From: Escherichia coli
GTDB lineage: Bacteria; Pseudomonadota; Gammaproteobacteria; Enterobacterales; Enterobacteriaceae
Length of the DNA stretch: 64,000 nucleotides
Assembly (NCBI RefSeq): GCF_016026235.1
Contig: NZ_CP065613.1
Strand: one strand, 5' to 3'
Shown: piece after piece, positions 1 through 64,000 of the stretch
Position numbering within the stretch: the first letter of the stretch is position 1
Layout of the letters: each line of letters starts with the position of its first letter
Position numbers and translations under genes: made by a program
The notes under the pieces: generated by a model
What the model was told of the DNA's origin: nothing
Database searches by the model: none
What the model saw: only the letters and a program-made list of their open reading frames with translations

Positions 1-22419: not shown

Positions 22420-25242
22420 TTACAGCATCGGCTTGAGGAAGCGTGCCGTATGCGAAGCTTCGCACTCCGCGACGGTTTCTGGCGTACCGGAGACGAGGAT
22501 TTCGCCGCCGCCACTGCCGCCTTCTGGTCCCAGGTCGACAATCCAGTCAGCGGTTTTGATCACGTCGAGATTGTGCTCAATCACCACAATGGTATTGCCC
22601 TGATCGCGCAGTTTATGCAGCACGTCGAGGAGTTGCTGAATATCGGCGAAGTGCAGACCGGTGGTCGGCTCGTCGAGAATATACAGCGTCTGCCCGGTGC
22701 CGCGTTTTGACAGCTCACGCGCCAGCTTCACGCGCTGGGCTTCACCACCAGAAAGTGTGGTTGCGGACTGCCCCAGGCGAATGTACGTCAGACCAACGTC
22801 CATCAACGTTTGCAGCTTACGCGCCAGAGCTGGCACCGCATCAAAGAACTCACGCGCCTCTTCGATGGTCATATCCAGCACTTCGTGGATGGTTTTGCCT
22901 TTGTACTTAATTTCCAGCGTTTCACGGTTATAGCGTTTACCTTTGCACTGATCGCACGGCACGTAGATATCCGGCAGGAAGTGCATCTCCACTTTGATCA
23001 CACCGTCGCCCTGACAGGCTTCGCAGCGCCCGCCACGGACGTTAAAGCTGAAACGTCCTGGCGTATAACCACGCGCACGGGATTCCGGTACGCCCGCAAA
23101 CAGTTCGCGCACAGGTGTAAACACGCCGGTATAGGTCGCCGGGTTAGAACGTGGAGTACGACCAATTGGGCTTTGGTCGATATCGATCACTTTATCGAAA
23201 TGCTCCAGCCCCTGAATATCGCGATACGGTGCCGGTTCGGCGATGGTCGCACCATTCAACTGGCGTTGGGCAATCGGGAACAGTGTGTCGTTAATCAGCG
23301 TCGATTTACCGGAACCTGAAACCCCTGTGATGCAGGTAAACAGACCGACTGGCAGCGTGAGCGTCACGTCCTTCAGGTTGTTGCCGCGTGCGCCTGTCAG
23401 CTTCAGCACTTTTTCCGGATTTGCCGGAACGCGTTTCTTCGGCACTTCAATCTTGCGTTTACCGCTCATGTACTGTCCGGTTAACGACTCCGGCACCGCC
23501 ATAATCGCTTCCAGTGGACCTTCCGCGACCACTTCACCGCCGTGAACACCCGCACCAGGACCGATATCGATCACATGGTCAGCCGCGCGAATCGCGTCTT
23601 CGTCGTGCTCCACCACAATCACGGTATTACCGAGATCGCGCAGATGGATAAGCGTACCCAACAGGCGCTCGTTATCGCGCTGGTGCAGGCCGATAGACGG
23701 CTCGTCCAGCACGTACATAACGCCAACCAGGCCCGCACCAATCTGGCTCGCCAGACGAATACGCTGGGCTTCACCGCCGGAAAGTGTCTCTGCCGAGCGG
23801 GAAAGTGTCAGGTAATTCAGACCGACGTTAACGAGGAATTTCAGGCGATCGCCGATCTCTTTAAGGATTTTTTCCGCAATCTTCGCCCGTTGACCAGCGA
23901 GTTTGAGATTGTTGAAGAATTCCATCGCATGACCGATGCTCATGTCGGAGATAGCAGGCAGCGGCGTATTCTCGACATAAACGTGGCGCGCTTCCCGACG
24001 CAGACGGGTTCCTTCGCAGCTGGCGCACGGACGATTACTGATAAACTTGGCTAATTCTTCACGTACCGCACTGGATTCCGTCTCTTTATAACGGCGCTCC
24101 ATATTGTGCAGCACGCCTTCGAACGGATGACGACGAATGGAGGTATCGCCACGATCGTTCATGTATTTGAATTCAATGTTTTCTTTGCCAGAACCGTACA
24201 ACACCACTTTATGCACGTTCGCGCTCAGGCTGCCCCACGGCGCTTCGACGTCGAACTTATAGTGATCTGCCAGCGATTTCAGCATCTGGAAATAATAGAA
24301 GTTGCGGCGATCCCAGCCACGGATCGCACCGCCAGCCAGCGATAGCTCGGGGTTTTGGATCACGCGGTCAGGATCGAAATATTGCTGTACGCCAAGGCCG
24401 TCACAGGTCGGGCAGGCACCTGCCGGGTTGTTAAACGAAAACAGTCGCGGCTCCAGTTCACGCATACTGTAGCCGCAAATTGGGCAGGCGAAGTTGGCGG
24501 AGAACAGCAGCTCTTCCGCTTTCGGGTCGTCCATATCCGCCACTACCGCGGTACCACCGGAAAGCTCCAGCGCGGTTTCAAACGACTCGGCAAGACGTTG
24601 GGTAAGATCGTCACGCACCTTGAAGCGATCAACCACCACTTCAATAGTGTGTTTCTTTTGCAGTTCCAGTTTCGGCGGATCGGAAAGATCGCAGACTTCG
24701 CCATCAATACGAGCACGGATGTAGCCCTGGCTTGCCAGGTTCTCCAGTGTTTTGGTGTGTTCGCCTTTGCGCTCTTTAATGATTGGCGCGAGCAGCATCA
24801 GACGCTTGCCTTCCGGCTGCGACAGCACGTTATCCACCATCTGGCTGACGGTTTGCGCCGCCAGCGGGACGTCGTGGTCCGGACAGCGCGGTTCGCCAAC
24901 GCGGGCGAACAACAAACGTAAATAGTCGTGGATTTCGGTGATTGTCCCCACCGTAGAACGCGGGTTATGAGACGTCGATTTCTGCTCAATTGAGATGGCA
25001 GGAGAAAGCCCCTCAATATGATCGACGTCCGGCTTTTCCATCAGTGACAGAAACTGCCGCGCGTAGGCGGAAAGGGATTCAACGTAACGGCGCTGCCCTT
25101 CGGCATATAAGGTGTCGAAAGCGAGCGAGGATTTGCCAGAACCCGAAAGCCCGGTCACGACAATGAGCTTGTCGCGGGGGATAACGAGGTTGATGTTTTT
25201 GAGATTATGGGTGCGGGCGCCCCGAACTTCGATCTTATCCAT
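22420..25242 (-). CDS. uvrA: Excinuclease ABC subunit A (940 aa)
   Basis: Protein [53 protein letters not shown]... with two ABC ATPase modules and zinc fingers. Confidence 0.98.
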
Positions 25243-25324
25243 TCACCTTTCCCGGATTAAACGCTTTTTTGCCCGGTGGCATGGTGCTACCGGCGATCAC
25301 AAACGGTTAATTATGACACAAATT

Positions 25325-25346
25325 GACCTGAATGAATATACAGTAT
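25325..25346. promoter_or_regulatory. LexA box shared by the divergent uvrA and ssb promoters
   Basis: Plus strand tgacctgaatgaatatacagta is the reverse complement of the uvrA SOS box TACTGTATATTCATTCAGGTCA (CTG-N10-CAG). Confidence 0.9.
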
Positions 25347-25495
25347 TGGAATGCAATACCCGGAGTGTTGTGTAACAATGTCTGGCCAGGTTTGTTTCCC
25401 GGAACCGAGGTCACTACATAGTAAAAGCGCTATTGGTAATGGTACAATCGCGCGTTTACACTTATTCAGAACGATTTTTTTCAGGAGACACGAAC

Positions 25496-26032
25496 ATGGC
25501 CAGCAGAGGCGTAAACAAGGTTATTCTCGTTGGTAATCTGGGTCAGGACCCGGAAGTACGCTACATGCCAAATGGTGGCGCAGTTGCCAACATTACGCTG
25601 GCTACTTCCGAATCCTGGCGTGATAAAGCGACCGGCGAGATGAAAGAGCAGACTGAATGGCACCGCGTTGTGCTGTTCGGCAAACTGGCAGAAGTGGCCA
25701 GCGAATATCTGCGTAAAGGTTCTCAGGTTTATATCGAAGGTCAGCTGCGTACCCGTAAATGGACCGATCAATCTGGTCAGGATCGCTACACCACAGAAGT
25801 TGTGGTGAACGTTGGCGGCACTATGCAGATGCTGGGTGGTCGTCAGGGTGGTGGCGCTCCGGCAGGTGGCAATATCGGTGGTGGTCAGCCGCAGGGCGGT
25901 TGGGGTCAGCCTCAGCAGCCGCAGGGTGGCAATCAGTTCAGCGGCGGCGCGCAGTCTCGCCCGCAGCAGTCCGCTCCGGCAGCGCCGTCTAACGAGCCGC
26001 CGATGGACTTTGATGATGACATTCCGTTCTGA
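25496..26032 (+). CDS. ssb: Single-stranded DNA-binding protein (178 aa)
   Basis: Protein [44 protein letters not shown]... with Gly/Gln-rich linker and C-terminal DFDDDIPF. Confidence 0.98.
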
Positions 26033-26130
26033 TTTATCATTAAAACAATAGGTTATATTGTTTTAAGGTGGATGATTAAAGCATCTGCCAGCCATAAAAA
26101 AGAAGCCTCCGTTATGGAGGCTTCTACAGA

Positions 26131-26412
26131 TCAGGTCAAAATCATTGGCCACTGTGGCGGTGTCTGATTCATCTCTTCTATCATCACCGACTCGATGTTG
26201 TGCCAGATGGCGGTGATGTCCGCCATTGTGATGCCAAGCAACCCCATTGCGAACCAGCAGGCGGAAACCACGCCCAGACCGCTGCTGATCACTGCAAGCC
26301 CGACATAATCAGACCGACGAAAACGGATGTTGAGTGTGCTGGCCAGAAACATCATTACGGCACTAAGAAGTTGCCAGCGAAGAAGAACCACGCCAGTGGT
26401 GAGGGTAGCCAT
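26131..26412 (-). CDS. yjcB: Small membrane protein YjcB (93 aa)
   Basis: Protein MATLTTGVVLLRWQLLSAVMMFLASTLNIRFRR...; start trimmed 33 codons from the maximal ORF. Confidence 0.8.
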   Translation of the reverse strand: MATLTTGVVLLRWQLLSAVMMFLASTLNIRFRRSDYVGLAVISSGLGVVSACWFAMGLLGITMADITAIWHNIESVMIEEMNQTPPQWPMILT

Positions 26413-26837
26413 CAAACAATTCCTCTGAAAAGAGCCGATGCCCTGGACAGCGCGGCGTTGTTCACGGGAGGCGTGGTACACTCTGGCTATCGCGGGGCTT
26501 GCAGAACACAAAAATGAAACACTCTGTTTGTTTCATTAATTTTGTGAACTATATCACAATTGATTGTTTGTTAGCCAGATTAGGTCGTGACTTTTATTGC
26601 TGTACAGATTATGTGGTTTTTCTGTGGCATTAAGGGCATATCTTCCCGCCGCCCTGCATTCCTGAAGAAAATTAATTTGAATATCAATGAATTATTTTCA
26701 TCCAGGTGCGATTAAAAAGGTATCAATTTCAAATCAGGCAAAAGTGCTATTTATACCGTAAGATTTATCTAAAGACGTCGGTAGCCAGGGTTTCACCTTG
26801 CAATGGCCGGGTATAAACAGGCAGGAAATTGATAGCA

Positions 26838-28424
26838 ATGAGTCATCGTGCACGACACCAATTACTGGCGTTGCCGGGCATTATCTTTTTAGTTCTCTTT
26901 CCCATCATTCTTTCGCTATGGATTGCCTTCCTTTGGGCAAAATCAGAAGTGAATAATCAGCTCCGAACCTTTGCTCAACTGGCACTGGATAAATCCGAGC
27001 TGGTCATTCGCCAGGCAGATTTAGTGAGCGATGCAGCAGAACGCTATCAGGGGCAAGTTTGCTCTCCAGCCCATCAAAAGCGAATGTTAAATATTATTCG
27101 TGGCTATCTTTATATTAATGAATTGATCTATGCCCGTGATAACCATTTTTTATGCTCATCACTGATAGCGCCTGTAAACGGCTATACGATTGCACCGGCC
27201 GATTATAAGCGTGAACCTAACGTTTCTATCTATTATTACCGCGATACGCCTTTTTTCTCTGGCTATAAAATGACCTATATGCAGCGGGGAAATTATGTGG
27301 CGGTTATCAACCCTCTCTTCTGGAGTGAAGTGATGTCTGATGACCCGACATTGCAATGGGGTGTGTATGATACGGTGACGAAAACCTTTTTCTCGTTAAG
27401 CAACGAGGCCTCGGCAGCAACGTTTTCTCCGCTGATTCATTTGAAGGATTTAACCGTACAAAGAAATGGCTATTTATATGCGACAGTTTATTCGACAAAA
27501 CGCCCAATTGCAGCCATTGTTGCGACTTCATATCAACGTCTTATAGCCCATTTTTATAATCATCTTATTTTTGCGTTACCCGCCGGTATTTTGGGGAGTC
27601 TTGTTCTGCTATTACTCTGGCTACGTATTCGACAAAACTATTTGTCTCCCAAACGCAAATTGCAACGCGCCCTCGAAAAACATCAGCTTTGCCTTTATTA
27701 CCAGCCAATAATTGATATCAAAACAGAAAAATGTATCGGCGCTGAAGCGTTGTTACGTTGGCCTGGTGAACAGGGGCAAGTAATGAATCCGGCAGAGTTT
27801 ATTCCGCTGGCAGAAAAGGAGGGGATGATCGAACAGGTAACTGATTATGTTATTGATAATGTCTTCCGCGATCTGGGCGCGTACCTTGCAACACATGCTG
27901 ATCGCTATGTTTCTATTAATCTGTCGGCCTCCGATTTTCATACGTCACGGTTGATAGCGCGAATCAATCAGAAAACAGAGCAATACGCGGTGCGTCCACA
28001 GCAAATTAAATTTGAAGTGACTGAACATGCATTTCTTGATGTCGACAAAATGACGCCGATTATTCTGGCTTTCCGCCAGGCCGGTTACGAAGTGGCAATT
28101 GATGATTTTGGTATTGGCTACTCTAACTTGCATAACCTTAAATCATTGAATGTCGATATTTTGAAAATCGACAAATCGTTTGTTGAGACGCTGACCACCC
28201 ATAAAACCAGTCATTTGATTGCGGAACATATCATCGAGCTGGCGCACAGCCTGGGGTTAAAAACAATCGCTGAAGGCGTCGAAACGGAGGAGCAGGTTAA
28301 CTGGCTGCGCAAACGCGGCGTGCGCTATTGCCAGGGCTGGTTTTTTGCGAAGGCGATGCCGCCGCAGGTGTTTATGCAATGGATGGAGCAATTACCCGCG
28401 CGGGAGTTAACGCGCGGGCAATAA
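26838..28424 (+). CDS. pdeC: c-di-GMP phosphodiesterase PdeC (CSS-motif sensor plus EAL domain, 528 aa)
   Basis: Two N-terminal transmembrane segments flanking a periplasmic domain, C-terminal EAL domain (...[20 protein letters not shown]...); ATG at 26838. Confidence 0.88.
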
Positions 28425-28426
28425 AA

Positions 28427-28750
28427 CTACAGGCGGTGGCGATAATCGCTGGGAGTGCGATCAAACTGCCGACGGAAAACGCGGGAGAAGGTCTGCTGAG
28501 AGACATAACCCAGGTCCATTGCGATATCAAAAATCGGACGCTCGGTGGTGCGCAACTCAACGGCGGCCAGTAACAGACGGCGTTGACGAATGTAATCGCC
28601 AAGCGTCTGATGCGTCACCGTGCGGAACATCCGTTGCAGGTACCACTTTGAATAGCCTGATTTTTTTGCGACGACATCAATGTTAAGCGGCTGGTCAATA
28701 TGCTCGTCAATCCATGCGATAAGATCCTGAATAATTTTCTGATGGGACAT
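28427..28750 (-). CDS. soxS: Superoxide-response transcriptional activator SoxS (107 aa)
   Basis: Protein MSHQKIIQDLIAWIDEHIDQPLNIDVVAKKSGYSKWYLQRMFR... (AraC family). Confidence 0.97.
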   Translation of the reverse strand: MSHQKIIQDLIAWIDEHIDQPLNIDVVAKKSGYSKWYLQRMFRTVTHQTLGDYIRQRRLLLAAVELRTTERPIFDIAMDLGYVSQQTFSRVFRRQFDRTPSDYRHRL

Positions 28751-28806
28751 AAATCTGCCTCTTTTCAGTGTTCAGTTCGTTAATTCATCTGTTGGGGAGT
28801 ATAATT

Positions 28807-28824
28807 CCTCAAGTTAACTTGAGG
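28807..28824. promoter_or_regulatory. SoxR operator in the soxS promoter
   Basis: Perfect palindrome cctcaagttaacttgagg between divergent soxS and soxR, where the SoxR site is known to lie. Confidence 0.85.
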
Positions 28825-28835
28825 TAAAGCGATTT

Positions 28836-29300
28836 ATGGAAAAGAAATTACCCCGCATTAAAGCGCTGCTAACCCCCAGCGAAGTGGCGAAACGCAGCGG
28901 TGTGGCGGTATCGGCGCTGCATTTCTATGAAAGCAAAGGGTTGATTACCAGTGTCCGTAATAGCGGCAATCAGCGCCGATATAAACGTGATGTGTTGCGA
29001 TATGTCGCAATTATCAAAATTGCTCAGCGTATTGGCATTCCGCTGGCGACCATTGGTGAAGCGTTTGGCGTGTTGCCCGAAGGGCATACGTTAAGTGCGA
29101 AAGAGTGGAAACAGCTTTCGTCCCAATGGCGAGAAGAGTTGGATCGGCGCATTCATACCTTAGTGGCGCTGCGTGACGAATTGGATGGATGTATTGGTTG
29201 TGGCTGCCTTTCGCGCAGTGATTGCCCGTTGCGTAACCCGGGCGACCGCTTAGGAGAAGAAGGTACCGGCGCACGCTTGCTGGAAGATGAACAAAACTAA
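28836..29300 (+). CDS. soxR: Redox-sensing [2Fe-2S] regulator SoxR (154 aa)
   Basis: Protein [37 protein letters not shown]... (MerR family) with C-terminal [12 protein letters not shown] cluster motif. Confidence 0.97.
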
Positions 29301-29435
29301 AGCGCCACAAGGGCGCTTTAGTTTGTTTTCCGGTCTTTGTCTTTCTCTCTATCCCGCTGGTACACAGGAGGGTTTCCCCCGACGTCAACACACCTCATTC
29401 GAGCACGTGGTGGAGGTTCCGGTTGGTGTTGATGC
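29295..29435 (-). ncRNA. ryjA: Candidate small RNA (RyjA-like) convergent with soxR
   Basis: I recall a ~140-nt sRNA between soxR and ghxP on the opposite strand in K-12; the hairpin at the soxR stop (aaagcgccacaagggcgcttt) is followed by a U-rich tract on both strands. Ends not determined. Confidence 0.3.
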
Positions 29436-29845
29436 TTTAATTGTATGTCACCGGCGTTTCTTCGCCAGTGTAAAAGTATACTTTTTAGCCGCAATATTTT
29501 TGTCATCTTAGACGATTTTTTATCGCAATCCTCAACGGTGTACGGCTCGATAACGCTGCAATCTTGCGCATCGACGATAACGTTTGCGCATCAATTGCCT
29601 GGTTTTTCATCGTCAAGACAATAAAAGAGAAAAAAGCAGCAAACTTCGGTTGAAAAAGCCGCTATGATCGCCGGATAATCGTTTGCTTTTTTTACCACCC
29701 GTTTTGTATGCGCGGAGCTAAACGTTTGCTTTTTTGCGACGCAGCAAATTGTCGCAAACCTGGAGCAGGAAGATAACGTTTCGCTGGCAGGGGATTGTCC
29801 GCCACGCATCTTGACGAAAATTAAACTCTCAGGGGATGTTCTCTT

Positions 29846-31195
29846 ATGTCTACGCCATCAGCGCGTACCGGCGGTTCACTCGACGCCTGGTTTAAAATTT
29901 CACAACGTGGAAGCACTGTCCGTCAGGAAGTGGTTGCCGGGTTAACAACGTTTCTGGCGATGGTCTACTCGGTCATCGTCGTTCCAGGTATGTTGGGTAA
30001 AGCAGGCTTCCCGCCTGCGGCAGTTTTCGTTGCAACCTGTCTGGTTGCCGGACTCGGTTCTATCGTGATGGGTCTGTGGGCTAATCTGCCGTTGGCGATT
30101 GGTTGCGCCATCTCCCTGACGGCGTTTACCGCATTCAGCCTGGTGCTGGGGCAACATATTAGCGTACCTGTCGCGCTGGGTGCCGTGTTCCTGATGGGGG
30201 TGCTGTTTACGGTAATTTCTGCCACGGGTATCCGTAGCTGGATTTTGCGCAACTTGCCGCACGGTGTGGCGCACGGCACGGGGATCGGTATCGGTCTGTT
30301 CCTGCTGCTCATTGCCGCTAATGGTGTCGGTCTGGTGATTAAAAACCCGCTTGATGGTCTGCCCGTTGCGCTGGGTGATTTCGCGACCTTCCCGGTGATT
30401 ATGTCACTGGTAGGTCTGGCGGTGATCATCGGCCTGGAAAAACTGAAAGTCCCTGGTGGCATTCTGCTGACCATTATCGGTATCTCAATTGTCGGTTTGA
30501 TCTTCGATCCTAACGTCCATTTCTCCGGCGTTTTCGCCATGCCTTCATTGAGCGATGAAAACGGCAATTCACTGATTGGCAGCCTGGACATTATGGGCGC
30601 GCTGAATCCTGTAGTCCTGCCAAGCGTTCTGGCGCTGGTGATGACGGCAGTATTTGATGCCACCGGAACTATCCGTGCCGTCGCCGGCCAGGCGAACCTA
30701 CTGGATAAAGATGGGCAGATCATCGACGGTGGGAAAGCACTGACCACTGACTCCATGAGCAGCGTTTTCTCTGGCCTGGTGGGTGCTGCTCCGGCAGCGG
30801 TATACATCGAGTCTGCGGCGGGTACGGCGGCGGGCGGTAAAACCGGTTTGACGGCTATCACCGTTGGCGTGCTGTTCCTCCTGATTCTGTTCCTCTCTCC
30901 GCTCTCTTACCTCGTTCCGGGGTATGCAACGGCTCCGGCGCTGATGTACGTTGGCCTGCTGATGCTGAGCAACGTGGCGAAAATCGACTTTGCTGATTTT
31001 GTTGATGCGATGGCGGGTCTGGTTACAGCGGTATTCATCGTGCTGACCTGTAACATCGTAACAGGCATCATGATCGGCTTCGCGACTCTGGTGATTGGTC
31101 GTCTGGTTTCCGGCGAATGGCGCAAGTTGAACATCGGTACGGTCGTTATCGCCGTGGCGCTGGTGACCTTCTATGCGGGTGGCTGGGCTATCTAA
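29846..31195 (+). CDS. ghxP: Guanine/hypoxanthine permease GhxP (NCS2 family, 449 aa)
   Basis: Protein [50 protein letters not shown]... typical of AzgA-like purine permeases. Confidence 0.92.
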
Positions 31196-31207
31196 TCTTT
31201 CATCGGA

Positions 31208-31245
31208 TTCTGAAAACGGGTGGCAATGGCTGCCCGTTTTTATTT
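31208..31245 (+). terminator. Rho-independent terminator after ghxP
   Basis: Hairpin cgggtggcaatggctgcccg followed by ttttatttt. Coordinates approximate. Confidence 0.65.
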
Positions 31246-31346
31246 TCTCCGCACATTGTGTGAGCTTTTGCGATATTCTGAAAAAATGAGAATTCAGGCA
31301 TAACGTCTTTCTCAGATCATAAAAAAACATCGCAAACAGGGAACGC

Positions 31347-32996
31347 ATGGAAATCTTCTTCACCATACTGATAATGACCCTCGTGGTCTCGCTGTCCGGG
31401 GTGGTCACTCGTGTCATGCCCTTTCAGATCCCGCTTCCGCTTATGCAAATCGCCATCGGTGCGCTACTGGCGTGGCCGACGTTTGGTTTGCATGTGGAGT
31501 TTGATCCTGAACTCTTTTTAGTCTTGTTTATCCCGCCGTTGCTGTTCGCTGATGGCTGGAAAACGCCGACCCGTGAATTTCTCGAACATGGTCGAGAGAT
31601 TTTCGGCCTCGCGCTGGCGCTGGTGGTGGTCACCGTGGTCGGCATTGGCTTCCTTATTTACTGGGTGGTGCCGGGCATTCCGCTGATCCCCGCCTTTGCG
31701 CTGGCGGCGGTACTTTCTCCGACCGATGCTGTGGCGCTCTCCGGGATTGTTGGCGAAGGGCGCATCCCGAAAAAAATCATGGGCATTTTGCAGGGCGAAG
31801 CGTTGATGAATGACGCCTCCGGCCTGGTGTCGTTGAAGTTTGCCGTGGCAGTGGCGATGGGGACGATGATCTTCACCGTCGGCGGTGCGACGGTCGAATT
31901 TATGAAAGTAGCCATTGGTGGTATTCTTGCCGGTTTTGTGGTGAGCTGGCTGTACGGTCGCTCGCTGCGATTCCTCAGCCGCTGGGGCGGTGATGAACCC
32001 GCGACGCAGATCGTTCTGCTGTTCTTGCTGCCATTCGCTTCTTATCTGATTGCCGAACATATTGGCGTTTCCGGCATCCTCGCTGCGGTTGCCGCCGGGA
32101 TGACCATCACCCGCTCCGGTGTGATGCGCCGTGCGCCGCTGGCAATGCGCCTGCGCGCAAACAGCACCTGGGCGATGCTGGAATTTGTCTTTAACGGCAT
32201 GGTGTTCCTGCTGTTAGGTCTGCAGCTGCCGGGTATTCTGGAGACGTCGCTGATGGCGGCAGAAATCGACCCTAACGTCGAAATCTGGATGCTGTTTACC
32301 GATATTATTCTGATATATGCGGCGCTGATGCTGGTCCGTTTCGGCTGGCTGTGGACGATGAAAAAGTTCAGCAACCGCTTCCTGAAGAAGAAGCCGATGG
32401 AGTTTGGTTCGTGGACCACACGAGAAATCCTGATCGCGTCTTTCGCCGGGGTGCGTGGGGCGATCACTCTGGCCGGTGTGCTCTCTATCCCGCTGCTCTT
32501 GCCGGATGGTAACGTCTTCCCGGCGCGCTATGAGCTGGTGTTCCTGGCGGCTGGCGTCATTCTCTTCTCGCTGTTTGTCGGCGTGGTGATGTTGCCTATT
32601 CTGCTACAACACATTGAAGTCGCGGACCATTCGCAACAATTGAAAGAAGAACGTATTGCGCGAGCGGCAACGGCAGAAGTGGCGATTGTGGCGATCCAGA
32701 AAATGGAGGAGCGTCTGGCGGCGGATACCGAAGAGAATATCGATAACCAGCTGCTTACGGAGGTCAGTTCTCGCGTCATTGGTAACCTGCGTCGTCGCGC
32801 CGATGGACGTAACGACGTTGAAAGTTCCGTGCAGGAAGAGAACCTTGAGCGTCGCTTCCGTCTGGCGGCATTGCGTTCTGAACGTGCTGAACTGTACCAC
32901 CTGCGCGCCACGCGGGAGATCAGCAACGAAACGCTGCAAAAATTACTGCACGATCTCGATTTGCTTGAAGCGTTGCTAATTGAGGAAAATCAGTAA
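31347..32996 (+). CDS. yjcE: Putative Na+/H+ (cation:proton) antiporter YjcE (549 aa)
   Basis: Polytopic membrane protein with a charged coiled C-terminal tail; synteny ghxP-yjcE-yjcF. Confidence 0.88.
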   Translation: MEIFFTILIMTLVVSLSGVVTRVMPFQIPLPLMQIAIGALLAWPTFGLHVEFDPELFLVLFIPPLLFADGWKTPTREFLEHGREIFGLALALVVVTVVGIGFLIYWVVPGIPLIPAFALAAVLSPTDAVALSGIVGEGRIPKKIMGILQGEALMNDASGLVSLKFAVAVAMGTMIFTVGGATVEFMKVAIGGILAGFVVSWLYGRSLRFLSRWGGDEPATQIVLLFLLPFASYLIAEHIGVSGILAAVAAGMTITRSGVMRRAPLAMRLRANSTWAMLEFVFNGMVFLLLGLQLPGILETSLMAAEIDPNVEIWMLFTDIILIYAALMLVRFGWLWTMKKFSNRFLKKKPMEFGSWTTREILIASFAGVRGAITLAGVLSIPLLLPDGNVFPARYELVFLAAGVILFSLFVGVVMLPILLQHIEVADHSQQLKEERIARAATAEVAIVAIQKMEERLAADTEENIDNQLLTEVSSRVIGNLRRRADGRNDVESSVQEENLERRFRLAALRSERAELYHLRATREISNETLQKLLHDLDLLEALLIEENQ

Positions 32997-33035
32997 GCCG
33001 AAAGCGACGTAACCAGGCCCGAGGTAATCTGAAAA

Positions 33036-33058
33036 AGGTGCAATCTTTTGCACCTTTA
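33036..33058. terminator. Stem-loop between yjcE and yjcF
   Basis: Hairpin aaaggtgcaa-tctt-ttgcaccttt between convergent genes. Confidence 0.65.
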
Positions 33059-33149
33059 ACAGGTTAGCTCGGGCTAACATTCATGATTCTAAAACAAATA
33101 AGTTATCTCTCTTGTAAAGTCAATTCATTGGCTGTTCTTCGATTTAACC

Positions 33150-47690: not shown

Positions 47691-48380
47691 TTAACCGTTG
47701 GTTAATTTTTCAAACTCTTCACACCCGGTATCAAACCCTTCCATACAGCTCAGGTTCAACCAGTGCAGCGCCTTTTGCTTGTTCTTCTCGATAAAACCTT
47801 CTTCACCGTTTAAGAACATCATTCCCGCCCAGTACTCGGAATAACCGGTTCGGGAAATTGCAGAGCTGCGTTTGAAATACCAGGTTGCCTTGTCATCGTC
47901 GGCCTTAATGCCCACGCCGTTGGCGTAAATCAAACCAAGCAGCATTTGGGCATCGACGGCAGAGTCGTTCTCCAGATCTTCCGAGGCGTTTTCTAACAGC
48001 GAAATCGCCTTTGGATAATCCGGTTTACCCGCTTGAGTATTTACCAGAATATGCGCCAGCGTTACTTCACCTTCTTTACTGCCCGCTTGCGCCGCTTTCT
48101 CTGCAAGAACTTTTGCTTGTGGATAGTCCAGACTGACCGGATTGGTGATTTTGATCTGCGCCAACAGCGCGCAGGCATCAGCATCACCGCTGTCGGCGGC
48201 TTTCTGTGCCCAATATTCGGCTTTGCTCAAATCGCCGGAGCTAAACCAGCTGTCGGCAAGAAAATATTGTGCGCGTCGGTCCCCGGCCTCTGCTGCCTTT
48301 AAATACTGGCTGCCAGGCTCGGAGTCGTTCGCGTGGGCAAAGAATGTCAAAAACAACATCAATGCGATAATTTTTTTCAT
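47691..48380 (-). CDS. yjcO: Sel1/TPR-like repeat lipoprotein YjcO (229 aa)
   Basis: Signal peptide followed by Sel1-like repeats (AQYFLADSWFSSGD..., GLIYANGVG...). Confidence 0.88.
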   Translation of the reverse strand: MKKIIALMLFLTFFAHANDSEPGSQYLKAAEAGDRRAQYFLADSWFSSGDLSKAEYWAQKAADSGDADACALLAQIKITNPVSLDYPQAKVLAEKAAQAGSKEGEVTLAHILVNTQAGKPDYPKAISLLENASEDLENDSAVDAQMLLGLIYANGVGIKADDDKATWYFKRSSAISRTGYSEYWAGMMFLNGEEGFIEKNKQKALHWLNLSCMEGFDTGCEEFEKLTNG

Positions 48381-48429
48381 TTTGATAATACGATTGGGTA
48401 GGGAGTAACCAGTATAAAGAGTTCGAATG

Positions 48430-48455
48430 GATAAAAAAACAGCCTCCGAAAGGAG
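48430..48455. terminator. Stem-loop terminator between yjcO and fdhF
   Basis: Hairpin acagcctcc-gaaa-ggaggctgt preceded by a run of A. Confidence 0.7.
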
Positions 48456-48473
48456 GCTGTAGAAAGGACTGTA

Positions 48474-50621
48474 TTACGCCAGTGCCGCTTCGCGCAGGCG
48501 AGTTTTCAACTTGTTGTACTCGTCAATCACGTACTGCTCGGCGGCACGCTGATCGGCGATCGGCTCGACGCGCACGGCGCAGTATTTGTATTCCGGCGTT
48601 TTCGTAATCGGGCTTAAGTTTTCGGTAACCAGCTCGTTACAGGCACCAATCCACCACTGGTAGGTCATGTAAATCGCCCCTTTGTTCGGACGATCGCTGA
48701 CCTGCGCACGGGTGATAATTTTGCCTTTACGCGAGTGCACCCAAACCAATGCCTCATCTTCAATACCCAGACGTTTGGCGTCTTCGGTATTGATTTGTGC
48801 GTAGCCAGGTTCATCAGCCAGCGCCGCCAGTGCCGCACAGTTACCGGTCATCGAACGGCAAGAGTAGTGACCAACTTCACGCACCGTTGACAGTACCATC
48901 GGGTACTCGTCGGTGAGTTTGTCGATTGGCGCTACCCAGTCGCAGGTGAAGAACTGCGCCAGACCGTTCGGGGTATCAAACTTCTCTTTAAACAGATAAG
49001 AAGTCCCCTGATCGGCATCTGAAGTATCGCGGCAAGGCCACTGAATGAAGCCCAGTTCGCCCATTTTCTCGTAAGTCGCACCGTAGAAATCCGGGCACAG
49101 ATGACGCAACTCATCCCAGATCTCCTGGGTGTTGTTGTAGTGCATCGGATAACCCATACGGGTGGCGATTTCACTGATGATTTGCCAGTCCGTTTTCAGA
49201 TCCCATTTCGGTTCAACTGCTTTGAAGAAACGCTGGAAGCCACGGTCAGCCGCAGTAAACACGCCTTCATGCTCGCCCCACGACGTTGACGGTAAAATAA
49301 CATCCGCCGCCGACGCGGTTTTGGTCATAAAGATGTCCTGAACGATGACCAGTTCCAGATCTTCAAAGGCTTTACGTACTGCCGACAGCTCCGCGTCAGT
49401 TTGCAGCGGATCTTCGCCCATAATGTACGCGGCACGCACTTCGCCATGCGCTGCGCGGTGCGGCAGCTCGCTGATGCGATAGCCGGTATGCGCTGGCAGG
49501 CTTTCCACGCCCCAGGCTTTGGCGAATTTCTCGCGGTTAGCCGGATCTTTCACATACTGGTATCCCGGATACGTATCCGGCAGCGCGCCCATATCGCAGG
49601 CACCCTGCACGTTGTTCTGACCACGAACCGGGTTTACACCCGCATGCGGCTTACCGAGGTTACCAGTCAGCATCGCGAGGCTGGTCAGAGAACGCACGGT
49701 TTCCACGCCCTGGTAGAACTGGGTTACACCCATGCCCCACAGGATGGCGGCGCTTTTCGCCTGGGCATACATCCGTGCCGCCTGACGAATCTCACTGGCG
49801 CTGACGCCGGTGATATCTTCAACCGACTCCGGCGTGTAGCCTTCAACGATTTTACGATACTCTTCAAAGCCTTCTGTACGGGAAGCGACGAACGCTTTGT
49901 CGTACAGATTTTCTTCAATAATGACATGGCCCATCGCATTCAACAGCGCGATGTTCGAGCCGTTTTTCAGTGCAATGTGCATGTCAGCAATGCGCGCGGT
50001 TTCAATTTTGCGCGGATCGCAGACGATAATTTTCGCCCCGTTACGTTTAGCGTTAATTACGTGATTCGCCACGATTGGGTGGGAATCCGCCGGGTTGTAC
50101 CCGAAAACGAACACTAAATCGGTATTATCAATTTCGTTAATAGCATTGCTCATTGCGCCATTACCGACCGATTGGTGCAGACCTGCAACCGATGGGCCGT
50201 GTCAGACACGAGCGCAGCAGTCAACGTTATTGGTACCAATAACGGCGCGCGCAAATTTTTGCATTACATAGTTGGTTTCGTTACCCGTACCACGCGAGGA
50301 GCCGGTCGTCTGGATGGCATCCGGACCGTACTTCTCTTTGATGGCGCTCAGGCGCTCGGCAACGTAATTCAGTGCCTCATCCCAGGAAACAGGTTCGAGT
50401 TTGCCGCCACGCTGGCGACGGATCATGGGGGTTTTCAGGCGCGGGGTCAGGATCTGGGTATCGTTAATGAAATCCCAGCCATAATAACCCTTCAGACACA
50501 GGGTACCCTGGTTGGTTTTCCCCTGCGCTGCCTCCGCCCGGACGATTTTGCCGTTATCGACGACCAGGTTGATTTTGCAACCTGATGCGCAATAGGGGCA
50601 AACCGTGACGACTTTTTTCAT
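48474..50621 (-). CDS. fdhF: Formate dehydrogenase H, selenocysteine-containing (715 aa; in-frame UGA at 50202-50204)
   Basis: Track ORFs 50202..50621 (139 aa, ...NNVDCCARV) and 48474..50153 (559 aa) are in the same frame, separated by one TGA and 16 sense codons; 139+1+16+559 = 715; molybdopterin-oxidoreductase Cys cluster MKKVVTVCPYCASGCKI at the N-terminus. Confidence 0.95.
50155..50201 (-). promoter_or_regulatory. SECIS element of fdhF
   Basis: mRNA immediately 3' of the UGA reads CACGGCCCAUCGGUUGCAGGUCUGCACCAAUCGGUCGGUAAUGGC, which forms the fdhF SelB-binding hairpin. Confidence 0.9.
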
Positions 50622-50670
50622 CGGTCTCGCTCCAGTTAATCAAATCACGCATACGCGCTCTCGACTACAG

Positions 50671-50688
50671 TATGCATCTTTTATGCCA
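50671..50688 (-). promoter_or_regulatory. Sigma-54 promoter of fdhF
   Basis: Minus strand reads tggcataaaagatgcata (TGGCAT-N5-ATGCA; GG and GC 10 nt apart), about 50 bp upstream of the fdhF start codon. Confidence 0.7.
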
Positions 50689-50788
50689 CATTTTATTTGG
50701 GGTCATTCCCTGATATTACGGGCACTATTTATTCAAAACTCTGACGAAAAACAGGCTGTCGTCAGTTTTGACGTGACGAAACGAAATA

Positions 50789-50815
50789 CCGCGTGACAGC
50801 CATCACGCGGCAGAC
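50789..50815 (-). terminator. Stem-loop after mdtP
   Basis: Palindrome ccgcgtgac-agccat-cacgcgg immediately downstream of the mdtP stop, followed by a U-rich tract on the minus strand. Confidence 0.55.
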
Positions 50816-50818
50816 ATT

Positions 50819-52285
50819 TTATTTTTTCTCGACGACGGGAGCCGCCTGATACCCGCCGCCCAGCGATTTCATCAACTGAATGCTTTGGATCACCCGGCGG
50901 CTGTCCAGCATCAGTAATGACATCTCTTCGGCAAGTACTGGCAACCGGGCTTCAGTGGCCTGTAAGCGGCTGGTTAAGCCGCGCTGATAGGCGGCCTCGG
51001 CAGCGCGCTGGGTGAAGCGCGTTGCTTCCACGCGTTCAGCCTGCATTTCTCGCTCGTCGTTGAGCGTTTGCAGACGCGTGCCGTTGACGGCAACGTCACG
51101 CACCGCGTTCAGTACTGACTGGTTGTAACGTTCAATCATCATGTTGCTGGCGGCGCGCGTGCCTTCGAGATTGGCATTCAACCGTCCACCGTCAAACAGC
51201 GGCAATTTCAGACCCGGGATGAAGTTGAACTGGCGACTGGTTTTTTTGAATAAGGTATCCAGGTGGATGGCATCAAGGCCGAAAAACGCTTTGATATCAA
51301 AGCTCGGGTAGAACAGCGCCCGCGCGGAATCCACCTGATCTAATGACGCCTGAACATACCAGCGCATGGCTTGCAGATCCGGGCGTCTGGCGAGCAACTC
51401 ATAAGAGAGCGTCGCCGGAATGCCGGTCTGGACTCGTGGTAATGCCACCGGTTTGATCTCCGGCATATCGCTGGCCCCCGCGCCAATCAATGCACGCAGA
51501 GATTCTCGCGTTTCGGTGATTTGCCCTATGACGGCAGCAATTTGTTTATCGACCGCCAGAATCTGTGCCCGCGCGCCGTGGAAAGGCACTTGTGCTTCCA
51601 GACCGTGCGCCACTTTACTCTGGTGCGCTTTCACCGCGTAATCAATCACATCGCGAGTTTGTTCTAACAGATCGAGCATCTGATAGCTGGCCTGCATACT
51701 GTAATAAAGCTGCGCTACGCCCGTGGTCAGCGATAGCTCTACTGCTGCGGTTTCTGCCAGCGCGGCATTATGCGCGCCAATGGCGGCGGCAACCGCTGAG
51801 CGATGCACACCCCACAAATCAAGATCCAGTCCGGCAAACAAACCTACTGTGGCTTCCGTATAGTACGGCCCGTCCATACCCAGTGCGGGCGCATCCATCG
51901 CATAAGGGCTTAAAAAGCCGTTCGCCGAGACGCGTTGGCGGTTGAGCATCCCTAACGCTGCGACCTGTAATTGTGAACCGGCATCTAACAAATCGGCCTG
52001 GGACTGCGCTTTTTCTTCCCGCAGTTTCGCTTCGGCGAGGGTGTGTGAACCACTTAGCGTCCGTTGGATCAGCGCATCCAGCTGCGGGTCATTGAGTTGT
52101 TTCCACCACTGCGCCTGCGGCCAGCCGGAGCTGGCAAGATGAATATCGTCGGCCAGTTTGATTTGTTCCGGTTTGAGCTGTTGATGAGGTGCAGAATCCT
52201 TACGTACCAAGGCACAGCCGGAAATCAGCGTCGTGCTGCCGAGAATGCTGCACAACAGCAGACGTGAAAGTTGACGATTGATCAT
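50819..52285 (-). CDS. mdtP: Outer-membrane efflux factor MdtP (488 aa)
   Basis: Lipoprotein signal (LISGCAL) and TolC/OprM-family length; overlaps the mdtO stop. Confidence 0.9.
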   Translation of the reverse strand: MINRQLSRLLLCSILGSTTLISGCALVRKDSAPHQQLKPEQIKLADDIHLASSGWPQAQWWKQLNDPQLDALIQRTLSGSHTLAEAKLREEKAQSQADLLDAGSQLQVAALGMLNRQRVSANGFLSPYAMDAPALGMDGPYYTEATVGLFAGLDLDLWGVHRSAVAAAIGAHNAALAETAAVELSLTTGVAQLYYSMQASYQMLDLLEQTRDVIDYAVKAHQSKVAHGLEAQVPFHGARAQILAVDKQIAAVIGQITETRESLRALIGAGASDMPEIKPVALPRVQTGIPATLSYELLARRPDLQAMRWYVQASLDQVDSARALFYPSFDIKAFFGLDAIHLDTLFKKTSRQFNFIPGLKLPLFDGGRLNANLEGTRAASNMMIERYNQSVLNAVRDVAVNGTRLQTLNDEREMQAERVEATRFTQRAAEAAYQRGLTSRLQATEARLPVLAEEMSLLMLDSRRVIQSIQLMKSLGGGYQAAPVVEKK

Positions 52286-54333
52286 TGCGTGGCTCCTTGT
52301 GCCTGTTCCGTGGCGGGCGTTAATGCCGGGGCTGTCCAGTCTGGCAAGCGGGCGAAAAGCTGGCAGACGTGTTGCTCCTGTTTTAATAAGGTGGGCAGGA
52401 TGGCCTGCGAGGCGGGTGTCTCTTCAAGCGTTATTTGAGGAGAACGGCTGAGTGCGGTTGTCAGACCGGAAGCGTATTTCTCCAGGGCGTCGGCAAACTG
52501 ACCTGCTCTGTCCGGCTGTAGTGCGTTATCCAGCGCCTGCGCCGAGTTCCAGGTGGCATCCCAGGCGTGAAGAATATCGCGGCCCTGACGAATAACCGTT
52601 TGCGAACGTTCAATCAGTAAGGCGCGTTCTTCGCTGTCCAGTTGACGCTCCAGCGCCACGCGTTGGCACATCTCTTCACAGGCATTAAACGCCGCATGCA
52701 GACCGATACGAATTTGCAGATAAGTGCGCAGAGCCGTGACTTCCTGCTGGCGTGGGATCCGCATTACTTTACTTAACATACCCAGCGTGCCAGCCAGTTT
52801 TTGCGGCAGTGTGCGCGCTTCACTTTCAGGCCAGACAAAGGTGTAAATCACCGCGGACACCACGGTACCAATGATGATACCCAGGGCGCGATCGCGAATT
52901 TCCACCAGGTCGTACACTGGGCCAAAAACGTTTTCGAGCGTGGCGAGCGCGAAGGTGACCACCATCTGTGTGCCGATATAAGAAGAGCGTTCAGAGCTGG
53001 TGGCAATCCATGCGCCCAACAGGAAAATCGGTGCCAGCACAAACAGCAATTCGACAATATTGTCCAGCCAGGGCATGACCAGTAGCGTGAATAACAGCGC
53101 CAGAATCGCGCCGCAAAAGGCCCCGCCAAAACGCAGCACCATCTTCTGGTACGACGAACCGACATTTGGGTTAGCGACGATCACGCATGTCAGCATACAG
53201 GTGTGAATGCCTTCCCAGTCCACGCCGCTGTAAAAGGTGTAACAGATCAAACAGGCGAGCAGCGTTTTTACCGCGTAGCGCATATAGTCTGGATTGGTAA
53301 AAGCATCGGCGGCCATTGATGGCGGTTTGGCTGCGGGCGTTGGCGGCGTATTCGGGTCCATCTGACCCAGTTGTAACAACGTCTGGCAGATATTCTCCAG
53401 GTTACATTCCCGTGCCGCCATCGCTTCACTTTCACTGATCCGCCAGTCGCTTTGCCAGCACTGACCTTCAGCAACGGCATGCTGCAGCTTATTGATTTCT
53501 GAAGCTAATTTTTGTCGGAATTCAATAATTGCCTGAGAATCAGCAAAAGAGGTGGGATCGTAGCGATTCAGCGTCGAGTAAATGTAGGTTACCGTTGCCA
53601 CGCAGCTTTGCCACCATGCGCTTTGAGTTCGCCAGTTGGCATCGTCCGCGAGACAAAAGACATTCAGTTTTTGCAGCGCCAGCGCCTCTCTTTCAATCCG
53701 CGTTTCGGGTAGCGGTGCGAGGCTGTCCGTCAGGTGGCTAATGGCATCATCAAGCCGATCATTAAGCGCTTGATGCATTTGCGTAATGGCACGACTGGGA
53801 AACCACAGCACGCCGATTAACGTCATCAGCAAGGTTGGATAGAGGCCAACAACGATACACCACAGCGTTAAGCGCACGACCACTTCCGGATAGTCGAGCA
53901 TGGCGGGGAAGGTTTGCCCGTAAATGGCGACAATGGCGACGGCGAAAAAGACCAGTCCCAGCCGATGGGTGCGCATCAAAAACATACAGCCCATCAGGAT
54001 CGGCCCGGCGATGATCAATCGGATCAACGGTTCGCCGTATGACCATTTGTAGATCAAAAACAGGCTGCCGATCTCCAGCACCGTGGCAACCACAAACAAG
54101 ATCGCGACAAATTTGGTGTAAAACGCGTTCGACTGAATACCGTAAAACAGCACTGCCAGCGATAACGCCACAAAAGGGATCTCAAAGGTCATCGAGATCA
54201 GAATCACCAGCAGGCAGCCTACCCAGAGTTGCACGGTCTGCGGCACGCGACCTGGTCGCCGCTCGCTTAACTCTTCATGAAAGAACGCCAGCAGCCTGAC
54301 CACCGGTAATGGCAGGGAGTTGAGCGCGCTCAT
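52282..54333 (-). CDS. mdtO: Aromatic-acid-exporter-family membrane protein MdtO (683 aa)
   Basis: Large two-domain membrane protein; start overlaps the mdtN stop. Confidence 0.9.
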   Translation of the reverse strand: MSALNSLPLPVVRLLAFFHEELSERRPGRVPQTVQLWVGCLLVILISMTFEIPFVALSLAVLFYGIQSNAFYTKFVAILFVVATVLEIGSLFLIYKWSYGEPLIRLIIAGPILMGCMFLMRTHRLGLVFFAVAIVAIYGQTFPAMLDYPEVVVRLTLWCIVVGLYPTLLMTLIGVLWFPSRAITQMHQALNDRLDDAISHLTDSLAPLPETRIEREALALQKLNVFCLADDANWRTQSAWWQSCVATVTYIYSTLNRYDPTSFADSQAIIEFRQKLASEINKLQHAVAEGQCWQSDWRISESEAMAARECNLENICQTLLQLGQMDPNTPPTPAAKPPSMAADAFTNPDYMRYAVKTLLACLICYTFYSGVDWEGIHTCMLTCVIVANPNVGSSYQKMVLRFGGAFCGAILALLFTLLVMPWLDNIVELLFVLAPIFLLGAWIATSSERSSYIGTQMVVTFALATLENVFGPVYDLVEIRDRALGIIIGTVVSAVIYTFVWPESEARTLPQKLAGTLGMLSKVMRIPRQQEVTALRTYLQIRIGLHAAFNACEEMCQRVALERQLDSEERALLIERSQTVIRQGRDILHAWDATWNSAQALDNALQPDRAGQFADALEKYASGLTTALSRSPQITLEETPASQAILPTLLKQEQHVCQLFARLPDWTAPALTPATEQAQGATQ

Positions 54334-55364
54334 TATTGCGGCTCAAGATTAGCGACTGCCGAAGCGCCGATGCGGAACATTTCCGGGTCAGGTTTATCGA
54401 CCATGATTTTGACCGGAAAACGCTGGGCAACGCGGACCCAGTTAATAGAGCGAGAAACTTTCGGCAGGCCGCCCAGCACCAGGCCGCCGTCATCCGGTAG
54501 TACGCCGTAGCCAATCGAATCCACTTTACCCTCGAAGGTTTTGCCGCTGTCACTCATCAGGCGAATGGTTGCAGGCGTACCAGCATGAATGTTTTTCAAA
54601 TCGGTTTCGCGGAAGTTGGCGATCACGTACCAGTGACGAGTGTCGATTAGGGTAAAAATAGGGCGCATGGCAGAAGCAAATTGCCCGACGGAGGTTTTGA
54701 GGGAAATGACCCGACCATCAAACGGCGCGCGAACGGTCGCCATTTCCAGATGCAGTTTGGTCAGGGCAATATCCGCTTCGACCACCGCACGCTGGGCAAC
54801 TAATGCATCCACGCCGCTGACGGCGCTGGCGGCTGACTGCGCCTGCAACAATACAGCATTAAGATCGGCTTCTGCAGCGCGCTGCGCGGTCCTCGCACGG
54901 TCAACGTCTTCCGCTGAGACAAAACCTTCTTTCAGTAATGGCTCGGTGCGGCGTAATGTATCTGTGGCCTGTTTCGCGGCGGCACGGGCTTTTTCTACCG
55001 TGGCGTTAACCGAGTCGGCACCAAACTGTTGCGCGTCAACGCTACGCTGGGTGAGCATAATTTGCTTATCCAGCGCCGCGAGGGAGGCTTCAGCTTTCGC
55101 CAGATTGGCTTCGTACGGGCGCGGGTCAATGCGGAACAGCAAATCGCCCTGTTTGACTGCTTGGTTGTCGGTGACCGCCAGTTCTACAATGCGGCCGCTG
55201 ACTTCCGGCACCACATCAATGGTATCTGCTGACGCGTAAGCGTCATTAGTTGATGGCGCACTGTCTACGCGCCAGATAACGAAAACAAGGGCAACCAGCG
55301 CCAACGCAACCACTAACAGAGCAGGGAATTTACTGCGAGGAGCTTTTTTCGGCGTACTTTCCAT
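54333..55364 (-). CDS. mdtN: Membrane-fusion (HlyD-family) protein MdtN (343 aa)
   Basis: N-terminal anchor, coiled-coil and beta-barrel regions typical of EmrA-like adaptors. Confidence 0.9.
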   Translation of the reverse strand: MESTPKKAPRSKFPALLVVALALVALVFVIWRVDSAPSTNDAYASADTIDVVPEVSGRIVELAVTDNQAVKQGDLLFRIDPRPYEANLAKAEASLAALDKQIMLTQRSVDAQQFGADSVNATVEKARAAAKQATDTLRRTEPLLKEGFVSAEDVDRARTAQRAAEADLNAVLLQAQSAASAVSGVDALVAQRAVVEADIALTKLHLEMATVRAPFDGRVISLKTSVGQFASAMRPIFTLIDTRHWYVIANFRETDLKNIHAGTPATIRLMSDSGKTFEGKVDSIGYGVLPDDGGLVLGGLPKVSRSINWVRVAQRFPVKIMVDKPDPEMFRIGASAVANLEPQ

Positions 55365-55382
55365 GAGCGCGTCTCAAATAGA

Positions 55383-55658
55383 TTAGAAAAATGCCAGCCA
55401 GAACAGCATGGCGTAGAGAGCAAAAAGGGCGGTATAAATAATTCCGACAAATGCCAGATTGATATTTGCCCGCTGAATAATTCGCCTCGTGATGAGCGTC
55501 AAAATAAGGCTGGCAATGGCGCAGAAAAACCAGCTGGGATAATAAGCGCCGATCACCGGGATTGCCGGAGATAATGAGCATCCCGAAACCATGAAGACGG
55601 GAATTATCCAGGCTGTTTTTTTGAGTTGCATCGCCATGCGAGAGAGAACTGTTGGCAT
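55383..55658 (-). CDS. ytcA: Small lipoprotein YtcA (91 aa)
   Basis: Protein MPTVLSRMAMQLKKTAWIIPVFMVSGCSLSPAIPVIGAYY...; start trimmed 16 codons from the maximal ORF; heads the mdtNOP cluster. Confidence 0.8.
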   Translation of the reverse strand: MPTVLSRMAMQLKKTAWIIPVFMVSGCSLSPAIPVIGAYYPSWFFCAIASLILTLITRRIIQRANINLAFVGIIYTALFALYAMLFWLAFF

Positions 55659-55831
55659 ATTAAATACATCCTGTCTGCTGCGAACAATATCTGTAGTGAA
55701 TATCACTATCCATTGAAGGCGTCAGTATGGCTATTTTCTTGATGAATAAAAATAGCTTTATTCAGCCACCGCATTCATAACTTATATATTTTATTTATTA
55801 ATTGGCTGTATATATTTTTAAAATAAATGCT

Positions 55832-55858
55832 TTTGGGGGCTTCAGGGCCCCCAAAAGC
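55832..55858 (-). terminator. Rho-independent terminator after yjcS
   Basis: Hairpin ttttgggggc-ttcag-ggcccccaaaa flanked by A/T runs, just downstream of the yjcS stop. Confidence 0.75.
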
Positions 55859-55866
55859 GAGTGACA

Positions 55867-57852
55867 TTAATTTGGGGTTACGATATTCACCCACAAATCG
55901 AAATTATCCAGACAGGCGATAATTTCTTCCAGTTTCGCGCCATTGCCAATAATTTTGGCTTTCTTCGCTTTTACCAGATCCGCCATTTTGGCTTGTCCGG
56001 TCAGTACGGCGTGCAGATCTTCACGGCTGATGTAGAAAGAGGCGTCGGCTTGCGGTTGCAGTGTTTTACGGTAGTTAAGCACGCTATCGTTCAGCGTCAG
56101 GTTGAGGTTATCGCCGTTGCTCATATTGAAGTTCAGGCTGATATTTTTACCCGCAGCTTTCGCGCTATCGAGGCGAACGGCCATAAAGTCGAACAGCATT
56201 TCGACCGACATCCCGCGAATGGTGTCCGGGGAACCGGTGGTGCCGTGGCTGAACTTATGCACCCCTTCGCGCAGCTCTTTCGCGCCGGTCAGGTAGAAAC
56301 CGCGCCATGTGGCGGACTCGGCCTGATAGCCCAGCTGTTCAAAGTTATTCGCTTGCAGATTTTTCGCCACCTGGTCACCTGGATTGGCGGCAATCACCTG
56401 TTTCAGTAGTTCTGCCGACCAGCGGTAATCACCTTGCTTATTCGCTTCTTGCGCCAGGTTGATGACACGGGCAGAGCCGCCCAGAGCCTGCACATAACGT
56501 TTACCCATCTCCACCTGACCATACGGATGCAGGTTTGCCGGGTTACCGTCGTAATAGCCAAGATAGAAGTTATACACCGCGCGGGCGTTGTGGCTGACAG
56601 AACCGTAATAGCCACGGCTGGCCCAGTTATTGGCAAGTGCAGGCGGCAGCTTAATCATGTCGCCGATTTCATTCATGGTGTAGCCTTGGTTCGCCAGGTG
56701 CAGGGTCTGGTCGTGAATGTACTTGATAGTATCGCGATATTTACCAATATAATCATTGATATGCTTATTGCCCCAGACCGGCCAGGTGTGCGGCATAAAC
56801 AGGACTTCCGCGTCGTTACCCCACATATCCAGCGTTTCGTTCAGATACTCGGTCCACTTGCTGGTGTCGCGGGTTTTCGCGCCGCGCAGAGTGTAGAAGT
56901 TGTGCAGGGTATGCGTGGCGTTCTCGGCGGTACACAGCGCTTTCAGGGCCGGAATATAGAAGTGCATTTCGGCTGGTGCTTCGCTACCTGGGGTCATCAG
57001 GAAGTCAAACTCCAGGCCGTCGATAATCATCTTCTCACCGGTTTTGGTGATGGTTTTGTTCGGTGCGATGATGCTCGGGTAGCCCGATGCCAGCGTTACG
57101 CCAAGACCATTGCCGATGTTACCCTGAGGGTTATGCGCCAGCAGCAGGCCGTAGGAGTAAAGTGCACGGCGGCTCATAATATTACCCGCCAGTACGTTTT
57201 CGCTGATGGCTTCGTCCATAAAGCCAGCAGGGGCGATAACCTGCACTTTACCGGATTTCACATCAGCTTCAGAGATAATGCCTTTCACGCCGCCATAGTG
57301 GTCGGTATGGCTGTGGGTATAAATAACCGCAACAATCGGTTTTTGCGGGCGATTTTGGAAGTAAAGGTCAAGGGCGGCTTTTGCGCTCGGTGGCGTCACC
57401 AGCGGGTCGATGACAATAATCCCGGTATCACCTTCGATAAAGGTGATGTTGGAGATATCCTGACCGCGAACCTGGTACATTCTGTCGGTGACTTTAAACA
57501 GGCCGGAAATACCGTTTAACTGCGACTGACGCCACAGGCTAGGGTTAACGGTTTCAGGCGCGGGCGTATTGATATCAAATTTATAATCTTCCCCGCGATA
57601 ATATGGTTTGCCATTAGCATCGCGCAGAATACCTTCATCCAGCAGCGGAGCGATAAATCCACGCTGAGCGTCGTCAAAATCCTGACGATCGCTAAACGGT
57701 AATGATTTGGCGTAATTCTGATTAACCTGTTGGGTATATTGAGTGGCGGCTTTCGCTTCCTCTTTCGCGTTAGCGGTATTTACCATCATGCCGCTGGCGG
57801 CAGTTAACGCAATAACAATTCTGCTCAAACGGAATAACCGAGAGTTATTCAT
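55867..57852 (-). CDS. yjcS: Alkyl/aryl-sulfatase YjcS (metallo-beta-lactamase fold, 661 aa)
   Basis: Signal peptide plus [10 protein letters not shown] metal-binding motif; start trimmed 4 codons from the maximal ORF. Confidence 0.9.
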
Positions 57853-58104
57853 ATAAATCTCCATTTATCATTTATGTCGTAAATATGTAATCCATGCAAA
57901 ATACGTCATTTAAAGCTGGGGTTATCATAATTGGGAATTTGCGACTTTAATAAGTGGAAGTGTGAGCGGAACGATCCATTTTATTAGGCATTTGTGCTGA
58001 AGGGGGAAAATTACGCGAATTTATTATCTCTGTAAATAATATGAGGTGTTTTATATATTTATTATATATATTGTACTTCGGCAAATACTGAGCACAATTT
58101 ATCA

Positions 58105-58422
58105 ATGCAACCGGTGTTTCTTTTTAAAAAACGTACCGGAGCAATGGGCGGTCATGCCGCTGGCACCGCAGGATTCTGCGTTGCTGTGCCAGCCTTTTAT
58201 TCATGGTCAATGAGTGAGGGGATTGATAAAGAAACCAGGTCGTCAGAGCGCACTGATTATCCGCATTACGCCAGTGAAGTTGCACTGGCTTTTGGTTCAC
58301 GAGTGGTTGGCCTCGAACTGGCAAAAATGATTGTGGATGCGTGGCTGGGCGCACAGTACGAAGGCGGTCGTCATCAACAAAGCGTGGAAGCGATTACGGC
58401 AATAGAGCAGCGGAGAAATTGA
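58105..58422 (+). pseudogene. rpiB: rpiB remnant (ribose-5-phosphate isomerase B fragment)
   Basis: Translation contains SSERTDYPHYAS-VALA and FGSRVVGLELAKMIVDAWLGAQYEGGRHQQ-VEAITAIEQRRN, which I recall as internal and C-terminal RpiB segments; the catalytic N-terminus and middle are missing; sits immediately upstream of yjdP as rpiB does in K-12. Confidence 0.6.
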
Positions 58423-58490
58423 GATTCATCCACTACTTGCATGGATGAGTAATGACTAATGTGGATAGAGTTTCTTTTTGAGGTTGGCTA

Positions 58491-64000: not shown

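Follow-up and report, generated by a model that had tools for sequence, protein, structure and literature searches.

How can a single repressor site serve two genes that are transcribed away from one another, and does it serve both of them alike? This question is raised by the gap between uvrA and ssb in a stretch of 64,000 nucleotides from Escherichia coli (contig NZ_CP065613.1 of assembly GCF_016026235.1), the whole of which is hereafter called the window. A prior sequence-only reading of the window had placed one canonical uvrA SOS operator between the divergent genes and held that the transcription of both could be SOS-modulated from it. The arrangement is a familiar one, as uvrA and ssb form a divergent pair with one common LexA site in E. 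coli and other Gammaproteobacteria (Sanchez-Alberola et al., 2012; PMC3323433). Here, we examine the operator, the promoters predicted around it, and the extent to which each of the two genes may be said to depend on it. We hold with high confidence that 25326-25345 is the single LexA operator common to the divergent E. coli uvrA and ssb promoters.

The genes on either side of the site, and the gap between them, are as follows (coding coordinates include the stop codon; identities from NCBIfam and RefSeq):

22420-25242, minus strand: uvrA coding sequence, 940 aa, with its ATG at 25242
25496-26032, plus strand: ssb coding sequence, 178 aa, with its ATG at 25496
25243-25495: the uvrA-ssb intergenic region, 253 bp

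The first of these open reading frames matches the NCBIfam UvrA equivalog NF001503 at 1628.6 bits and the second matches the NCBIfam SSB model NF006533 at 360.1 bits. As the two lie on opposite strands, and as the RefSeq annotation of an identical region likewise has uvrA on one side and ssb (ssb1/ssb) on the other, the divergent pair named by the sequence-only reading is confirmed. An Rfam search of the intergenic region, ssb leader included, found no RNA family.

The operator in this gap was recognized by its weight-matrix score and its conservation:

25326-25345, minus strand: LexA operator (SOS box), 20-mer TACTGTATATTCATTCAGGT

Its CTG-N10-CAG core occupies 25328-25343 (CTG at 25328-25330, CAG at 25341-25343) around a spacer that is A or T at nine of ten bases, and the whole forms an imperfect 20-bp palindrome in which 15 of 20 positions fit the consensus TACTGTATATATATACAGTA. 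Such a core within a 20-bp imperfect palindrome is the form expected of a gammaproteobacterial LexA operator. A search for the perfect 20-bp consensus palindrome with at most three mismatches gave no match, because the box carries five. The interval originally proposed, 25325-25346 (plus strand, GACCTGAATGAATATACAGTAT), is this same 20-mer with one extra base on each side. Since the 20-mer is the same as the published E. coli uvrA/ssb SOS box and sits in the uvrA-ssb gap, the canonical uvrA operator does lie where it had been placed. Sancar and colleagues are said to have published this box in 1982 together with a LexA footprint, and a 2005 LexA ChIP-chip study by Wade reportedly included binding at the site. 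The uvrA ATG lies 83 nt beyond the box, and 150 nt separate the box from the ssb ATG, or 170 nt when counted from its far edge (25496 minus 25326). A single SOS box at the ssb promoters, in the uvrA-ssb gap, has been described with a heterology index of 6.98 and a 170-nt separation from the ssb coding sequence (Feliciello et al., 2022; PMC9505508), a distance that the window fits exactly. As cited in that work, the sources for the E. coli box are Brandsma et al. (1983, 1985) and Fernandez de Henestrosa et al. (2000).

The position of the box relative to the promoters of the two genes was approached by prediction. The strict built-in scan for sigma-70 promoters and terminators returned no match in 25150-25600; the candidates below derive from a relaxed scan for sigma-70 elements that allows an extended -10, combined with conservation:

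25310-25338, minus strand: predicted uvrA promoter, with -35 TATTCA (25338-25333), a 17-nt spacer and the predicted extended -10 TGtCATAAT (TG at 25318-25317, CATAAT at 25315-25310)
25323-25352, plus strand: predicted distal ssb promoter (P1 candidate), with -35 TTGACC (25323-25328), an 18-nt spacer and -10 TGGAAT (25347-25352)
25351-25379, plus strand: second ssb promoter candidate, with -35 ATGCAA (25351-25356), a 17-nt spacer and extended -10 TGtAACAAT (hexamer 25374-25379)
25419-25448, plus strand: proximal ssb promoter candidate, with -35 TAGTAA (25419-25424), an 18-nt spacer and extended -10 TGgTACAAT (hexamer 25443-25448)

Transcription of uvrA would begin near 25303, in which case the box extends over about -42 to -23 of its promoter and contains the predicted -35 in its entirety, in agreement with the published overlap of the box with the uvrA -35 (PMC9505508). 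In the other direction, the box fills the spacer of the ssb P1 candidate and overlaps its -35 by 3 nt. This candidate, which would start transcription near 25359, has the third-best plus-strand score in the relaxed scan, and Citrobacter and Enterobacter retain most of both its hexamers; we infer that it corresponds to ssb P1. The box therefore overlaps predicted core elements of both promoters, the uvrA -35 and the ssb P1 spacer, and a position outside both promoter regions is indicated neither by the secondary literature nor by the predicted elements. The remaining ssb candidates would start near 25386 and near 25455, respectively, downstream of the box and presumably beyond its reach. The proximal one has the top plus-strand score of the relaxed scan, stands some 100 nt from the box, retains its -10 TACAAT in Citrobacter and Enterobacter, and is probably a constitutive promoter; the second candidate is probably one of the two LexA-independent promoters of the literature.

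It might be argued from this layout that the box is effectively an operator of uvrA only, with ssb run by its proximal promoters and the sharing merely geometric. The ssb ATG is, after all, 150 nt away, and downstream of the box there are two promoter candidates that score better. According to Brandsma (1985), as cited in PMC9505508, ssb has three promoters, of which LexA represses only the most distal. In undisturbed growth, wild-type and lexA3 cells have the same basal level of ssb mRNA (PMC9505508), and the share of Salmonella cells that express ssb under non-inducing conditions does not depend on LexA (PMC8072944). Moreover, as summarized in PMC9505508, older radioimmunoassays, a lambda-clone study and three microarray studies did not see ssb induction. 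Against these observations stands the finding by RT-qPCR that ssb is induced by UV and gamma rays in a way that depends on LexA, with induction lost in lexA3, and that it is overexpressed in an SOS-constitutive mutant (PMC9505508). Nalidixic acid induces Salmonella ssb 9.6-fold, close to the 11.2-fold induction of uvrA (PMC8072944), and in some Vibrionaceae in which a phage insertion has split the pair, separate LexA sites are retained at each gene (PMC3323433). The TTGACC-18-TGGAAT candidate, furthermore, brackets the box in the ssb direction. On balance, we consider it very unlikely that the box serves uvrA only, and retain the reading of a shared operator. The claim that both genes can be SOS-modulated from one site consequently stands on the literature (PMC9505508; PMC3323433; PMC8072944) and on the predicted geometry, but with the qualification that basal ssb expression is LexA-independent. 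The evidence supports a partial SOS control of ssb and an asymmetry between the two genes, uvrA itself being described as moderately SOS-dependent (PMC9505508).

The Salmonella enterica box is likewise single and common to the same divergent genes, with a heterology index of 6.99; its annotated start codons are at 80 and 24 bp, unlike the E. coli distances (PMC8072944). A second comparison is available within the window, which also contains the lexA-dinF operon (lexA open reading frame 8458-9066, dinF open reading frame 9085-10464). Scores were obtained with a symmetric 20-bp LexA matrix derived from a set of 22 SOS boxes of E. coli, from which the uvrA box and both lexA boxes were omitted to avoid circularity. 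Besides the uvrA/ssb box, the following sites are pertinent:

8411-8430: lexA box 1, TGCTGTATATACTCACAGCA, 18.5 bits
8432-8451: lexA box 2, AACTGTATATACACCCAGGG, 18.1 bits
759-778: next best in the window (rank 4), 11.4 bits
25339-25358: next best wholly within the intergenic region 25243-25495, 4.8 bits

The two autoregulatory boxes directly upstream of lexA are the top two matches of the window and serve as internal positive controls. The uvrA/ssb box follows at 17.6 bits, third in 64 kb and 6 bits clear of the next site, so the motif scan bears out the operator, and as its runner-up inside the gap reaches only 4.8 bits, it also bears out that the box is single. Its score falls within the 13.5-28.3 bits spanned by the training sites and above background, where 200 first-order Markov shuffles yielded 0.03 sites per 64 kb at 17.6 bits or more. 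The lexA operators resemble the uvrA/ssb box in their CTG-N10-CAG cores and similar scores; they differ in being two adjacent boxes near their own ATG that serve one direction of transcription, whereas the uvrA/ssb site is one box for two divergent promoters. A third, weak CTG-N10-CAG (8.3 bits) is found at 8372-8387, 40 nt upstream of the lexA boxes. LexA-like 20-mers at 759-778, 39068-39087 and 48425-48444 score 10.9-11.4 bits and are probably due to chance, because the mean maximum of the shuffled sequences is 11.8 bits.

The bare CTG-N10-CAG pattern is a poor guide by comparison. It occurs 24 times in the window against 13.1 expected, a count reached by none of 100 shuffles, but it does not discriminate because most of its copies have GC-rich spacers, and their LexA-matrix scores are low. 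The excess may plausibly stem from a frequent use of CTG and CAG as codons and not from LexA sites.

Within E. coli, the box is nearly invariant. The 451-bp region 25150-25600 is 100% identical to that of E. coli FDAARGOS_943; of 5426 complete E. coli genomes, 5425 contain this region, and the 32-nt segment centered on the box has the same sequence in 5390 of the 5426 records. In the most divergent E. coli record, the 20-mer differs only at its two outermost bases and retains an intact core. Strain 14EC007, with an intergenic region that is 91.7% identical, has no changes at the 20 positions of the box vs. 26 at the 233 positions outside it. E. coli K-12 has the same 20-mer, flanking genes, orientation and distances (83 and 170 nt), and the intergenic region of MG1655 differs from that of the window at two of 253 positions, both outside the box (25356, A in the window and T in K-12; 25415, T in the window and A in K-12) and of no functional consequence.

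Several strain-level features were observed alongside. The A at 25356 completes a perfect 6-bp inverted repeat (GTATTG / CAATAC, 5-nt gap, 25343-25359) that adjoins the box at its right edge, with some overlap, and also overlaps the predicted ssb P1 -10. K-12 and O157 are among the strains with T at this position, which read CATTAC instead, and the repeat may represent a neutral polymorphism. Of the 5426 matches to the uvrA-ssb region, four are on records labeled as plasmids; in O157:H7 strain Rafaela_II, the annotation of uvrA is that of a frameshifted pseudogene. FDAARGOS_943 carries IS1, IS5 and IS110 insertions near the uvrA-ssb region and is apparently non-collinear with the window from lexA to uvrA, since its lexA lies about 1.7 kb from the position predicted by simple coordinate mapping.

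Beyond the species, one genome per species was scanned with the first 100 residues of UvrA, by which loci with a divergent ssb were recovered from Citrobacter, Enterobacter and Photorhabdus. The box is conserved at the orthologous position in these relatives: it is identical or nearly so in Citrobacter and Enterobacter and recognizable in Photorhabdus, and in all three it stands at an unvarying 149-150 nt from the ssb ATG. In an alignment of eight sequences from E. coli to Photorhabdus, 15 of the 20 columns of the box are invariant, as are 11 of 13 columns across the Enterobacterales in the adjoining block 25308-25320, which is the predicted uvrA extended -10; only 25% of intergenic columns are invariant outside the island 25308-25347, and comparison of the box with all 233 other intergenic columns gives a Fisher p of 6e-5. 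Upstream of uvrA, strong LexA boxes were likewise found in Haemophilus, Vibrio and two Oxalobacteraceae, and weaker ones in Pseudomonas and Alcanivorax, while most other lineages among the 80 gamma- and betaproteobacterial uvrA loci sampled had no box of the CTG-N10-CAG type within 400 nt upstream of uvrA. The combination of a divergent ssb neighbor and an upstream LexA box is patchy among these 80 loci. In Haemophilus, the uvrA ATG is 60-63 nt and the ssb ATG 66-73 nt from the box, and in an Oxalobacteraceae metagenome-assembled genome (L048) the box that lies between divergent uvrA and ssb, TACTGGTATTATATACAGTA, is close to consensus.

That the site is a chance CTG-N10-CAG in an AT-rich intergenic region, with no regulatory role, might be supposed from the frequency of the bare pattern (24 in the window) and from the five mismatches to a perfect palindrome. 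The supposition has a vanishingly small probability, and we reject it as refuted by the matrix statistics and the conservation: at its score, shuffled sequence yields 0.03 sites per window and the only real equals are the two lexA boxes, the box stands out as conserved within a diverging gap and hardly varies across 5426 E. coli records, and LexA control of uvrA and ssb is published.

Scarcely any probability attaches, too, to the notion that the conserved block is mainly the operator of another regulator such as ArcA, its likeness to a LexA site being secondary; although ArcA binding at uvrA/ssb and repression of uvrA have been reported (Ogasawara, 2005, as cited in PMC3798270; PMC9505508, Figure 1) and the sequence flanking the box is conserved on either side (25308-25320 and 25346-25358), we reject an ArcA-only operator in that the uvrA/ssb region was not recovered in genome-wide ArcA ChIP (PMC3798270), the flanking blocks are accounted for by the predicted uvrA extended -10 and ssb P1 -10, and the roles are not exclusive, such that an ArcA site would add to LexA function and not replace it. 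As a separate observation, the segment 25305-25320 of the window, GTTAATTATGACACA, looks by eye like an ArcA direct-repeat box, and it overlaps the predicted uvrA -10.

Taking the site as a shared LexA operator, a mechanism may be proposed for its action. In undamaged cells, a LexA dimer would occupy the imperfect palindrome 25326-25345, covering the uvrA -35 region (about -42 to -23) and lying within the spacer of ssb P1, so that RNA polymerase would be excluded from both promoters. Upon DNA damage, RecA filaments on single-stranded DNA provoke the self-cleavage of LexA, whereupon the site would be emptied and both promoters would fire. Given five mismatches to the 20-position consensus and a heterology index of 6.98, repression would be expected to be leaky, with an appreciable basal level of uvrA and a few-fold induction. 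Similarly, because the two downstream ssb promoters would lie outside the reach of LexA, basal ssb expression would be SOS-independent and the SOS increment modest. The LexA dependence and the number of ssb promoters invoked here are drawn from the literature, and the transcription starts are predictions.

One further, decidedly improbable conjecture concerns the ssb leader. LexA occupancy might switch ssb between a P1 mRNA with a long leader of about 137 nt and proximal mRNAs with short leaders. Were the long leader to differ in translation or stability, SSB output after damage would also be controlled post-transcriptionally, and such a switch, if true, could account for decades of disagreement between mRNA and protein measurements.

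The uvrA/ssb LexA box is already known and well described, and its confirmation here adds no new biology; it mainly validates the first-stage reading of the sequence and places the window as the E. coli chromosomal region from lexA to uvrA/ssb. The site is a standard example of one repressor site governing two divergent promoters, and through it nucleotide excision repair (UvrA) and the protection of single-stranded DNA (SSB) are both tied to the SOS response.

Follow-up and report, generated by a model that had tools for sequence, protein, structure and literature searches.

The 18-bp palindrome between soxS and soxR of an Escherichia coli genome corresponds to the known SoxR operator of a bidirectional promoter

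The stretch of DNA analyzed here, hereafter the window, comprises 64,000 nt of an E. coli genome and includes the divergent genes soxS and soxR. Both genes were assigned with equivalog models, SoxS with NF007584 (228 bits for a cut-off of 174) and SoxR with TIGR01950 (245 bits for a cut-off of 116.9). The encoded SoxR is the same as the crystallised E. coli SoxR of PDB entries 2ZHG and 2ZHH at 152 of 154 residues. The differences from the K-12/2ZHG protein, G15S and I40V, are conservative and both lie in the N-terminal DNA-binding region, with the operator unchanged. In addition, the four cysteines of the [2Fe-2S] cluster (C119, C122, C124 and C130) are all kept in a CX2CXCX5C motif, and soxR directly adjoins the box described below. 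The gene neighbourhood, uvrA, ssb, yjcB, pdeC, soxS, soxR, ghxP, yjcE, actP, acs and nrf, is that of the standard E. coli map. At the other end of soxR, we observed the small RNA sraL/RyjA (Rfam RF01408, 153 bits; 29293-29433, minus strand), antisense to the 3' end of the gene. The overlap takes in the soxR stop codon (29298-29300), and a 13-bp terminator hairpin at 29294-29324 is common to both; ryjA is annotated at the same place in K-12. The soxS-soxR intergenic gap is 85 bp long (28751-28835) and contains a palindrome of 18 bp. The features of the locus are as follows:

28427 to 28750, minus strand: soxS coding sequence, 107 aa, AraC-family activator (NCBIfam NF007584 equivalog; RefSeq annotation of matching E. 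coli genomes)
28836 to 29300, plus strand: soxR coding sequence, 154 aa, MerR-family [2Fe-2S] redox sensor (TIGR01950 equivalog; PDB match)
28807 to 28824, no strand: SoxR operator (SoxR box), CCTCAAGTTAACTTGAGG (sequence, match to the published box, K-12 identity, recurrence across species)
28823 to 28828, minus strand: soxS promoter -35, TTTACC (custom scan; it shares its final two bases with the start of the palindrome)
28804 to 28822, minus strand: soxS promoter spacer, 19 nt, 2 nt above the optimum (the palindrome covers 16 of the 19 positions)
28798 to 28803, minus strand: soxS promoter -10, TATACT (custom scan and cross-species flanks)
28800 to 28805, plus strand: soxR promoter -10, TATAAT, consensus (custom scan; 57 of 58 soxS-containing loci)
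28777 to 28782, plus strand: candidate soxR promoter -35, TCGTTA (custom scan; matching at 3 of 6 positions, with TATAAT following after 17 nt)
28821 to 28824, plus strand: probable soxR Shine-Dalgarno, GAGG (read from the sequence; end of the right arm of the palindrome, 11 nt before the ATG)

Reading the sequence confirmed a perfect palindrome at 28807-28824, as a preliminary description of this DNA had claimed: the two arms of 9 nt are 100% complementary, with zero spacer between them. That description had also placed it centrally between the soxS and soxR starts. The palindrome does lie between them, but it is not centred: the ATG of soxR is 11 nt away and that of soxS 56 nt. Taken alone within the window, it is weakly above chance and unconvincing. 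We counted four perfect palindromes with arms of at least 9 nt in the 64 kb vs. 0.4 expected from first-order Markov simulations, in which 33% of the simulated windows held at least one; these are the numbers on which a reading of the palindrome as a functionless chance occurrence would draw. Its significance comes from its position and its conservation and not from palindromy itself.

We analyzed the promoter elements of the intergenic region with a custom scan that allowed spacers of 15 to 21 nt on both strands. On the soxS strand, the palindrome is bracketed by TTTACC (28828-28823) and TATACT (28803-28798) exactly 19 nt apart, the arrangement that had been proposed as a check of the operator assignment. 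The -35 does more than flank the palindrome, however, as the two share 2 bp, the CC at the end of TTTACC. A standard promoter scan with spacers of 16 to 18 nt detected no promoter at 28807-28824, a result that is uninformative because the 19-nt spacer falls outside its range. The soxS -10 is essentially invariant across the 58 Enterobacterales loci with soxS among the matches listed, and transcription of soxS would start at about 28791-28792 on the minus strand. As in MerR-type promoters, a dyad operator lies between the -35 and the -10, and the spacer is over-long (19 nt, within 19-20 bp).

The palindrome is equal to the published E. coli SoxR box at 18 of 18 positions: CCTCAAGTTAACTTGAGG is described as a dyad bound by a SoxR dimer between the soxS -35 and -10, which are separated by a 19-bp spacer (PMC4411124). 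Moreover, the soxS-soxR intergenic region with 10 nt on either side is 100% identical to that of K-12 MG1655, the strain of the published SoxR/soxS promoter experiments. The hexamers, the SoxS and SoxR models, the K-12 identity and the published box all agree with the earlier suggestion that the SoxR operator and the long-spacer soxS promoter are located here. The K-12 soxS/soxR promoter with its SoxR box was reportedly characterized by Hidalgo and Demple in 1994 and 1997 and by Hidalgo, Leautaud and Demple in 1998, and the SoxR structure 2ZHG is said to be the work of Watanabe and colleagues in 2008.

On the opposite strand, the consensus soxR -10 (TATAAT) and the soxS -10 (TATACT) overlap by 4 bp, so that the two divergent genes have overlapping -10 hexamers, as in a bidirectional promoter with a shared -10. 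From the position of TATAAT at 28800-28805, the soxR transcription start is placed inside the palindrome, probably at 28811-28813, about 7 nt past the hexamer. We infer the exact start nucleotides of both genes from the sequence, together with a weak soxR -35 assignment (TCGTTA) and a probable soxR Shine-Dalgarno (GAGG at 28821-28824). The predicted soxS and soxR starts are about 20 bp apart, inside the range of 10-23 bp given for such promoters (PMC12825309).

To evaluate how often the element recurs, the exact 18-mer was searched in one genome per species (298 Gb). We observed a match in at least 120 species, vs. about 4 expected by chance (298e9 / 4^18, for a palindromic pattern). Among the matches listed, the species belong to the Enterobacterales, Vibrio, Shewanella, Pseudomonas, Xanthomonadales-like bacteria and Alphaproteobacteria, as well as to the Acidobacteriaceae, the Opitutaceae and the actinomycetes (Streptomyces, Nonomuraea). 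In 94 of the 120 loci listed, the palindrome is directly adjoined by a soxR homologue (37-99% identity, tblastn) that points away from it. On the opposite side of the palindrome, soxS is present in 58 of these 94 loci, all of Enterobacterales type.

The 94 loci were oriented by the adjacent soxR only, and the flanking sequence played no part in their selection. The -35 hexamer ending in the first CC of the palindrome was TTTACC in 72 of them, TTGACC in 21 and TTGCCC in one, so that TT(G/T)ACC was found in 93/94. A TAnnnT motif followed after exactly 19 nt in 88/94 loci and after 21 nt in 3, while none of the 94 had it at 15-18 or 20 nt, and their mirror strand exhibited no comparable -35/-10 pattern. 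The 19-nt TAnnnT was also observed in 30 of the 36 more distant soxR-adjacent loci without soxS. When no soxR was adjacent, TT(G/T)ACC-19-TAnnnT was found in one orientation in 23 of 26 loci. In the enteric group, the AAT between the palindrome and the soxS -10 was invariant and TATAAT was present on the soxR strand in 57 of 58 loci, which is expected from a -10 in shared use. In addition, the distance from the palindrome to the soxR start codon was constant at 11-12 nt in the Enterobacterales loci among the matches listed.

These comparisons argue against a chance origin of the palindrome: the 18-mer is found in at least 120 species vs. about 4 expected, mostly beside soxR, and the -35/19-nt/-10 geometry accompanies it in up to 117 of the 120 listed loci (19-nt TAnnnT: 88/94 and 23/26). 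The invariance of the surrounding core in 99.6% of the E. coli genomes, presented below, points in the same direction. The chance reading was rejected on this cross-species conservation, and we consider its probability negligible.

Three of the 120 listed occurrences (L049, L074 and L117; two MAGs, one of Flavobacteriaceae and one of Berkelbacteria, and a third genome), which make up the rest of the 26 loci without an adjacent soxR, carry the 18-mer without a SoxR-type promoter and with A-run/T-run flanks. They look like terminator-like hairpins or chance matches, in about the number that chance predicts.

These flanks resemble those of bidirectional terminators. We considered that the palindrome might act as an RNA hairpin (a terminator, an attenuator or a mask of the soxR ribosome binding site) and not as a DNA operator. 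Transcribed in full, the palindrome would form a stem of 7 bp closed by a loop of 4 nt, with a folding energy of -9.1 to -9.5 kcal/mol and z between -2.5 and -3.7, and the right arm includes the probable Shine-Dalgarno of soxR. However, the window has no U-run after the stem, whichever strand is read. The palindrome is located upstream of the soxS start, in the promoter spacer, and would be absent from the soxS mRNA. On the soxR side, the predicted start at about 28812 falls in the left arm, and the RNA from there is unstructured (-2.1 kcal/mol, z = 0.01). Finally, the promoter hexamers are conserved at a fixed spacing that an RNA hairpin does not need. The hairpin or terminator reading was rejected on the folding, the missing U-run, the position in the promoter spacer and the unstructured RNA from the predicted soxR start, and it appears extremely unlikely.

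A related proposal is that the operator doubles as a translational limit on SoxR, with soxR transcripts started further upstream folding a hairpin that hides their own ribosome binding site. If this were true, soxR read-through from a promoter in or beyond soxS would form the hairpin of about -9 kcal/mol and sequester GAGG. RNA from the predicted soxR start forms no hairpin masking the ribosome binding site, which leaves this proposal without direct support, and we regard it as very unlikely.

Within the species, 5425 of the 5426 complete E. coli genomes contain a match to the 951-nt soxS-soxR region, which carries the annotation pdeC-soxS-soxR in them. Identity to the window over the 951 nt is typically about 98.3%, and because just 343 of the 5425 genomes reach 99% or more, the window belongs to a minority E. 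coli lineage. The 46-nt core at 28790-28835 is unchanged in 5390 of 5412 matching E. coli genomes (99.6%), a proportion that overstates the number of independent observations, as these genomes share ancestry and are phylogenetically non-independent. The surrounding divergence of about 1.7% predicts a change within 46 nt in about half of the genomes, which suggests a stronger constraint on the core than on its flanks.

One E. coli genome differs at this position. In strain E138 (NZ_AP022351.1; L122), an IS1X4 element (IS1) sits immediately next to the SoxR box, at the position that corresponds to 28801/28802. It splits both the soxS -10 (TATACT) and the soxR -10 (TATAAT) and leaves palindrome and soxR intact. 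Strain E138 may be unable to induce soxS.

Published experiments bear directly on the protein that binds the palindrome. In K-12, PsoxS/soxR is described as bidirectional, with one -10 region used in both directions (PMC12825309, NAR 2026). In an EMSA on the K-12 soxS/soxR promoter region, mutating the entire SoxR site eliminated SoxR binding, whereas mutation of a half-site predicted by Seo et al. between the shared -10 and the soxR -35 left binding unaffected (PMC12825309). In vitro transcription showed activation of soxS and direct repression of soxR by SoxR, the latter most likely through masking of the divergent start (PMC12825309). Activation is attributed to oxidised SoxR only, and the single site covers the soxR start, leading to autorepression (PMC4411124). 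It could be argued that the palindrome is recognized by another protein, for instance some other regulator that forms dimers or a restriction/modification enzyme with the central GTTAAC as its target, and that the link with SoxR is incidental. Any perfect dyad could bind a dimer, and GTTAAC is a type II (HpaI-type) restriction site sequence. Nevertheless, the 18-mer stands beside soxR in 94/120 listed loci across distant phyla, all 18 bp are conserved and not the central 6 alone, and the EMSA ties the complete site to SoxR; there is hardly any probability left for this explanation.

Overall, the palindrome is almost certainly the operator of a single SoxR homodimer in the bidirectional soxS/soxR promoter, with activation by DNA distortion of the MerR type, and no result of the analysis contradicts the SoxR-operator explanation. 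The identity of the genes, the sequence and geometry of the promoter, its identity with K-12 and the conservation of box and geometry were established here. The literature on the identical sequence is the source for the binding of SoxR, its redox switch, the distortion of the DNA and the autorepression. According to the proposed mechanism, the soxS -35 and -10, 19 bp apart, would be 2 bp too far from each other, and wrongly phased on the helix, for sigma-70 RNA polymerase. With this over-long spacer, basal soxS transcription would be low and nearly silent while SoxR is reduced. One SoxR dimer would occupy the palindrome in the reduced and oxidised states alike. Redox-cycling drugs, superoxide stress or NO would oxidise its [2Fe-2S] clusters; the oxidised dimer would kink and untwist the DNA at the dyad centre (GTTAAC), and this distortion would realign the two soxS hexamers for sigma-70 RNA polymerase and switch soxS on. 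In either redox state, SoxR would occlude the soxR promoter, and autorepression would follow because the soxR start lies inside the operator.

A review of the MerR family describes the sharp kink at the dyad centre that realigns the -35 and -10 across the 19-bp spacer, with 2ZHG as the SoxR-DNA example (PMC9909328). Shortening of the spacer reportedly leads to lost or inverted activation (PMC9909328, 2ZHG, and Hidalgo & Demple 1997 as cited there).

Among the known systems, the closest is the K-12 soxS/soxR bidirectional promoter (PMC12825309), which is the same element: the 18-mer, the 19-bp spacer, the shared -10 and the divergent pair are all found, and the intergenic region is 100% identical. 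The regulatory DNA is without difference and the SoxR protein of the window differs by G15S and I40V. The merR/merT region of Tn501/Tn21 is similarly organized, with a dyad operator in a 19-bp -35/-10 spacer, a regulator (MerR) bound in both states that activates by DNA distortion, and an overlapping divergent regulator promoter repressed from the same site. By contrast, the operator sequence differs, MerR responds to Hg(II) and SoxR to [2Fe-2S] oxidation, and MerR drives effector genes directly while SoxR drives a second regulator, SoxS.

Non-enteric SoxR boxes (S. maltophilia mfsA-soxR and the Pseudomonas and Streptomyces regulons) present the same or nearly the same box between a TTGACC -35 and a -10 located 19 bp away, often with a divergent soxR and a shared -10. 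The non-enteric -35 is more often TTGACC, in contrast to the enteric TTTACC, and these boxes control efflux pumps and small redox enzymes directly, without soxS. In our data, genomes that lack soxS encode, downstream of the box and among others, efflux-pump membrane-fusion components, an ABC exporter and an NADPH-dependent FMN reductase, as well as glyoxalase/VOC-fold, SnoaL-like and DoxX proteins. Small SoxR regulons under direct control have been described in non-enteric bacteria (PMC4146615), and the efflux and redox genes observed here fit that description. In four loci, from actinomycetes and others (L036, L061, L092 and L113), an identical SoxR box is located 7-18 nt upstream of an ORF of about 630 aa, in a near-leaderless layout with no soxR nearby. 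The ORF of L036 is a fused ABC exporter according to Pfam, and those of L061, L092 and L113 are similar in length. A downstream motif, CATGAGCATGGAAGTGA, is common to L036, L061 and L092.

The element is already known: it is the same, without any difference, as the SoxR operator and soxS promoter of K-12 found in textbooks, and it brings no new biology. The operator is the point where oxidation of the SoxR iron-sulfur cluster becomes soxS transcription in E. coli. SoxS in turn switches on a superoxide and antibiotic-tolerance regulon that includes sodA, zwf, acrAB and micF. Redox and 'electrogenetic' biosensors in wide use are built around the same element (PMC9067924, PMC6612552), and the overlapping regulatory elements of PsoxR/S have been described along with their use in redox biosensors (PMC9067924). 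The value of the present analysis is that of a positive control, in which a real regulatory site was found and interpreted correctly from raw sequence, and the comparative data give a clean quantitative picture of a rigid 19-bp register across phyla.

Other palindromes and repeats were observed in the window. A perfect palindrome of 20 bp, CGTTATTGGTACCAATAACG, longer than the SoxR box, is located at 50225-50244. The selenocysteine insertion element of fdhF (SECIS_2, RF01988; 50155-50209, minus strand) is 16 nt away, which apparently puts this palindrome inside the fdhF coding region. At 5241-5264, a perfect palindrome of 24 bp, AAAGCCGGATGATCATCCGGCTTT, lies between convergent ORFs (4359-5231, plus strand; 5386-7869, minus strand); its A-run/T-run flanks give it the look of an intrinsic terminator that works in both directions. 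A perfect AT-only palindrome of 18 bp, ATTATTAAATTTAATAAT, was found at 19870-19887. Finally, naRNA4/CssrE (RF02564), which corresponds to REP/BIME-type repeat elements, gave five matches on the plus strand, at 36672-36742 and within 47277-47686, where four of them are arranged in tandem at intervals of about 113 nt.

Follow-up and report, generated by a model that had tools for sequence, protein, structure and literature searches.

The window analysed here, the whole stretch of 64,000 nucleotides from Escherichia coli contig NZ_CP065613.1, carries at positions 29293-29433 of the minus strand the known small regulatory RNA gene ryjA (= sraL). The gene runs toward soxR and overlaps its end, ghxP lies on the other side, and soxS (28427-28750, minus strand) is placed divergently upstream of soxR. 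The following features make up the soxR end of the locus.

28836-29300, plus strand: soxR coding sequence of 154 aa, taken from the list of open reading frames and labelled soxR in the annotation of matching genomes; the ryjA 3' end extends over its last 8 nt.
29293-29433, minus strand: ryjA / sraL gene of 141 nt, with the 5' end an A at 29433 and the 3' end in the U tail at 29293.
29294-29324, both strands: common terminator hairpin of ryjA (minus) and soxR (plus), a perfect 13-bp stem with a 5-nt loop and 6 GC pairs.

Described in 2001, RyjA/SraL is part of the K-12 annotation and has its own family in Rfam. An Rfam scan of the whole window matched RF01408, “sraL Hfq binding RNA”, at 29293-29433 of the minus strand over the complete model (1-142 of 142) with 153.3 bits and an E-value of 1.1e-34, the gathering score used as cut-off for this family being 39 bits. 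The E. coli K-12 reference record lists “ncRNA ryjA, b4459, small RNA RyjA” at 4277926-4278066 on the minus strand, between soxR and ghxP and with the soxR stop overlapped by 8 nt just as in the window. Alignment with b4459 gave identity at 141 of 141 positions (alignment columns 128-268); all five substitutions that separate the window from K-12 fall in the 127 nt upstream of RyjA and none within the RNA, and one of them (alignment column 107, window position 29454) lies in the promoter spacer. The two loci thus have the same sequence, ends, 8-nt soxR overlap, terminator, promoter elements and predicted structure, which establishes both the identity and the ends of the gene. Nothing speaks against this identity, and the remaining caveats concern mechanism. 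A sequence-only reading of this DNA had placed a small RNA of roughly 140 nt, ryjA, here as in K-12, and had staked its case on an alignment to ryjA and on a minus-strand promoter; the gene falls essentially inside the interval it had proposed (29295-29500), and both the alignment and the promoter were found. The locus is already known, together with its promoter and the terminator common with soxR.

Within the species the arrangement is nearly universal: of 5426 complete E. coli genomes, 5420 contain a 311-bp region around RyjA, almost all with 95-100% identity, and genomes annotated with PGAP carry the RyjA sequence without labelling the RNA. A separate observation concerns E. coli strain 405 (NZ_CM132948.1), in which only query bases 73-311 were matched in one of two places; the locus there seems to be interrupted approximately at the soxR/ryjA terminator (window position ~29322), possibly by an insertion.

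The hairpin at the junction reads AAACTAAAGCGCC-ACAAG-GGCGCTTTAGTTT, and its 5' arm contains the TAA stop codon of soxR (29298-29300). It folds stably as RNA of either strand, at -23.1 kcal/mol (z -3.9) for the plus strand and -23.8 kcal/mol (z -5.9) for the minus strand, with 0 of 200 shuffled sequences as good in each case. The minus-strand hairpin leads into the T-rich tail TGTTCATCTT, and the terminator scan calls a terminator there; its plus-strand counterpart leads into GTTTTCC, or into TTTGTTTT if the stem is drawn shorter. On the plus-strand side the same scan made no call, since part of the T run is taken up into the longest stem. Stable on both strands and flanked by a T-rich tail at either end, the hairpin can terminate the two convergent transcripts. 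Two pairs of the terminator stem (helix 7) covary across genera. The earlier proposals that the soxR stop is embedded in a hairpin with U-rich tracts on both strands, and that this hairpin can terminate a convergent minus-strand transcript, hold in the sequence, in the folds of both strands and in the minus-strand terminator call.

For comparison beyond E. coli, genomes representing one species each were searched for homologues with a pattern internal to RyjA, which matched at least 120 loci. Comparison of 120 listed loci with the window RNA by blastn retained 58; the other 62 were chance matches in GC-rich genomes and were removed. The 58 listed homologues represent about 20 genera, including Escherichia, Citrobacter, Enterobacter, Klebsiella, Raoultella, Kosakonia and Cedecea as well as Buttiauxella, Leclercia, Lelliottia, Franconibacter, Shimwellia, Atlantibacter and Mangrovibacter; Salmonella and others are absent from this sample. 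The alignment contains 57 sequences; that CGGGGGAAACCC and the stem core GCGCC/GGCGC do not vary in them is forced by the search pattern inside the RNA.

These loci establish a conserved gene order. In all 58 listed loci soxR is convergent with RyjA, at distances from the RyjA 3' end to the soxR stop of -30 to +185 nt; many genera have no overlap, and the 8-nt soxR overlap is found, among the listed loci, in Escherichia, C. amalonaticus and a few others. On the other side ghxP is divergent, and its start lies either ~413-455 nt away (Escherichia and some Citrobacter) or ~1085-1205 nt away among the listed loci, the longer distance being that of most other Enterobacteriaceae and the ryjA-ghxP spacer of the window being 412 bp (29434-29845). 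In the one long spacer that was examined, that of Enterobacter cloacae (L009), an open reading frame with a GST_N domain was found; it matches the type of STM4267, the putative GST that flanks sraL in Salmonella (PMC3753932). E. coli differs from Salmonella in having no GST gene of the STM4267 type between sraL and ghxP; the gene is missing from Escherichia and some Citrobacter, and tblastn detected no remnant of such a gene in the window.

Several observations made in passing concern other parts of the window. Upstream of ghxP, at 29572-29790 on the plus strand, motifs of the AACGTTTGC type are repeated, with exact copies at 29579 and 29721 and near copies at ~29680 and ~29776; exact 9-mer copies of this motif type number 3 in the window where 1.08 would be expected, a difference that alone is not significant. 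Positions 29574-29589 match at 13 of 16 the palindrome ACGCAAACGTTTGCGT, which we take to be the PurR operator, and such a PurR-like site would suggest purine-repressor control of the guanine/hypoxanthine transporter. At 50155-50209 of the minus strand the whole Rfam SECIS_2 model is matched (87.1 bits against 70), which indicates a selenoprotein gene on that strand, presumably fdhF. Five matches to Rfam naRNA4, a palindromic unit of the REP/BIME type, lie at 36672-36742 and 47277-47686 (plus strand), and four of them form a regular tandem array with a spacing of ~113 bp at 47277-47686 (plus strand).

A scan for consensus sigma-70 promoters found none on the minus strand upstream of 29433. The candidate elements at the appropriate distance from the RNA start are the following.

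29440-29445, minus strand: -10 hexamer TACAAT (-12 to -7 relative to the A at 29433), read from the sequence, with 5 of 6 consensus positions.
29437-29439, minus strand: TAA discriminator (-6 to -4), A/T-rich and typical of RpoS-dependent promoters.
29463-29468, minus strand: -35-like CTGGCG, 17 bp upstream of the -10 hexamer, with 3 of 6 matches to TTGACA.

TACAAT fell below the threshold of the consensus scan because the -35 element is weak. The promoter is established by its position and by conservation across genera, its positions lying outside the homologue search pattern. Among the 57 Enterobacteriaceae sequences listed, T at -12 is kept in 52 of 57, and A at -11, A at -9 and T at -7 in 57 of 57 each; the discriminator has T at -6 in 50 of 57, A at -5 in 53 and A at -4 in 43; the -35 element has the family consensus CTGGCA in the same sequences, with C in 44, T in 50, G in 42, G in 55, C in 41 and A in 36. 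TTTACA at 29469-29474, which has a 5/6 match to the -35 consensus, was considered as the -35 element and rejected, as it lies 23 bp from the -10 hexamer. Silva et al. 2013 described the sraL promoter as combining a strong -10 with a TAA discriminator and a degenerate -35 (PMC3753932), and in Salmonella the gene is RpoS-dependent according to an rpoS mutant, lacZ fusions and RpoS ChIP (PMC3753932). The ryjA promoter of the window, with its near-consensus -10, TAA and weak -35, appears to be of the RpoS type and fits this published dependence. The expectation of a minus-strand sigma-70 promoter at 29430-29470 therefore stood as to location (29437-29468, conserved across genera) but not as to a consensus sigma-70 character. 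Further upstream, at 29478-29503 of the minus strand (-45 to -70 of ryjA), lies an A/T-rich, loosely palindromic block with the consensus GAAAAAnTTTnGnCnAAAAAA, conserved across genera, which may serve as an UP element or bind a regulator.

The RNA itself can be divided into segments of very different conservation, of which four are used below.

29385-29432, minus strand: 5' domain closed by helix 1 (nt 2-8 with 43-49), from the Rfam structure.
29400-29409, minus strand: candidate tig-pairing seed CACGUGCUCG (nt 25-34), from the local duplex search.
29412-29423, minus strand: near-invariant ACCGGAACCUCC (nt 11-22), mostly single-stranded and outside the search pattern.
29326-29352, minus strand: A/G-rich linker AUAGAGAGAAAGACAAAGACCGGAAAA before the terminator, near-invariant across genera.

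Folded as a single sequence, RyjA has a minimum free energy of -43.9 kcal/mol and is modestly better than shuffles (z -1.94). When the Rfam consensus structure, taken from Rfam rather than derived independently, was projected onto the alignment of 57 listed sequences, 94.8% of the cells were standard-paired, against 38-53% when the 3' partners were slid by 1-3 columns; the covariation score was 0.148 against 0.095 in shuffles, with 0 of 500 reaching it, and nine pairs have changes on both sides among these sequences. Helix 1 is the clearest case, with 4 of its 7 pairs double-changed in 6-19 sequences each and 96.7% of its cells paired. Conservation of the structure is thereby established.

Strictest conservation is found in ACCGGAACCUCC (nt 11-22), in GGAUAGAGnGAAAGACAAAGACCGG (nt 79-103) and in the central GUCGGGGGAAACCCUCC hairpin; that of the hairpin is partly forced by the search pattern, and the other two lie outside it. 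In ACCGGAACCUCC, CCGG and CCT are invariant and the remainder is at least 90% conserved in the 57 listed sequences; no role for this segment (nt 11-22) was found in the literature. For the 3' block, an (ARN)x motif for the distal face of Hfq has been listed for RyjA at nt 84-117, flanked by stem-loops (PMC5575007), and this motif may explain the conservation there. RyjA has ARN in 4 of 7 in-frame triplets, a count that 55% of shuffles reach and that is not above chance. By its A/G-rich (ARN)x linker between stem-loops RyjA has been grouped with OxyS, MgrR, MicM/ChiX and OhsC (PMC5575007), although their sequences are unrelated and their targets different.

Two targets of SraL have been validated in Salmonella. 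There SraL levels rise in stationary phase, Hfq stabilises the RNA, and tig, the gene for trigger factor, is repressed by it (PMC3753932); SraL is less abundant in an hfq mutant (PMC3753932), and the pairing with tig was validated by compensatory mutations in vivo and by gel shifts (PMC3753932). Silva 2019, as cited in two later sources, reports that SraL in addition pairs with the rho leader and protects it from Rho-dependent attenuation (PMC6582626; bioRxiv 10.1101/2024.02.02.578684). DsrA, ArcZ and RprA block Rho-dependent termination in the long leader of rpoS, and SraL is reported to act likewise on the rho leader (PMC6582626; bioRxiv 10.1101/2024.02.02.578684), with the difference that its rho-leader protection has been shown in Salmonella only. 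In E. coli, RyjA is polyadenylated and among the most up-regulated RNAs in a pcnB mutant (PMC5389530), and northern blots detect it, with a 5' end that is an A and carries no native NAD cap (PMC12956327).

Pairing of the E. coli RNA with these leaders was addressed by prediction. A windowed duplex search paired nt 25-34 with positions -29..-19 of E. coli tig as 7 bp, a 1-nt bulge and 3 bp (-16.4 kcal/mol), at a site ~7 nt upstream of GAGG; the extended duplex reaches -20.1 kcal/mol. This predicted 7+3 bp pairing just upstream of the Shine-Dalgarno sequence has the same form as the Salmonella SraL-tig interaction (PMC3753932). The duplex is not better than those with shuffled leaders (21 of 30 shuffles as good), and it is therefore consistent with the published site rather than independent proof of it. 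For rho, the best predicted duplex, at -287..-266, was matched by 0 of 30 shuffles and was not used because its position is probably outside the rho transcript, upstream of it in the region of the trxA terminator. Whole-length duplexes of RyjA with tig (-73.9 kcal/mol) and with rho (-62.1 kcal/mol) were discarded as unrealistic end-to-end pairings. A further predicted duplex, continuous over 12 bp with two G-U pairs, joins RyjA nt 36-47 (AUGAGGUGUGUU) to AAACAUACCUUAU at -244..-233 relative to the E. coli rho ATG (-18.0 kcal/mol); AAACAUACCUUAU belongs to the part of the rho leader close to its 5' end.

Taken together, these data are, with little room for doubt, best explained by a RyjA gene with an RpoS-type promoter and a hairpin common with soxR, the product of which likely acts in trans with Hfq on tig and rho. 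In this model ryjA would be transcribed from its own promoter (-10 at 29440-29445, TAA, weak -35 at 29463-29468), of the type recognised by the stationary-phase sigma factor RpoS, and transcription toward soxR would stop at the common hairpin, yielding an RNA of 141 nt that is complementary, in its final 8 nt, to the end of the soxR reading frame. The predicted fold of this RNA has a 5' domain with a covarying closing helix and two small hairpins in the centre; then come an A/G-rich linker and the terminator, which ends in the U tail. Following the Salmonella work, the RNA most likely acts in trans with Hfq, by which it is likely to be stabilised as the Salmonella literature describes. Pairing of its nt 25-34 with the tig leader, only a few nucleotides ahead of the ribosome-binding site, would lower the expression of trigger factor, and a second pairing, with the rho leader, would shield that leader from Rho-dependent premature termination; we infer both regulatory effects for the present E. 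coli strain by analogy with Salmonella. Turnover would probably follow 3' polyadenylation by PAP I.

The geometry of the locus also invites a reading in which RyjA acts mainly in cis, a duplex or transcriptional collision with soxR coupling stationary-phase signalling to the stability or termination of the soxR mRNA. The common hairpin makes the two 3' ends fully complementary over ~40 nt (29293-29333), 8 nt of the RNA fall within the soxR coding sequence, the terminator belongs to both genes, and convergence with soxR is kept at every listed locus. However, the spacing varies across the -30 to +185 nt given above, and the RNA and its terminator are conserved in the many genera without overlap, so that constraint on the soxR coding sequence does not account for their conservation; this argues against an obligatory cis-antisense role. 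The complementary parts are, moreover, locked in stable hairpins, the published validated targets are trans-encoded, and none of the papers that the literature searches found describes an effect of RyjA on soxR. A mainly cis-acting RNA is consequently regarded as very improbable. The description of the RNA as antisense-oriented, made at the outset, is accurate for the last 8 nt of the soxR coding sequence and for the common terminator, but does not extend further, as the published targets (tig, rho) are encoded elsewhere.

Still less credence can be given to two readings that dispense with a functional RNA. According to one, the locus is merely a bidirectional terminator with a non-coding spacer, and any transcript is noise; the weak z-score of the single-sequence fold (-1.94) and the lack of a consensus sigma-70 promoter in the scan are what it can draw on. 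Against this stand the match to the whole of a curated Rfam model and the gene annotation in K-12, the conservation of all 141 nt across ~20 genera among the listed loci with compensatory changes in the helices, the conserved -10 and -35 elements at the correct distance, and published northern detection and genetics (PMC3753932, PMC12956327, PMC5389530). With Rfam, annotation, conservation and published data all opposed to it, the noise reading counts as already refuted, and its probability is close to nil. In the other reading the locus codes for a small protein, either through a 62-aa frame at 29318-29506 (minus strand) or through a 74-aa frame at 29287-29511 (plus strand). Both frames exist mechanically, and as had been pointed out from the sequence only short frames cross 29320-29500, namely those of 74 aa (plus) and 62 aa (minus) and the tail of a 125-aa GTG frame antisense to soxR. 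Neither the 62-aa nor the 74-aa frame has a Pfam match, no coding sequence is annotated there in K-12 or in the identical strain, and the 62-aa frame starts upstream of the RyjA 5' end. In the cross-genus alignment, indels of 1 and 2 nt and a variable insert of up to 26 nt fall inside the frames, and conservation tracks the RNA helices, not codons. Because of the indels, the helix-wise conservation and the missing Pfam match, both small-protein readings were rejected as having practically no chance of being correct.

The cross-genus comparison bears on the age of the tig pairing. The candidate tig seed lies in the most variable part of the alignment, where insertions of up to 26 nt occur (helix 3); the seed region is replaced or lost in Klebsiella, Raoultella, Kosakonia, Cedecea and others, and the seed GUGCUCG is kept in ~35 of the 57 listed genera-level sequences. 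It follows that tig may not be the ancestral target, and since the best-conserved segments are not the tig seed, RyjA may have an older conserved target or partner.

The locus demonstrates that a real small RNA gene can be recognised from sequence and position alone, and it provides a clean worked example of a bidirectional terminator common to a protein gene and a convergent small RNA, although its discovery value is little. What the comparison adds is that the best-conserved parts of RyjA differ from those used for pairing with tig. It is tempting to hypothesize, as a tentative idea that we consider possible and somewhat on the doubtful side, that RyjA has an older, undescribed conserved target or protein partner contacted through nt 11-22 and 79-103, and that regulation of tig would be a lineage-specific addition to this more ancient role.

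Follow-up and report, generated by a model that had tools for sequence, protein, structure and literature searches.

Three predicted PurR operators conserved around the promoter of the purine transporter gene ghxP in Escherichia coli and other Enterobacteriaceae

Related regulatory systems and the ghxP locus

The classical PurR targets purF, purT, purL, purMN, purEK, purHD and purC share with ghxP the PurR motif ACGNAAACGTTTGCNT, the corepressor logic and membership of the same regulon, and the boxes at ghxP score within the range of these classical pur-regulon operators. The classical pur promoters, however, carry a single strong 16-bp box, whereas ghxP carries three boxes that are conserved across the family. 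The purR gene is reportedly autoregulated through two operators located downstream of its promoter, and the operator of purB is said to lie inside the coding region. These two genes are precedents for PurR sites downstream of the transcription start, and purR is also a precedent for more than one operator per gene. Unlike purR and purB, ghxP combines upstream, promoter-overlapping and downstream boxes, and the downstream box, O3, is proposed below as a putative roadblock.

Two further comparisons can be drawn outside the purine regulon proper. The lac (O1/O2/O3) and gal (OE/OI) systems resemble ghxP in having a repressor of the LacI/GalR family and a promoter operator with auxiliary operators roughly 40-110 bp away, and the strictly conserved distance between O1 and O2 of ghxP (99 bp) is a likeness of the same kind. 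Repression in lac and gal proceeds by DNA looping, whereas PurR is known as a dimer without the LacI tetramerisation helix, and the 99 bp at ghxP correspond to 9.4 helical turns at 10.5 bp per turn, which argues against simple same-face phasing of O1 and O2. The purine riboswitches of Bacillus pbuG and pbuX are similar to ghxP in that guanine or hypoxanthine shuts its own importer and in the presence of a long structured leader. In contrast to these riboswitches, ghxP would rely on a protein repressor, its leader has no match to the Rfam purine riboswitch, and its covarying hairpin is a simple stem-loop.

Control of ghxP (yjcD) by PurR is already known. Cho et al. 2011 (PMC3159470) reported a PurR ChIP-chip region at ryjA/yjcD that appeared only with adenine and whose log2 ratio of 2.08 is the highest in their table. 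This region maps to positions 29199-29829 of the 64-kb stretch of E. coli DNA analysed in the present study (the window) and spans all boxes described here, and the resolution of the ChIP-chip data (a 630-bp region) is too coarse to assign occupancy to single boxes. The only motif called at ryjA/yjcD by Cho et al. 2011 (PMC3159470) corresponds to copy 2 of the motif set analysed below; in Sastry et al. 2019, where ghxP is a member of the PurR-1 iModulon, the motif was again copy 2. That purines repress ghxP has been described by Rodionova et al. 2021 and Kozmin et al. 2013. Both adenine and HAP are published repressors of yjcD expression, and purine analogues that are toxic and mutagenic also enter through GhxP. 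Neither the copy 3 nor the copy 4 sequence occurred in the paper text searched, RegulonDB and RegPrecise lying outside that search. The three-operator layout proposed here is a refinement of known regulation and not a new system; what is novel relative to the published motif calls is the pair of boxes formed by copies 3 and 4, together with an uncharacterised conserved hairpin in the leader.

The gene order in the E. coli window is soxS-soxR-sraL-ghxP (Table 1). The soxR-ghxP intergenic region of 545 bp contains all motif copies and the palindrome, and the small RNA gene sraL/ryjA forms its other flank, outside the operator cluster. The 651 bases around the motif cluster were matched in 5,420 of 5,426 complete E. 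coli genomes, with flanks annotated as soxR and ghxP. The terminator hairpin of sraL (29289-29324) overlaps the 3' end of soxR and has a weak Rfam match on the plus strand (23.7 bits), as would be expected if soxR and sraL shared a bidirectional terminator. For the comparison between species, one genome per species was taken, which gave 80 ghxP loci from about 30 genera of Enterobacteriaceae, and box scores were tallied over 81 Enterobacteriaceae upstream regions (79 for copies 1, 2 and 3). Two loci bear implausible organism labels that probably reflect contamination or mis-binning, namely a 2.9-kb contig of a 'Bacillota bacterium' MAG that is 100% identical to E. coli ghxP (L001) and a 'Chryseobacterium sp.' assembly with an Enterobacteriaceae-type locus (L076).

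Table 1. Features of the soxS-ghxP region, in coordinates of the window
Feature	Position	Strand	Details
soxS	28427-28750	-	
soxR	28836-29300	+	
sraL/ryjA small RNA gene	29293-29433	-	Rfam RF01408, 153 bits; annotated in K-12
Copy 1, cgataacgctgca, not an operator	29548-29560	+	-3.4 bits
Conserved TTGCGCAT element, 2 bp upstream of O1	29564-29571	+	information-content map of 78 species; alignment
Predicted PurR operator O1 (copy 2), ACGATAACGTTTGCGC	29574-29589	+	18.6 bits; would span -112..-97 from the predicted start
Predicted -35 hexamer TTGAAA	29650-29655	+	GTTGAAAA invariant across species
Predicted PurR operator O2 (copy 3), GGATAATCGTTTGCTT	29673-29688	+	10.1 bits; -13..+3 from the predicted start
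Predicted -10 hexamer GATAAT, inside copy 3	29674-29679	+	predicted start about 29686
Conserved block CGTTTTGTATGCGCGG, directly upstream of O3	29700-29715	+	
Predicted PurR operator O3 (copy 4), AGCTAAACGTTTGCTT	29716-29731	+	19.1 bits; would span +31..+46
Conserved stem-loop in the leader	29733-29758	+	8-9 bp stem, -10.6 kcal/mol
Copy 5, weak PurR-like box, AGCGAAACGTTATCTT	29770-29785	-	7.05 bits
ghxP Shine-Dalgarno AGGGGA	29832-29837	+	invariant context CTCAGGGGATG
ghxP (yjcD), guanine/hypoxanthine transporter CDS	29846-31195	+	

PurR boxes and promoter across species

A sequence-only reading of the window had described five spaced copies of one motif and a separate palindrome upstream of ghxP. 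All of them lie within 1-2 bases of where that reading placed them, the motif starts being 29548, 29575, 29673, 29717 and 29771 for copies 1 to 5. The five sequences are thus present, but they are not equivalent: copies 2-4 are PurR-grade, copy 5 is background and copy 1 is no site. The 12-mer used in that reading, with up to 3 mismatches allowed, had 69 matches in the window against 61.8 +/- 8 expected, which is no enrichment; copy 3 fits this 12-mer only after a shift of 1 base, and the core AANCGNTTGC was likewise not enriched in the window. Signal and noise were separated only by a full 16-bp PurR matrix, which was built from the 27 sites of Table 1 of Cho et al. 2011 (PMC3159470) with the ghxP site excluded and was scanned over both strands of the 64 kb, about 128,000 positions.

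With this 27-site matrix, the published PurR sites scored from 7.8 to 25 bits in a leave-one-out analysis. The background reached 10 bits at a rate of 4.7e-5 per position, and there were zero background positions at 18 bits in the window. Copies 4 and 2 were rank 1 and rank 2 of the 64 kb, with the next best position anywhere at 12.5 bits. Copy 3 was rank 6, and only 6 positions in the window reached 10 bits; from the background rate, the probability of a 10-bit site arising by chance in 160 bp is about 0.0075. The score of copy 5 is at background level, 23 positions in the window reaching 7 bits. When set against the range of the published sites, copies 2 and 4 were well inside it, copy 3 was at its low end and copy 5 was inseparable from background. 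In addition, the form of the pur box, a 16-bp imperfect palindrome with a central CpG (ANGCAANCGNTTNCNT), was found in copies 2, 3 and 4, in one half only of copy 5 and not at all in copy 1.

The same division was seen across the Enterobacteriaceae. A score of at least 10 bits was reached by copy 2 in 78 of 79 species and by copy 3 in all 79, the latter scoring 13.4 bits where the sequence reads AGATAAT. Copy 4 reached this level in each of the 81 species, with a range of 12.6-22.4 bits. Copy 5 had a median of -2.1 bits and reached 7 bits in 10 of 81 species; it was PurR-like (7-9.6 bits) only in Escherichia and some Citrobacter, while its ACGTTT core was kept more widely. Copy 1 had a median of -7.7 bits, reached 7 bits in 1 of 79 species, and gave way to unrelated sequence in two other species of Escherichia, one of them E. 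albertii. In Pluralibacter gergoviae (L080), copy 2 was missing and copies 3 and 4 were kept. The resemblance of the core to a PurR site, as suggested earlier, was therefore borne out for copies 2, 3 and 4, which score as PurR operators with a matrix that excludes this locus. The same holds for the view that the boxes outnumber what one operator would need, as three of them (copies 2, 3 and 4) have both PurR-grade scores and conservation across species. Under the test by which the earlier reading had proposed to refute itself, PurR matrices combined with conservation in relatives, copies 2-4 withstood, copy 1 fell and copy 5 largely fell. Judged by matrix score and conservation, copies 2, 3 and 4 are conserved predicted PurR operators, here designated O1, O2 and O3, and neither copy 1 nor copy 5 is an operator in its own right.

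The copies had also been described as phased, and this description did not hold. Their centre-to-centre distances are 26, 99, 43 and 54 bp, of which only the 99 bp is constrained across species. The centres of O1 and O2 were separated by exactly 99 bp in all 78 species compared, though much of the intervening sequence varies, and the distance between O2 and O3 took 22 different lengths from 42 to 205 bp owing to lineage-specific insertions, with copy 4 located 107 to 183 bp from the ATG. Because only the O1-O2 spacing is constant and the other spacings vary, the motif set is not phased. The invariant 99-bp spacing is real, and nothing examined explains its cause.

Conserved sequence was also observed next to two of the boxes. 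The TTGCGCAT element forms a direct repeat with units 20 bp apart (29564-29571 and 29584-29591), the downstream unit being the 3' end of O1; the upstream unit is as conserved across genera as the downstream one and is contained in no PurR-scoring 16-mer. About 10 bp upstream of the 29564 element, most species, though not E. coli, also have a TGTTGC that is conserved less strongly. The near-invariant CGTTTTGTATGCGCGG block, which is outside the 16-bp PurR footprint, stays with O3 despite insertions of up to about 160 bp between O2 and O3, as seen in Klebsiella, Raoultella, Kluyvera, Pseudocitrobacter and others.

The best promoter-like signal of the intergenic region was TTGAAA-18-GATAAT, which matches 10 of 12 consensus positions, occupied one and the same position in all 79 species examined and gave the top score in custom promoter scoring. 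This predicted -10 hexamer, GATAAT, accounts for the unusual left half of copy 3. The GATAATCGTTTGC sequence of copy 3 was invariant in 79 of 81 species, and CGTTTGC, the PurR right half that follows GATAAT, was invariant while the adjoining promoter spacer varies. In Mangrovibacter (L068, L071), the -35 hexamer and GATAAT are kept and the CGTTTGC half of copy 3 is lost; the constraints on the -10 hexamer and on the PurR half-site are therefore separable. The predicted ghxP leader extends roughly 160 nt from a start near 29686. A search by name and by coordinates of the supplements of transcriptome and start-site papers returned no experimental start for yjcD/ghxP, and every position given relative to +1 is accordingly a prediction. 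Near the ATG and at copy 4, the comparison across species showed no conserved sigma-70-like signal. A 22-codon upstream ORF beginning at the ATG at 29708 was also considered and rejected, as this ATG is AAG, CTG or ACG in many genera and is preceded by no Shine-Dalgarno sequence.

For comparison within the regulon, 13 stretches of the K-12 genome (146 kb) covering PurR-regulon loci were scanned with the same matrix, whose training set contains the sites of the other loci. The other K-12 PurR targets had a single strong box, to which purR, xanP and adeP add a weaker second one; the purR boxes scored 22.5 and 10.0 bits and are 88 bp apart, and the box in the purB coding region scored 22.3 bits. 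Only ghxP had two boxes of at least 18 bits and a third of at least 10 bits within 160 bp in the K-12 scan, and this stands even with its own sites excluded from the matrix and those of the others included. The scan also revealed, 47 bp upstream of uacT (L084, K-12 3,031,320), the gene of the urate transporter, a 19.1-bit PurR-type box, ACGTAAACGGTTGCTT, which is missing from the motifs of Table 1 of Cho et al. 2011 (PMC3159470), where the neighbouring ygfT region is listed.

Structure of the ghxP leader

The palindrome noticed in the sequence-only reading was confirmed as TTTGCGAC (29733-29740) and GTCGCAAA (29751-29758), that is TTTGCGAC-N10-GTCGCAAA, located after copy 4 and a T-run. Its stem varies in sequence but pairs across 65 distinct leaders, for example as GCGAC/GTCGC, GTGGC/GCCAC, GTGAC/GTCAC and CGTAAC/GTTACG. 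Seven pairs showed compensatory changes in 62 cells, a value reached by 0 of 500 shuffles, and slid controls gave 1-16 cells. Because the compensatory changes of the stem exceed those of shuffles and slid controls, the palindrome is a selected structure. The pattern of change among the leaders is most simply read as that of an RNA stem-loop in the leader, apart from the PurR boxes. A terminator or attenuator was rejected for this palindrome, as no U-run follows on either strand (a T-run is 5' of the stem on the plus strand and an A-run comes after the stem on the minus strand) and the terminator scan reported only the sraL terminator at 29294-29324. Moreover, an Rfam scan of 29000-30100 in E-value mode returned sraL only, with no purine riboswitch or other leader family. 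A further local helix, GUGGA/UCCAC at 29791-29803, can pair and was rejected as well: it had 0 compensatory cells in one register and 2 in the other, which is little or no compensatory support, and it is broken in E. coli itself.

Several other conserved features of the leader were observed. GGA motifs are present as GCGGAG (29713-29717), as GGAGAU in most genera (29766-29772), as GUGGAUUGU (29791-29799) and in the Shine-Dalgarno context CAGGGGAUGU (29830-29840). The CsrA consensus is ARGGAUGU, which the CAGGGGAUGU context resembles, and the literature search found no link between CsrA and ghxP/yjcD. The loop of the hairpin (29741-29750) is C-rich (GCCCC...) in other Escherichia species and most genera, and contains CCCCU, the complement of AGGGG in the Shine-Dalgarno sequence; the E. 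coli loop, in the window and in K-12, is GCAGCAAATT instead. RNAalifold paired the conserved CCGCC/CCACC (29799-29803) with the GGGG of the Shine-Dalgarno sequence (29832-29836), a possible anti-Shine-Dalgarno pairing in this fold model, both sides of which are almost invariant and so beyond covariation testing.

There is an outside chance that the leader constitutes an undescribed post-transcriptional layer and, separately, that the 99-bp O1-O2 arrangement represents a higher-order PurR-DNA architecture new for dimeric PurR. The parts of such a post-transcriptional layer may be the hairpin after O3, the complementary AAACGUUU cores of copies 4 and 5, and the GGA motifs, and a CsrA-like protein, a small RNA or a metabolite may act on the leader on top of PurR.

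Repression of ghxP by PurR

The observations are in all likelihood best described by a PurR-repressed ghxP promoter with three operators and a transcription start near 29686. In this model, ghxP would be transcribed from one strong sigma-70 promoter, TTGAAA-18-GATAAT, and a build-up of hypoxanthine or guanine would bring corepressor-bound PurR onto O1, O2 and O3. Bound at O2, which covers the -10 hexamer and the start, PurR would exclude RNA polymerase; at O3, about 38 bp downstream in the transcribed leader, it would impede promoter escape or form a roadblock, as modelled on the downstream operators of purR and purB. O1, about 105 bp upstream, would be the least understood of the three sites. 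Shutting off the importer of PurR's own corepressors would close a negative feedback loop. We infer the start site, the division of labour among the boxes and any cooperativity between them from the arrangement of the sites. Some features of the locus speak against the three-operator model: copy 3 scores at the low end and owes its conservation partly to the -10 hexamer that it contains, a dimeric repressor at -105 has no obvious way to repress, and the putative upstream promoter that might give it one is poor in E. coli.

The evidence on the individual boxes bears directly on readings with fewer operators or with another protein. If only copy 2 were functional, as both published motif calls name copy 2 alone, copies 3 and 4 would be chance matches or would be conserved for other reasons, for which the -10 hexamer included in copy 3 and the leader RNA around copy 4, conserved beyond the box, are available. 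Copy 4, however, outscores copy 2 and is the best of the 64 kb, in a window where background never reaches 18 bits, and it is PurR-grade in 81 of 81 species; the CGTTTGC of copy 3, furthermore, is invariant beside a variable spacer and can vanish while the -10 hexamer stays. We give this single-site reading very little credence. The earlier suggestion of a second regulator, by which the GATAA boxes would be read by another LacI-family or other protein beside or instead of PurR, draws on the GATAA common to copies 1, 2, 3 and 5, which is an atypical PurR left half (position 5 is T in only 1 of 27 training sites), and on the extra conserved flanks, with TTGCGCAT preceding copy 2 and TGCGCGG preceding copy 4. 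Against this, the strongest box, copy 4, lacks GATAA and has GCTAAA/GTTAAA instead, the GATAA of copy 3 is part of GATAAT, the predicted -10 hexamer, and conservation is lacking in copies 1 and 5. Moreover, PurR explains the regulon-level behaviour of ghxP, and no candidate protein was identified. A second regulator is unnecessary for explaining the data, and its participation is highly improbable.

Two other readings concern the role of individual boxes. Copies 2 and 3 could each lie over the -10 hexamer of one of two tandem promoters, P1 and P2, 96 bp apart, with copy 4 as a shared downstream roadblock. A second promoter-like signal, TTGCCA/TTGCAA-16-TAACGT, with its -10 hexamer inside copy 2, does occur at a fixed position in 56 of 79 species, and it would give copy 2 a direct repressive role; in E. 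coli, however, this signal is degenerate, with CTGCAA as the -35 hexamer and a score below threshold, and TAACGT is a weak -10 hexamer. No pair with compensatory change was found between copies 2 and 3, and there is thus no covarying RNA structure downstream of copy 2 to argue for transcription there, and independent promoters would not require an invariant spacing. Tandem promoters are on balance unlikely, if a serious candidate. It has also to be considered that copies 4 and 5 and the palindrome might serve chiefly as mRNA elements and not as DNA operators, the self-complementary AAACGUUU cores pairing around the hairpin and controlling stability or translation. The hairpin stem covaries, leader conservation extends well past the boxes, and the cores of copies 4 and 5 are pairable in 92% of cells, compared with 25-48% for slid controls, and are paired in the minimum-energy fold of E. 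coli. Yet the helix between copies 4 and 5 shows 0 compensatory changes, and the cores of PurR boxes are complementary to one another by construction. The leader as a whole folds with unexceptional stability (z = -0.8) and has no Rfam match, and an 8-bp RNA helix would not need the full 16-bp PurR-grade score seen at copy 4. An origin of these boxes mainly in RNA function appears improbable to us.

The three-operator layout is of interest with respect to purine homeostasis, as the corepressors of PurR, guanine and hypoxanthine, are the substrates that GhxP imports. If true, the conserved layout of O1, O2 and O3 would explain the very strong adenine-dependent ChIP signal at this locus and would give the purine regulon an unusually tight feedback node in ghxP. 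In this capacity, ghxP would offer a simple case for the use of multiple operators by a dimeric repressor of the LacI family.

Follow-up and report, generated by a model that had tools for sequence, protein, structure and literature searches.

The in-frame UGA codon and SECIS hairpin of fdhF in an Escherichia coli chromosome

The UGA codon inside fdhF and the hairpin that follows it are almost certainly the selenocysteine recoding signal of E. coli fdhF. Both lie on the minus strand of a 64,000-nucleotide stretch of E. coli DNA, referred to here as the window, and the features of the locus are collected in Table 1. The analysis establishes the reading frame, the UGA, the identity of the product to a crystallised selenoprotein, the sequence and structure of the SECIS element, its conservation, and its covariation. 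The UGA and SECIS of fdhF form a signal that is real, intact and already fully described, and the element has no novel feature. Indeed, we take this site to be the textbook and founding example of SECIS-directed selenocysteine insertion in bacteria.

Table 1 Features of the fdhF locus, in positions of the window
Feature	Coordinates	Strand	Basis and remarks
fdhF CDS (formate dehydrogenase H, 715 aa plus stop)	48474..50621	-	Translation, PDB identity, TIGR01591, RefSeq annotation of homologous loci
UGA codon 140	50202..50204	-	Read as selenocysteine, Sec140; direct sequence reading and translation
Full SECIS, 55 nt	50155..50209	-	Rfam SECIS_2; includes 5 nt before the UGA, paired to the 3' end
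Classical fdhF SECIS, 40 nt	50165..50204	-	UGA as nt 1-3, extending to nt 40; definition of PMC8659212; fold
Minimal upper stem-loop, 17 nt, GGUUGCAGGUCUGCACC	50174..50190	-	nt 15-31, the SelB-binding part according to PMC8659212; sequence and fold
Intrinsic-terminator-like hairpin and T-run	48439..48460	-	14 nt past the fdhF stop codon
Terminator-like hairpin after mdtP	50812..50787	-	Upstream of fdhF
Putative sigma-54 type -24/-12 promoter-like element, TGGCATAAAAGATGCA	50673..50688	-	The fdhF ATG lies 52 nt downstream
Candidate FhlA upstream activating sequence, repeated CGTCA/TGACG	50741..50785	-	Sequence reading

Reading frame and protein product

Translation of 50621..48474 on the minus strand gives a single frame of 716 codons, in which the sole internal stop is a TGA at codon 140. 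The minus strand around this codon reads GAC TGC TGC GCT CGT GTC TGA CAC GGC CCA TCG GTT GCA GGT CTG CAC CAA TCG GTC GGT AAT GGC GCA ATG. In a mechanical list of open reading frames the gene appears as two pieces, an upstream ORF (50621..50202) of 139 residues plus the stop and a downstream ORF (50153..48474) of 559 residues, which starts at the first ATG past the TGA, at codon 157. Translated in the one frame, the 16 codons separating the two ORFs contain no further stop. When both ORFs were searched against Pfam, the domain PF00384 was found to run across the interruption, with profile positions 1-80 in the upstream ORF and 98-352 in the downstream one. The two ORFs are therefore one gene. 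Two antisense ORFs that overlap fdhF, at 50172..50585 and 49401..50117 on the plus strand, have no Pfam match and were treated as shadow ORFs.

The identity of the product is clear. With X placed at codon 140, the translated protein matches the crystallised formate dehydrogenase H of E. coli (PDB 1AA6) with 100% identity over 715 residues, and the entries of this enzyme that it matches are 1AA6, 1FDI, 1FDO, 2IV2 and 7Z0T. The deposited sequence carries a non-standard residue, X140, which aligns with the TGA codon of the gene. The protein scores 1089 bits against the NCBIfam model TIGR01591, for which the equivalog cutoff is 666.25, and its Pfam domains follow the order PF04879 (Fe4S4), PF00384 (molybdopterin) and PF01568 (molybdopterin dinucleotide-binding). 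The UGA codon falls within the molybdenum-ligand motif ARV-U-HGP, in the context CCARV*HGPSVAG, where the asterisk is codon 140. Among the matches listed in the cross-species scan described below, the same motif is shared by 8 distinct sequences of the fdhF type and 71 of the fdnG/fdoG type.

A preliminary description of this DNA had named the gene fdhF, and the TIGR01591 score, the complete identity to the PDB sequence and the fdhF CDS of RefSeq all bear this out. It had further described two ORFs in one frame, split by a lone TGA, which is what the 716-codon translation shows. Its warning that gene callers split fdhF when selenocysteine is left unannotated is borne out by the mechanical ORF list and by the cutting of PF00384 at the TGA. 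The alignment to Sec140 that it had proposed as a check places the TGA codon at residue 140 of the formate dehydrogenase H in the PDB.

Of 5426 complete E. coli genomes, 5419 contain a 2.3-kb region with fdhF, in which RefSeq annotates a single fdhF CDS. A 71-nt segment spanning the UGA and the SECIS is matched without a single difference by 5405 of 5420 E. coli records, compared with only 4308 for identity of 99% or more over the entire gene. Among the variants shown, that of strain 14EC007 diverges most, and it is the one that was inspected; it has two synonymous changes in the SECIS segment, one of which converts an outer-stem U-G pair to C-G, the other lying at an unpaired position. This near-invariance speaks for selection that still acts on the binding of SelB. 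The fdhF of E. coli K-12 (PDB 1AA6/1FDO/2IV2; RF01988) agrees with that of the window in its 715-residue protein, in the SECIS over 55 positions and in the fold, and the SECIS element itself shows no difference. Compared with other strains, the window has a few synonymous or flanking differences outside the SECIS, the best match being 99.8% over 2301 nt.

It might be argued that the TGA acts as an ordinary nonsense codon, that fdhF is here a pseudogene or two genes in an IS-rich lineage, and that the 139-residue fragment is its sole product. A mechanical ORF caller does split the gene, and the closest relative has many pseudogenes with internal stops. However, the TGA is shared, with its flanks, by the 5405 identical records noted above, and it aligns with residue 140 of a crystallised full-length selenoprotein. 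The rest of the frame is conserved as protein at 100%, a single Pfam domain spans the stop, the SECIS is intact, and RefSeq annotates one intact CDS. A nonsense codon is thus extremely unlikely.

Structure and covariation of the SECIS element

The sequence 3' of the TGA is UGACACGGCCCAUCGGUUGCAGGUCUGCACCAAUCGGUCGGUAAUGGCGC. A search with cmscan identified the Rfam family SECIS_2 (RF01988) at 50209..50155, with a score of 87.1 bits against a gathering threshold of 70 and an E-value of 7e-19. The alignment covers model positions 1-55 of 55, with every conserved consensus position matched, and this is the only SECIS match in the Rfam scan of the window. The element is not a member of SECIS_3, for which it scores 35.8 bits, below the threshold of 63; that model fits the fdnG/fdoG type.

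The minimum free energy (MFE) fold of the 55-nt segment is the consensus structure of SECIS_2, in which the 5 nt preceding the UGA, from 50209, pair with 50159..50155. Segments of 40, 50 and 55 nt all fold, at their MFE, into a hairpin directly 3' of the UGA. The preliminary description had placed the recoding site, UGA and hairpin together, at 50155-50204. The presence of the element there is upheld by the SECIS_2 score and by the MFE fold, but its modelled start is at 50209, 5 nt 5' of the UGA. The fold of a 40-nt segment, the length that had been suggested for this check, does show the hairpin (z -1.29).

According to a review (PMC8659212), the part of the element bound by SelB is a 17-nt upper stem-loop situated 11 nt from the UGA, with a bulged U17 and with G23 and U24 in the loop. 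The geometry in the window matches this exactly, with the stem-loop at nt 15-31, the 11-nt spacing, the bulged U17 at 50188, and G23 and U24 of the apical loop at 50182 and 50181. RNAfold prefers a register in which U18 is bulged and U17 pairs with A29. The published U17 bulge was preferred to it, since the A18/U29 combination of Haemophilus, described below, is compensatory in the published register only.

Relative to dinucleotide shuffles, the hairpin shows no excess stability, with z-scores of -0.08 (50 nt), -1.29 (40 nt), -1.23 (55 nt) and -0.67 (17 nt). These values are uninformative because the segment is short and GC-rich, and they were not used as evidence. Since stability is at the level of chance, it is homology, the covariance model and covariation that support the hairpin.

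Covariation was examined across species using the pattern GCNCGNGTNTGACAYGGNCC, which was scanned against 100,044 species genomes and matched at least 120 loci. After deduplication, the matches listed comprise 8 different sequences of the fdhF type and 71 of the fdnG/fdoG type, and 6 of the matches listed are chance matches in contexts unrelated to formate dehydrogenase. The UGA is kept in all 8 of the distinct fdhF-type orthologues among the matches listed, a conservation that arises by construction, because the pattern itself required TGA and fixes nt -9 to +11, including the UGA.

When the 8 fdhF-type sequences among the matches listed are taken together with the window, 96.1% of the cells at paired positions hold standard pairs, a figure that drops to 20-47% once the 3' partners are shifted by 1-3 columns. 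The fdhF element of Haemophilus haemolyticus (locus L034, 3065-3119) has two compensatory changes in the upper stem, G15-C31 to U-A and U18-A29 to A-U. Its peptide reads LLK instead of LHQ, and U17, G23 and U24 are all retained. With 9 distinct sequences the fdhF-type sample is small, and a single species accounts for the two compensatory changes. Among the fdnG/fdoG hairpins (71 distinct sequences among the matches listed) there are 48 compensatory cells at 4 pairs, a score reached by 0 of 500 shuffles.

These observations bear on the suggestion that the hairpin has arisen because a conserved peptide (HGPSVAGLHQSVGNG) must be encoded in GC-rich DNA, with no selection on the RNA. The weak MFE z-scores, between -0.08 and -1.29, and the invariance of most pairs among Enterobacteriaceae would both fit such a view. 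However, pairing collapses when the partners are slid by 1-3 nt, and in Haemophilus the peptide changes from LHQ to LLK with both sides of two pairs altered and the pairing kept. The paralogous fdnG/fdoG hairpins exchange G-C, A-U and C-G at 4 pairs in a way that the shuffles do not reproduce. In addition, mutation of U17 or of G23 is described as abolishing read-through, in the literature as it is cited in PMC8659212. A coding by-product is consequently a barely credible account of the hairpin.

The SECIS elements of fdnG and fdoG, which encode the alpha subunits of formate dehydrogenases N and O, offer a further comparison. Like that of fdhF, they have the ARV-U-HGP motif, a hairpin right after the UGA, and the bulged U17 and apical G23-U24 at an equal distance from the UGA. 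They differ in that the apical stem has one additional base pair, with a 3-nt loop in the MFE structure where fdhF has 4 nt, and in the sequence and register of the lower stem. The encoded peptide is TVASLAP in place of SVAGLHQ, and the two types fit different covariance models, SECIS_3 and SECIS_2 respectively. The SECIS elements of eukaryotes and archaea also recode UGA as selenocysteine; these are 3'-UTR kink-turn elements with a separate binding protein, SBP2. As is well established, the fdhF element by contrast lies inside the gene's coding region, immediately behind the UGA, and SelB itself recognises it.

Gene context and the sel genes

The gene order in the window is mdtNOP-fdhF-yjcO-gltP-nrf, which is also the genomic context of fdhF in E. 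coli K-12. Terminator-like hairpins lie on either side of fdhF (Table 1). We take fdhF to be dependent on sigma-54 and FhlA, and TGGCATAAAAGATGCA has been assigned to that regulation as a putative promoter. This assignment is based on its position and on prior knowledge, because a scan of the window for the sigma-54 consensus gave 34 matches against 42 expected by chance, and thus no enrichment. The CGTCA/TGACG repeats further upstream are read as a candidate FhlA site from general knowledge of how fdhF is regulated.

Several other elements were noted in the window. Rfam naRNA4 (RF02564) has four matches with a spacing of about 113 nt at 47277-47686 on the plus strand, between gltP and yjcO and a short way downstream of the latter, and a fifth at 36672-36742 on the same strand; the group looks like a REP/BIME repeat cluster. 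The Hfq-binding sRNA sraL (RF01408) is found near soxR/soxS, at 29293-29433 on the minus strand, with a score of 153 bits.

The complete genome closest to the window is that of E. coli FDAARGOS_943, with 99.9% identity over 25 kb. It is IS-rich, with many pseudogenes that have internal stops. An ISSso6 insertion (IS110 family) in a SopA-family pseudogene, at about 2178-3305 on the minus strand, is common to both, and the window lacks two other insertions of FDAARGOS_943, an IS5 in a quinone oxidoreductase gene and an IS1 near aphA/tyrB (corresponding to about 15397-15400 and 20393-20402). With one IS shared and two missing, the source of the window is thus a close yet distinct, less IS-laden relative of this Shigella/EIEC-like strain.

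It is worth adding that the two strains differ within fdhF in a short repeat. In the window the heptamer GCCGATC occurs as two tandem copies at 48551-48564 on the minus strand, around codons 686-691. In FDAARGOS_943 (locus L006, 9520-9630) there are five copies, amounting to a 21-bp in-frame insertion that adds 7 residues near the C-terminus, and the gene is otherwise identical to that of the window. Of 5426 E. coli genomes, just 1 has the five-copy allele.

Selenocysteine insertion depends on the sel genes. None of these lies within the window, as judged from a tRNA scan, which returned 0 tRNAs, and from the gene content given by colinearity with the annotated relative, which includes no sel gene. 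In the genome of FDAARGOS_943, tRNA-Sec (selC) is present and selA and selB are intact. Across complete E. coli genomes, selAB are found in 5425 of 5426, selC in 5424 of 5426 and selD in 5425 of 5426. With the relative and these species-wide counts as proxies, the absence of sel genes from the source genome is very unlikely.

These counts also limit the idea that the UGA is decoded mainly without Sec-tRNA(Sec), for example by a near-cognate Trp or Cys tRNA, the source strain having lost part of the sel pathway. The evidence on sel comes from relatives, and in FDAARGOS_943 it covers selA, selB and selC; because that strain is IS-rich and has many pseudogenes, the source strain may conceivably have lost an accessory gene such as selD. 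Against this, selA, selB and selC are intact in FDAARGOS_943 in spite of its pseudogenes, selD is missing from a single E. coli genome of the 5426, and the perfectly conserved SECIS argues for ongoing selection on SelB binding. We give the near-cognate explanation next to no credence, and the reading of the UGA as selenocysteine is retained.

Recoding and its significance

SelB binding, the mechanism of selenocysteine insertion and the efficiency of recoding are taken here from the literature on the identical sequence. For that sequence, SelB binding and insertion of selenocysteine at the UGA have been reported (PMC4513850, PMC8659212), and the recoding efficiency in vivo was 30-40% for a fragment comprising fdhF codons 130-179 (PMC4513850).

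On this basis, a ribosome translating the fdhF mRNA would meet the UGA at codon 140 and, at once behind it, the SECIS hairpin. The C-terminal domain of the elongation factor SelB would bind the upper 17-nt stem-loop by way of the bulged U17 and the loop nucleotides G23 and U24, while SelB also carries GTP and Sec-tRNA(Sec). This tRNA would be the product of selC, charged with serine and converted to selenocysteine by SelA using selenophosphate supplied by SelD. Tethered about 11 nt from the UGA, the SelB complex is expected to compete with release factor 2 (RF2) for the A site and to place Sec-tRNA(Sec) there. The read-through product would be the 715-residue formate dehydrogenase H, in which Sec140 is predicted to ligate the Mo-bisPGD cofactor, and ribosomes that lose the competition would terminate to give the 139-residue fragment.

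The practical consequence concerns annotation. Correctly annotated, fdhF is a single CDS joined from 50621..50205 and 50201..48474, and 50204..50202 carries a selenocysteine translation exception. A pipeline that leaves the two ORFs unjoined will report a false pseudogene or two fragments.

A wider reading would be that fdhF, its SECIS and selABC are kept by selection in a decaying, IS-laden lineage of the Shigella/EIEC type. We consider this highly improbable; if it were true, it would point to an unappreciated need for the selenoenzyme of formate-hydrogen lyase in the niche of that lineage. The fdhF site holds no biological novelty, and its value is practical, in the annotation of the CDS. 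It can also serve well as a positive control when genomes are scanned, being a true recoding signal that was recovered from raw sequence.

Follow-up and report, generated by a model that had tools for sequence, protein, structure and literature searches.

A sigma-54 promoter, a putative FhlA enhancer and a predicted mdtP terminator in the 197-bp mdtP-fdhF spacer of Escherichia coli

Since the late 1980s, the promoter of fdhF and the FhlA-dependent enhancer that controls it have served as a model of a sigma-54 system. The published upstream activating sequence (UAS) presumably lies about 110-140 bp upstream. Comparable arrangements are found for NtrC at glnAp2 and NorR at norV, where, as proposed for fdhF, multiple repeated sites situated 70-150 bp ahead of the -24/-12 element make up an enhancer that acts by looping. 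The fdhF region differs from these two systems in that there is no conserved canonical IHF site between enhancer and promoter, and in its FhlA-specific recognition sequence. Within the formate regulon of E. coli K-12, the elements of hyc/hyp, hydN and hyfA sit upstream of sigma-54 promoters listed by ChIP-seq (PMC4591121), as they do at fdhF. FhlA itself is a known activator of fdhF (PMC3844500, PMC4987338).

Here we analyse the same control region in a 64,000-nucleotide stretch of an E. coli genome, hereafter the window. Based on the sequence and the list of open reading frames (ORFs), the spacer between mdtP and fdhF measures 197 bp and both genes lie on the minus strand. Of 5426 complete E. 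coli genomes, 5419 match a 701-bp query around the spacer, at loci annotated mdtP and fdhF; the query shows 100% identity to E. coli isolates of bovine and human origin. Compared with K-12 MG1655, the spacer carries a single difference, at 50697 (A in the window, C in K-12). This variant lies at about -35, within a conserved block of the spacer, and A is found at that column in most other species. The K-12 fdhF promoter and UAS (Birkmann and Bock 1989, as cited) are the same locus, with an identical 17-mer promoter motif and an equal predicted leader of 41 nt, and the window is a strain variant without substantive difference. The mdtP-fdhF spacer is, in other words, the already known and long-studied fdhF control region, in its standard E. 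coli allele. We are highly confident that the 197 bp correspond to the classical formate-regulon control region as a whole, with promoter, FhlA enhancer and mdtP terminator. The features are given below from the mdtP stop to the fdhF start, with the basis for each in brackets.

50821-50819, minus strand: mdtP stop codon TAA (ORF list)
50777-50812, minus strand: predicted mdtP intrinsic terminator (terminator scan, RNA fold, covariation)
50793-50797, minus strand: distal conserved GTCAC, about -135 to -131 (conservation, direct repeat CGTGAC)
50759-50780, minus strand: putative enhancer (UAS) block A, about -118 to -97, TTCGTCACGTCAAAACTGACGA (conservation, FhlA matrix, likeness to hycA-hycB)
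50734-50754, minus strand: putative enhancer block B, about -92 to -72, CTGTTTTTCGTCAGAGTTTTG (conservation, repeats, hexamer cluster)
50691-50720, minus strand: conserved spacer block, about -58 to -29, CGTAATATCAGGGAATGACCCCAAATAAAA (conservation in 78 species)
50688-50673, minus strand: sigma-54 (RpoN) -24/-12 promoter TGGCAT-AAAAG-ATGCA (sequence, matrix, ChIP-seq, conservation)
50662, minus strand: predicted transcription start (+1), 19 bp past the motif centre at 50681 (rule of PMC4591121)
50622-50661, minus strand: rest of the fdhF 5' leader, the whole leader being 41 nt, 50662-50622 (sequence, ORF list)
50633-50630, minus strand: Shine-Dalgarno GGAG of fdhF (sequence)
50621-50619, minus strand: fdhF start codon ATG (ORF list)

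A scan of the fdhF leader against Rfam returned no family match. Downstream, an in-frame TGA at 50204-50202 breaks the fdhF reading frame after codon 139, leaving two ORFs (50202-50621 and 48474-50153). Directly after this TGA, Rfam places SECIS_2 at 50209-50155 on the minus strand (87.1 bits); the TGA is the expected selenocysteine codon of fdhF and SECIS_2 its insertion element. Elsewhere in the window we also noted the gene for the Hfq-binding small RNA sraL at 29293-29433 on the minus strand (Rfam RF01408, 153 bits) and five matches to naRNA4 (CssrE) on the plus strand. Four of the latter form a tandem array at 47277-47686 with a spacing of about 113 bp, downstream of a yjcO-like ORF (47691-48380), and the fifth lies at 36672-36742.

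For comparison across species, orthologues were collected with the first 139 residues of FdhF, taking one genome per species, which gave 80 Enterobacteriaceae loci. The conservation footprint is based on 78 upstream regions anchored on the TGG of the promoter, aligned without gaps and with position-based sequence weights; the 78 species are mutually related, and counts among them are therefore counts of non-independent events. Of these 78 sequences, only 12 have mdtP as their immediate upstream neighbour: the window itself and 11 other loci. These mdtP-linked loci come from Escherichia, S. enterica arizonae, Kluyvera, Superficieibacter and Pseudocitrobacter.

An initial annotation of the window, made from the sequence alone, had placed a motif TGGCAT-N5-ATGCA on the minus strand about 50 bp upstream of fdhF and read it as the sigma-54 promoter of the gene. 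The motif is indeed present, 51 nt from the ATG, with TGGCAT at 50688-50683 and ATGCA at 50677-50673. Its GG (50687-50686) and GC (50675-50674) doublets are exactly 10 bp apart, and the two mismatches to the consensus TGGCAC-N5-TTGCA both fall outside the doublets. The predicted start at 50662 agrees with the distance of 41 to the fdhF start listed in PMC4591121.

Taken alone, such a match is uninformative: the -24/-12 consensus with at most two mismatches is found 20 times in the window, compared to 27.8 expected. The initial annotation had proposed a scan with a sigma-54 promoter matrix as a check. On an RpoN matrix derived from 186 promoters (Table 2 of PMC7658346), the fdhF site reaches 13.56 of a possible 21.2 bits and ranks third of about 128,000 positions, but two sites score higher, one at 52361-52376 in mdtO and the other at 41743-41758. 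What raises the features of this region above chance is their position, their conservation across species and the published sigma-54 occupancy, not the bare patterns.

This independent evidence bears out the assignment as promoter. The K-12 17-mer GTGGCATAAAAGATGCA corresponds to ChIP-seq peak OS41 (FAT 41), which is assigned to fdhF and is marked as experimentally confirmed in EcoCyc (PMC4591121). The fdhF/mdtP spacer is also bound by RpoN holoenzyme in genomic SELEX (PMC8743547), and occupancy by sigma-54 thus comes from literature data on the identical K-12 sequence. In Salmonella, fdhF shows sigma-54 binding in ChIP-chip and 29-fold sigma-54-dependent expression, with FhlA listed as activator (PMC3844500); the Salmonella Typhimurium promoter (STM4285; TGGCATAAAACATGCATA) differs by one nucleotide, located in the motif spacer. 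Among the orthologous loci, 78 of the 80 have a TGG-N9-TGC motif within 100 nt of the ATG (51-84 nt), and the promoter positions that this pattern does not force, C-23, A-22, T-21, A-11 and T-10, are 97-100% conserved in the 78 species.

It could be argued that the motif is a transcriptionally silent sigma-54 site and that fdhF is driven by another promoter, since many sigma-54 sites are inactive, bare motif matches occur in the window at chance frequency and the best match to the RpoN matrix, in mdtO, is absent from the main text of the ChIP-seq paper. We consider this extremely improbable in view of the EcoCyc confirmation, of the sigma-54 dependence of the Salmonella gene and of the invariance of the motif in 78 species, 51-84 nt from the ATG. 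Moreover, a scan of positions 50300-51100 for sigma-70-like promoters found none. Based on literature occupancy and conservation, TGGCAT-N5-ATGCA is the sigma-54 promoter of fdhF.

Two further sigma-54-like sites in the window are worth describing. The top match to the RpoN matrix, TGGCAGACGTGTTGCT at 52361-52376 on the plus strand, lies antisense within mdtO and scores 14.94 bits. Neither mdtO nor TGGCAGACGTGTTGCT appears in the main text of the sigma-54 ChIP-seq paper (PMC4591121), and this match is probably a chance or silent site. The second, TGGCATGATTCTTGTA at 14139-14154 on the plus strand, ranks fifth on the matrix and is found downstream of dusA (ORF 13013-14056), just before pspG. 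It is the published sigma-54 promoter motif of pspG, recovered as ChIP-seq peak OS40 (PMC4591121) and in the dusA/pspG spacer by genomic SELEX (PMC8743547), and represents a second known sigma-54 promoter in the window.

Upstream of the fdhF promoter, the initial annotation had located short inverted repeats at about 50757-50780 (about -95 to -118), where it expected the FhlA UAS. This placement agrees with our data: the interval holds the most conserved upstream block together with signatures of the formate regulon. Block A shows the highest upstream conservation among the 78 Enterobacteriaceae species, and beyond -119 conservation drops to baseline. The block contains the heptamer CGTCACG, the hexamers TCGTCA and TGACGA and, as its core, the palindrome CGTCA-AAAC-TGACG (50773-50760). 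The latter, reported as cgtcag-tttt-gacg on the plus strand (50760-50773), is a genuine inverted repeat, with two 5-nt arms around 4 nt of spacer; across species its arms are conserved and its spacer is variable. A second reported inverted repeat, gacgtgacgaaacg, is found at 50770-50783, but its symmetry is limited to a CGT-g-ACG mini-palindrome and it consists mainly of overlapping direct repeats.

While the palindrome region was correctly identified, the conserved DNA extends further on both sides, to a promoter-proximal half (50754-50734) and a distal GTCAC (50797-50793) that the initial annotation had missed. The proximal half, block B, carries a second copy of TTTCGTCA and pairs with block A as an inverted repeat, CTGACGA/TCGTCAG, at 50741-47 and 50759-65. 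Direct repeats also link the parts: TGACGAAA occurs twice, 32 bp apart (50742, 50774), and CGTGAC twice, 20 bp apart (50772, 50792). Two other candidates from this region were set aside. In the inverted repeat TCAAAACT/AGTTTTGA, which is specific to E. coli, the left arm falls into the palindrome spacer, which is variable elsewhere, so that this repeat is probably incidental; two half-sites resembling CATTTCGT at 50776-50788 lie in a stretch that is not conserved.

The blocks keep a nearly constant distance to the promoter. From TGWCGA to the TGG of the promoter we count 76 bp in 62 species, 77 bp in 7 and 67-68 bp in 8. The sole common variant is therefore shorter by about one helical turn (about 9 bp), which keeps the helical phase, as a face-of-helix constraint on looping predicts. 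Enhancers of sigma-54 systems usually lie 70-150 bp upstream (PMC4987338), and the position and conserved phase of the fdhF blocks fit this range. The shorter spacing is found in Pluralibacter and its relatives (L012, L032, L034, L041, L052 and L075), where the enhancer sits about 9 bp nearer to the promoter (67-68 instead of 76 bp). These loci have a deletion of one helical turn with the phase retained, and their distal GTCAC has moved likewise, to about -126.

Next, we consider which protein the blocks would serve. The published descriptions of FhlA sites give little guidance. On a matrix of 13 FhlA sites (14 bp, TGWC-N6-GWCA) the palindrome is the best match in the spacer, with 8.14 bits, yet it ranks only 106th in the window. 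The matrix has no C at its first position, and the palindrome in this register is hence absent from its training sites. The 16-mer FhlA consensus CATTTCGTACGAAATG, which PMC4987338 credits to Leonhartsberger et al. 2000, matches at best at 9 of 16 positions in the fdhF region, and at 11 of 16 even in hyc. The published matrix and the 16-mer consensus are weak discriminators, even on the known hyc sites.

A clearer picture emerges from the fdhF orthologues. A 14-mer matrix derived from them picks CGTCAAAAATGACA in the K-12 hycA-hycB spacer, which is identical to the fdhF palindrome at 12 of 14 positions and whose score has no equal in a 64-kb null (the window outside the fdhF region). Two shorter signatures point the same way, with statistics that are partly post hoc and indicative only, as both were defined after viewing the sequences: at least three hexamers TCGWCA/TGWCGA cluster within 50 bp at only one place in the 64-kb window, 50742-50779, and the heptamer CGWCACG, whose background frequency is 0.27 per kb, is shared by block A, the two hyc spacers and a site that precedes the hyf promoter by about 100 bp. 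The hexamer clusters of the K-12 hyc locus (2.2 kb) lie precisely within its two spacers, hycA-hycB and hycA-hypA, and hydN is preceded by a pair of hexamers. The heptamer upstream of hyf forms part of a palindrome, CGACA-N4-TGTCG. Full-length matrices of block A (22 bp) and block B (21 bp) gave no convincing full-length match in hyc, hydN or hyf; only the 14-bp core transfers.

Together with the role of FhlA as a known activator of fdhF, these shared signatures support an FhlA enhancer as by far the best reading of the repeats. They might instead be the site of another fdhF regulator, such as the FhlA paralogue HyfR, the nitrate-responsive NarL/NarP or a molybdate-responsive factor. The weak fit of the region to the published FhlA matrix and 16-mer consensus would be in line with this idea, as would the palindrome of the same type upstream of hyf, a region that, according to the title of a reference in PMC7658346, also uses HyfR. 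Nevertheless, the same hexamer and heptamer signatures recur in the FhlA targets hyc, hycA-hycB and hydN, position and phasing suit a sigma-54 enhancer, and FhlA is the listed activator of fdhF; we therefore judge a different regulator to be very unlikely.

With FhlA as the preferred protein, the region can be compared with its other targets. The K-12 enhancers of hyc/hyp (hycA-hypA, hycA-hycB), hydN and hyfA resemble that of fdhF in combining clusters of TCGWCA/TGWCGA with CGWCACG, and differ from it in how many hexamers they have, in what order and at what distances. Direct CGACA repeats make up most of the hyc sites, compared to the inverted pair and direct TTTCGTCA copies of fdhF. The K-12 hycA-hycB spacer (L002, 570-624) holds a dense cluster of elements of the fdhF type, TGTCATTTTTGACG, TGTCATTTTCGACA and CGACACTCATCGACACG. 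Unlike the fdhF enhancer, this cluster lies about 700 bp from the promoter, that of hyp; Schlensog et al. in 1994 reportedly assigned it as the hyp enhancer.

The distal end of the spacer is occupied by a second function. The hairpin of a predicted intrinsic terminator begins 6 nt past the mdtP stop codon and spans 50812-50787, with arms CCGCGTGA (50810-50803) and TCACGCGG (50796-50789), a TGGCTG loop and a stem of 8-11 bp. It is followed by a T-rich but interrupted tail, TTTCGTTTCG (50786-50777; TATTTCGTTTCG; UAUUUCGUUUCG). The RNA folds with -19.6 kcal/mol (z -3.86). A strong hairpin is confined to the 12 mdtP-linked sequences, with a mean of -18.5 kcal/mol compared to -9.5 kcal/mol elsewhere, and within these 12 the stem has nine conserved pairs, three of them with double compensatory changes. 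These results support a terminator tied to mdtP, with termination itself predicted. The initial annotation had assigned an mdtP terminator to 50660-50800, and the hairpin lies partly in that range and partly outside; its description of two tightly packed functions is borne out by a hairpin that both adjoins and overlaps the upstream region.

The proximity of the hairpin offers another account of the repeats, in which they would belong to the 3' end of mdtP as RNA or terminator structures, for example read-through hairpins, without a role for fdhF. The repeats directly follow the mdtP terminator, a small hairpin could form from CGUCAAAACUGACG, and by our own estimate chance alone would yield a 5+5 inverted repeat about every 200 bp. 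On the other hand, blocks A and B keep their distance to the fdhF promoter in 66 species whose upstream gene is not mdtP, and the strong hairpin is restricted to mdtP-linked genomes. The conservation pattern already largely refutes an origin of the repeats in the mdtP RNA, to which we assign next to no probability, and an enhancer of fdhF remains the preferred reading.

The two functions nonetheless meet at the distal GTCAC, which lies 20 bp upstream of the GTCAC of block A. A GTCAC starting within -138 to -130, thus 2-3 bp at most from its place in E. coli, is found in 55 of the 78 species, among them 45 of the 66 without mdtP and without the hairpin. Its retention in these genomes suggests that the E. 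coli terminator incorporates a conserved DNA element linked to fdhF. The distal GTCAC probably marks the outer limit of the enhancer, and terminator and enhancer probably share bases. A similar arrangement is seen in S. enterica subsp. arizonae (L015), which resembles E. coli in blocks A and B, in their spacing and in an mdtP hairpin with compensatory changes, and differs from it in that the mdtP stop codon falls partly within the 5' arm of the hairpin and that GTCAT replaces GTCAC as the distal element.

Between enhancer and promoter, the footprint reveals a further conserved block at about -58 to -29. Conservation peaks at -58 to -50 and at -45 to -29, and the block reads CGTAATATCAGG...CCCCAAATAAAA. 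It may be the site of another factor, or an intrinsic bend needed for looping over a short range. A conserved canonical IHF site was considered here and rejected: around -53, E. coli has TATCAGGGAATGA, a match with one mismatch, but the fit over all species is that of shuffled sequence. Likenesses to a NarL heptamer and to a ModE site, judged by eye, are not claimed as sites.

These observations raise the tentative idea of an enhancer that is larger and more constrained, in which the distal GTCAC would be a third FhlA contact, the spacer block a factor site or bend, and activation strictly dependent on the face of the helix. The spacing variants of one helical turn point to such a dependence. 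If the GTCAC at about -135 were a third FhlA contact, terminator and enhancer would physically share bases. As a package we regard this proposal as possible but rather doubtful.

In the mechanism that we propose, the sequences with their conservation and constant phasing, the motifs common to formate-regulon enhancers and the stability and covariation of the hairpin come from this analysis, and sigma-54 occupancy and the role of FhlA as fdhF activator from the literature. Sigma-54 RNA polymerase would rest as a closed complex on TGGCAT-N5-ATGCA (50688-50673). Formate-activated FhlA would bind a composite UAS of TCGWCA/TGWCGA hexamers and CGWCACG at about -118 to -72 (50780-50734), through bases that we can only propose from the motifs, and the extra GTCAC at about -135 may be part of this UAS. 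FhlA would then reach the polymerase by looping the intervening DNA of about 75 bp, and its ATP hydrolysis would open the promoter, so that transcription would begin near 50662. At the other end, mdtP transcription would stop at the predicted terminator of 50812-50777, whose 3' arm and T tail overlap the distal edge of the putative enhancer.

As an ordinary textbook control region, the mdtP-fdhF spacer has little discovery value. Its practical yield is a set of base-exact coordinates for the promoter, the predicted start, the enhancer blocks and the terminator. Our results also show that neither the promoter nor the enhancer of this window can be recognised by consensus or matrix scans on their own. 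Finally, the footprint from 78 species, with its fixed spacing and its conserved spacer block, could be of use in designing formate biosensors around the fdhF promoter.

Follow-up and report, generated by a model that had tools for sequence, protein, structure and literature searches.

A probable deletion scar between yjcS and yjdP, a common allele of a variable Escherichia coli locus without the D-allose regulon and most of rpiB

The als (D-allose) regulon of Escherichia coli K-12 and RpiB/AlsI are reportedly the subject of work by Kim et al. in 1997, Sorensen and Hove-Jensen in 1996 and Poulsen et al. in 1999; in the 1996 work, rpiA mutants of K-12 are said to be rescuable by derepression of rpiB. 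In the K-12-type genome EV36 (locus L002), the gap between yjcS and yjdP measures 7,270 bp and contains alsK, alsE, alsC, alsA, alsB, alsR (rpiR) and rpiB. EAEC 042 was found to be without the als locus and not to use D-allose in Biolog phenotype arrays, whereas MG1655 uses D-allose (Chaudhuri et al. 2010, PMC2808357); the same paper records a "complete absence" of rpiB, rpiR and alsBACEK, with an rpiB remnant unmentioned. E. coli W is likewise als-negative and D-allose-negative (Archer et al. 2011, PMC3032704), and in a pan-genome analysis of mastitis E. coli, accessory rpiB/alsB were present in 81% of the most-fit and 31–38% of the least-fit strains (PMC11390585). The absence of als-rpiB from many E. 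coli and its phenotypic consequence are already known, and the rpiB remnant itself seems to have been previously unremarked.

The window analysed here, a 64,000-nucleotide stretch of E. coli contig NZ_CP065613.1, has a yjcS–yjdP gap of 638 bp (57853–58490, from the annotated yjcS start at 57852 on the minus strand to the yjdP start at 58491 on the plus strand). An earlier note on this DNA, made from the letters alone, had put the spacing at about 640 bp, which agrees with the measured value, and had placed the als-rpiB genes between yjcS and yjdP in K-12; the gene content holds, and its figure of about 8 kb for the K-12 interval was slightly high. The interval is very probably a deletion scar of fixed form: at a variable locus, it is an allele that lacks the D-allose regulon and in which most of rpiB is missing. 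The allele is common, has been reported before and is no discovery; what is added here is its exact anatomy, its single origin, its frequency of ~29%, the multi-allelic nature of the locus, evidence for an old core and a caution on annotation. The features to which the text refers are as follows.

55867–57852, minus strand: yjcS (alkyl sulfatase), left flank, 97% amino acid identity to K-12-type YjcS; the mechanical ORF reaches 57864.
57853–58076, no strand: AT-rich yjcS upstream region; homology ends at 58076 against the K-12 type and at 58072 against O157:H7.
58077–58152, no strand: extra segment of ~70–76 bp found only in the scar haplotype, a gap in all three als+ references.
58105–58422, plus strand: chimeric 105-aa ORF (WP_038341523.1), named by PGAP "RpiB/LacA/LacB family sugar-phosphate isomerase"; the sole ORF in the interval.
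58153–58200, no strand: strongly diverged copy of the yjcS–alsK intergenic spacer, placed by alignment to the als+ references.
58201–58221, minus strand: alsK stop (TCA on the plus strand, 58201–58203) with about the last 6 codons; left edge of the main deletion.
58213–58222, no strand: junction of the main ~6.5-kb deletion, from the alsK 3′ tip to rpiB codon ~29; the joint can be placed only to within this zone.
58216–58290, plus strand: rpiB fragment 1, codons 29–53, 89.5% DNA identity to K-12.
58285–58290, no strand: joint of the internal 159-bp in-frame rpiB deletion, with CTGGCT microhomology (L52-A53 / L105-A106).
58291–58422, plus strand: rpiB fragment 2, codons 107–149 and stop, 98.5% DNA identity to K-12.
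58491–58820, plus strand: yjdP (DDRRRQL repeat protein), right flank, 99% amino acid identity to the K-12 type.

A near-identical annotated genome, E. coli FDAARGOS_943 (99.94% identity to the window over 12 kb), gives the PGAP order mdtP, mdtO, mdtN, ytcA, yjcS, a 318-bp CDS, yjdP, phnP and onwards. Breakpoints were mapped by sensitive alignment to the EV36 locus, and then with laxer scoring and the als+ relatives E. whittamii (L003) and a divergent Escherichia (L004). Alignment to the K-12 yjcS–yjdP region, the check that the earlier note had proposed, resolved three collinear blocks: window 57700–58076 matches L002 4784–5161 (yjcS with the DNA upstream of it) at 95%, identity falling off in the final ~75 bp; 58215–58294 matches L002 11772–11851 (rpiB codons ~29–54) at 89%; and 58285–58700 matches L002 12001–12416 (rpiB codon 105 to stop, and yjdP) at 98%. 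The second and third blocks overlap at CTGGCT, which encodes Leu-Ala at RpiB 52–53 and 105–106 alike, so that the internal loss from rpiB is 159 bp, or 53 codons, in frame and with 6 bp of microhomology. The main deletion is estimated at ~6.5 kb from the net loss (7,270 − 638 = 6,632 bp), minus 159 bp, plus ~72 bp. Its left edge, the alsK tail at 58201–58221, matches L004 at 16/23 positions, a weak similarity that leaves the boundary approximate. The locus had been read as the joint left by a deletion that took als and rpiR and spared only a non-catalytic remnant of rpiB, and this stands, except that the supposed single junction is in fact two deletions and a segment of ~76 bp. Compared with the K-12 als regulon, the window is without the six als genes, the rpiB promoter and 81/149 RpiB codons including that for Cys66, and the two rpiB pieces that it keeps are 89.5% and 98.5% identical to K-12 DNA and still in frame.

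The sequence at 57800–58150 has a G+C content of 27–38%, and the AT-richness which the earlier note had seen beside the junction is real, but it is not a feature of the deletion: the stretch is ordinary promoter-region DNA upstream of yjcS, which als+ genomes share at 95% identity as far as 58076. The adjoining segment (58077–58152) contains the ATG of the ORF (58105) and a palindrome, TTTTTAAAAA, flanked by CCGGT/ACCGG, and has no second copy in the E. coli genomes searched. Neither the K-12 als region nor the O157 island described below matched it significantly, and permissive tblastn of this filler against the Als proteins in any frame returned nothing significant; ORF residues 1–37 had no match in genome representatives of other species. 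Two candidate sources were tried. Reading the segment as a decayed 5′ end of rpiB (13/14 match to codons 12–16) was rejected, with a score of 12 compared with a shuffled mean of 11.1, and a resemblance by eye to the left edge of the O157:H7 island was not supported, as 25/300 shuffles scored equally. A search of 57500–59100 against Rfam found no family at E ≤ 1.

Comparison of the ORF with the E. coli RpiB structures 1NN4/2VVR gave two collinear in-frame stretches (E = 3e-32), in which ORF residues 38–65 correspond to RpiB 29–56, and 60–105 to RpiB 104–149. The earlier note had read internal and C-terminal RpiB segments in frame, with the N-terminus and about 50 central residues missing; the structure matches bear out the first point, and the missing parts are RpiB 1–28 and 53 residues (54–106). 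The ORF retains 68/149 RpiB residues (29–53 and 107–149), with 81/149 codons gone. Whether it might be unrelated to rpiB, a possibility that the note had itself raised, was examined, and the homology is significant both at the above E value and in DNA identity (89.5% and 98.5%). The N-terminal extension had been called unrelated: residues 1–37 are indeed without similarity to RpiB, but their source is partly local, residues 1–16 coming from the 58077–58152 segment, and residues 17–38 from the yjcS–alsK spacer and alsK tail read antisense.

Thr68, the 67–71 glycine loop, Asp9/His10 and His99 are taken here to be active-site residues of RpiB, by the homologous numbering of PMC4783025 and from the structures 1NN4/2VVR, and Arg133 and Arg137 are the phosphate-binding arginines. 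In the E. coli enzyme, Cys66 serves as the catalytic base (PMC4783025). Asp9, His10, Cys66, Thr68, His99 and the 67–71 loop all lie within the missing residues, 1–28 or 54–106. In family tests the ORF fell below the cut-offs of both NCBIfam models, scoring 73.5 vs 138.65 bits for TIGR01120 (rpiB; K-12 RpiB scores 255.7) and 57.4 vs 88.3 bits for the subfamily model TIGR00689 (K-12 RpiB 211.1). The Pfam family PF02502 (LacAB_rpiB, 138 positions) is incomplete in the ORF, with positions 102–138 matched (E = 6.6e-8) and 26–49 marginal (E = 1.7), so that under half of it is covered.

For sequence variation, six scar copies were aligned, from the window, O104:H4 FWSEC0009, 22a, the urinary isolate E21, AF39 and EAEC 042. 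Within the six, variable sites are equally dense in the ORF (17/318) and in the non-coding DNA upstream (14/240). The ORF changes comprise 11 non-synonymous and 6 synonymous, corresponding to a dN/dS of ~0.56, which does not differ significantly from 1 (p = 0.26), a comparison of six sequences that has little power and is also compatible with weak constraint. In the rpiB-derived codons, the non-synonymous to synonymous ratio is 7:5 vs 7:22 for the same codons of intact rpiB (p = 0.07, borderline, from six sequences). This pattern is compatible with relaxed constraint, within the little power of six sequences. Among the individual changes, Ser replaces R137 in the window and R133 in 22a, and Cys replaces G131 in E21, AF39 and 042, all falling at or beside the phosphate-binding arginines; residue 18 of the window's ORF is Ala, where the other copies have Val.

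As to expression, the native rpiB promoter region (alsR–rpiB intergenic) is deleted. A crude consensus scan of 57800–58560 found no sigma-70-like promoter, for which 2.2 sites are expected by chance, and no Shine-Dalgarno sequence was seen by inspection before the ATG of the ORF. The sole terminator-like hairpin in the region lies at 58270–58289, on the internal deletion joint and inside the ORF. The internal deletion fuses a natural rpiB hairpin (GCCAGTG...CACTGGC) to a TTTTGG run at window 58270–58299, and 0.7 such sites are expected by chance.

Judged on these sequence features, the ORF is most likely a pseudogene remnant whose frame is open by chance, and its product is most likely not made in meaningful amount. 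That it instead encodes a functional protein, either a shortened isomerase or a selected new chimeric protein, is very unlikely, even though the frame is open in 6/6 genomes compared, a CDS is called in ~1,570 complete genomes and the dN/dS of 0.56 is below 1. Set against these are the retention of only 68/149 RpiB residues, without Asp9/His10, Cys66/Thr68 or His99, the failure of both NCBIfam cut-offs and the under-half coverage of PF02502, the loss of phosphate-binding arginines lineage by lineage (R137S in the window, R133S in 22a), a diversity equal to that of the non-coding flank, and the promoter-like site and Shine-Dalgarno sequence that were not found by consensus scan and inspection, respectively. 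The cluster of the ORF at 90% identity, moreover, counts 912 different sequences, with Shigella sonnei and S. flexneri among the named sources, and includes shorter calls of 70 and 92 aa, a spread that also counts against a functional protein. Members of the cluster carry database names as far apart as "hypothetical protein" on the one hand and "ribose-5-phosphate isomerase" or "ribose 5-phosphate isomerase B" on the other. The ORF cannot encode an isomerase, and the name given to it automatically claims too much. The remnant is annotated as an isomerase in well over a thousand genomes (RefSeq/PGAP, UniRef), and such over-annotation could mislead metabolic reconstructions and pan-genome association, and could inflate counts of rpiB presence.

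Four states were seen between yjcS and yjdP, namely the als-rpiB block, the scar, an O157 sugar island and an IS1 deletion, and the interval is a multi-allelic replacement hotspot with at least four alleles. O157:H7 (ECP19-598, L088/L089) shares the boundaries of the variable segment with the window, at 58072–58076 on the left and at 58417 (the rpiB stop) on the right, but carries a sugar cluster of ~9.2 kb where K-12 has als-rpiB and the window has debris only. The island encodes a response regulator, a carbohydrate kinase, a ketose-1,6-bisphosphate aldolase, a D-lyxose/D-mannose isomerase, an ABC transporter and a hybrid sensor kinase. LF4-1 (L087 3249–4227) resembles the window in having lost als-rpiB, but an IS1 copy sits at its joint, and yjcS together with the 5′ portion of yjdP is gone as well, whereas the scar is without an IS and shows short microhomology only. 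The IS1-bounded deletion of LF4-1 is an independent event.

This variability bears on the direction of change. If the short state were ancestral and the als-rpiB block had been inserted in K-12-type lineages, it would be in keeping with a locus that accepts other cargo, as the ~9-kb O157:H7 island between the same boundaries attests, and with the representatives of E. albertii, E. fergusonii, E. marmotae and E. ruysiae not being among the rpiB-bearing matches listed. Such an insertion is nevertheless highly improbable. The scar keeps two collinear in-frame pieces of rpiB, the yjcS–alsK spacer, and the alsK stop and tail, and insertion is contradicted because the rpiB and alsK pieces can only be leftovers of a resident block.

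The scar was then counted in complete E. coli genomes. The 1-kb junction was present (at least 80% of its length) in 1,568/5,426, and the 261-bp scar core in 1,569/5,426 (~29%). All six scar copies, from unrelated backgrounds, are exactly 638 bp and without an indel, from which it follows that the scar arose once. DNA of the als operon is carried by 3,404 genomes, and intact-type rpiB by 3,410 (4,979 − 1,569), leaving ~450 genomes with neither the scar nor als-rpiB. A second rpiB-like place occurred in only 5/4,980 matching records, 4 of these 5 being on plasmids. The matching als and rpiB counts, together with the rarity of second copies, show that scar genomes are as a rule without als-rpiB elsewhere, and in the 64-kb window no als gene was found at another place, the alsA-like matches being distant ABC ATPases of the phn operon only. 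Relocation of the als genes, the other possibility that the earlier note had left to be checked, was thus seen neither in the window nor in the population counts. Carriers of the scar include O104:H4 and 042, and carriers of rpiB include K-12, JJ2434 and LF82. The scar is an old allele common to ~29% of complete E. coli, and not a strain-specific loss; although the source lineage is rare, with only 4 records reaching 99% identity to the window over this 1 kb, the chance that the scar is a recent deletion of this strain or an assembly artefact is negligible, since 1,569 complete genomes of many different laboratories and backgrounds share this scar, with copies up to ~2–3% diverged from one another.

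With the interval read as a deletion scar, its history can be proposed. The ancestor would have had the order yjcS – alsK alsE alsC alsA alsB alsR – rpiB – yjdP. A deletion of ~6.5 kb joined the last alsK codons to rpiB codon ~29; with it went the whole transporter/kinase/epimerase operon and its regulator, and rpiB lost its promoter and codons 1–28. A second deletion (second in this proposed order) removed 159 bp between two CTGGCT repeats, rpiB codons 54–106 including the Cys66 loop. The ~76-bp segment adjoins the left boundary, and the leftovers (the extra segment, the antisense spacer and alsK tail, and the two rpiB pieces) form an open frame of 105 codons by chance. The scar arose once, probably long ago, and the allele would since have spread through the species by homologous recombination in the flanks. 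Cells with the scar would neither take up nor catabolise D-allose, and would presumably rely on RpiA alone for ribose-5-phosphate isomerisation.

The age of the allele may be approached from its core. The first rpiB piece differs from K-12 at 8/76 nt and the second at 2/132 (Fisher p = 0.005). When five scar copies (042 left out) were compared with three E. coli als+ alleles, piece 1 showed 6 fixed differences in 76 nt and piece 2 showed 0 in 132 nt, where the O104:H4 copy equals K-12. One of the fixed differences in piece 1, Q49E, is the residue found in L004 and in Citrobacter amalonaticus, and may be the older state. The scar's synonymous markers in rpiB lie at 58218, 58251 and 58281. The yjcS–alsK spacer of the scar differs from those of K-12, E. 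whittamii and L004 at 18–20/61 sites, whereas these three differ mutually at only 10–11/61. We infer that piece 2, contiguous with yjdP, may be continually homogenised with als+ alleles by homologous recombination, and that piece 1 and the spacer would keep old divergence, or would have accumulated it, because their shortness and their isolation between the two deletion joints prevent them from recombining. The counts are small and fit equally a deletion that dates from roughly the time when the Escherichia species separated and one that arose in a divergent allele acquired by E. coli afterwards; part of the excess could also be explained by decay that quickened once constraint was lost. That the scar is a very old allele with divergence at the level between species, beyond the mere loss of an operon, is a tentative reading of the core to which we give somewhat less than even credence. 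If it were true, als-plus, als-minus and O157-type alleles might have coexisted since before the diversification of E. coli, possibly as a balanced polymorphism, or the scar might have been imported from another Escherichia lineage. Separately, the rpiB of E. whittamii (L003 8917–9366) is a mosaic relative to E. coli, with 2–3/76 nt differences in codons 29–53 and 12–14/132 in codons 107–149, and encodes a protein identical to K-12 RpiB; the mosaic suggests exchange of als/rpiB DNA between species.

A published strain of this locus structure is EAEC 042 (L094), which has the same 638-bp interval and 318-bp CDS as the window, with no indels, and from which the window copy differs by few substitutions, such as R137S and Ala at residue 18 (Val in the other copies). 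E. coli W is likened to the window by its reported als absence and allose phenotype alone. From the 042-type genotype, the source strain is predicted to be D-allose-negative. It is also predicted to be without a back-up ribose-5-phosphate isomerase, and the rescue route through rpiB derepression would be closed. As a hotspot for sugar utilisation with several states, an old deletion allele among them, the locus makes a neat example, of modest interest and involving no new biology.

Further differences were observed in the flanking sequence. In yjcS, a patch of ~700 bp (window 57000–57700) is 85–89% identical to L002 and EAEC 042, with surroundings at 96–100%, and is also ~87% identical to E. 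whittamii and L004; these identities suggest that recombination brought it in from a divergent lineage. The yjdP–phnP spacer (window 58821–58966) consists of 146 bp with G+C-rich repeated motifs (of the ggggagaggg / ccctcacccc types), and has the same length in the K-12 type and only ~34 bp in 22a, E21 and 042, the alignment of the window with 042 being interrupted at 58853–58972; its length difference looks, from the repeats, like a small repeat-element indel. Lastly, yjdP is 357 bp long in JJ2434 and AVS0528 (L090/L091) vs 330 bp in the window, K-12 and 042, a difference that is probably repeat-number variation.
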